Below are positions 1 through 55,847 of a stretch of 55,847 bases of DNA, one piece after another. A program made the position numbers and the translations under genes. Source of the stretch: a virus (lineage: Duplodnaviria > Caudoviricetes); IMG/VR virus record IMGVR_UViG_3300038301_000366, positions 1 to 55,847 of that record; one strand, 5' to 3'. Under the pieces are notes generated by a model. It was not told the origin of the DNA. It worked only from the letters and a program-made list of their open reading frames with translations, and did no database searches. The first letter of the stretch is position 1. Each line of letters begins with the position of its first letter.

Positions 1-783
1 GCAGATGGTGTTGACCCTGCGACTAGAGAGCATGATGTTTATTATACAAGATACAGAAGGGTTGTTGAGAAAGAGCTGATGTTCTCTAGTTCGACAGAGT
101 TTTTATTGGGAGGCACTCCGATTGAGAATTCTTTCCGAATAATAGAAGAACCTTCGGGTAGGTTTTTGCGTATTTCAGAGTATGTGCTTGAGGGGGCGAA
201 GGTTACACTCCTTGAAGAGCCTCCTAAAGCAGTGAAATTGAGGGCTTTATATACAGAGGAAATGACCCAATCCGGTCCCTTCAGAGTCAAACCTGCGGTT
301 TCTTACCGAGATATTATAAGTGGTGTGATTATCGCTTTTGGTCGTAGACTTCAAAAAGGGGATGAAGTAGCGATTATAGTCTCTGAAAAAAGAGAGTCCG
401 TTTCTCATGAATATGGGGGTCGTTGGGATGTCAGTGTGGACATTGATTTAATAACAAGAGATGTTCATTCTCAAGCAGACATTGCAGATCAGACGGCAGT
501 ATGGCTGTGGTCGAGTCTAAGACCAAAGTTGACTAACTTAGGTTTGGAAATTTCTGATGTTTCTTTAGGGGGTGAATCTGAAGAAGTTTATGATGATAAC
601 GGGGATGACTACTTTTACACGGCTAGTTTAAGTTTTTCTATTCAGGTGGATTGGTTCATTCATTTCCCCCTTGTGATTCCAATTCAGAGTATTTCTAAGC
701 AAGGAATACAGCTGACTTCGATCAACAGTCCTGTGACGGGATTAGGTAATCGAAGTGCTGATTTAGTTCAAAGGCTTTTATAG
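1..783 (+). CDS. Tail terminator/completion-like virion protein, 5'-truncated by the window edge
   Basis: Frame is open from base 1 (ADGVDPATREHDVYYTRYRR...) into the listed 79..783 ORF. C-terminal pattern DIDLITRD...YFYTASLSFSIQVDW and the position two genes upstream of the sheath fit a tail terminator fold. Confidence 0.55.
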   Translation, partial: ADGVDPATREHDVYYTRYRRVVEKELMFSSSTEFLLGGTPIENSFRIIEEPSGRFLRISEYVLEGAKVTLLEEPPKAVKLRALYTEEMTQSGPFRVKPAVSYRDIISGVIIAFGRRLQKGDEVAIIVSEKRESVSHEYGGRWDVSVDIDLITRDVHSQADIADQTAVWLWSSLRPKLTNLGLEISDVSLGGESEEVYDDNGDDYFYTASLSFSIQVDWFIHFPLVIPIQSISKQGIQLTSINSPVTGLGNRSADLVQRLL

Positions 784-792
784 TTATTCTAT
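780..792 (+). promoter_or_regulatory. Putative late promoter motif ATA-N6-YTAT (ATAGTTATTCTAT) upstream of the sheath operon
   Basis: One of about 16 intergenic copies of the same 13-mer pattern. Confidence 0.55.
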
Positions 793-825
793 AAGAGCCT
801 AAGAATATAGTAGGAGGACTTCTTT

Positions 826-1251
826 ATGCCTATATTAAAGTTCCAATGTTCTTCTTGTGGTCTTTCCTCAAGAAAAAGAGTCGGCAAGCAAAAATCAGAA
901 ATAAAATGTGATTGCGGTATGCAAGCACAGGTTGTTCAGTGTGTTTCTGCTTCCGTTGGGTTTACCTCGAAAGTAGACCAAACCATGAAGGTTCAATCTT
1001 CAGGTGTAGATTCTTTTGACTTGGACTTTGATCGTGTCATCGGTGAAGACGCTCAACAGAAATGGGAGCAGATTTACCGTAGACGCAGAGATAAATGGGA
1101 CTTGATAGAGTCTCATAATGCTACAGGGAAAGACCTCATAAGAATGGATGATCAAACATATCAAGTCCTCCCTGAAATGGGAAACAATCTTCGCTCTAGC
1201 AGAGTCTCTGCTATGGATAATATTAAGTCTAGCTCTTCCACTAATCAATAG
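826..1251 (+). CDS. FmdB-like zinc-ribbon protein
   Basis: N-terminal MPILKFQCSSCG...CDCG; AGGAGG RBS. Confidence 0.65.
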   Translation: MPILKFQCSSCGLSSRKRVGKQKSEIKCDCGMQAQVVQCVSASVGFTSKVDQTMKVQSSGVDSFDLDFDRVIGEDAQQKWEQIYRRRRDKWDLIESHNATGKDLIRMDDQTYQVLPEMGNNLRSSRVSAMDNIKSSSSTNQ

Positions 1252-1262
1252 GAGAAACAATT

Positions 1263-4200
1263 ATGGCTATTAGAGGCGGTTACGCACCACCAGGAGTTTA
1301 TACAGAGACAGTATTTGAGTCTCCTACTCCACAGAATAACTTTTCGGGGAGAATCCCCCTTCTGATCGGTTCAGGTACTGAGACTTTTGCACAAAACGGT
1401 TTAAGTTTAGTGCGAGGGTCTTCTTCGATCATAGATCAACAAATGGTAGAAGAAGACGCTACAGGTAGAGTTGTTCTTTCTCAGAATCCAAATAGCACTT
1501 ATAACTTAGGGGCTTTTGACGGAACTACTGCACAAGTAAGAACTCGTCAATTTCCTATCGTTACAGGTGATGGTACAGGGACGACAACTAAAACTGCTTC
1601 TTCTGTCTCGGCTACGATTAACGGAAGTGCTGTGGTTGTTCTTGCCGTTAATGGGAAAGATGGCTTAGTCACTCTTTCTCAAGCCCCTAAAGAGGGTGAT
1701 GATGTAAGATTGACTTACTTCTTTAACCGTACTGATGTCCTCGTAGACTCTGAAGATGTTTCAGATCAAGTATCTGATGACCTTTCAGAGCTTTACGGAA
1801 CAGCAGGGACTATGGAGGTTAAAGCCGCTTCTCGTAGCTTTATCATTACTGTTGACGGAACTGTGGGGATTATAGAAATCCCACTTAAACCCTCTAATGT
1901 TACGAGAGAAAACCACTTAAGTGTTATTGTCGGAAAGATTAACTCTTCAAACATTGGTACTCTTGTGGCAAGCACTTATGTTGACCACAAAGGCTCGACT
2001 AACCTCAAGTTGGTTGCTGACGGTTCTATTAAGATTGGTGCAGGTTCTTCAAATGAAGTTCTTGGTGTGTTCAACACTCAAAAAGGGTCAGAAAGAAACT
2101 CCGTTTTCTACTCCGATCAAGCTCCGATTGTTGATGGGACTAATGGCGGTAAAGCTACTTCAGAAGTATCTGACGTTACTGTTACTGTAGACTTAGTTCC
2201 TGTAACCCCTACTTCTTTAGATCCAACAACAGGTGCGATTACTCTATCAGAGCCTCCAAAAGTTGGTCAGAAAGTAGCTATCTCTTATTACTTCAACAGC
2301 TTTGTAGATAACTTTGATTATCTGCCTGCAAGAGATGTGGTTTCTGTTGATCGAGTTGCTATCGCCCCTGAAGATACTGTGGGTCCTGCGGGGCTTTTTA
2401 GTGAAGGTGAGAGTTGGGTTCTTAAAGATGACAAACTCTATTGGGGTACTTTTGCTTCTGCCTCTTCGGGTCTAGTTCAGAATGGAGATGTTTCTTTTGG
2501 TACTACCCAAATTACAACTTCTCTACGAGACGAAAGAGTATACCTCAGTGAGTGTTCTGCTTTTGTGGACAATACAGGTAAAATCTTACCTAATGTCTTT
2601 AAGCTAGCTCACCAACCCACTGACGGTACAGGCACAGGCACTTCTACTTACAACTCAACGAAGGTTATCGTTAGAGTCGGTTGGAATATCTCAGACGCTT
2701 TGGCGAATGACGTTGCTGAAGTAGTTCGAGTCAACCCTTCAAACTCTACGGTTACTCTGAGTCAGCCTGTTCCTTACGGTCAGAAAGTGTTTGCGACTTT
2801 CTACTACAATAACATCCAAGATCAATACTCGATTGCAAGTGGAGGTTATGATCTTACTGTTGCTTCAGTTGGTGGATCGAATGTTGGTACTTATACCGTA
2901 TCAAAGGCGAACCTACCTCTTTATGGAGCAACCTTTGAGGGTAAAGGCACTGACCTTTCTCTTACTACTCTGAACTTCCCATCGGGAGCAGAGACAAGAT
3001 CAGACGCTATTTTAGGTAGCGGTAAAGCTGTAGAAGAAGACATCACAGTTCAGATTGAGAACTTTGAAGCAACACCTGCTATGTTCTTCACACCTAACCC
3101 TGCTCCTTATGTGTTTATCCAAGGTGAATCTGACACTATTAAGATCACTGTTGATAATAACGCAGAGCAAAGTGTTATTTTGACTGATCCAACAGGTCTT
3201 ACAAAGGGTAGAGGATTGCTTACTTATCATGTAAGTGAACCACTTCCTTATACTGCTTCTTCAGATAATACTGACTTGGGTTCGATCAATGGAAACATCT
3301 TCTTAAAGATCGACAATGTAGATATTACAGTTGAGACAGGTGCTATCGCCACAGCGACTGCTTCTGAGATTGCTGATGCGATCAATACAGATGTAAATGG
3401 TGTTGGTGCTAAGTATTATGCGATGACTCCGATGAGTGCTTTGGACTTAACACAAGGTAAACACACTCATCTTACAATTAGATACAGAGGTATAAATGGA
3501 GCTGACGCTCTTAGTGAGAATGTTAAAACCATTACTATTGGTTCAATTGCTTATCCTTCAGCTTCTGATATTGCTTCAGCTCTTCAGACTCAAATTGATG
3601 ACGTTGCTAATTTCAATGGGGATATTGATATTAATGTTTCTTCTGAAGATGGGTTTCTTGTTTTTAGTCTTGATGGACTACTTGCAGGAGATGTTCAAGG
3701 ATACCTTGAGTTCCTTTCCATTGACAAAGGAAATAATGACGCCGCATTAGGTGATCTAAACTTTGGTTTGATTGCAGGTATCGACACTGATGTTGCTGAT
3801 GGATCTCAGACTAAGTTTGGTATTCTTCCTGTTGCGTTTGCTGTCTCTACAGATATTGATGGTGCAGGAAGCAATTCTGTTAAAGATCGTTTGATCTTCA
3901 GAAACAGAACTCGTATTGGGGCTGACTACTTCCCTCCCATTCAGTTGGGTCTTGAAGTTATTGGTGGCTCTATTTTGACTGAGTGTGGTCTTTCATCTAC
4001 TGAGGTTAAAGCTGTAAGAACTGCGGTTGTAGAAGCTCCAACTCTTCTTATAAGAGCAGGTTGGGGTGATCAGTCATCTACGACAGGTAGTCCTAAAGTA
4101 ACTTTCTACAATGGTGATAACACAAGCTTCGCTCAAAACAGCACTTTGAATCTTAACTTCTCAGGTGTTTCTAAGTCTGTAACCTTTACCTCTTCAGCAG

Positions 4201-6107
4201 GAGGTACGGGAGCTGACTTATTTAATGATGGTGCTAAAGCTACGGCAGGTACTGTTGTTAAACAATTGGGGGATGCTCTTGCAGGTGTTGCTACTGTAAG
4301 CATTGAAGGTTCTAATCTCAGGATTGTCTCTACAAGCAAAACTGAAGATGACTTCATTACTGTTGAAGAAGGTACAGCAAATGAATTACTTGGTTTGACT
4401 GAGGACTTCACCACAGTCTCTACTCTTGTAAATGCGGAAGCTCTTTCTTCTGCCTTCATGCAGAACGCACCTACTACTTTAACTAGCTTGTTGTTGAGTC
4501 TTCCGTTTACTCACAATGGAGCAGGTTCTTATTCTAACACTGCGATTTCTTTTGTTAAGAAAGACGCTACAGGTAAGAGCTATGTTGGTTTTGAGAGCTT
4601 GACTGTTGGTTTGAGTTCTTCTCTTACGTTTGGTAATGGAAATGCTGTTAGCACCCATACAACTCGTTTGGGTATTAAGAATGGTGACACCTCTGTGGGT
4701 GAAGCTCCTTATCAGGGCTTCTTTGTTACTTCTTCTAACTCAGCAGGTACAGGTTCATCAAACACTTCGACTCTGAATGACGGAACGGGTGTTGATGGTG
4801 TGGTTGGTCAAACTTACATTGACTCAGTTACAGGCTTTAGCTTCACCTTACTTCCTCGTGCGGGGGGTCAAGCTTATTCTACGGGATCAAACTCGACTCT
4901 TTCTTTCAAGGTGTCTAAGACTCTGACCACTAATGCAAACATTCCTGTTACTTCGATTGCAGGTGTTAGCCTTACAGTAGCGAACACAGTGGGTACTCAG
5001 ATTGGTGATACCGCTTTGGTTGAGACTTTCCATCATCTCGGTAACGAGCCTTCTTTGGGTGAGCCTTACTATGTAAATATCACTCGTAAGAAGAGTGCCT
5101 TTAATACGGGTATCTTCACTCGCCTTGCTGATGTAACAGCTACTTACGGACCTGTTAGTACAGATAACCCTCTTTCTCTTGGTGCTTACTTCGCTTTCTT
5201 AAATGGAGCGAATACGATTGCACTTAAGCAGATTTCTTTGAGTGACGGTCAAACTGAGCCTACAGTAGCTCAGATGATTCAAGCTTTGAAAGACGTAGAG
5301 GGTGAGATCAGCCCTGGACTTTCTCCCTCTGTTATCGTTCCTTTGATCCCTGCTAGTACAGAGCTTCTCGCTGATGTTTCTTTACACTGTGATTTGCAAT
5401 CTAGCTTAAGATTCAGATCAGAAAGAACAGCCATCTTGGGTGTACCCGCAGGGACTTCACCTGCACAAGTTTCTACATTGGCTAGAAATGTAAAGAACAC
5501 TCGTGTTCGTCTGATTTACCCTGACATTGTAAGTATTACTCTTACGAACAATGTGGGAGCTTCTGTCAATACTATCGTTGATAGTCGTTATCTTGCTGTC
5601 GCAATGGCTTGTGCCACTACTTCAGCTACGATTGATGAAGCGACACCTTGGACTAACAGAACGATTGTAGGGTTCAATGGCCTCCTAAGAACACTTGACG
5701 CTGTTGACGCTAACCAAACTGCTTCGGCAGGTGTTACGATCCTTCAGCAACAAGGTTCTGTTCTTAATGTGCGTCAAGGATTGACTACTGATGTTAGTTC
5801 TATTTTGACCAAGACTCCGACTGTGATTCAGATTGCAGACGCAGTTCATCTTCGAGCGAGAAATCTCTTGAATGGATACATTGGCGAGAAGTATCTCCCA
5901 AGTATTGTTGGTCAGATTGAAGGTCGTGTGAATCAGATGTTCAAGGATCTTGTGAAACAGCAGATTATTGACTCTTATACAGGTCTTTCAGTGTCTCGTG
6001 ATCCCGAAGATCCTACAGGGCTTCTTGTAGAGGTATTCTACAAGCCGATCTTCCCACTTCTTTACATTCAGTTTACCTTTAACTTAAGAAGTTCGATTGA
6101 CGCTTAG
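1263..6107 (+). CDS. Contractile tail sheath protein with large inserted domains (1614 aa)
   Basis: N-terminal YAPPGVY; YGPVSTDNPLSLGAYFAFLNGA; C-terminal DPEDPTGLLVEVFYKPIFPLLYIQFTF typical of myophage sheaths; AGGAG RBS. Confidence 0.92.
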   Translation: MAIRGGYAPPGVYTETVFESPTPQNNFSGRIPLLIGSGTETFAQNGLSLVRGSSSIIDQQMVEEDATGRVVLSQNPNSTYNLGAFDGTTAQVRTRQFPIVTGDGTGTTTKTASSVSATINGSAVVVLAVNGKDGLVTLSQAPKEGDDVRLTYFFNRTDVLVDSEDVSDQVSDDLSELYGTAGTMEVKAASRSFIITVDGTVGIIEIPLKPSNVTRENHLSVIVGKINSSNIGTLVASTYVDHKGSTNLKLVADGSIKIGAGSSNEVLGVFNTQKGSERNSVFYSDQAPIVDGTNGGKATSEVSDVTVTVDLVPVTPTSLDPTTGAITLSEPPKVGQKVAISYYFNSFVDNFDYLPARDVVSVDRVAIAPEDTVGPAGLFSEGESWVLKDDKLYWGTFASASSGLVQNGDVSFGTTQITTSLRDERVYLSECSAFVDNTGKILPNVFKLAHQPTDGTGTGTSTYNSTKVIVRVGWNISDALANDVAEVVRVNPSNSTVTLSQPVPYGQKVFATFYYNNIQDQYSIASGGYDLTVASVGGSNVGTYTVSKANLPLYGATFEGKGTDLSLTTLNFPSGAETRSDAILGSGKAVEEDITVQIENFEATPAMFFTPNPAPYVFIQGESDTIKITVDNNAEQSVILTDPTGLTKGRGLLTYHVSEPLPYTASSDNTDLGSINGNIFLKIDNVDITVETGAIATATASEIADAINTDVNGVGAKYYAMTPMSALDLTQGKHTHLTIRYRGINGADALSENVKTITIGSIAYPSASDIASALQTQIDDVANFNGDIDINVSSEDGFLVFSLDGLLAGDVQGYLEFLSIDKGNNDAALGDLNFGLIAGIDTDVADGSQTKFGILPVAFAVSTDIDGAGSNSVKDRLIFRNRTRIGADYFPPIQLGLEVIGGSILTECGLSSTEVKAVRTAVVEAPTLLIRAGWGDQSSTTGSPKVTFYNGDNTSFAQNSTLNLNFSGVSKSVTFTSSAGGTGADLFNDGAKATAGTVVKQLGDALAGVATVSIEGSNLRIVSTSKTEDDFITVEEGTANELLGLTEDFTTVSTLVNAEALSSAFMQNAPTTLTSLLLSLPFTHNGAGSYSNTAISFVKKDATGKSYVGFESLTVGLSSSLTFGNGNAVSTHTTRLGIKNGDTSVGEAPYQGFFVTSSNSAGTGSSNTSTLNDGTGVDGVVGQTYIDSVTGFSFTLLPRAGGQAYSTGSNSTLSFKVSKTLTTNANIPVTSIAGVSLTVANTVGTQIGDTALVETFHHLGNEPSLGEPYYVNITRKKSAFNTGIFTRLADVTATYGPVSTDNPLSLGAYFAFLNGANTIALKQISLSDGQTEPTVAQMIQALKDVEGEISPGLSPSVIVPLIPASTELLADVSLHCDLQSSLRFRSERTAILGVPAGTSPAQVSTLARNVKNTRVRLIYPDIVSITLTNNVGASVNTIVDSRYLAVAMACATTSATIDEATPWTNRTIVGFNGLLRTLDAVDANQTASAGVTILQQQGSVLNVRQGLTTDVSSILTKTPTVIQIADAVHLRARNLLNGYIGEKYLPSIVGQIEGRVNQMFKDLVKQQIIDSYTGLSVSRDPEDPTGLLVEVFYKPIFPLLYIQFTFNLRSSIDA

Positions 6108-6685
6108 TCCTTGTGATTTTGACTGAGGTTGAAGTCAGCTCTTGTAAGGGGTACATAATGAAACCCTGCATCAACTGACTCACCCTCAGTAATACGCCCT
6201 CCGCTTTCGTCCACCTTTGCATTGAAGATGGCTTTCTCCCCTCCAATCGCAAAGGTGGCGATTTCTTCTATTTTGTCAGCCCATGCCATTAAGAATGTAG
6301 CTCCCTCAAATGGGTTTCCTTTAAAGTCTGTCCGTAAACCATAGGCAAAGACAGGGACTCCAATTTGATCTGCGACCACAGTGAGTTTAAGCACTTGTTC
6401 TTTCGTTAAGAACTGAGCTTCGTCTACAAAAACAACGTCAACTGAGACACTGTTTTTGATAGTGTCCTGTAGGACGATCTCAGCAGGGTTAGAACTTTTA
6501 GAAAGAGGAGTAGCTTCATGGGTAAACCCAATCCTTGAAGCTACTTGAGATGATCCATCTCTTTTTTGAGAAACATCAGGGACAAGGATCAGGAACTTCA
6601 TTCCTCTTTCTGAACAAGAATGGGCTCTCATCAAGAGGTTTGCTGACTTCCCTGCGTTTACGGTTGAATAAATAAAAGTTAACAT
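6104..6685 (-). CDS. tdk: Thymidine kinase
   Basis: YSTVNAGKSANLL P-loop, VASRIG, VFVDEAQFL, YGLRTDFKGNPFEG, WADKIEE: TK1-family motifs. Confidence 0.95.
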   Translation of the reverse strand: MLTFIYSTVNAGKSANLLMRAHSCSERGMKFLILVPDVSQKRDGSSQVASRIGFTHEATPLSKSSNPAEIVLQDTIKNSVSVDVVFVDEAQFLTKEQVLKLTVVADQIGVPVFAYGLRTDFKGNPFEGATFLMAWADKIEEIATFAIGGEKAIFNAKVDESGGRITEGESVDAGFHYVPLTRADFNLSQNHKD

Positions 6686-7353
6686 CGACTTCCTTTTGTG
6701 TATGGCTCTAAAGTCTTTCTTATATCTTTGATGTATTTATTTACCTTTCGAGTGTCCATTTTTCTACGTCTTGAGATATGACTTATTTTATGTCCATCAA
6801 GAAGGTCGTCATAGATATCAACTAACTCTTCTTTTAATAATCCTCTCAACTCTGAAAGTAGGATTCTTTCATTTATTTCACCCTCCACAACATCCTTCGG
6901 AATGTTGAGCGTATACACATCTTCTGCTGATTTCTCTTTCCCGAAAATCTCTCTTTGGGCTCTCTTTCTAGCTTTATTTATATAGTTGATTGTTACGCAC
7001 CTTGATACCATAACAACATAAGTGCTAAAGGCAGACTTTTTTTCATCATAAGGGCATTTACCTTTATTTCTTATAAGAATCCCTTTGTATACTTCCTGTA
7101 GCACATCTTCAGGGTCGCAGTTATTGATGTAGCACAGATTCAAGCAGTGCTTTCTAAACAGCTTTTTAACTTCAAGATGTTTTTTGGTGAGGTCTATCCC
7201 TTTTCGGGCGTTTTTTACTTTTAACTTTTTAGGCTTTCTTCCTTCCTTCTTCTTAGGTTGTGTGAAAGAGAAAGTAGAAAGTTCTAAAACACCTATTTGC
7301 CATTTTTTTAAACGACTCGTGTTTTTAATCTGATATATGATCATAGACATCAT
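6679..7353 (-). CDS. Phage sigma-70-like transcription factor (true start may be further in)
   Basis: Region-2-like DPEDVLQEVYKGIL...YDEKKSAFSTYVVMVSRCVTINY and a C-terminal HTH-like region 4 (GHKISHISRRRKMDTRKVNKYIKDIRK). Confidence 0.7.
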   Translation of the reverse strand: MMSMIIYQIKNTSRLKKWQIGVLELSTFSFTQPKKKEGRKPKKLKVKNARKGIDLTKKHLEVKKLFRKHCLNLCYINNCDPEDVLQEVYKGILIRNKGKCPYDEKKSAFSTYVVMVSRCVTINYINKARKRAQREIFGKEKSAEDVYTLNIPKDVVEGEINERILLSELRGLLKEELVDIYDDLLDGHKISHISRRRKMDTRKVNKYIKDIRKTLEPYTKGSRC

Positions 7354-7408
7354 TTCTTGGTTTGGGGGGTGGTGTGGAAAAGTAAACTTACAAGAGAAAG
7401 GAAGTCAA

Positions 7409-8491
7409 GTGAGTATTAAACAAGTAATCAATCAAATCGAAGATCTTGAAGGTAGATCAATTCTAAAATCAAAGGTTTTTATTGATCAATATGGTTGGGG
7501 TAAACTCAAGGAGACACTTGACCTTTACATTAAAGGTTTAAGTTTTGGGATTCCTGAAGATGAGCTTGAAAGCTTATTTAAGGTAGAAGAAAAAAATACA
7601 TCTGATTTAACAGATGCCTCGTCCGTAGAATCTTTCGTCACTTACCCTGAAGACTCTATAGAAGACTCTATAGAAGACTCTATAGAAGACCTTATAGACG
7701 TTATTAAAGAGGAAGAACCCGTTGACCAACCAACGCCACATTACTTCTTAAATAATGAGCTTATTCATAAGGCTTTGTATAGGTTGTCTGATGAAGGTGT
7801 TCTTTCTATTATGTCGAATCAGATCTGTGATTTAGCAGGGGTGGATCAGTCAAAGGGAAACCTTAAAAAGATTACACAAGGTCTTGAACAAGCAGGCTTT
7901 AAGTCTAAATATGCAAGCAATCCTTTGAAGTTTACTCGTACTAGGGCGAACTTACATGAAGTAGATTTAAATAACTTGACTGAGTGTTTAAATTCTTTAT
8001 GGAAATACCTTTCGGATCGAAGAGATAAGAACATCAAGTTGCCCATAAAGATTGAAGACTATCTTGATGGAACTGAAGGATCAGTCAAGTTAAAGAGAGA
8101 TAAAGAGGACTTATTCATCGCTGTCGGAGACGCTACCTATAATAACTATTTTGTTGAGTTAACTCGAATCTTAGAGAAGGTGTACGGGCATACTGACCAA
8201 CTTGTTGGGGGTGAGTGGGTTGAGAATACAGAGTTAAATAAGTACCTTCTTTCCGAGGCTCTTTTGAAAGCTTTCCCTTCAACCACTTTAAGAAGGACGG
8301 TCAAAAAAGAGTACCCTGAACTTGACAACTTTGAAGTGGAGGGTACTGTTCAGCACTTACGAGACTACTTAAATGACGTTCAAGTTAAAGTAGGTCTTTT
8401 AAATGATAATTGGTCTTCTATAGACACAGCAGTGTCAGGTTTCGTATATCTTGTTGTTATCATGTCTTTAAATTATCACATGAACCAATAA
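7409..8491 (+). CDS. Hypothetical protein with an acidic EDSI repeat
   Basis: Long ORF; likely GTG start at 7409 behind GAAAGGAAG rather than 7337. Confidence 0.7.
   Translation: MSIKQVINQIEDLEGRSILKSKVFIDQYGWGKLKETLDLYIKGLSFGIPEDELESLFKVEEKNTSDLTDASSVESFVTYPEDSIEDSIEDSIEDLIDVIKEEEPVDQPTPHYFLNNELIHKALYRLSDEGVLSIMSNQICDLAGVDQSKGNLKKITQGLEQAGFKSKYASNPLKFTRTRANLHEVDLNNLTECLNSLWKYLSDRRDKNIKLPIKIEDYLDGTEGSVKLKRDKEDLFIAVGDATYNNYFVELTRILEKVYGHTDQLVGGEWVENTELNKYLLSEALLKAFPSTTLRRTVKKEYPELDNFEVEGTVQHLRDYLNDVQVKVGLLNDNWSSIDTAVSGFVYLVVIMSLNYHMNQ
7649..7696 (+). repeat. 12-bp tandem repeat GAAGACTCTATA x4 (last copy imperfect), in frame (EDSI)
   Basis: Read directly from the sequence. Confidence 0.9.
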
Positions 8492-8508
8492 AGGAGAAAA
8501 ATTAAACA

Positions 8509-9258
8509 ATGATAAATCTTATTCTAATGTTATCACTTTCCTCGCAATGTTTTGTCGATCAAATGCAATGGGCAAGTAAAGTTGAAATCCTAAAGCCCTT
8601 TAGCTTTCTTGTGTCCACAAGAGGGGCAAACAAAAAGTTCCTTAAAAAGCTCTATACATTAGCCGAGAAGAAGAACGATAAGATTGATTCAAGATACTTC
8701 GCTCTCGCTTGGATGGAGAGTCGTCTACGCCCCTTCCCACATTCAGGAGATAAAGGAGAAGCGTGTGGGATTTACCAAATCCATGCCCGTCATTCTTACC
8801 CCCTGTTCCGTAGGAGAAAAGGTTATGTTGGTTGGAATGCGAAAGAAAACAAAAGGCTCGTCAGGAAAGAGTGTGCTAAGTTAAGAGGAGTTACCTACTC
8901 TGTAGACACTCTTTCTAGGTTAATAAAAATCCATGACCGAAAAAAAGTTCCTCCCTGCCACCACAACAGTGGGGTTTATGGGAAGTGTAACTCTTGGTAT
9001 GAGGAAAGACTTGGTTTTTGGATGTTTTATTTTGAAGCTAGTAAAGTAATATGTGATGAAAGGATACAAAACGCTATGGCTATGATGAGAACAGGATCAC
9101 CCGTCCCCACTGCACCCACAGATAAGATTCAAGGCTACTTGGATAATATGAATGGGAAAGAACCTCAAAAGAAAGACGATGAGGTTTATATGTCAGGTTA
9201 TGAGCTTGCGAATAAAGTTAAGAAGGGAGAGGAGGAAGCTCCTTCATGGGCAGTGTAG
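8509..9258 (+). CDS. SLT-like lytic transglycosylase with N-terminal signal/anchor
   Basis: ALAWMESRL (catalytic Glu-Ser) and GDKGEACGIYQI (GxxQ motif); hydrophobic N-terminus; AAGGAG RBS. Confidence 0.7.
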   Translation: MINLILMLSLSSQCFVDQMQWASKVEILKPFSFLVSTRGANKKFLKKLYTLAEKKNDKIDSRYFALAWMESRLRPFPHSGDKGEACGIYQIHARHSYPLFRRRKGYVGWNAKENKRLVRKECAKLRGVTYSVDTLSRLIKIHDRKKVPPCHHNSGVYGKCNSWYEERLGFWMFYFEASKVICDERIQNAMAMMRTGSPVPTAPTDKIQGYLDNMNGKEPQKKDDEVYMSGYELANKVKKGEEEAPSWAV

Positions 9259-9926
9259 TATCTTGGATCGAGCAAGGTTTAACCCCTTGTTCTGAAAAGC
9301 ACTTAGCTTATTTAAATGGTAGAGGGGTAGATGAAGATACCACCATTTCTTTCTATACTTGGAAGTGTCCACCGACCCCCTCTCCTTGTCAAAGATTCAC
9401 TCTTAACTTTGGCACTACGGGCAATCGTATTGAAGGTCATCTGATCATTCCAATTTACACACCTAGAGGTGGTTTGATTGGTTTTGAAGCTAGAGACTTT
9501 GATGGTGAAGGTAAGAAGAAGGTGCTTCAATATAGGACAACCCAAGCCCAATGGAATCCTTACTTTTTAGGGTCAGAGAAGGCTTTTGCTTCTCTGTGGA
9601 ATGGTTGCGATCTCTATATTGTAGAAGGTATCTTTGACCTTGTTGCCTTAGAGAAAGTGATCCCTAAATCAGACGCTGTTATTTCAACTCTGAGAGCAGG
9701 TATGGATAACAACTCAATCAACATGATCTCTCGGTTTTTATCTGCTTATAACACCATTTACATAGCTTATGATAATGATGAGACAGGTAGAAAGAAGGGT
9801 GCTTGGCTCAAGTCAAAGTTTGAGTCATTAGGAGCTAGGGTTTACCTCGCAAAATATAGGGGTAAAGACCCTAATCAGGTGTGGAAAAAAGGCGGGTTGG
9901 CTATGTTAAGAAGAATGTTCTGTTAG
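9246..9926 (+). CDS. DnaG-type primase catalytic/Toprim core
   Basis: YLNGRG, LIIPIY..RGGLIGFEAR, YIVEGIFD, IAYDNDETG, KDPN. Confidence 0.88.
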   Translation: MGSVVSWIEQGLTPCSEKHLAYLNGRGVDEDTTISFYTWKCPPTPSPCQRFTLNFGTTGNRIEGHLIIPIYTPRGGLIGFEARDFDGEGKKKVLQYRTTQAQWNPYFLGSEKAFASLWNGCDLYIVEGIFDLVALEKVIPKSDAVISTLRAGMDNNSINMISRFLSAYNTIYIAYDNDETGRKKGAWLKSKFESLGARVYLAKYRGKDPNQVWKKGGLAMLRRMFC

Positions 9927-11011
9927 TACATCAAAAATGTGCCTTCAACCCAATGCTTTCTTTCAGCGGTAGTCAAAGACTCTAAGAAGTCATTACCCCC
10001 TTGCCCTCCACCGTAGATTAGATAATCAATGATCTCTCTGAGGACCTTTAATTCGCCTCTGGAATAAGACGTGTTAATAGGTGTCCCACGCATCCCATCG
10101 TTATAAAGCTCTCGGATTAATTTTCTATGTTGGTTTTTCAAATTTGGACGAGTAGATATCCTAAGATGTTCTAAGATTACTTTTATTCTGTCGTGGTGTC
10201 CTAGTGTCCCGAACTTGCTTTCAGTCATGGTTTGTTTTTTTGGTTTACCTGACTCATTACTTTCAAGAGCGGAAATCTGTTTGGGCGAAAGGCTTCTCCC
10301 ACTTAAAACTTGGCTTTTTAAAGACTTTAAAAATCGGTTGTTAGGGGTCTTCTTAAGCACTGCGTTTATTCGGTTTAAGAGTGTTTGGTCAACTGTACCC
10401 GATCCTTCAAACTTTCCAATCGCCGCTCTTTGCCTAGTAGATAGTCTAGTTCCTTTGAGGATTTTTTCTCTCAAGTCACTTAAGAAAGGATGGTTCTTCA
10501 ATCTATTTTCATTTAGGAGATTTTGAATCCTTGCAAGGTCAGAGCTTGGGTCAAGTATTTGCTCAAGCTGATTCAAAATCTTTTCGTCTCTCTTAGAAAG
10601 AGAAGATTGACCTAGTAAAGTGTCGATGACTCTTGGTGCATTAGATCCGAAAGCAGTTTTGATCTGATTTAAGAGTGTATTGTACGTTTCTTTTTGTGCC
10701 TTTAATTTCTCCCCACTGATTAAAAAGTTCTCAAGCTTTTTCCCTGAGTGCATCGGAAAGATGCTGAATCTCCTTGGGTCTGAATCTACTATGAACTCTG
10801 CCGACATTACATCATCTTGAAGATCCCCACCGCCCCCTATTTTAAGAAGGTGCTTTTCGGGTGCAGTCTCTGTAGATTCTTCGGGACCAAAGTTCAGAAT
10901 AGAAACATCAAGCTCCAACCCTTTGTAAACAGCAGGGCCATCGGGAGAACTCATCCCTAAAAGATCAAGAAGCTCATCAGGATCAAATTCGATTGCAATA
11001 ACGTAAGCCAT
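9923..11011 (-). CDS. Hypothetical protein with repeated FLxSL..Q...G..LS.KQ modules; related to 34487..35458
   Basis: HPFLSDLREKILKGTRLSTRQ and NRFLKSLKSQVLSGRSLSPKQ. Confidence 0.75.
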   Translation of the reverse strand: MAYVIAIEFDPDELLDLLGMSSPDGPAVYKGLELDVSILNFGPEESTETAPEKHLLKIGGGGDLQDDVMSAEFIVDSDPRRFSIFPMHSGKKLENFLISGEKLKAQKETYNTLLNQIKTAFGSNAPRVIDTLLGQSSLSKRDEKILNQLEQILDPSSDLARIQNLLNENRLKNHPFLSDLREKILKGTRLSTRQRAAIGKFEGSGTVDQTLLNRINAVLKKTPNNRFLKSLKSQVLSGRSLSPKQISALESNESGKPKKQTMTESKFGTLGHHDRIKVILEHLRISTRPNLKNQHRKLIRELYNDGMRGTPINTSYSRGELKVLREIIDYLIYGGGQGGNDFLESLTTAERKHWVEGTFLMY

Positions 11012-11106
11012 TTTTCTATCCTTATACTAGATTTAATATTTGCTCGATGCAGAGGCACATCATCAAAGGTTCAGAGTAAAAACAAAACATCATGCCACCC
11101 TTTCTT

Positions 11107-11145
11107 TTAGACTCTTTATAAACGGTCTAGCGATAGATAAATAAA
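11107..11145. promoter_or_regulatory. Facing pair of degenerate late-motif copies (+ 11107..11119, - 11133..11145) in a divergent intergenic gap
   Basis: TTAGACTCTTTAT on the + strand; TTTATTTATCTAT on the - strand. Confidence 0.4.
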
Positions 11146-11158
11146 AAGAGAGGCAATC

Positions 11159-12412
11159 ATGGACATTGTAAGACTTATTAAGATCTCGTCTCAGTTCCCG
11201 AATACAAAACTCGCTAAGGCTACAGAGACTTATCTTCTTTCTTTGGTTAAGAAAGAGATTGAGCATAACTCAAGCTTAGAGTTCTTGAATCAGTTATCAG
11301 ATAGAGTAGCTTCCTCCCCCTCGAACCATTGGCAAAGAGGTCTTATGCTCTTAAAGAGGGCTTCTCAAGGCGAAGATGTTATTCATTTCTTAGAGCATTG
11401 GGAAGATCAGGGTTCTCGATCTTTGAACTTTGAAGGCAGTAAGAAAGAACTCATTCGTTTAGCTTATGAGAACCCTTCTCTTAGACCGATCATTGTAGGT
11501 GCGGAGTCAGCTCAGATAAGTCAGTCTGATCTGAACCAAGCAGGTAAACAAAAAGCTAAAAAGCAAGACCGAGCCCCTAAAGGAGAGGGGAGAGGTGCTG
11601 AGAGGAAGATGCAGAAAGCTGAAGGTAAGAAGAGTAAAAAACAAGAGCTTCAAATGTTGATGACTAATTACAAATCAAGCGAGAACGGTGCGGAAAGAAC
11701 TAAGATAACTAAGAGACTGCAAAGTCTTATTCGAGGTAAAAAAAGAACAAAACAGACCCCAAAGCTTATGAAAATAATGGTCAATTGGAACAAATACTCT
11801 AACGGTATTAAGAAAGTAAAGTCACCTAAAACAAAAGAAGAAGTGACTTGGGCTACTTTGTTTTCTGATGAGGAGACAAAAGAATTTGCAGAGGAGTTAA
11901 GAGAAGAAGAGTACATCAAACCACTCTTTCAACTTGCAAAAAGAATTGTCCAACAAGCGGGGGATGGTAGCGAGAAAGATGACTCCAAGAAGAAAGACGA
12001 GCCTAAGAAGGATGACAAGGGTGAGTCAGATACAAGTAAGTCCGATGGAGATAAAGGTGAGAGTAAAGGAGAGGATAAGGGTATCGTAGAAAGTCTTATG
12101 GAGAGTGAGGGTATCTCTAAAGAAGAAGCCCAAGACATGGCAGGTAACATTTTAGAGGGTGAAGGTGATGATGAAGATGATACTTCAGAAGCCCCTGATT
12201 CTTCAGAGTCAGCAACAGGTCAGTCTGTTTCTACAAGTGGAGGTCTTGGAGGATTAGGTGGGGAGTCAAGTGGGGGCGACAGTGGAGCTAAGGGCTATAC
12301 TAAAGTCAAAAAAGGACCGCACGACACAAAAAAGCAGAAAAAACAGCAATCTGACAGTCGAAAAAAGAACAGAAAGAAAGCAAACTCAAATGACTTAGAC
12401 ATTAGTTTTTAA
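11159..12412 (+). CDS. Highly charged low-complexity protein, candidate internal head protein (internal LIRLAYENPSLR tag)
   Basis: K/E/D/G/S-rich; shares a tag with 13476..14042. Confidence 0.65.
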   Translation: MDIVRLIKISSQFPNTKLAKATETYLLSLVKKEIEHNSSLEFLNQLSDRVASSPSNHWQRGLMLLKRASQGEDVIHFLEHWEDQGSRSLNFEGSKKELIRLAYENPSLRPIIVGAESAQISQSDLNQAGKQKAKKQDRAPKGEGRGAERKMQKAEGKKSKKQELQMLMTNYKSSENGAERTKITKRLQSLIRGKKRTKQTPKLMKIMVNWNKYSNGIKKVKSPKTKEEVTWATLFSDEETKEFAEELREEEYIKPLFQLAKRIVQQAGDGSEKDDSKKKDEPKKDDKGESDTSKSDGDKGESKGEDKGIVESLMESEGISKEEAQDMAGNILEGEGDDEDDTSEAPDSSESATGQSVSTSGGLGGLGGESSGGDSGAKGYTKVKKGPHDTKKQKKQQSDSRKKNRKKANSNDLDISF

Positions 12413-12425
12413 GAAAGGAAAACAA

Positions 12426-13409
12426 ATGATTAACTTCTTACAGTCCCCAAGTCAGTTCAACACTGTAAATATAAAGATGGCATCTCTTTCAGAAAGACAG
12501 CTAGTGATTATCGCCTGTTTTCAATATAGACAAGCGAAGACTCTACGCCTCGCCTCCAACTGGGTAACAAATCTAATCAGTTCGGGTGTCGCTAAAGTTA
12601 AAGGCATGGCGAAGTATGTTAAAAATGCGTTCTTAAAAATCTTAAAAGTGTTCTTTGTTCAAACCCCTGTCGTCAACCTATTCACTGAGTTTTTTCAATC
12701 CCTTGCTTATGATCGTCTACTGTCAAAGCTCTATTTCGCATGGAAACTAGGTGCTAAACATAGGGAGAGCGGTAAAGACCTTCTGAGTAGAGTGGGGTTC
12801 ATCAAGTATTATGGATCAAGGGATGGACTGTTCTTCTATGATGATTATATGAGTGGGTATGATGATACTTCTGACCTTAAAGATTTAAGAATCAAGGCGG
12901 TAAATATCGCTAAGGAAGATTTAGGTTTGAGGACAGTCACAGAGATTATAAAAGTGGCGTGGGAAACCCTAAACCCGTTCAAGTTTTTTGAGTCTTTCTT
13001 TACCTCATTAAAACTGATTGGTAAGAAAAAGGTTTTCTTACCTGGCTCAAGGACAGAAGCTAGTTTTATAGACATCTTTCTGTATCAGTTAAACTATGCA
13101 ATCCCTATGATGATCGCTATTTCATTACCTCAGATATTTACGATTAAAGTGTTAGGTGGTCTAGCACTAGGTTCACTTATGGGATACAACCCTAAAGATA
13201 TTATCAAAGGAAATAGCTCCTCCATCAAAAAACTCAAAAGGGGCATTTCTTCTCTTTTCTTTAAACAGCAAAAAAGATTTGATGTGGAAGAAATCTTTGA
13301 GAAGATTCCTGAAAAAGATGTTTTCTTCCATGACGCTCAAGGTGATCTTAAATCTGTTCAGAGTGCTTCAGAAGAAGAAATAGAGGAACTAGTTAAAAGT
13401 ATAAACTAG
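12426..13409 (+). CDS. Hypothetical membrane-associated protein
   Basis: Hydrophobic stretch YAIPMMIAISLPQIFTIKVLGGLALGSLMG; KMAS and RLAS sites near the N-terminus. Confidence 0.65.
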   Translation: MINFLQSPSQFNTVNIKMASLSERQLVIIACFQYRQAKTLRLASNWVTNLISSGVAKVKGMAKYVKNAFLKILKVFFVQTPVVNLFTEFFQSLAYDRLLSKLYFAWKLGAKHRESGKDLLSRVGFIKYYGSRDGLFFYDDYMSGYDDTSDLKDLRIKAVNIAKEDLGLRTVTEIIKVAWETLNPFKFFESFFTSLKLIGKKKVFLPGSRTEASFIDIFLYQLNYAIPMMIAISLPQIFTIKVLGGLALGSLMGYNPKDIIKGNSSSIKKLKRGISSLFFKQQKRFDVEEIFEKIPEKDVFFHDAQGDLKSVQSASEEEIEELVKSIN

Positions 13410-13417
13410 TAACGTAT

Positions 13418-13430
13418 ATACCTCTTTTAT
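13418..13430 (+). promoter_or_regulatory. Putative late promoter motif (ATACCTCTTTTAT)
   Basis: Matches ATA-N6-YTAT, 45 nt upstream of the ATG. Confidence 0.5.
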
Positions 13431-13475
13431 CTTTTTGCCTTTGTAACTAAATAAAACAACAATAAGGAGACTCCC

Positions 13476-14042
13476 ATGTCCGACACAAGAAAGAAACTAA
13501 TAAGAATCGCTTACGATAACCCACATTTGCGATCTAAAATCCTACCGACTTTGAACAAAATCTCAGCTCAAAAAAAGAAGAAGACCAAGGTCAACTTCAT
13601 TGAAGCCATTCTTGAGAACCCAACTGACTTAACTTCTTGGTTGGAAAGACAAGACGATGCTCCCTCACTCAAAGGTTGGGATATTAAGAGTCATCACATG
13701 ACGATGGAATTTTTAAAGAAGGGCAAAGCAACAGACCTAGAACCTTATAAACAGTTCTTGGGTAACACCTATACCGTAGACATTGTAGGATATGCTTTTG
13801 ATGACAAGTGTGTTGCAGTCTTAATAGACACAAACTTGCCTGTCGATAACAAGTTCCCTCATATTACGGTAGCTGTGAATGGTGTGTCTCCTGTATACAG
13901 CAACGACCTCTTGAAAGAGAAGAGTGCTTCAGGTGAACTTATCCAAGCAAAAGGTAAGCTTAAAGTGAAGGTTGGGTACTTTGACTTTAAGACTCACCGT
14001 TATGATCTTCCTCATGAGTTTTTTGAAACTGACGAGGATTGA
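13476..14042 (+). CDS. 2H phosphoesterase (cyclic phosphodiesterase-like) with N-terminal tag
   Basis: Two HxT motifs (HHMTM, PHITVAV) followed by P.YSN, as in tRNA-ligase CPDase-like 2H domains; AAGGAG RBS. Confidence 0.8.
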   Translation: MSDTRKKLIRIAYDNPHLRSKILPTLNKISAQKKKKTKVNFIEAILENPTDLTSWLERQDDAPSLKGWDIKSHHMTMEFLKKGKATDLEPYKQFLGNTYTVDIVGYAFDDKCVAVLIDTNLPVDNKFPHITVAVNGVSPVYSNDLLKEKSASGELIQAKGKLKVKVGYFDFKTHRYDLPHEFFETDED

Positions 14043-14359
14043 TCTGATTTCCAAGTGTCAAAGAGTCCTTCGCAGATTATATCTTCAAGATTCTCTGACT
14101 CAAGCTTCTCGTTGATAAGATACTTTCCGTTATTGTATCCAAGCTCTCCCCCTTCTTTGATAAGTAAGAGACACATACAAGACAAAGTAGCTTCATCCTC
14201 TAATACGGGAATCCACCCTTTATTGAAGGCTCTGTCTTCGTATCTGATTCTTATTTTTTGAGTTAGCTTATAGGGTGGGCAAGCCAACATACCTTCAGTC
14301 CATTTCCATCTTGGATGTTGAACTAGCTTAATGATAGATGACATCTTCATCTTTTTCAA
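14012..14359 (-). CDS. Hypothetical protein (WKWTEGML motif)
   Basis: ORF in a minus-strand run; start probably near 14344. Confidence 0.6.
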   Translation of the reverse strand: MKKMKMSSIIKLVQHPRWKWTEGMLACPPYKLTQKIRIRYEDRAFNKGWIPVLEDEATLSCMCLLLIKEGGELGYNNGKYLINEKLESENLEDIICEGLFDTWKSDQSSSVSKNS

Positions 14360-14753
14360 ACAAGAAGGAAAGAGACACTAGAGGGTTTCTTATTTTGATA
14401 GGTCCTTCAAAAATATATTCGTTTTTTATAAGATTTGGAGGTCTTTGGTAATAGGCTTCTATGCCTTCTTTGTTCATTTTTAGTAAAACGAAACCATATT
14501 CTTCTTGGCTCTTTAAACAAAGACAACAAGTGAAGTCCACCCCCCAAAGTAAAGAGTCATTTATTTTCTTGGTTAAGTCTTTTTGGTCTTCTTTAGAGAA
14601 GGTGTAAATAACACTACCTTGAGGGCAATAATAGAATGAAGGGCTTTCATTCAGTGGTATATTATTCTGTATAGTCTTAAATATGTTTTTCCTACATTGT
14701 AAAAGAAGTTCTTTCTTTGTGTTTTTTTGTTGGGGGTTTAAATCATGGAACAT
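14328..14753 (-). CDS. Hypothetical protein
   Basis: ORF; ends EDVIYH, like 15169..15576. Confidence 0.6.
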   Translation of the reverse strand: MFHDLNPQQKNTKKELLLQCRKNIFKTIQNNIPLNESPSFYYCPQGSVIYTFSKEDQKDLTKKINDSLLWGVDFTCCLCLKSQEEYGFVLLKMNKEGIEAYYQRPPNLIKNEYIFEGPIKIRNPLVSLSFLFEKDEDVIYH

Positions 14754-14990
14754 AGGAAATCTCGCTTGTATCGGAGTTTGCTTTCTCGATTAGAGAACTG
14801 TAAATTTCTTCTTAAGTCATCCTCGAAGGATTTGTCATCTATTAATAAATATCAGAAAAACGCTTCAAACGAAGATTTAACTCTAAGAATGTCTTTTTTA
14901 ATAAAAGAGTTAGACAAAACTTTCTTAGACTTAGAAAGTCGGTATAAGGAAGAGAAAAGAAAAGTCCGTAAAGAAAGAGAGTCTAAGTAA
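14745..14990 (+). CDS. Hypothetical small coiled-coil protein
   Basis: Stop overlaps the start of the next ORF (TAATG coupling). Confidence 0.5.
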   Translation: MEHRKSRLYRSLLSRLENCKFLLKSSSKDLSSINKYQKNASNEDLTLRMSFLIKELDKTFLDLESRYKEEKRKVRKERESK

Positions 14991-15172
14991 TGCCTACTTA
15001 CAATTACAAATGTAAAAAAGAAGTATGTCAGCAGGAGTTCCAAGTTTTTCACAAAATGGATGACCCAAAACCACCCTGTCCTAAGTGTGGTGAGGAAGAC
15101 CCCAAACTGCTGATCAAAGGTATGAACTTTGTTCTTAAAGGACAAGGTTGGTTCAATAGCGGTGGTTACTAG
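14990..15172 (+). CDS. FmdB-family zinc-ribbon protein
   Basis: MPTYNYKC...C..EF.VFHKMDD..PPCPKCG...FVLKGQGWF: full FmdB/CxxC_CXXC_SSSS signature. Confidence 0.88.
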   Translation: MPTYNYKCKKEVCQQEFQVFHKMDDPKPPCPKCGEEDPKLLIKGMNFVLKGQGWFNSGGY

Positions 15173-15576
15173 TGATAAACAATTTCTTCACTGTAGTTAT
15201 CGACTAACTGTGGTAGACACTCTTCTAAGTTTACTTCTTTATAGTCGCTTAAAAAAATGTCCGAGGTATACGTTTTGAGTTCATTTATAGTTCGATCATA
15301 TATTAATAAGAGTACGTTATCTTGATTAGTGTCTTGATTTTCTACAATACACCAAAAAACAAACCCCCTAGAGGCAGGCTCTTCTTTAAGCATGGTTTTT
15401 AACATCATAGACCAATTATCTATAACTATGTCAGCTAAACACAAGTGAGGATAGTCGAGGATTATTCTTTCTTCCATCAGACTAAACGAAGTCGCTTGAG
15501 GTGGCTCTAGCTTTAAATAAATCTTATGTTGGATTACATACTCTTTTAGAAACTCAATAAATATTTCTATGTTCAT
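15169..15576 (-). CDS. Hypothetical protein
   Basis: ORF with AAAGGGA RBS; ends EEIVYH. Confidence 0.65.
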   Translation of the reverse strand: MNIEIFIEFLKEYVIQHKIYLKLEPPQATSFSLMEERIILDYPHLCLADIVIDNWSMMLKTMLKEEPASRGFVFWCIVENQDTNQDNVLLLIYDRTINELKTYTSDIFLSDYKEVNLEECLPQLVDNYSEEIVYH

Positions 15577-15600
15577 CTTTTATCCCTTTGAGGTTTATAT

Positions 15601-15927
15601 ATGAAGTCTTATACCTTCCCTGTTATTTTTTTATGCCTCGCTGAACTCATTTTTTGGTTTAAGGGTAATTCAAAAGAGTTATACGGGATAGCATGGGGCC
15701 CTTTAAAATGGTGGCTGTACACAAGTTTATTTACAAACTACCTATGCCTATATGCTTGGTGGAAACTCATAGAGTTGGGAGACGTTTGGAAAGCAGGAGT
15801 TACTTGGGCCTTTTGTGGTCTAAGTATTGAACTGATATTGAACTGTTATTTTTTTGGCTTCAATTGGAGAGGGATTGTGGCTTTAACTTTGTGTGGTCTA
15901 GGGGTTCTTGTAGCCCACAGTGGTTAA
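15601..15927 (+). CDS. Small multi-pass membrane protein (SMR/DMT-like size and hydropathy)
   Basis: 108 aa with about 4 hydrophobic segments; GAGG RBS. Confidence 0.6.
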   Translation: MKSYTFPVIFLCLAELIFWFKGNSKELYGIAWGPLKWWLYTSLFTNYLCLYAWWKLIELGDVWKAGVTWAFCGLSIELILNCYFFGFNWRGIVALTLCGLGVLVAHSG

Positions 15928-15989
15928 TCATCTCTTGGTGGGTTTAATAGCCTTCTGACTGCTTCTTTCAACCATTCTTTATCGCACAT
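15924..15989 (-). CDS. Unlisted 21-aa mini-ORF MCDKEWLKEAVRRLLNPPRDD
   Basis: AAGGAG RBS 5 nt before the ATG; stop overlaps the stop of the convergent gene. Confidence 0.5.
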   Translation of the reverse strand: MCDKEWLKEAVRRLLNPPRDD

Positions 15990-16026
15990 GATAACTCCTT
16001 AAATAAATTTGTAATAAAGAGAATGC

Positions 16027-16061
16027 TCTGATACTACACCCTCTTATTTTAATGTATCAGA
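16027..16061. repeat. Inverted repeat TCTGATAC-N19-GTATCAGA between divergent mini-ORFs
   Basis: Read directly; encloses a minus-strand TAAAAT-AAGAGGGT element. Confidence 0.5.
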
Positions 16062-16075
16062 ATAGGAGTTCAGAC

Positions 16076-16171
16076 ATGAACTTTTTCACTTACTTAGCTA
16101 TCACAGGTTCTGCGTTTACTTACTCAATGTTCTTCCTTATGGCGTATAGGTATTACAGAGACCTTCAGTGA
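16076..16171 (+). CDS. Unlisted 31-aa hydrophobic peptide MNFFTYLAITGSAFTYSMFFLMAYRYYRDLQ
   Basis: AGGAG RBS; single TM-like segment with a basic tail. Confidence 0.55.
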   Translation: MNFFTYLAITGSAFTYSMFFLMAYRYYRDLQ

Positions 16172-16174
16172 TTT

Positions 16175-16187
16175 TTATACTCTTTAT
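16175..16187 (+). promoter_or_regulatory. Putative late promoter motif (TTATACTCTTTAT)
   Basis: Degenerate match upstream of the 16226 operon. Confidence 0.4.
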
Positions 16188-16225
16188 ATGTCTAGCCTTT
16201 AAATGTATGTATCAAGAGGGTAGAC

Positions 16226-16603
16226 ATGAAAACGAAGACATCCGCAAAAAAAGATTTGATCTTAAAAGACTTAGACCCTTCGGTCATTTCTAAAGCGAAG
16301 TCTATTTCTGTTGTAGCTAAAGACTTTGAACAGAAAGTTTTTAGAGAGCCGATTGTATTTACAGTGGGAGATTATCAAGTATCACTTGAAGCTAAAGGAG
16401 TTCGTAAAGATCCTGATATTTTCTTAAGTTGCAACTGTGCTTATTGGAGATATCAAGGTAGTGAGTTTCATGCTCAAAAAAATGGTTATTTGTTCGGTAC
16501 ACCTAAAGGTACATTAGATGAACCTGTCAAGCGTGACCCTCAAGGTACTCATAAAGTGTGTAAGCACGTTTATGCGGTCTTGAGAGATTTTTTTGGAGTC
16601 TAA
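16226..16603 (+). CDS. SWIM zinc-finger protein
   Basis: SCNCAYWRYQG ... VCKHVYAV (CxC...CKH). Confidence 0.75.
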   Translation: MKTKTSAKKDLILKDLDPSVISKAKSISVVAKDFEQKVFREPIVFTVGDYQVSLEAKGVRKDPDIFLSCNCAYWRYQGSEFHAQKNGYLFGTPKGTLDEPVKRDPQGTHKVCKHVYAVLRDFFGV

Positions 16604-16604
16604 A

Positions 16605-16991
16605 ATGAGATACGAATATAAATGCACCAAGTGTGAGATTGAATATGAATGTTCAATACCTATGGATGATTACAAAACCCCCCAACCCTGCCCTGAGTGT
16701 GGGGTTAAGAATGAAAAACTTTTTCAACCCACTAGAAACTTCATTCTTAAAGGTGATGGTTGGGCTGGTAAAAACCATAGGATAAACCAACAGATGAGAG
16801 CTAAAAATAAGAAGCTAGACGCAAGAACTGCTGAAATGAAGCGTGATGCACCTAATGTTACTCTCGCCCCTAATGTCGATGGTGAACGTGTAGACTCTTG
16901 GGGCGAAGCTCAAAAATTAGCTCAGTCTAAAGGTAAAAGCACTGAATCTTATGAACCCCTGATCGCAAAAGAGAAAGCGAGTAAAAAATGA
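16605..16991 (+). CDS. FmdB-like zinc-ribbon protein with C-terminal extension
   Basis: MRYEYKCTKC...PCPECG...FILKGDGW; ATG at 16605 behind GGAG. Confidence 0.8.
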   Translation: MRYEYKCTKCEIEYECSIPMDDYKTPQPCPECGVKNEKLFQPTRNFILKGDGWAGKNHRINQQMRAKNKKLDARTAEMKRDAPNVTLAPNVDGERVDSWGEAQKLAQSKGKSTESYEPLIAKEKASKK

Positions 16992-17716
16992 GTAGAGGAC
17001 GCTTGTTAGCTAGTTTAAATTATAGATCTAAAGGTGTTACAGATATGTCTATCTCTAACACGAATCTTAGAAATATCGAAACATTGCAAGTATATGGGGC
17101 GAGTTCTTTGAACGATGCTTTTTTAAGCCCCTCTTTGCTTTTTTCTGTTAAGTCGGGTCGGACGTATCTTTCTCCGACTCTAAAGCAAAAAAGATTTAAA
17201 GGCCAAGAAGACAGTAAAAGAGATATTACTAGCTTCTTGTTTAACCTAGATGACTTTGCGACAGTCCCTCAAGTAGGAGTGACAAGAATCCCTCCCGATT
17301 CTGATATAATTTATTTACGATTGCGAGGGGTTTTAAGAGATGGGTCTACCACACGCTTTGGTCCTGTACTTGCTGTTCCACCTTATGATTTCTTTGGGGT
17401 TACTGTACCTTTTTTCACTACTGTGGGGAATGCTCCCGATTTAGCGACTAATGGGGTGATCCCTGACGTTTTGGGTGAAGGTTCTTTAAACCTCCACCTC
17501 CCTTATTTTAGTGGGACTTTTAACATTAAGAATTTCTCTCAAGCTCAAGGGGGGACGAACTTGTTCTTTTCCCTTTCAGCAGGTATGACCCCCTCAATTC
17601 TGAGACCAGGGGAGGAACTCACTGTTACAGGTGTTTCTGTCCCCGAAGTTTTTGTAGCGTCTGATGGAGGTACGCCTCTTTTCTCTATTAGATGTGGGAT
17701 TGTTAATAGAGGCTAA
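16988..17716 (+). CDS. Hypothetical, probably structural beta-rich protein
   Basis: Translationally coupled; G/P/S/T/V-rich; directly precedes the paralog trio. Confidence 0.6.
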   Translation: MSRGRLLASLNYRSKGVTDMSISNTNLRNIETLQVYGASSLNDAFLSPSLLFSVKSGRTYLSPTLKQKRFKGQEDSKRDITSFLFNLDDFATVPQVGVTRIPPDSDIIYLRLRGVLRDGSTTRFGPVLAVPPYDFFGVTVPFFTTVGNAPDLATNGVIPDVLGEGSLNLHLPYFSGTFNIKNFSQAQGGTNLFFSLSAGMTPSILRPGEELTVTGVSVPEVFVASDGGTPLFSIRCGIVNRG

Positions 17717-17729
17717 ATACTTTCTTTAT
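17717..17729 (+). promoter_or_regulatory. Putative late promoter motif (ATACTTTCTTTAT)
   Basis: Exact ATA-N6-YTAT immediately after a stop codon. Confidence 0.55.
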
Positions 17730-17775
17730 GTGAGTATTCTTTTAGACCCAGTTCGTTCTTGAAGGAGAAGATGTC

Positions 17776-18486
17776 ATGGCACAAGTTTATTTAATCGCTC
17801 GTAGAGCCGAAGTTCAGAATGGGTCAGTTATGGTTACTGACTTGTTCCCCAATGAAAGCCAAAGAAATACTGCAATCGACCCCGTTGGTGCAGGCCCGAT
17901 CTATGTAAGACAGATTGATCTAGGTGTGAAAGGAAAGTATAGAGCTATCCTAAGCACCACTGCAAACGTGATCTCGTTTGCTCGTGAATCAAGAGGTCTT
18001 GTTGCTTTCCTTATTAAGAATGTTGAAGCAGGCGGAGCTAACGGAGACGCTCTTACAGTTGCAGAAGCAACAATCGGAGCTAACCTTATCCTCGCAGAAG
18101 TTCGTGATGGAAATGCTCTCCCCGCAATTGCTATTAACGGCATTCTTACTAACATCAATGTTGGTGGTGCAGGTACTGACATTGAAGCAAACAGCACTGT
18201 TTCTGAGCTTATTCGTGTTCTTTCAGGAGAGACTTACATCGTCAAAGCAGGAAGTACGGTCGAAGACGCAAATGGAAACTTTGTCCCTGATGTTAATGCT
18301 TCAGCAGGCTTTCAGAATGATGTGAGACACCCTGTTGATGGGGACTCTTCTTGGGTTCTTTCAGCGCAAGGCGGTGTTCTTTCAGGTCTTAAATCTAATC
18401 AAAATGTAAAGGTAGGTTTTGCAGGTGTTTTGACCACAGACCCTATCGTAACCGTTTATAATGCAGACGGTTCATTGTTTGTTTAA
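17776..18486 (+). CDS. Putative virion structural protein, paralog 1 of 3
   Basis: VTDLFPNESQRN..IDP...GP.Y and C-terminal VYNADGSL; AAGGAG RBS. Confidence 0.7.
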   Translation: MAQVYLIARRAEVQNGSVMVTDLFPNESQRNTAIDPVGAGPIYVRQIDLGVKGKYRAILSTTANVISFARESRGLVAFLIKNVEAGGANGDALTVAEATIGANLILAEVRDGNALPAIAINGILTNINVGGAGTDIEANSTVSELIRVLSGETYIVKAGSTVEDANGNFVPDVNASAGFQNDVRHPVDGDSSWVLSAQGGVLSGLKSNQNVKVGFAGVLTTDPIVTVYNADGSLFV

Positions 18487-18508
18487 ACCATAAGAATGGA
18501 GATTTAAA

Positions 18509-19225
18509 ATGCCTTTTATTTGTATGCCCACAGTACCTAATAAAACAGATGAGGTTTTGGTTCAGATCACTGATCTATTTCCTCACAAAACTCAATCAAA
18601 CGCTACCCTAAATCCTAACTTTCAAGGACCTCGTTATCAACGAGCGATCTACAATGGGGCTTTAGTTAAGACTGTCGTTCTTGAAGCTGATTTCACAGTG
18701 AAAACTACGGTTTCGGGTCTTTCTGCATACTTGATTTCTACGATAGAAGTTACAAGCGATGCAAATGATATTGGTCTAACTCCTGCCCAAGCAGACGCTA
18801 TCGCAACTGCTATCATTGGTCAGGTCGGTTATGCTTCTTCTCTAACTGTCGCTGTTATCAATGCTCTTATCCAAGCTACTACAGTTGATGGGGGTGATGC
18901 TGATGGTATTGGGAAGGGTAACAGCACTGCGACTGTTTTAGAGATTCTTCAGATTCTTTCAGGCAGTCGTGTTTATACCTTACCTGCGACTACAGATCTA
19001 GGGAATGAGGGTGCAAACGATGTGTTTATTCCTTTAGACGCTAACATTCAAGCTTCTTTCTTTAGCACCCCTGTTGGAACTAAAGATGTTTCTAGTGCTG
19101 ACGCAAGCTTCTTCACCTCTGCTCGAAGCGGTCAAATCAATCTAGCTCAGTCTAAAAAGACTACTAGTGGTGTCGCTTCCCCTGTTCTCGTTGCTTACAA
19201 CGATGACGGTTCATTAATCCAATAA
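18509..19225 (+). CDS. Putative virion structural protein, paralog 2 of 3
   Basis: ITDLFPHKTQSN...QGPRY; C-terminal AYNDDGSL. Confidence 0.7.
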   Translation: MPFICMPTVPNKTDEVLVQITDLFPHKTQSNATLNPNFQGPRYQRAIYNGALVKTVVLEADFTVKTTVSGLSAYLISTIEVTSDANDIGLTPAQADAIATAIIGQVGYASSLTVAVINALIQATTVDGGDADGIGKGNSTATVLEILQILSGSRVYTLPATTDLGNEGANDVFIPLDANIQASFFSTPVGTKDVSSADASFFTSARSGQINLAQSKKTTSGVASPVLVAYNDDGSLIQ

Positions 19226-19240
19226 GTTAGGAGTTAGAAA

Positions 19241-19918
19241 ATGCCTAATCCAGTTATTTGCTTAAGGGATGAAACTATCCCTAATAATAGTTTTCAGATT
19301 ACTGATCTCTTTCCAAACCGTTCACAGAGAAACCCTGTGGTTGACCCTGCGGCACAAGGACCTCGTTATCTCAGACAACCTGAGAATAATATTCCTGTCG
19401 TAGCTAACAATGCTGTTTCTAAGGCTGTGAGTGGTCTTACTGCTTACCTGTTGACCACAATAGATGTTCAAGCAGGTGGGGCTAATCCTACTCCTGCCCA
19501 AGCTAGCGACATGGCGGGTACGTTATTAAAAAGAATGAGAAATGGGAATGAACTCACTCTCGCCAAAATAAATGATGCGATCCAAGCAGCGGGTAATGGT
19601 CAAGACTTTAATAATACAGGTATCGTTGGTACAGGTGATTCCACTGCTACTGTTCAGAATATCTTGAGCATTCTTGGTGGTGCGAACTTTACTGTTTCAG
19701 CAGGTACGAGTGTCGCTGATAGCTATCTTACAGAGGCACAACAGACTTCAGCTTTCAACAGCAATGTCTATCAAGCGATTGACCCAAGTGATTCAAGCTT
19801 TTATCTTTCTGTAGCGAGAGGTCAGCTTTCTGTGGCTAAATCATCTAGCACAGACGCTAAAGGTAATGTTCTTTACCCTCAGTGTGTGTTATATAAAGCA
19901 GACGGTACTTTACTTTAA
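19241..19918 (+). CDS. Putative virion structural protein, paralog 3 of 3
   Basis: ITDLFPNRSQRN..VDP..QGPRY; C-terminal LYKADGTL. Confidence 0.7.
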   Translation: MPNPVICLRDETIPNNSFQITDLFPNRSQRNPVVDPAAQGPRYLRQPENNIPVVANNAVSKAVSGLTAYLLTTIDVQAGGANPTPAQASDMAGTLLKRMRNGNELTLAKINDAIQAAGNGQDFNNTGIVGTGDSTATVQNILSILGGANFTVSAGTSVADSYLTEAQQTSAFNSNVYQAIDPSDSSFYLSVARGQLSVAKSSSTDAKGNVLYPQCVLYKADGTLL

Positions 19919-19932
19919 GAATTTATGGGGGT

Positions 19933-20160
19933 TTGGGTTTGAAAATCGCACTTCAGGATAAGAGGGCAGTCGGAGCTTTCCTTAAGAAAAGCTCTTTTGA
20001 CGGTCGAGTTTTGACCTCAGATGGTTTATGTTTAACAGCCAAGTGGGGAAAGAAACCTTTAGTTGCGAAGTGGGATAAAAAAGGTAAGCTTGTTATAATT
20101 CCCTCTGAGGACAGAGGAGTGAAGAAGGCTCAAAATCTTGTCTTAGATTTAAGAGACTAA
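19933..20160 (+). CDS. Hypothetical basic protein
   Basis: 75-aa ORF filling a gap in the operon; TTG start uncertain. Confidence 0.55.
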   Translation: MGLKIALQDKRAVGAFLKKSSFDGRVLTSDGLCLTAKWGKKPLVAKWDKKGKLVIIPSEDRGVKKAQNLVLDLRD

Positions 20161-20162
20161 AG

Positions 20163-20402
20163 ATGATGAAGTATAAAACTTCTGATCTTTATTTTTCAGC
20201 TTATCTGAAAACTGCGGGTGTTCGTTTTGTGAGTACAGAGAAAGAAGGAAATAAGGTCTTCTTTATCTTTGAGAAAACGGACATGATACGAGACTTAAAA
20301 AGAGAATACTTTAACAGAACGGCTCGTATTCCTGCTTTGAGTTTTGTTGATGAAATAAGAAGTATGAAGTCTTTGACTTATATGGCTCGTCAAGACCATT
20401 AA
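20163..20402 (+). CDS. DUF5659-like small protein
   Basis: TSDLYFSAYLKTAG....K.G.KVFFIFE pattern. Confidence 0.6.
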   Translation: MMKYKTSDLYFSAYLKTAGVRFVSTEKEGNKVFFIFEKTDMIRDLKREYFNRTARIPALSFVDEIRSMKSLTYMARQDH

Positions 20403-20445
20403 AACTACTTCAGGGATTCGAGGAGTATGTTAGCTATTTTACTTC

Positions 20446-21285
20446 TCATATCTTAACCATCCCTCTTTTAGTAGCTTCCTCATCTGAGAAAGGGAGCTTC
20501 GTGTATTTATTATATTTAGCGTCAGTGAGGTCAGCTTCAGTGAGGTCAGCTTTTGTGAGGTTAGCGTCAGTGAGGTTAGCGGATCTGAGGTCAGCGAATC
20601 TGAGGTTAGCTAATGTGAGGTTGGCGAATCTGAGGTCAGCGAATCTGAGGTCAGCTTCAGTGAGGTTAGCTTCATAGAGGTCAGCGTATGTGAGGTCAGC
20701 TTTTATGAGGTTAGCTTTTATGAGGACAGCGAATCTGAGGTTAGCGGATCTGAGGTAAGCGTTTCTGAGGTGAGCGTCAGTGAGGTTGGCTAATCTGAGG
20801 TTAGCGTTTCTGAGGTTAGCTCCTGTGGGGGTAGCGAATCTGAGGTCAGCGTTTGAGAGGTCAGCGTTTGCGAGGTCAGCGTCAGTGAGGTTAGCGTCAG
20901 TGAGGTCAGCGTCAGTGAGGTCAGCGTCAGTGAGGTCAGCTTCAGTGAGGTCAGCGGATCTGAGGTTAGCTTCTCTGAGGTTAGCTTCTCTGAGGTCAGC
21001 TAATGTGAGGTTGGCGGATCTGAGTCTTGCTTCATAGAGGTTGGCTTCAGTGAGGTCAGCTTTTATGAGGTTAGCGTTTCTGAGGTTAGCTTTTATGAGG
21101 TTAGCGTTTCTGAGGTTAGCTTCAGAGAGGTCAGCGTCAGTGAGGTTGGTTTCGCTAAGATCAGTGTTTCTTAAATCCCACCCTGAGAAGTCCTGACCTG
21201 AGAGATCTTGACCTTCAAGACCCTTAATCATTTCTTCCTCTAGTTGGGCTACTCTTTCCATTAAGTTAGCTATCTTGTTTCTCAT
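20446..21285 (-). CDS. Pentapeptide-repeat protein with a coiled-coil leader
   Basis: About 45 A(D/N)Lxx pentads; N-terminus MRNKIANLMERVAQLEEE; AGGGAG RBS. Confidence 0.95.
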   Translation of the reverse strand: MRNKIANLMERVAQLEEEMIKGLEGQDLSGQDFSGWDLRNTDLSETNLTDADLSEANLRNANLIKANLRNANLIKADLTEANLYEARLRSANLTLADLREANLREANLRSADLTEADLTDADLTDADLTDANLTDADLANADLSNADLRFATPTGANLRNANLRLANLTDAHLRNAYLRSANLRFAVLIKANLIKADLTYADLYEANLTEADLRFADLRFANLTLANLRFADLRSANLTDANLTKADLTEADLTDAKYNKYTKLPFSDEEATKRGMVKI

Positions 21286-21322
21286 GTTCTTTAACTCCCT
21301 ATTTATTAAAAGTAGATAAGCT

Positions 21323-21335
21323 ATAGAACATTTAT
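21323..21335. promoter_or_regulatory. Late motif readable on both strands (ATAGAACATTTAT / ATAAATGTTCTAT) in a divergent gap
   Basis: Fits ATA-N6-YTAT in both orientations. Confidence 0.5.
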
Positions 21336-21372
21336 TAACCCTCCTGTTTGAACACTTAGAAAGAGGATTGTT

Positions 21373-22116
21373 ATGAGATCTTTCATTGTATTTTTTATTA
21401 TTATTCTCACCCCCCTTCTTTCCTTTGGTCAGGTTAATATTGAAGATTTAAGAGGAGGGTCGAAAGAGGGGTTTTCAGGGACTATTGATGTAGGCTTCGA
21501 GAGGCTTACAGGGAACAATGACGTTTTAACTTATGCTCTAAAAAACAGAGTCGATTATGTCCAAAAGACACACCATATCTTTCTTCAACTCAGCTCTGAA
21601 AAGGGAGTTAATGAAGGGGTGGACTTTAAGGATGAAGCTTTTGCTCATTTGAGATGGACAACTATGTGGTGGGGTTTTGCAGGTACGGACTTCTTCATTC
21701 AAAGTCAATATGATGACTTTAAGGACTTAAAAATACGTCAGCTTGAGGGAGGGTATTTAAGACTTGTCTCTCCCTTATTTGATGGGGAAGTAGCTTTAGG
21801 TTTAGGTGCGATGTCTGAATATGAGCAACTGAAAGAAGGTGGGGGTGAAGGCTTTACTACTCGATTTACAAACTACGTTTCTTTAACTGAGAAATGGTTT
21901 GGAGGTAAACTCAAGATGTCTTTAACAGGTTATTATCAACCCAAAGTGGAGGATCACTCTGATTATCGTATGACTGCTGTAGGTCAAGTGGGCGTAAACA
22001 TTATCGGTGGTTTCTCTATACTTCCTAGTTTTAAGTATTCTTATGATTCCAAACCCCCTAAAGGTGTTGTCGTAGATGATCTTCAGTTAAAGCTTTATAT
22101 GAGATACCATTGGTAG
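21373..22116 (+). CDS. Outer-membrane beta-barrel protein, DUF481/YdiY-like
   Basis: Sec signal peptide, G....GN N-terminal strand, alternating amphipathic strands, YDSKPP.GV, terminal beta-signal LYMRYHW. Confidence 0.8.
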   Translation: MRSFIVFFIIILTPLLSFGQVNIEDLRGGSKEGFSGTIDVGFERLTGNNDVLTYALKNRVDYVQKTHHIFLQLSSEKGVNEGVDFKDEAFAHLRWTTMWWGFAGTDFFIQSQYDDFKDLKIRQLEGGYLRLVSPLFDGEVALGLGAMSEYEQLKEGGGEGFTTRFTNYVSLTEKWFGGKLKMSLTGYYQPKVEDHSDYRMTAVGQVGVNIIGGFSILPSFKYSYDSKPPKGVVVDDLQLKLYMRYHW

Positions 22117-22135
22117 AAAGAACAAGGAGAAAGTT

Positions 22136-23137
22136 ATGAATCGTCAAGCAAGTGTATTTAATGTCTTAATGGCACATGAACAGAACCGAAAGATCCGCAG
22201 AGCTATAGTCGCTTCTGGGAACGTCAGAGAAATGGATCAAATGAGGCGTGTTTTTTCGACTCTTTTGAACAGCTCTAAAGTAGCTTCAGTTGACGCTACT
22301 TTTTGGGAGGATGCTGATGACTACTTAAAAGATGAAAGAACTCAGAATGAAGTGAAAGAAGGTCTTGGTACTGCTTATCTGACTAGAATCATTAATGAAT
22401 ATAAAGAGAGATTCTCAAGGAAGTTCAGTGGTCCTTTCTCTTTGATTAGCGATGTTATGAAAGAAAGAGGTTTAGTGGGTAAGATTCATACTTTTGTGGA
22501 TAAAGCTCAAAAACCAAAAACACCTTATGAGGCAAAGATTGCAGAGAGCTTGAAGAAAGCAGGTGACTTTAGTTCGACTCTGAAAATGATGGGTCAGTTA
22601 ATTTCTGCAAGAACACCTCAAGAGGTTGGGGTATTGACGGGTTCTTCTTATGACGAGATGAGAGAGTACTTTAATGTAGGGGAAGACACTACTTCCGATT
22701 GGGCACTCACTAAGATGGAAGACCTTTCTCAATATATAGTAAGCACCCCTGACACTAAACTACTCGTTGTGAAAATTGGGATCACGATTCTTAAAATATC
22801 ATTGATCGCTTTACTTGCGAAAACCGCTTTAGCTACCGTTGGTTTAGGCATCCTGAAAGTCGTTGGGGTTGTCTTGCTTATTGTTTTAATTACCGACTCA
22901 ACAGCAACGGCTCAAATTATAAGAAAGATGGGTGTTTCTTTTGCAACTGTAGGGCTAGGTGTCATTAAAGATCTTGGTAAAACCTTTAAGTTTTTAGGTC
23001 GAACCACACGAGACTTCTATGAGAAAGGTAAGGGTTGGTTGAAGAAAATCTTCCGAAAGGCTGCACTTCGTAAGATTGATTGGCTTTTGGAGAACAACCA
23101 TAACTTTAGACGCTCTTACTTGCTTACCTCTATTTAA
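22136..23137 (+). CDS. Hypothetical membrane protein with (K/R)xA(S/A) sites
   Basis: Long hydrophobic hairpin LLVVKIGITILKISLIALLAKTALATVGLGILKVVGVVLLIVLI; MNRQAS, KVAS, RKAA. Confidence 0.65.
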   Translation: MNRQASVFNVLMAHEQNRKIRRAIVASGNVREMDQMRRVFSTLLNSSKVASVDATFWEDADDYLKDERTQNEVKEGLGTAYLTRIINEYKERFSRKFSGPFSLISDVMKERGLVGKIHTFVDKAQKPKTPYEAKIAESLKKAGDFSSTLKMMGQLISARTPQEVGVLTGSSYDEMREYFNVGEDTTSDWALTKMEDLSQYIVSTPDTKLLVVKIGITILKISLIALLAKTALATVGLGILKVVGVVLLIVLITDSTATAQIIRKMGVSFATVGLGVIKDLGKTFKFLGRTTRDFYEKGKGWLKKIFRKAALRKIDWLLENNHNFRRSYLLTSI

Positions 23138-23149
23138 GGGAGATTAGTT

Positions 23150-24697
23150 ATGTATAAGCGTTCTTGTGTTATTGCTCTCTCTGACATAAACGGAAAGAAG
23201 TTTATGTTTAAAAACAGAGATAGAAATTATACACCCCAACTAAAAATCTATCACACCATGAGAAATGGTGTTGAAATGGTGTACTTCAGAGATGAACACA
23301 CGGGTTGGGTTGAGGGTATAAATGAATATGGGATTGGAATCTCTAACTCTGCTCTTATGGTTATTTGGGATGAGAAAGAGGGTAAGGGTGGTAAAAAGAA
23401 GAAAGATAACATTACATTAGGTGCTTTAGGCTCTAGGGATGCAAGTAGAATCCTTAAGACTTTAGAGTGCCGTACTTTTGAAGACGCTTTAGAGACAGTA
23501 ATACACTATGATGGAGGTGTGCGTGGGCATACCTTTCTTTCCGATGGAGTTGAGGCTAGGTCAGTAGAGCATACAGCTAAACATAAAGCTTTTATTTCAG
23601 ACTTGAGTGCAGGTAAACATCATGTCCGATCTAATCATGGTGATAACTACCCCGATGCAGGATACACAATAGGTGAGAACAAAGAGAGTTCGCATACTAG
23701 GTTAAAGAAAGTGTTTGACACTCTTTCTGAAGTAGAATCACCTGAAGACTTGATTAAACAGCTTTATGCACAAAGGTTTGAAGACCCTACTTCTCCATTT
23801 AATGTCGTTCGCAGGACTGATAATATGTATACAAGCAGTCAGCTCATCTACGATTTTGAGGAGAAGAAAATCTCTCTCTATCTAGTTCCTGAAGACTGTG
23901 ATTATTTAGGGTATGTAAAAGACTTTAGTCATCAAGGTGTTTGTTCTTTTGATGTGTATAGATTAGGATACTTTAATAGTGATGGGTCTTTTAGAATTAA
24001 AAAGATTAAAGCAAACCCTGTTCGAGTAGCGAATCGTGTTAAAATGGCTTCGAGACAAAAAGCAGATAAGAAGGCTATAGCCCCTATCATTAAAAAAAAG
24101 ATTCTGAATATCTTTGATAAAGAGGAACGTAGCAGTGCTATGTATAAGCACTTTGAAGAACAGTTTGGTGTGGGTAACAAAGACCCTTTGATAAACAGAG
24201 ATGAGTCTCTCTTTATAGAGTGGGTTCAGAATCTTGAAGAAGATATCCCCCCTAAGTTTTGGAGATCATTATATTTAATTCCTGAAGATGGTTTATCTTG
24301 GGAAGCTGAAGATGTTTCTTTAGTTGGTGATTTAGAATGGGCGATAGACAAACGAGGGACTTATATCTGTGGTAAAGCACTTGTTTCGGGTTTGTGGGAG
24401 ATGTCGGGAGTGGGGAGAGAAGCGTATGTTGCCTACAGTGGAGAGTTCCCCATATATTCTCATCAGGAATGGTATTTGCGTGGGCTTGACCCTGAGATTG
24501 ATAAGCTTTGGGAAAAGTTCAAAAACTTTTTAAAATTGAAAACAGCACCTAATGGGGAATCTAAAGGTGGGGGTAAAATCTCTAGGGGTTGGGAAGGTAA
24601 ATATCACTTTAGTAAAGTGGTCAGCTTTTGCTTCCCTGTTTTTGAAGATAAACTGTTAGATATACAATATAAATTTCATATCGGAATTTTACCTTAA
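23150..24697 (+). CDS. Ntn-hydrolase (C45/C59/C69-like cysteine amidase/peptidase) fused to an unknown C-terminal domain
   Basis: Near-N-terminal Cys (MYKRS-C), FKNRDRNY, EGINEYGIGISN, RSNH. Confidence 0.75.
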   Translation: MYKRSCVIALSDINGKKFMFKNRDRNYTPQLKIYHTMRNGVEMVYFRDEHTGWVEGINEYGIGISNSALMVIWDEKEGKGGKKKKDNITLGALGSRDASRILKTLECRTFEDALETVIHYDGGVRGHTFLSDGVEARSVEHTAKHKAFISDLSAGKHHVRSNHGDNYPDAGYTIGENKESSHTRLKKVFDTLSEVESPEDLIKQLYAQRFEDPTSPFNVVRRTDNMYTSSQLIYDFEEKKISLYLVPEDCDYLGYVKDFSHQGVCSFDVYRLGYFNSDGSFRIKKIKANPVRVANRVKMASRQKADKKAIAPIIKKKILNIFDKEERSSAMYKHFEEQFGVGNKDPLINRDESLFIEWVQNLEEDIPPKFWRSLYLIPEDGLSWEAEDVSLVGDLEWAIDKRGTYICGKALVSGLWEMSGVGREAYVAYSGEFPIYSHQEWYLRGLDPEIDKLWEKFKNFLKLKTAPNGESKGGGKISRGWEGKYHFSKVVSFCFPVFEDKLLDIQYKFHIGILP

Positions 24698-24708
24698 GGA
24701 GAGTTTTC

Positions 24709-25299
24709 ATGGACGTTTTTGACCGTATCGCAAGTGAGTTTGTCAAGGAAGCCCGTGTCCCTTCGACTAAGAATATTAAACGAGAGCCTGTTCCTTGTAA
24801 GAACCCTAATACTAAAGGTCCTTGCTACCGTTCGACAGGTAAGCCTTGGACAAAGAAAGAAGTAGAGACTGCTTATAAAGAGTGGAAGGGATCTAAAAAT
24901 TTAGGTAAGGGGGGTGATCTGTGGTCTAAATATGAGGGTGCTTCAACTGGTAATGGCAAACTCAACATAGAAAGAATTAATAAGAACCTTAATGAGATAG
25001 AGGGTGAACTAAACGAAAAGGCTTATACTAAGGGAGATAAAATCAAAAAGTTCTTTGGGAAGAAAAAGAAAGTCGAAAAAGTCTTAGGAATCAGTCGTTC
25101 TACTAAGGGGGGTGATGGAGACCCTAAAAAAAAGAAGCTACGAGAAGATAGAAAGAAGAGCCGACAACAAGGCAAAAACTTTGGAAAGAAGAAACCTAGC
25201 CGTAGAAAAGACCTTGCACAGCATAATAAGAAAGCTTCTTATCGTGAAGCAAGTCAAAGAGTAGCAAATAGATATTTAGCCGTAAGGGGTTGGGTATAA
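24709..25299 (+). CDS. Very basic (K/R/G-rich) protein, candidate internal DNA-associated head protein
   Basis: Composition; N-terminal DRIASEFVKEA and C-terminal KKAS..EASQRVANRYL tags. Confidence 0.6.
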   Translation: MDVFDRIASEFVKEARVPSTKNIKREPVPCKNPNTKGPCYRSTGKPWTKKEVETAYKEWKGSKNLGKGGDLWSKYEGASTGNGKLNIERINKNLNEIEGELNEKAYTKGDKIKKFFGKKKKVEKVLGISRSTKGGDGDPKKKKLREDRKKSRQQGKNFGKKKPSRRKDLAQHNKKASYREASQRVANRYLAVRGWV

Positions 25300-25307
25300 T
25301 AGAGGGT
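25293..25307 (+). promoter_or_regulatory. Sigma70-type -10 element GGTATAATAGAGGGT (identical copy at 40683)
   Basis: TATAAT inside a 15-bp sequence that occurs twice, each time about 30-40 nt upstream of a start codon. Confidence 0.55.
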
Positions 25308-25337
25308 CAAAAACAAGTTTGGTGATGAGGATTATTA

Positions 25338-25754
25338 ATGCACACATATGAAAAAAATGGTGACGTTTGGGATGTCTCTAAGTTAATAGAACTTTCAGGA
25401 AAGAAAGAAGCAACTGATTGGGAAATACCTTCTGACTTTTTAGAGGGATGGTCATGGGGTGATAGTCATTTATCTGATCATATTCTTAGATGCTTGAAGG
25501 CTGATATGTCTTGTCCTGTGTTGGTTTGTGATGGCCTAGTCGTTGACGGTTGTCACCGTATATGTCGAACAATTTCTTTAGGTCACCGAATCATTAAAGC
25601 TGTCGATTTAACTGATTGTATGCCCCCTCCCGATTGGAGAGAAGAAGTTGAGGAAATCCAAGACAGTAAATGGGTTTTTGGGGATATGGTTAAGGTTTTA
25701 AGTTCTTTTGATCGAGTTCAAGAAGACTTTAGGCATCCTATAGACGGCATTTAA
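25338..25754 (+). CDS. ParB/sulfiredoxin-like domain protein
   Basis: ADMSCPVLVCDGLVVDGCHRI (P-x-x-V...DGxHR). Confidence 0.7.
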   Translation: MHTYEKNGDVWDVSKLIELSGKKEATDWEIPSDFLEGWSWGDSHLSDHILRCLKADMSCPVLVCDGLVVDGCHRICRTISLGHRIIKAVDLTDCMPPPDWREEVEEIQDSKWVFGDMVKVLSSFDRVQEDFRHPIDGI

Positions 25755-25759
25755 GTTTG

Positions 25760-25772
25760 ATAGTCCTTCTAT
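25760..25772 (+). promoter_or_regulatory. Putative late promoter motif (ATAGTCCTTCTAT)
   Basis: Exact ATA-N6-YTAT upstream of the neck gene. Confidence 0.55.
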
Positions 25773-25812
25773 CTTTTCTCTATTTTAAACTAGAGAGGAA
25801 GGAGATAAAGCG

Positions 25813-26709
25813 ATGTCTGTTTTATTTAAGCGGAATCAGATCCTTGGGAGAGGTGACTTAGATGTATTTCTTACTAACTCAAGTGGGAATGTTTCTAATG
25901 CCGCCGAGATCACTTATGCTCTTTATTACGTTGACCCAACCCCACCTGAAGCGGAAGTCTTAATCGGCAATGCTACGAGAGAGCCTGAGAATCCTTCAGT
26001 TGGTGAGTACTATGCAAGTGTGAGAATACCCCCTACAGCGAGTTATGGTACTTATAGGATCAGATGGTCTCTGAAAGAGTTAGTCAACAGCCCTGCTCAG
26101 ACAGTGGTTCAAGAGTTTGAGATTGTCTCGAATGATCTTTCTTTAGTGGTTACAATGAACCCTGCTGAAAGAGATATGGTAGACAAACTAAGACTTCTTT
26201 TAAGAGACCAAAATCCTGACAAATACTACCATTTTCGACCTCCTGAACATGAATCTAGCATTGGTGCTTACAATCGAGTGTTCGGACAAGTATGGGAAGA
26301 TGCGGAGTTTCTTGAGTACCTAGAAAGAAGTCTCGATTGGTGGAATATGCAACCACCTGAGACAGAAAATCTTAGAAACTTAACTCAGCTAGTTGCTCAG
26401 AAACCTGCGTGGAGAACACCGATCCTTCAAGGTGCGATACAGTTTGCAGCTATGGCGTTGCAAGCAAATTGGATCGTGGATGAGTTTGATTACAGTATCG
26501 GTGGCATTTCTCTTTCTTTAGATAGATCCTCTAAGTATGAAGGTCTTAAATCGAGTGCTGAACAGATGTGGAGTCAAAGCGTTGAAGCAAAAACTCGAAC
26601 CACAAAGTTTATGAGAGGTCTTTCCCAGCCGAAATATGGGATTGGGATAAGAAGTGCGTTCGGGCCGCACGTTGGGAAGGGGGTCCTTTCGCCCAGGAAT
26701 TTCATCTGA
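25813..26709 (+). CDS. Putative head-tail adaptor/neck protein with N-terminal Ig-like domain
   Basis: N-terminal beta domain (GEYYA...GTYRIRW); helical LRLLLRD...WEDAEFLEYLE and YSIGGISLSLD, as in adaptor proteins. Confidence 0.55.
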   Translation: MSVLFKRNQILGRGDLDVFLTNSSGNVSNAAEITYALYYVDPTPPEAEVLIGNATREPENPSVGEYYASVRIPPTASYGTYRIRWSLKELVNSPAQTVVQEFEIVSNDLSLVVTMNPAERDMVDKLRLLLRDQNPDKYYHFRPPEHESSIGAYNRVFGQVWEDAEFLEYLERSLDWWNMQPPETENLRNLTQLVAQKPAWRTPILQGAIQFAAMALQANWIVDEFDYSIGGISLSLDRSSKYEGLKSSAEQMWSQSVEAKTRTTKFMRGLSQPKYGIGIRSAFGPHVGKGVLSPRNFI

Positions 26710-26822
26710 TTTCTTAAAGGTTTACGAGCTTTGGTGGGTGTGGGGTAACCAAAAAAAGTGTTTGACAATCAACTAATGTTTGGTGTATGTATCTGAACTC
26801 AAATAAGAGAAAGGATATATAT

Positions 26823-28211
26823 ATGTCAACTCATTGTCCTGCGTGTAAGAAAGTATTAAAAAAAAAGGCGTTACCCTCTCACATCAAGGGTTGTCTCGAT
26901 TGGAATACAAAGATTGGAGTTCCCTCATCCGAGTTCAACTTTGATGAGTATTTTCAAAGGGGCTTGTATGAGTCGCAACTGATCGAGAATGTAGACTACT
27001 TGTCTTGTAAGATTTGTGGTTATCGTAAGAAGCGTATTGCCGACCATGTAAGAAAGGTGCATGGTTATGATGCGAAAGACTATCGTGCTAAGTATAACGC
27101 CCTAACCTCAATCCCCAAGATAAATGAGAAGCGTAAGGCTACGGTCAAAGATCGTTATGGAGTAGATAATGTATTCCAAGATACATCGGTAAAAGAAAAG
27201 TCCAAAGAGACAAATCTTAAGCGTTATGGGGTATCTCACATTGCCCATAGTGAAGAGATCAAAGAGAAGCGTAAAGCGACCAACCTAAAGCGTTATGGTG
27301 CAGAGAATGGGTTTGCTTCGGAGATCATCAAGGAACGCATTAAGGAGACAAATCTTAAGCGTTATGGGGTGGGGAATCCTAATCAGTGTGATGAGGTATT
27401 ACAGAAGCGTATCAAGACAAATCTTGAGCGTTATGGTGTTAAGCACTATGTTGAGACTGACGAGTTCCAAGAGAAGTTTAAGGAATCGAGCTTAGATCGT
27501 TACGGTGTTGATCACCCTATGAAGAGTGAGGTGCTACAACAAAGAAACAAGCAAGCGATGGTTGAGGCTCATGGTGTAGAATACCCTTCACAAGTTCCTT
27601 GGTTTGCGTCCAAGTCTAAGTCTACTTACCTTGAGAGATATGGTGTTGAACACCATACACAGACACAAGATTTCCTTGAGAAGAGAAGGGCAACTTGTCT
27701 TGAGCGTTATGGTGTGGATAATCCTTCTAAGGCACAAGAGGTCAAGGATCGTATTAAAGAGACTTGGTTGGAGAATTATGGAGTACCATTCCCACCTCAG
27801 AGTTTGCAGAGTACCTTTGATTTCCCTAACAAGTTGGAGAGGTACTTTGACTCGATTACGCCTGAGAGGTTGGTCTATGCAGGGGATCACTCTTATTGGC
27901 TAAGACACAAGGGTGCGAGCGGAGCGAGAAATCCCGACTTCATCTATTTGTCCGAGAGTCAGTATGAGAGTTATGTAGGGGGTGCTAACTTGAATGACTT
28001 GCGAGTGTATAAGGTGGTGGAGGTCTTTGGTGACTATTGGCATGGGGAATCAAAGACAGGAAAGAGCAATGAAGAACATGAGAAAGAGGTTATGGACTAC
28101 TATGCTCGTTGTGGGGTGTCTTGTCTTGTGATTTGGGAGGGTGATATACATAAGGACGAGGTTTCAGTTATAAGTAATGTGGTTGACTTCGTTGAAGGTA
28201 GTTTTATCTGA
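26823..28211 (+). mobile_element. Free-standing putative homing endonuclease: Zn-finger, (K/R)xTNLxRYGV repeats and a Vsr/EDxHD-like nuclease domain
   Basis: About 10 imperfect RYGV repeats; NPDFI...VVEVFGDYWHG...VIWE; ATG at 26823 behind AAGGA; visibly more AAG/GAG codons than the flanking genes. Confidence 0.72.
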
Positions 28212-45400: not shown

Positions 45401-46142
45401 GAGCGCAGTCGATGGGATGGCGATGGACTGGTCTGATACTAAGGTGAATGAAGGTAAGGGAGGTAGCCACGATAAAGACTTATCAAAAACATTAGTGAAA
45501 GAAGCTAAAAAAACAGAAGACAAACAAATCGAAGGTATAACTACACTTAATAGTGAAATAGCCGCAACTAAAGAAGAAATTAAAAAGTTAAGCGAATCAC
45601 CTGCTGATATTACGAAAAGAGCACAGCTAGAAAGCAACATTCAAGCAAAGAATGCAGCTCTTCGAGATATGAATGTCGAAACGCACATGGAAGCTATCCT
45701 TAAAGCTAGGAAAAAAGATTTATCAAACACGATGAAAGGTACGTTTAAGGGGGAAGGTGATTTAAGCACTCAGGGTGGGAGAAAGTCTTATATTGATCAA
45801 ATAGATGCGAAAGTTAAGAAGCTAGAGGCGATTGATGCAGACCAACTAAGCCGAAAACAGAAACATGAGCTTCAGAATCTATTGGATCTAAGGGATGACT
45901 TTAGAATGTACTATGCTCAAGACGCATCTCTTTCCCCAGGTGGGGGTACTCCTTTCATAGGAAACGCAGGCTCTCTCGTTCAAGGAACTGAGACCGACAC
46001 TGCTATGCTTGTGGACTTCACAAAAGCAAAAGGCGGGGGGCGAGGAGGTGGTGATATGTATGTCACCATAAACGGAAATAACGAACAAGCTATGCTCGCT
46101 TCCCTTGAGAGCCATATGAAATCAATGGGCTTTATTGGATAG
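42426..46142 (+). CDS. Tape measure protein
   Basis: 1238 aa, helical/coiled-coil, Gly/Ala-rich hydrophobic patch, C-terminal GGGG..VTING; synteny. Start probably at ATG 42432. Confidence 0.85.
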   Translation: MIMANSYFEEVVKLTNDMDPLIKKFEKLTTKNDTFLNSELKRLKGYQSFMEKINNNLCNAIKTRSTAEARSLKEIAERTSNNHKEIMSLMKKRSQAERDLYNAKTKEEQDIHRQRIQNLASELETTKETEQMEKKNAQNIIDGLTKYQRAIDNMNGRVRGTIFDPQVGFFGSGAKLKDMDKNVEFMETRMVGMADTVGDAFSGSLDSVQSRIDKLGRGAGSFIKDLSTAAKMKKAEKGGGGGMALNLMSKLSGVGTLLTGLTAGFGALFAIFKVMQAVEEKIKAVNSELLDTYGASDLVASGMTNVYDSVNQIRKELSDPNFANGLGVTLEEARKLAYTFNDIGISFGSLQDDGLSLTDSVTKLKEMTTVFQASAKTLGVDFSALVGFGKEFRQELGVSVKEGKYLERMSQEFGRIRDLAKQSSLNTKDFFGVIQDLSQGIGTMNIRIGEAATLFVNLQKVLGPQAAQAFVKGLAGGFKGEGIQDRFKRIILTGGMKKVMKRSAEDTKKDFFSLFAGGKLDKVLGEAGVNKNTNFAKMTDAELEKAMGVLRRKGGTEGEGAARQLMKSVRLARGGEGGLSAQALALGDLDMTGALSAQMKQLYSVTGGKGFRDVTAIEMEKISQMTGKSIEDLEGMRHLDMAMREDFRVLQEVQSKNTSETGARDADKIKKALEEQGLTGLNVDKEGNITDKSGRQIKDIQDYIASQGAVIDAKEGIDAQLDQVALLQEVVEATMTSADMINNHLGGLIQGMSDPINALAGRFVFGTRRKKLAKARELRGEIKGDTKQLQKDREKERKRAGAERLRIDKIRNKKKREEAQKAEEETIKRKEKGFKKQQLEIEIKSKQASLLAQNRTLAKGDESGKAAAIAEISKKGGDTQKRVEESLGAKKSLEAYLQSEGVTKEQLMTVVGGGQIKDHTEATGFIQEWFGGSGRDPDDLANEEKIKKIMKLYNIKTLAKLKNDPVYTGGTKTSQQSAILQMGSGQSVSLDQSAVDGMAMDWSDTKVNEGKGGSHDKDLSKTLVKEAKKTEDKQIEGITTLNSEIAATKEEIKKLSESPADITKRAQLESNIQAKNAALRDMNVETHMEAILKARKKDLSNTMKGTFKGEGDLSTQGGRKSYIDQIDAKVKKLEAIDADQLSRKQKHELQNLLDLRDDFRMYYAQDASLSPGGGTPFIGNAGSLVQGTETDTAMLVDFTKAKGGGRGGGDMYVTINGNNEQAMLASLESHMKSMGFIG

Positions 46143-46152
46143 GATTTGAACT

Positions 46153-46809
46153 ATGGCGAAGATTATTAAACCAACATTTAACTCACACTTAGATGAGTAC
46201 AATAAAGCACTCAATAAAAGACCTGTTTACTTTGATATTATACACCCTGATGGAGTTACTTCTCTGTTAGGTGATTTAAGACTTGTGTGCCATGTAAACC
46301 CTACACAACTCTCTTTCTCTTACCAAAAAAAAGTTAGTCGTAGTCCTACGATTGGAGGGTGGATTGAAACCTATTGGGGCGATGAGCCTTACACAATAAC
46401 TCTTGATATGAGTACGGGTGGTTTTATTCGGGTTTTTTCGGGTCTTTCCAACACCACAGGTCCTGTTAACTCTCTCCAACAAGAAAGAACCGCCACTGTT
46501 GGTATGCCTTCAAGTTCTACTTACGGTATAGATCTCGGTGGTAATAGAAGAGAGACTCTAGCTTATGATAAATATTTAGACTTACTTTCTCTGTTCCACA
46601 ATAACGGGTCGATTTACGACAGCAGAGGTTATGTGACTCTACAGGGTAGAATCCAAATGAACTTTGATGGGGGGCAGTGGTACGGATGGTTTCAGAGTTT
46701 TTCTGTTTCCGAGACAGCCGACTCTCCTTTTGCCTTTAAGTTAAATATGGTTTTCCAAGTAGAAAGAGAAGTACATGGCGTAAGAACTCAAGGAGGAGAT
46801 TTTAGATGA
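46153..46809 (+). CDS. Tube-like baseplate/tail initiator protein (gp48/gp54-like)
   Basis: VNPTQLSFSY...T.GGW...WG.E...I.L; FDG..W.G.F.S.S..E...PF.F. Confidence 0.65.
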   Translation: MAKIIKPTFNSHLDEYNKALNKRPVYFDIIHPDGVTSLLGDLRLVCHVNPTQLSFSYQKKVSRSPTIGGWIETYWGDEPYTITLDMSTGGFIRVFSGLSNTTGPVNSLQQERTATVGMPSSSTYGIDLGGNRRETLAYDKYLDLLSLFHNNGSIYDSRGYVTLQGRIQMNFDGGQWYGWFQSFSVSETADSPFAFKLNMVFQVEREVHGVRTQGGDFR

Positions 46810-47777
46810 AAGGCACAACAGCAACAGTACCTTATATAGATCTTCCTATGGGAGAAGATGTAATCTTATTCCCTGAAGACAGCGAAGATCACTTTCCTAT
46901 AGATATGTCGAATCAAAACTTGAGGCAGTATTCTCCATTTATTTTGGAAGTTGTACCTCCTAAGATAAACATGGCTGATGGTAGTCAATATGAACAAAAC
47001 AAATTTCTGAAATCTCGTAATGCAAGTCTTCCTTTTAGTAGTCCTTTAAACCAAGCTAATAATCCGTTACCTAGATCAAGAACAGGGTTGTCTGACTTTA
47101 CCCCCCAACTCTCAAGTCTAGCGGGTTCTCCCATTAACGCTTCAAGTAAAAGCAGATCAAGGTCTAACTTAGGTAATACTATAGAAGCTGTTTCCCCTGC
47201 TTATACGGATACAGATAACCTCATTGATTATGCGATTCAGTATAGGGCTTTAGACACTCTCCCCCCGATTGTATTTATGATTAACCCTTCAAGCTTTGAA
47301 GTCTCTTATAATGCGATACAAAGCTATCAAGACCAAACTCGATATGGCTTTGTATTTCAAAGGTGGGGAGAGGAACTTCCGACAATAAGTATTAGCTGTT
47401 CAATAGGTGCTTTTATTGCAGGGTATAAAGGCAACAAAGGTCCTAATGGCTTAACACATACAGCTAGGAAAGACAGTGCAAGCTTCCGCCATCTGATGGC
47501 GATCTTTTCAGTCTATAGAAACAGTGCCGCTATCGCAGATCGAATAGGTCGTTCTAGAGCGTATCAAGCAGTAGGTAGGCAAGCAATACACTATGATGGT
47601 CAGACTTGGGAGGGTCGTATAGAAAGTATGAGCTACACTCTTGAAGAGTCTCGTCAAAATGGAGGTATTTCTTTTGATCTTTCTTTCACCGTTTACAATC
47701 ATAAGTTTAATGATCCTATGGAAGCCATTTTTGTAAAAAGACTCATGGACTTAAACTCAAGTGAGGAAGTAAGATGA
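46806..47777 (+). CDS. Second tube-like baseplate/tail initiator protein, paralog of 46153..46809
   Basis: INPSSFEVSY...T.YG...WGEE...ISI; YDG..W.G..ES.SY..EE. Confidence 0.65.
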   Translation: MKGTTATVPYIDLPMGEDVILFPEDSEDHFPIDMSNQNLRQYSPFILEVVPPKINMADGSQYEQNKFLKSRNASLPFSSPLNQANNPLPRSRTGLSDFTPQLSSLAGSPINASSKSRSRSNLGNTIEAVSPAYTDTDNLIDYAIQYRALDTLPPIVFMINPSSFEVSYNAIQSYQDQTRYGFVFQRWGEELPTISISCSIGAFIAGYKGNKGPNGLTHTARKDSASFRHLMAIFSVYRNSAAIADRIGRSRAYQAVGRQAIHYDGQTWEGRIESMSYTLEESRQNGGISFDLSFTVYNHKFNDPMEAIFVKRLMDLNSSEEVR

Positions 47778-50700
47778 GTAATATATTAGAAGACAGACCA
47801 TTCGCAGGGAATTGGTCGCAAGACACTCTTAACAAACACAGAAAGATAGTCTCTTGGACTCCTGATGCGATTGTTCATTTAAATGGGGACACTAAAATTG
47901 CAGGGTGTAATGAGTGTAAGAATAAAATCGACTTCCAAGCCTTTATTACTTCTGTTTCGGTGAACGGAGGGGTAAGTTCGGGTGATTCTTCTTCTTCCAT
48001 AGAAATGTCTATCCCTGGCCACTATGGCGACACTATTTTTAAAGATGGGGAATTCTTATTTTCAACAGGTGTTGAGGTAAATATTTACTACAGAGGTTTC
48101 TTTGAGATTGAAGGTCACGCACCTAAAGGTTCTCTTTACACAAATGAAGCAACTCAAGAACAATATGAACTTAGTGAGTTAGCCTTACGTCCTTACTACC
48201 CTGTATTTCATGGGGTAGTGACGAGTGTTTCTTTTAACTTTAGTGGGGGTTTTTATTCAGCAAGTCTGAGCTGTAATGGGATGCTTCATTTTTGGCAGAA
48301 CCAAAAGATAAACACCAATGCGGCGTACCTAGCGGCAGTCCCTGCTGAATCAAGAGGTTCAATGAGGTTAGATGGTCATGTTTACACGAACATGACTCCT
48401 CATCAGATTATCTATGACTTGTTTCGGGACTCAGGAGGTTCGGCAGGGGATGCAGAATGGGTTTTTAATTCTTCGAGTAATCAGAGTAATAAGAATCCTG
48501 CGGGTCGTAGCCTGTTTTCAGACGCTCTGAGATATTGGGAAACCCGATTTGCTCAAGGTATGTATGCTTTGAGGATGTATGGGGCTTCGGGTTCTATGTT
48601 CTCTACTCTCCAAACCGCTTTTATCGGTGATCCTTCAAGGGGTAAGAGAAAAGGCAAGGAGATAAGAAATATCATTAGAGGTCAGCGTGACATAACAAAG
48701 AATGGTAAGCCTACAAGTCTTGAGTTGGGTGTTGCTCAAACTTTAGGTGTCTTTGAGAAGGACGATAAAAACCGCTTCTTGAGAGGTGTTGATTTAGAAT
48801 ATTCCGTTGAGTTAGACGACACAGGAAGGGGTGGCTTAGGTCTACTCGCTACAGAGCTAAAGTCGTTCATTACAGACATTGGGGCTTTAGGTAATGTTGA
48901 GTTATTCTCAAGTAGCTTTGAAACTAAACAGCAGATTGCAGATACGGTAGCTGAGAAAGTTGGTTATGAGTTTTATCAAGATATGGATGGAGACTTAGTT
49001 TTTAAACCACCCTTCTATAATATGGACACTAGCTCTAGTCGCATCTATAGAATTAAGAGGGAAGATGTACTTGATATTTCTTTCCAACATGAAGAACCTG
49101 CTTATACCTATGCTATATGTAAAGCAGGGATGTTTAGAAATACAGCAGGTTTGGGTATGGAGGGAACTTGGGGGGTTAAAGGAACTTACGTTGATTATAG
49201 GCTTGTTGCAAAATATGGATGGAAGCCTTTAGAATTTGATTCAACTTTCTTCAACACAGCAAGGCAAGCCTTTTTTGCTGCTGTTGTAGAGTTAGAGAAA
49301 GCAAATACAAATATTAATGGGTGTAGTTTAACTATCCCTTTAAGACCTGAGTTAAAGGCGGGTTACCCTATCTATATTGAACACATAGATTGCTTTTATT
49401 ATGTCACAGCAATCGCTCATTCTTTCTCTTTCGGAGGAGATTGTACTACGAGCTTAACTCTTACAGCTCGAAGAAAGAAGTACCTCCCACCAGGAGATCC
49501 TAAAAAGAATGGTATTGACTCAATAAGATTAGACAATCCTTTGTACCCCCCGAAGGCTTTAATATCTAAAGACGGGGACGGAGTTCATTATAATAGGATA
49601 GGATTTCCTAATGTAGTGATGGCACTAGATCCATACCACATAGACCCAACTCAAGTTCTTAATGGGTTAGATCTCTTAAAAGGAGCAAATGCAGGGTTTA
49701 AGTCACTTGACCGAAAACTCTACAGAAATATGTTAATAAAATATGCACTATCTTTAAAATGTCTTAGACTCTCAAATGCTCCTGAAGATAGTTCCCCCGA
49801 TGATGTTACTTTATATAAAGGACCTTGGATTATAACTAAGGCAAATGGAGATAAAGGTACTTTAAAAATTGGAGTGGTTGAAACCCACAGAAAAAGAACA
49901 AAAAAAGGAAAGAAATATGTGACGAAGACCCGAAAGGGGATGGCAGATATGCTTGCAGGGGAGTTAGGTTTAAATCAAATAGGAAACGATTTAAGAGCTG
50001 GTAGGAAATATGCAGCTAGGCTAAGAAAGCGAGGAAAGAAAAACGCTAAAGTTGTTGACGAGGAAGTACTAGCCGCTTATGAGAAAGCTAAGGCAAAATT
50101 GCGAGGGAATAATGGTGAGGCTACGATCATTGATTTAATCGAAGCCATTGAACATAGGGTCAAAGCCGATACAAACACACAAGGAACTTCGGCAGAGCTT
50201 GCTAGGTTATCTAATAAGAAATCGAGTTTTAACCCTAATCAACCTGGATATTACCGATATTATTCATGTTCTCACCCCAAAGAAGAACATCAAGGACCTC
50301 CTCAGACTAGAGCTAATAACGTAACGAAAAAAACAGACGATCTTACAGTAGCGGGGAAGAAAGTAGAAGATGCGAAAGAAGAGGCAACCCAAATCACTCT
50401 TGAAAATGTGGCTATAGACGAGACTGATACTAGGCAGATAAAGAACGAAGTTGGGGCTACGGGAGATCACAATAAAGTTCAGTTTGGGGACGGCACAATA
50501 AAGAGAGGTTTACTTACAAGAACTAGGTATACAAGCACTAAAACTGAAGTCGTTCCTACGAAAGATATTCTATTTCTTTCTTTTCAAGAACATGGCTATG
50601 CAGTTTACAAACAAAATTATAGATTCAGTGTTAGTGGTAAAATTACACCGACAGAGCTTTATACTGCGATAAAGAAAGCAATCACAGCGAGAATTAGGTG

Positions 50701-51700
50701 GGCGTGTGGGAAAAAAACAAGATCAGCTACTACAGCGAATGGTAAGTTGTTTCGGAAAAAAGGACCTTCCAGATTCCAATTAGTGAGAGTGCTAACAATT
50801 AATGAAAAAGACGACCTTAAACACACCAAAGTTGTAGGAAACATTGATGCTAATAATATACAAAAGGTTATTATATCTACGGCTAATAATTTAATGAGTC
50901 AGTTAATAAATGATTGGGGAGCCTTGACAGAAACAACGAAGGAAATGGACAGGAAAGTTGTTCTAAAGATTGTGAAGGAAGTTTCTGCTCATTTGGGTGC
51001 GAAAACAAAACTAGGGAGAAGAATAACATACTCAGCAAATCCGGGGTGGGAGTATGCAGATTCTTGGAAAAGCCCAATCTTCCCTGTTTCAGATGAAAAA
51101 GGGTATGAGCTGTTTGGGGCTTATCAGTATGGTCGAGGGTTAAATATAATTAATGGTGCTCAGTTTGACTCCCTTTTGAAGCAGGACAGAACCCGAATCT
51201 TAAATGAAGATGATATAGATTCATTTCTCACAGACTTGCACAAACTAAAAAAAGAGAACTTAACTATAGAACAAAGAAAAGCTCATTTTGAATCATTGAC
51301 TGAGAAAGTTTATAAACGTCTATATCAAGATGAAGGAAAACTAGAGAAGGCGTTTAATCGACTTACAGGGGAGAAGCTTCAAGGAGAGAATAAGAAACAA
51401 GGTTTTATTGAGGGTGTTTCTAAGGCTTTAATGACTCAAACAAATGACCAAGTAGTTGCGAATGTTCCTGTGCGTCTTTCAGAAATAAGACCTGAAACGA
51501 GAGGGGGTGCTGCTTGTGATTGTAGAGGAGACACTAGCGATGTTGAGATCTTCTTAGCTGACGAAGGCAACTATTTGGGTGTACAAAGCCCGACTGATTT
51601 AGATGACAGTCATATTGTTTCCCATTACAAAGAGGAGATGAGGGGTAAAGTAGACCAATGGAAGCGTAGACAAGATAAGTTATCAGGAGAAACAGAATGA
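47774..51700 (+). CDS. Baseplate hub protein (gp27-like) with a long C-terminal extension
   Basis: PVFHGVVTSVS, YEFYQDMDGDLVFKPPFYN, IPLRPELKAGYPIY...YYVTAIAHSFSFGG.CTT.LTL. Confidence 0.75.
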   Translation: MSNILEDRPFAGNWSQDTLNKHRKIVSWTPDAIVHLNGDTKIAGCNECKNKIDFQAFITSVSVNGGVSSGDSSSSIEMSIPGHYGDTIFKDGEFLFSTGVEVNIYYRGFFEIEGHAPKGSLYTNEATQEQYELSELALRPYYPVFHGVVTSVSFNFSGGFYSASLSCNGMLHFWQNQKINTNAAYLAAVPAESRGSMRLDGHVYTNMTPHQIIYDLFRDSGGSAGDAEWVFNSSSNQSNKNPAGRSLFSDALRYWETRFAQGMYALRMYGASGSMFSTLQTAFIGDPSRGKRKGKEIRNIIRGQRDITKNGKPTSLELGVAQTLGVFEKDDKNRFLRGVDLEYSVELDDTGRGGLGLLATELKSFITDIGALGNVELFSSSFETKQQIADTVAEKVGYEFYQDMDGDLVFKPPFYNMDTSSSRIYRIKREDVLDISFQHEEPAYTYAICKAGMFRNTAGLGMEGTWGVKGTYVDYRLVAKYGWKPLEFDSTFFNTARQAFFAAVVELEKANTNINGCSLTIPLRPELKAGYPIYIEHIDCFYYVTAIAHSFSFGGDCTTSLTLTARRKKYLPPGDPKKNGIDSIRLDNPLYPPKALISKDGDGVHYNRIGFPNVVMALDPYHIDPTQVLNGLDLLKGANAGFKSLDRKLYRNMLIKYALSLKCLRLSNAPEDSSPDDVTLYKGPWIITKANGDKGTLKIGVVETHRKRTKKGKKYVTKTRKGMADMLAGELGLNQIGNDLRAGRKYAARLRKRGKKNAKVVDEEVLAAYEKAKAKLRGNNGEATIIDLIEAIEHRVKADTNTQGTSAELARLSNKKSSFNPNQPGYYRYYSCSHPKEEHQGPPQTRANNVTKKTDDLTVAGKKVEDAKEEATQITLENVAIDETDTRQIKNEVGATGDHNKVQFGDGTIKRGLLTRTRYTSTKTEVVPTKDILFLSFQEHGYAVYKQNYRFSVSGKITPTELYTAIKKAITARIRWACGKKTRSATTANGKLFRKKGPSRFQLVRVLTINEKDDLKHTKVVGNIDANNIQKVIISTANNLMSQLINDWGALTETTKEMDRKVVLKIVKEVSAHLGAKTKLGRRITYSANPGWEYADSWKSPIFPVSDEKGYELFGAYQYGRGLNIINGAQFDSLLKQDRTRILNEDDIDSFLTDLHKLKKENLTIEQRKAHFESLTEKVYKRLYQDEGKLEKAFNRLTGEKLQGENKKQGFIEGVSKALMTQTNDQVVANVPVRLSEIRPETRGGAACDCRGDTSDVEIFLADEGNYLGVQSPTDLDDSHIVSHYKEEMRGKVDQWKRRQDKLSGETE

Positions 51701-54030
51701 GTCCTAAGAGTAGTAAGATGAATATCTCATCTGCGGGAGCAAGTGAGAGGGTCAGAAACAGTGCTTTAAAGCCTAGCAATCCTAGTTATGGTTGGTCAGC
51801 TCTTTCTCTTTGTATTGCTAAGATCATAGATGTCTTTCACCCTGAGATGAGATGTAATATTGAAATCGTCTATGGGGAACACCAACGCCCTAAGTATTCG
51901 GGTGTTGAGCTATGTGTCGCTTCAGCAGGTTCAAGGCACTTCTTAGGTGCGATCCCTCAAAAGGGTGATTACTGTGTGGTAGGTTGGGTAGCTAACTCTA
52001 ACGCTAAAGCAGACAGGAAACAGCCTGTTATTCTGACTTGGATGCCTCGTACTCCTTGGTTTGGTCAAGAGTGGTTACCTGTTCAAGATTACAGCACAGA
52101 AGAGGGGGTTTTAAATAACCCAAAGGATCGACAAGCCATAGATCAAGTGGGTCAAAGGATTCGCTTTAAGATGAGGCATATAGAGCCAGGGAATGTGTTG
52201 GCTTCATCTGCACAAGGTTCTGACTTAGTTTTAGATGAAGGGGTTCTTCTTACGAATAGGCGAGCGAATGAGATAAGACTTCGAGATCAAGATCAAGCGA
52301 TAGTGATGAGGTCAATCCAACAGTTCCATGCGACAGCAGGAGCTAGGGTCTATTCAGGTATGGTTCAGAGAGACGCACAGCACATACCTAAAGAAATGAT
52401 TTCTGATGGTGGGAAATGGGATGGGGATTTTCAAGTTGATGTGGAGACAGGGATTCCTTTTGAAGTCCCTGAAGCTATGGAAGCAAATGAGGTAGCTGAA
52501 GGGAATCTATTACCTCACAAGTTATTTCTTAGAGACTCTGATGGAAAGTCAGCGTTCGAGAAAGATGGGGGCAGTATAGAACCTTCCTTAAATCCATATA
52601 ACTTTTTCTTTGAAGCCAACTTAATAGACAAAGATGGTTTTGTCGTTACTTCCAATCCTGGAAGGTTGTTGTATGGGGGTAAATCAATCCTTAGAATGAA
52701 CAAAAAGGGATTAGATAGGAAGGCTAAGACAGGGAGTCCTATTTCAAATGCTTTATCAGAGTATAGGGTAGAAGTATCTCACACTTCAGATGGTACTTTA
52801 CCTGTCACTGAGCAGACAGATGGTTTTGATTCTGAACGGCTTGCAGAAGGAACACCTCTAGTTGAGTTTGTTTTAGGCAGTGTTGTGGGGAATGATCCTT
52901 TTAGTGCGGGGAGATCTGATTATGGTCTTCCTTTAGGTGTTTCTTTCTTGGATGGGGTAGGTACTCTTACACCTTTCCTTGAAGGCGAGGTGGGTACTCA
53001 ATGCGCTACCTTACTTAAAGTGAGTCCATTAAGTTCAGATCTTTCAGATTCATTTATTTCCTTCACCAAGAATGGTGCTTTGAAGGCGCAGATTTCTGAT
53101 CCTTCACCTGAATCTATAAGAGCTAATGTAGAAGGTGGAGGTCTAGTAGAGTTTAAGGGAGAGTTGAATGTTAGCTCTCCTTTATTAAACTTAAAAGGTG
53201 GGGTTGAAGGGATGAACTCTCTAGGGGTGAACATTACTTCTCCCGAAGGTGCAGTCAATATAACGGCAGGGGGTTTTACTTCTCCTAATGAAGGAGCTGA
53301 AAACCAAGACCCAAGAGAGTCTCAGGTTAGTCTTAGCATAAGTGGGAGGAAGGGTGTTTCTATTCAGTCAGGTACTGTAGTGAAGATTGTTTCTCCTGTT
53401 GTAGACTTTAGTAATGTGAAGACGTTTAGGTTTTCATCACAAGATACCTTCTCTATGAAGAGCGGTAGTTCTATGTCTACAGAGACTTCAGATATGACAG
53501 TTTCTGTATCGGGATCGAAGCAAGCCATGTATGCAGGGCCATCTAACTTCAACCCTCTTAACAATCAAGGAAAGTCAGAGACTTTTGGATCTTCTCCTGC
53601 TACGGGTAGCATTGGAGGAGCGGTTAAATCTGAGACTGTACTTTTTGGTGATGTTGATAAAACCACACTCACAGTAGGGGATCGAAATACCACAGTTGTG
53701 ATAGGTAACATCAACCACACTTCAGTGTTAGGTTCAGTAAACAACCAAGCAGGACTTAACTCAGTGAGCGTAAGCCCTTTAGGTATCTCTGCTACTGCGG
53801 TATTTGGTAATGTTGAAGTACAGTCGATTGTAGGGCAAGTGAACATTACAGGGACTTTAGGTGTTGGTATTAGATCAGCTTCTAATGTTGCGATCCTATC
53901 AAGCTCCATAGTATTAAAGTCACCCGATGCTTCAGCAGGGTTTGTTATGTGTGCTTCAGACTTGCACCCTTTAATCGGTAAGCCTTATGGGTTTTTAGGG
54001 TTATTACCTAGAACTACGATCTTGGGTTAA
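51697..54030 (+). CDS. Baseplate central spike (gp5/VgrG-like OB fold plus beta-helix)
   Basis: N-terminal GAIPQKGDYCVVGW (OB fold); S/G/V/T-rich beta repeats at the C-terminus. Confidence 0.72.
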   Translation: MSPKSSKMNISSAGASERVRNSALKPSNPSYGWSALSLCIAKIIDVFHPEMRCNIEIVYGEHQRPKYSGVELCVASAGSRHFLGAIPQKGDYCVVGWVANSNAKADRKQPVILTWMPRTPWFGQEWLPVQDYSTEEGVLNNPKDRQAIDQVGQRIRFKMRHIEPGNVLASSAQGSDLVLDEGVLLTNRRANEIRLRDQDQAIVMRSIQQFHATAGARVYSGMVQRDAQHIPKEMISDGGKWDGDFQVDVETGIPFEVPEAMEANEVAEGNLLPHKLFLRDSDGKSAFEKDGGSIEPSLNPYNFFFEANLIDKDGFVVTSNPGRLLYGGKSILRMNKKGLDRKAKTGSPISNALSEYRVEVSHTSDGTLPVTEQTDGFDSERLAEGTPLVEFVLGSVVGNDPFSAGRSDYGLPLGVSFLDGVGTLTPFLEGEVGTQCATLLKVSPLSSDLSDSFISFTKNGALKAQISDPSPESIRANVEGGGLVEFKGELNVSSPLLNLKGGVEGMNSLGVNITSPEGAVNITAGGFTSPNEGAENQDPRESQVSLSISGRKGVSIQSGTVVKIVSPVVDFSNVKTFRFSSQDTFSMKSGSSMSTETSDMTVSVSGSKQAMYAGPSNFNPLNNQGKSETFGSSPATGSIGGAVKSETVLFGDVDKTTLTVGDRNTTVVIGNINHTSVLGSVNNQAGLNSVSVSPLGISATAVFGNVEVQSIVGQVNITGTLGVGIRSASNVAILSSSIVLKSPDASAGFVMCASDLHPLIGKPYGFLGLLPRTTILG

Positions 54031-54851
54031 ATATCCCCTAATAAGTCATCTAAGCCTAAGTCTGCTGATCCTTCTTTGAACTTTAAGAATTCTTCTCTGT
54101 TGTCTTCGTATTCTTTAAAGAGAGCATACTCTTCTTGGCTCATAGCTTCTTTCGACCAAAATTTATTGGAAGAAGTGGATAACTTTTGTCTTTCTTCTGC
54201 TCTGCGATTGGCTTCAGTTTTTGCTTCTTGTTTAGAGTCAAATACATCATTGGAAGAGACATAACTCCAATGCCCATCTTTTTTGTTCATAGGTGAGATA
54301 TGAAGTCCAAAAGTAACTTCTTCGATTTCAGACTTAATAACTCTCCCATCATGGTAGATAGCCCATAGTACATCACCCTCTCTAGGGGCGTAATCTGCTC
54401 TGTGAGCGAGTTTTTTAATAGATCTAGGTCGAGTAGCGGATGCCTTTAATCTACTCCCTGTAGCGTAATCTGAGGGCAAATAGCCTTTACTGTCTCTTTG
54501 TGGTTGGGTTTCCTCTTCTTGGGTTTCCTCTTCTTGGGTTTCCTCTTCTTGGGTTTCCTCTTCTTGGGTTTCCTCTTCTTGGGTTTCCTCTTCCATTAGG
54601 GGAAGTTGAGAAGGTGTTCCCATAGGCGTAAGGATAAACTTTTTACCTAAAGGTTCTTTCTTGAACAGGTTCTGTTTACATCCATGGTCTAAAATCATAT
54701 CCCAACGGGCTTGACCCATTTTTTTAATGCCCATAGAAGCACAAGCAAAGGGCTTCCAATGGTCAACCTTCTTTCTTTTAGAGCCCTTTTTAGCGAGGTC
54801 TTCTTTCAGTGCTTTTAAGATTGCTTCGCAAGCTGTCTTTTGTTCACTCAT
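54027..54851 (-). CDS. Hypothetical protein with (EEETQ)6 linker
   Basis: 274-aa ORF; AGGGTG RBS. Confidence 0.7.
   Translation of the reverse strand: MSEQKTACEAILKALKEDLAKKGSKRKKVDHWKPFACASMGIKKMGQARWDMILDHGCKQNLFKKEPLGKKFILTPMGTPSQLPLMEEETQEEETQEEETQEEETQEEETQEEETQPQRDSKGYLPSDYATGSRLKASATRPRSIKKLAHRADYAPREGDVLWAIYHDGRVIKSEIEEVTFGLHISPMNKKDGHWSYVSSNDVFDSKQEAKTEANRRAEERQKLSTSSNKFWSKEAMSQEEYALFKEYEDNREEFLKFKEGSADLGLDDLLGDI
54504..54593. repeat. Perfect 15-bp tandem repeat TTGGGTTTCCTCTTC x6
   Basis: Read directly; encodes EEETQ on the minus strand. Confidence 0.95.
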
Positions 54852-54859
54852 TAATCACC

Positions 54860-55255
54860 CTATTCGTAATAACCTAAGTCGTCTAGTTCGGAGAGGTCTA
54901 TGTATTCCTTTATTACTTCTCCTAGAGGTTCAGATTTTTCCCAAAATTTAAGGTCTTGGTTATGACCCCAAAGTATGGGTGGTGTAGTACATAAGAACTT
55001 ACTTTTATTGTCTCCAAACACCTTTTTAGTATCCATGTAATGCTCATGCAGTTCTCTTTCACTTTTGAAGTATAGACTTTTTTTAAGCCCTATGTTGTCA
55101 GCTTCTTCATAGACAACCATGCTTTTATCACCGTTAAAAACGAAGACATACACAACAGGCTTTGACTTTACCTTTACTGTTATGGGGGTTTTTTCATCGG
55201 GACACTCATTGATTCTTAAAGAAAGTACGTCTTTATAGTTTACGTCTAATATCAT
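54860..55255 (-). CDS. Hypothetical protein
   Basis: AAGGAGGA RBS. Confidence 0.7.
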   Translation of the reverse strand: MILDVNYKDVLSLRINECPDEKTPITVKVKSKPVVYVFVFNGDKSMVVYEEADNIGLKKSLYFKSERELHEHYMDTKKVFGDNKSKFLCTTPPILWGHNQDLKFWEKSEPLGEVIKEYIDLSELDDLGYYE

Positions 55256-55301
55256 GATCTTCCTCCTTACACCTTATATATCTGAAAATCTCATGTCTTC
55301 A

Positions 55302-55847: not shown

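Follow-up and report, generated by a model that had tools for sequence, protein, structure and literature searches.

In the window (the whole 55,847-nt stretch of viral DNA analyzed here, an 18%-complete fragment from a huge uncultured phage), the open reading frame (ORF) at 23150..24697 encodes a 515-aa protein whose N-terminus is MYKRSCVIA. Ntn hydrolases are textbook self-activating enzymes, and the Cys of this N-terminus, which was proposed in the initial annotation as an Ntn nucleophile required as residue 1, stands directly after K-R-S. The locus raises the question of what removes the five residues in front of this Cys: the enzyme itself, or a separate phage protease. The reading that we regard as the most likely, and to which comparison of homologues lends about an even chance, is that the protein is a capsid-loaded zymogen, processed in trans by cuts behind S5 and A300.

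Gene structure and fold of the hydrolase domain

The features of the gene and its neighborhood are listed in Table 1. The stop codon of the upstream gene occupies 23135..23137, a Shine-Dalgarno-like sequence precedes the ATG, and from there to the Cys codon there is no alternative start. The N-terminus and the KNRD, GINExG and NH motifs noted in the initial annotation were all present (in the contexts FKNRDRN, residues 20–26; EGINEYGIG, 55–63; and RSNHGD, 160–165) and proved to be invariant or nearly so: in a 75-sequence alignment, C6, K21, R23, D24, G56, N58 and N162 were invariant, and N22, H163 and G164 were at least 90% conserved. R23, D24 and N162 are presumably the equivalents of the catalytic residues of PVA and BSH (the Arg and Asp after the Cys and the oxyanion Asn).

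Table 1. Features of the hydrolase gene and of the tagged genes downstream (positions in the window)
Feature	Position (nt)	Strand	Remark
Shine-Dalgarno-like GGGAG	23138..23142	+	7 nt 5′ of ATG; read from sequence
Leader M1-Y-K3-R-S5, five residues	23150..23164	+	Proposed cut, P3 = K3, P1 = S5
Cys6 codon, predicted N-terminal nucleophile	23165..23167	+	Invariance and structural alignments
Cys-Ntn hydrolase domain C6 to A300, proposed mature enzyme of 295 aa	23165..24049	+	Pfam AAT, AlphaFold, Foldseek, VIA
K21-N-R-D24 motif	23210..23221	+	K21, R23, D24 invariant; N22 at least 90% conserved
G56-I-N-E-Y-G61 motif	23315..23332	+	G56, N58 invariant; G61 at least 90% conserved
N162-H163 motif	23633..23638	+	N162 invariant; H163 at least 90% conserved
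Tag of the initial annotation, ANPVRVANRVKMAS, residues 288–301	24011..24052	+	
Tag core R292-V-A-N-R-V-K298-M-A300	24023..24049	+	Proposed cut after A300; pattern common to four other window ORFs
C-terminal part S301 to P515	24050..24694	+	Orphan; no Pfam or PHROG family
Second candidate site K307-K-A309	24068..24076	+	Weaker, motif only
Stop codon of the hydrolase ORF	24695..24697	+	
Next gene, basic 196-aa protein	24709..25299	+	N-terminal tag RIASEFVKEA, C-terminal tag KKASYREASQRVANRYL
Three genes with N-terminal leaders ending R-[IV]-A-x-L-E-[KR]-x-[AS]	28274..30487	+	RIASLEKQS, RIAHLEREA, RVAELEKEA
Fourth gene with the same leader type	35859..36560	+	RVARLERTA

The only Pfam family matched by the ORF was AAT (PF03417, peptidase C45), with 24.4 bits against a cut-off of 23.2 (E = 2.6e-5) and over residues 105–245 only; in the relatives P0009 and P0015 and in the copy carried by the related genome G004, the AAT match spanned most of the profile. 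PHROGs gave no match for the 515-aa protein, and a profile search of PDB sequences with the hydrolase returned only chance kinase matches (E ~0.8), with no sequence-level PDB match. In the AlphaFold model, the blocks of the N-terminal domain were mostly above pLDDT 89, and Foldseek matched this model best to IAT (E = 8.9e-9), with 67 PDB chains at E <= 0.001; among the matches listed, all were Ntn hydrolases or relatives of these. In VIA, the Z scores were 19.8 for CV2077, 18.7 for the NAAA beta chain, 18.2 for acid ceramidase, 18.0 for IAT and 15–17 for BSH/PVA, and the best superposition had an rmsd of 2.8 over 216 residues. Residue 6 of the model faced the nucleophile in each case (residue 126 in the human NAAA beta chain, 143 in acid ceramidase, 103 in mature IAT, 2 in BSH and 1 in PVA), and the structural alignments started at this residue. 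The predicted structure shows that the N-terminal domain has the fold of a cysteine Ntn amide hydrolase of the C45/C59/C89 group, and that Cys6, the predicted nucleophile, is at the nucleophile site, as the initial annotation had assumed; for activity, residues 1–5 would have to be removed.

The likeness to IAT (precursor 2x1c, mature forms 2x1d and 2x1e) extends to the pro-part, with model residues 1–5 opposite precursor residues 98–102 and residue 6 opposite 103. However, identity is 15%, and the phage family, unlike IAT, is phage-encoded, has a pro-part of 0 to 855 residues, and carries a lineage-specific P3/P1 motif in front of the nucleophile. IAT activates itself and retains its alpha chain. 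NAAA and acid ceramidase (C89), BSH and PVA (C59), and CV2077 (3gvz) share the alpha-beta-beta-alpha core, and their alignments with the model begin at the nucleophile Cys, but identities are 12–17% and their substrates give no direct clue for the phage enzyme. These enzymes are activated by self-processing or by Met removal. TANGO2/NRDE proteins have an Ntn-like fold, an N-terminal Cys and an NRD-type motif in common with the hydrolase; their Foldseek matches (9bwa and 8sv7, E = 1.4e-4 to 2.8e-4) were weaker than those of IAT or NAAA, and giant-virus NRDE/TANGO2 models were among the BFVD matches. Taken by fold, the relatives of the enzyme point to a non-peptide or short-peptide amide as its substrate, and the frequent fusion of relatives, uncut, to ChaC/GGACT points loosely to gamma-glutamyl compounds.

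Residues preceding the nucleophile in homologues

The catalytic Cys did not vary in 165 distinct homologous domains, and the residues before it fell into three classes without exception: [KR]-x-[ASG] in 82 (Lys class), [ILVM]-x-E in 76 (Glu class), and a plain Met in seven. Left out of this count were P0048, P0049, P0085, L061 and L065, in which the N-terminus was absent, and the K-T/I-RDR variants L025, L030, L031 and L044, which fell outside the motif pattern used for counting; read by eye, the latter have RTS, REA, REA and KQS, respectively, before the Cys. Across the 165 domains, P3 and P1 were fixed and P2 and P4 were variable; in the Lys class, P3 was K or R and P1 was A, S or G in 82 of 82, with 10 residue types at P2 and 15 at P4. 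The same classes precede the internal Cys of polyproteins of 961–3133 aa. The initial annotation had expected a consistent (K/R)x(A/S) before the Cys, and had named arbitrary residues at this place together with self-processing, or else an unconserved Cys, as grounds for abandoning the idea. The residues were not arbitrary and the Cys was conserved, and the expected pattern, as [KR]-x-[ASG], was borne out for half of the family, the other half being made up of the 76 [ILVM]-x-E domains and the seven in which Met adjoins the Cys.

Since [KR]-x-[ASG] occupied 472 of the 17,149 tripeptide positions (2.75%) in 54 ORFs of the window, and occurred 17 times in the hydrolase protein itself, the lone K-R-S before Cys6 is insignificant by itself. 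The weight of this site rests on its conservation across homologues and on the longer tag pattern described below. In a tree of the family, the Lys and Glu classes were the two sides of a single branch (SH-like support 98), with five label changes in all. Forms in which Met directly precedes the Cys had at least four origins, two of them inside S77-bearing genomes; given these origins, the enzyme can do without a leader, and activity in the cell that makes the phage is presumably possible for it.

These data bear on ordinary self-activation, in which the hydrolase would remove its own leader by an intramolecular N-to-S acyl shift, and the conservation before the Cys would reflect reaction geometry or shared ancestry; a phage protease might or might not act on the linker as well. 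Self-cleavage is described as the hallmark of the Ntn superfamily (PMC9140057). Precursor and self-activated forms have both been solved for IAT, NAAA, acid ceramidase and PVA, a small P1 residue (A, S or G) is compatible with such a reaction, the Lys/Glu split is one branch, and in polyproteins self-cleavage would likewise release the Cys from whatever domain precedes it. On the other hand, two sister clades whose invariant active-site columns are identical differ at P1 (Ala/Ser/Gly versus Glu) and at P3 (Lys/Arg versus Ile/Leu/Val), and we know of no need for a particular P3 residue in self-cleavage. Moreover, each pre-Cys pattern recurs as the ending of tags or leaders on other proteins of the same phage lineage, and, to judge from the forms with Met next to the Cys, the enzyme folds without a leader. 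Considering both sides, we judge self-activation to be somewhat unlikely for this family.

Tags in the linker and in neighboring genes

The initial annotation had described a tag that separates the hydrolase from an unrelated C-terminal domain, and this arrangement was confirmed. Residues 292–299 have an AlphaFold pLDDT below 50 and lie between the confident N-terminal domain and the C-terminal part. The tag was kept in P0002, P0003, P0005 and P0006, and altered in P0004, where M-S-A replaces K-M-A. The part beyond it (residues 299–515) is unrelated to the hydrolase domain: in an exhaustive phmmer search of 1.84 billion representatives, its own 50% cluster was the sole strong match and two further matches were weak and partial; the ESM Atlas gave no usable match, BLASTP found no real similarity to the C-terminal part of P0009, and the model of this part alone had a pLDDT of 44.7.

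The tag follows the grammar R-[VI]-A-x-x-x-[KR]-x-[AS], which was found in five of 94 window ORFs, against a mean of 0.095 (maximum 2) in shuffled sequences, and in 21 of 505 ORFs of G004, against a shuffled mean of 0.445; 20 of the latter were within the first 60 residues. Both the K-R-S before C6 and the K-M-A at 298–300 fit the endings of the four other leaders in the window and of 20 N-terminal leaders in G004, although the hydrolase's own N-terminal leader in the window is without the R-V-A tag. By this grammar, the internal cut would fall between A300 and S301, and not after S301, where the tag had been taken to end. As a release site, the internal tag gained support from P0008, in which the hydrolase is joined through a tag to a homologue of the next gene (24709..25299): residues 292–489 of P0008 align with that protein at 38% identity (E = 4e-19), and the alignment begins at the tag. 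The C-terminal tags carry the motif upstream, so the tags would always be removed. In G004, the protease, an acidic scaffold-like protein and a 942-aa protein of the head module have RVA tags and KKA sites. On all these tagged proteins the motif occurs in places where self-cleavage cannot operate. A tagged 370-aa protein in the window (29375..30487) was considered as the major head protein and rejected: it has a long hydrophobic middle and only 13 homologues, and the major head gene of G004 is different, encoding a 292-aa protein without an R-V-A-type leader.

Head maturation proteases in related genomes

No head protease, head or portal gene was found in the window, an incomplete fragment. 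The genome G004, in which 54 of 283 ORFs match the window, is a fair proxy for the phage from which the window derives. None of its 283 ORFs matched a head, portal or terminase family in Pfam, and head, portal and terminase genes were found by PHROGs, which were applied to 47 ORFs (selected for want of a Pfam match, plus the ClpP gene). In G004, a protease of the phrog_18299 type is encoded at 176745..178130, 2.4 kb upstream of the gene for the major head protein, and G001 has a homologue of it. Related proteins from cultured phages carry the annotation of head or capsid maturation protease.

Protease types were then set against the pre-Cys classes, leaving out the record behind L022. The S77 protease (T4-type head protease) was present in six of nine Glu/Met-class records, including all four that are at least 96% complete, and in none of 15 Lys-class records. 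Conversely, the phrog_18299-type protease was present in 10 of the 15 Lys-class records, including all six that are at least 79% complete, and in none of the nine Glu/Met-class records. A cultured relative of the Glu class is Chryseobacterium phage MA9V-1. The proteases of T4, phiKZ and SPN3US cut after Glu (PMC5694885). The Glu-class half of the family has the motif type of such Glu-specific head proteases and lies in records that encode an S77 protease; it fits the idea of activation by a head protease rather than refuting it. Since the Lys/Glu split is one branch, this correspondence amounts to about one evolutionary event, and the match between motif and protease type could have come about through shared ancestry.

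A ClpP-family protease, encoded outside the head module, was found in five of the 15 Lys-class records (G001–G004 and G007), which invites a different account of cleavage in trans: the tags and the [KR]-x-[AS] motif would belong to the processing of polyproteins, or to their turnover, in the cytoplasm, with ClpP as one candidate protease, and the enzyme would act in the producing cell. The hydrolase gene is likewise outside the head module in the window and in G004, and the relatives with Met before the Cys would be active in the cytoplasm. However, the tags sit on head-module proteins, the ClpP-family gene has PHROG matches of its own to head-maturation-protease families, and the protease that matches the Glu class is S77, the T4 head protease family. 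ClpP was dropped as the sole protease of the Lys class, since two of its records, G005 (79% complete) and G021 (90% complete), have a head-module protease but no ClpP. We consider cleavage in trans unrelated to the capsid improbable. That the hydrolase is itself the maturation protease, as the initial annotation had also entertained, is very unlikely: some Ntn enzymes are peptidases (the proteasome, HslV and the C69 dipeptidase, the last at Z 16.5), but its best structural matches are to amidases that act on lipids, bile salts and beta-lactams, related complete genomes encode dedicated head proteases, the domain frequently occurs in fusions as a module alongside effectors, and its own release would have to come first.

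Proposed activation in the capsid

In the reading that we favor, the precursor would be inactive and of two parts, with a 5-residue leader, the hydrolase from C6 to A300, the linker tag and the orphan C-terminal domain. The R-V-A tag would address it to the procapsid, by analogy with the internal proteins and Alt of T4. A phage protease, most likely the capsid-maturation protease encoded beside the major head protein in complete genomes of relatives, would recognize [KR]-x-[AS] in an exposed tag or leader and cut in trans after K3-R-S5, unmasking Cys6, and after K298-M-A300, releasing the C-terminal domain. The R-V-A peptide, whether N-terminal, C-terminal or interdomain, would always be oriented for removal. 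Loaded and armed in this way during head maturation, the enzyme would enter the next host together with the DNA, again as is supposed by analogy with the T4 proteins. Activation during head maturation, already suggested in the initial annotation, draws on comparison, through the pre-Cys classes, the match with the proteases and the P0008 fusion; against it count the confinement of the co-variation to one branch, the forms with Met next to the Cys, the shortness of the motif, the window leader without R-V-A and the altered linker of P0004.

The closest parallels are IPI–III and Alt of T4 and the ejection proteins of phiKZ and SPN3US, which are head cargo with short N-terminal leaders that the prohead protease removes at a three-residue motif ending in P1 (PMC5694885 and, for Alt, PMC5512222); the T4 leaders are 10–20-residue capsid targeting sequences (PMC5694885). 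The phage hydrolase system differs in its motif, [KR]-x-[AS], in a protease family other than S77, and in tags that are also C-terminal and interdomain. Cleavage of the T4, phiKZ or SPN3US cargo is not known to create a catalytic residue. A literature search found no paper joining an Ntn hydrolase with a prohead protease, and for capsid targeting sequences, ejection proteins and Ntn, no such enzyme was among the matches listed. More broadly, and tentatively, since we put it slightly short of an even chance, a widespread family of phage Cys-Ntn amidases may break the self-activation rule: the motifs of S77 and of the unrelated phrog_18299-type protease would stand directly before the nucleophile Cys, and R-V-A would be a portable capsid address in Lys-class jumbo phages. 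Each capsid protease would have its own motif at this place, and head maturation would therefore load and arm the injected enzyme.

Polyprotein context and significance

In the window, the hydrolase and the orphan domain are in one polypeptide, which is the layout of polyvalent proteins, with at least two unrelated domains of effector type. In polyproteins of relatives, the hydrolase is paired with TopoIB, InPase, ART-PolyVal, Zeta toxin, GNAT, PAP2 or PolyA polymerase, partners that are typical of virion-delivered polyvalent proteins. Such chains are predicted to be packaged and processed (Iyer et al. 2017, PMC5512222); for their processing, the same source proposes built-in metallopeptidases and not a head protease, and the term "Ntn" is absent from its main text.

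If our reading is correct, control of an Ntn family would take a new form, with activation left to a separate viral protease. The requirement for Cys as residue 1 fixes the position of the cut to the residue, and the family would offer a rare anchor, obtained from sequence only, for the cleavage rule and the cargo tags in uncultured jumbo phages with few matches to known families. About 20 proteins per genome are tagged and may be delivered into the host, and the short peptides are candidates for loading foreign proteins into capsids. A single-protein query found no hydrolase relative in the viral contig collection; an alignment query found 481, and by this count the enzyme is common.

The hydrolase and its predicted nucleophile

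The window (55,847 bases) is a complete IMG/VR viral record with an estimated completeness of 18%, and is therefore a fragment of a phage of about 300 kb. Most of its ORFs had no family match, and those that did were phage-like (a 1614-aa tail-sheath-like protein, thymidine kinase, primase and deoxynucleoside kinase). The sequence GGGAG lies 7 nt 5′ of the hydrolase start, and reading the sequence revealed no alternative start codon between the ATG and the Cys codon. All three motifs named in the initial annotation were found, and C6, K21, R23, D24, G56, N58 and N162 were invariant in a 75-sequence alignment.

Features of the window and of G004, a related, complete 312-kb viral record
Feature	Record	Position	Strand	Description
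Hydrolase ORF	window	23150..24697	+	515 residues; start M-Y-K-R-S-C-V-I-A
Tag ANPVRVANRVKMAS	window	24011..24052	+	hydrolase residues 288-301
Next gene	window	24709..25299		aligns to P0008
Leader genes	window	28274..30487 and 35859..36560		four genes, near-identical N-terminal leader
327-aa protein	window	12426..13409		start MINFLQSPSQFNTVNIKMAS
188-aa protein	window	13476..14042		2H domain
Pentapeptide-repeat protein	window	20446..21285	-	N-terminus NLMERVAQLEEE
247-aa protein	window	39005..39748	-	internal tag
DUF481 protein	window	21373..22116		signal-peptide-like start
Endonuclease region	window	25813..28211		ORF 25813..26709 intact, then homing-endonuclease gene
Tandem paralogues	window	17776..19918		236, 238, 225 aa
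ClpP-family gene	G004	97122..97763	-	away from head module
phrog_18299-type gene	G004	176745..178130	+	adjoins very acidic repeat protein and 292-aa major head gene

The sole Pfam family was AAT/peptidase C45, at 24.4 bits barely over the cut-off of 23.2; no PHROGs family and no PDB chain matched the hydrolase by sequence. An AlphaFold model from 75 sequences (mean pLDDT 78.8) was confident in the N-domain, below 50 at residues 292-299 and mixed in the C-part. Its top Foldseek match was isopenicillin-N acyltransferase (E 8.9e-9), followed by CV2077, bile salt hydrolases, NAAA, penicillin V acylases, acid ceramidase and TANGO2. VIA-align gave a Z of 19.8 against 3gvz (rmsd 2.8, 216 aligned), 18.7 against the NAAA beta chain, 18.2 against acid ceramidase, 18.0 against IAT and 15-17 against BSH and PVA. 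The aligned rows repeatedly began at model residue 6, facing chain residue 126, 143, 103, 2 or 1, which according to the entry titles is a mutated or self-cleaved Cys, thereby indicating that Cys6 is the Ntn nucleophile. The model thus shows a predicted Ntn amidase, and a nucleophile at Cys6 requires removal of residues 1-5, so that the enzyme is predicted to be inactive until they are lost. A flexible tagged linker ties this domain to an orphan C-domain, for which we found no family, no relatives outside its own cluster and no usable structure model.

Residues preceding the Cys in relatives

A word-indexed search yielded 128 relatives (120 among the matches listed) and a pattern scan of viral contigs 481, from which 80 loci were retained. 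Together with the copy in Chryseobacterium phage MA9V-1, these sets gave 192 domains in which the Cys could be identified, including 165 distinct ones; 5 rows without an N-terminus were left out, and 4 rows outside the extraction pattern were by eye all Lys class. The Lys class, [KR]-x-[ASG]|Cys, comprised 82 distinct domains (P3 K 73, R 9; P1 A 52, S 23, G 7), with 10 residue types at P2 and 15 at P4. The Glu class, [ILVM]-x-E|Cys, comprised 76 (P3 I 44, L 21, V 10, M 1; P1 always E), with 11 residue types at P2, and the remaining 7 read Met|Cys; none of the 165 fell outside these classes. The same endings precede the Cys deep within polyproteins (for example LSKQA|C, RLKQA|C and QVSE|C, and in a 3133-aa frame FHREA|C at residue 856). 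Constrained P3 and P1 among drifting neighbours is the pattern that protease recognition would give.

Several relatives (P0007, P0012, P0014, P0021, P0041, P0042, P0051; locus L004) carry an additional domain of about 150 aa (K-W-H-x-L-I-N-M-S-Q-K-A-L) fused ahead of the hydrolase. The original M-x-K-x-[AS] start is retained right before the Cys in five of the seven proteins, P0041 and P0051 being the others, which looks like gene fusion with the five-residue leader preserved.

Correspondence with phage proteases

Protease families were searched in 24 longer records and the window. Peptidase_S77 (the T4 gp21 family) was matched in 6 of 9 Glu/Met-class records, including all 4 at least 96% complete, and in 0 of 15 Lys-class records; an S77 match was likewise obtained in MA9V-1 (FLNE|C). 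A phrog_18299-type head maturation protease occurred in 10 of 15 Lys-class records, including all 6 at least 79% complete, and a ClpP family member in 5; both were absent from the 9 Glu/Met-class records. Lys-class genomes thus offer two candidates for tag cutting. In G004, 54 of whose 283 ORFs match the window, the phrog_18299-type gene lies shortly upstream of the acidic repeat protein and major head genes, and its relatives from cultured phages bear the annotation head or capsid maturation protease. According to PMC5694885, the proteases of T4, phiKZ, 201phi2-1 and SPN3US all cleave after Glu, and the 10-20-residue leaders of T4 act as capsid targeting sequences.

The tree counts against this match: a single branch (support 98) separates the Lys class from the Glu class, so the co-variation of motif and protease amounts to about one event and may reflect shared descent. 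The M|C form has at least four separate origins, two of them within S77 genomes, which argues that the leader is dispensable.

Tags and the neighbouring gene

The leaders of four other window genes end R-[IV]-A-x-L-E-[KR]-x-[AS], and the hydrolase linker reads R292-V-A-N-R-V-K-M-A300. The tag pattern occurred in 5 of 94 window ORFs (shuffled mean 0.095, max 2) and in 21 of 505 in G004 (shuffled mean 0.445, max 3), where 20 of the 21 had it in the first 60 residues. A kindred form, R-V-A-x-R-[YFW]-[LA], lies at protein ends or between domains in Lys-class polyproteins and did not occur in any of four Glu-class polyproteins inspected. Because [KR]-x-[AS] is mostly present upstream of C-terminal tags (KKA|S, KTA|S, REA|S), tags at both ends would be cut off. 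The head-module protease of G004, its acidic protein and a 942-aa neighbour bear such tags and KKA sites.

Close relatives with a further domain after the hydrolase keep NP-x-RVA-x-x-x-K-x-[AS], except P0004, which has M-S-A, and those without one end in RVASRYL-like tails. In the homologue P0008, residues 292-489 align to the entire product of the next gene (38% identity, E 4e-19), beginning at the tag (RVAS--LKMARIPS vs RIASEFVKEARVPS); what is a linker tag in one phage is therefore, in another, the leader at the N-terminus of an independent gene, as expected if processing at the linker releases two products. The internal cut, earlier put after S301, is placed here after A300.

Activation and function

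We infer a chain of events to which we give roughly even chances: the capsid protease of the lineage would cut the precursor after K-R-S5 and K-M-A300, the R-V-A tag would carry it into the procapsid, and the armed enzyme would leave with the DNA. Self-cleavage, described in PMC9140057 as the hallmark of the superfamily, is somewhat unlikely, and cytoplasmic processing without relation to the capsid is improbable. That the hydrolase is itself the maturation protease, as the initial annotation also proposed, is very hard to credit.

Partner domains in relatives comprise TopoIB (7 chains), InPase, PolyA polymerase, PAP2, PS decarboxylase, Zeta toxin, GNAT, ART-PolyVal, Ham1 and ChaC/GGACT. These are the domains that make up polyvalent proteins, for which PMC5512222 predicts packaging; the main text of that paper does not contain "Ntn". 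The ChaC/GGACT junctions lack a tag, which hints at gamma-glutamyl compounds as a possible substrate.

Among the papers searched, none mentioned both an Ntn hydrolase and a prohead protease. The two kinds that would be combined here, Ntn zymogens and prohead-protease-processed head cargo, are each known. Analysis of the window adds a two-part precursor with an internal tag, a fusion/fission link between the hydrolase and the next gene, the identification of the non-S77 protease family, and the caution that a single event underlies the Lys/Glu match.

Other window genes

The four leader genes share M-R-R-x-A-S-E-I-I-x-x-L-E-x-R-[IV]-A-x-L-E-[KR]-x-[AS]; the 370-aa member is hydrophobic over a long central stretch and carries a C-terminal K-T-A-S-Q-Y-P-A tail. 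About ten paralogues stand in a row directly upstream of the tail sheath gene in G004. Proteins of this group may be membrane-active ejection proteins. The 327-aa protein has K-M-A-S in common with the hydrolase linker and two tandem homologues in G004. The 188-aa protein has a fungal-tRNA-ligase-type cyclic phosphodiesterase (2H) domain (Pfam E 4.3e-9) and a tag-like N-terminal stretch, KLIRIAYDNPHLRSKILPTLNKISA, and may be another loaded enzyme. The N-terminus of the pentapeptide-repeat protein resembles leader tags, and G004 encodes more than 12 such proteins. The 247-aa protein has sites either side of its tag (KKA|SAKKVASQYMEKHA|F).

The DUF481 protein, of an outer-membrane beta-barrel family and conserved in G004, suggests a Gram-negative host. 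The homing-endonuclease gene (DUF7487, PHROG homing endonuclease) follows an ORF whose G004 counterpart is split over two frames, one with an intein splicing domain. The three tandem paralogues, with I-T-D-L-F-P-N-x-S-Q-R-N near the N-terminus, are kept as a triplet in G004.
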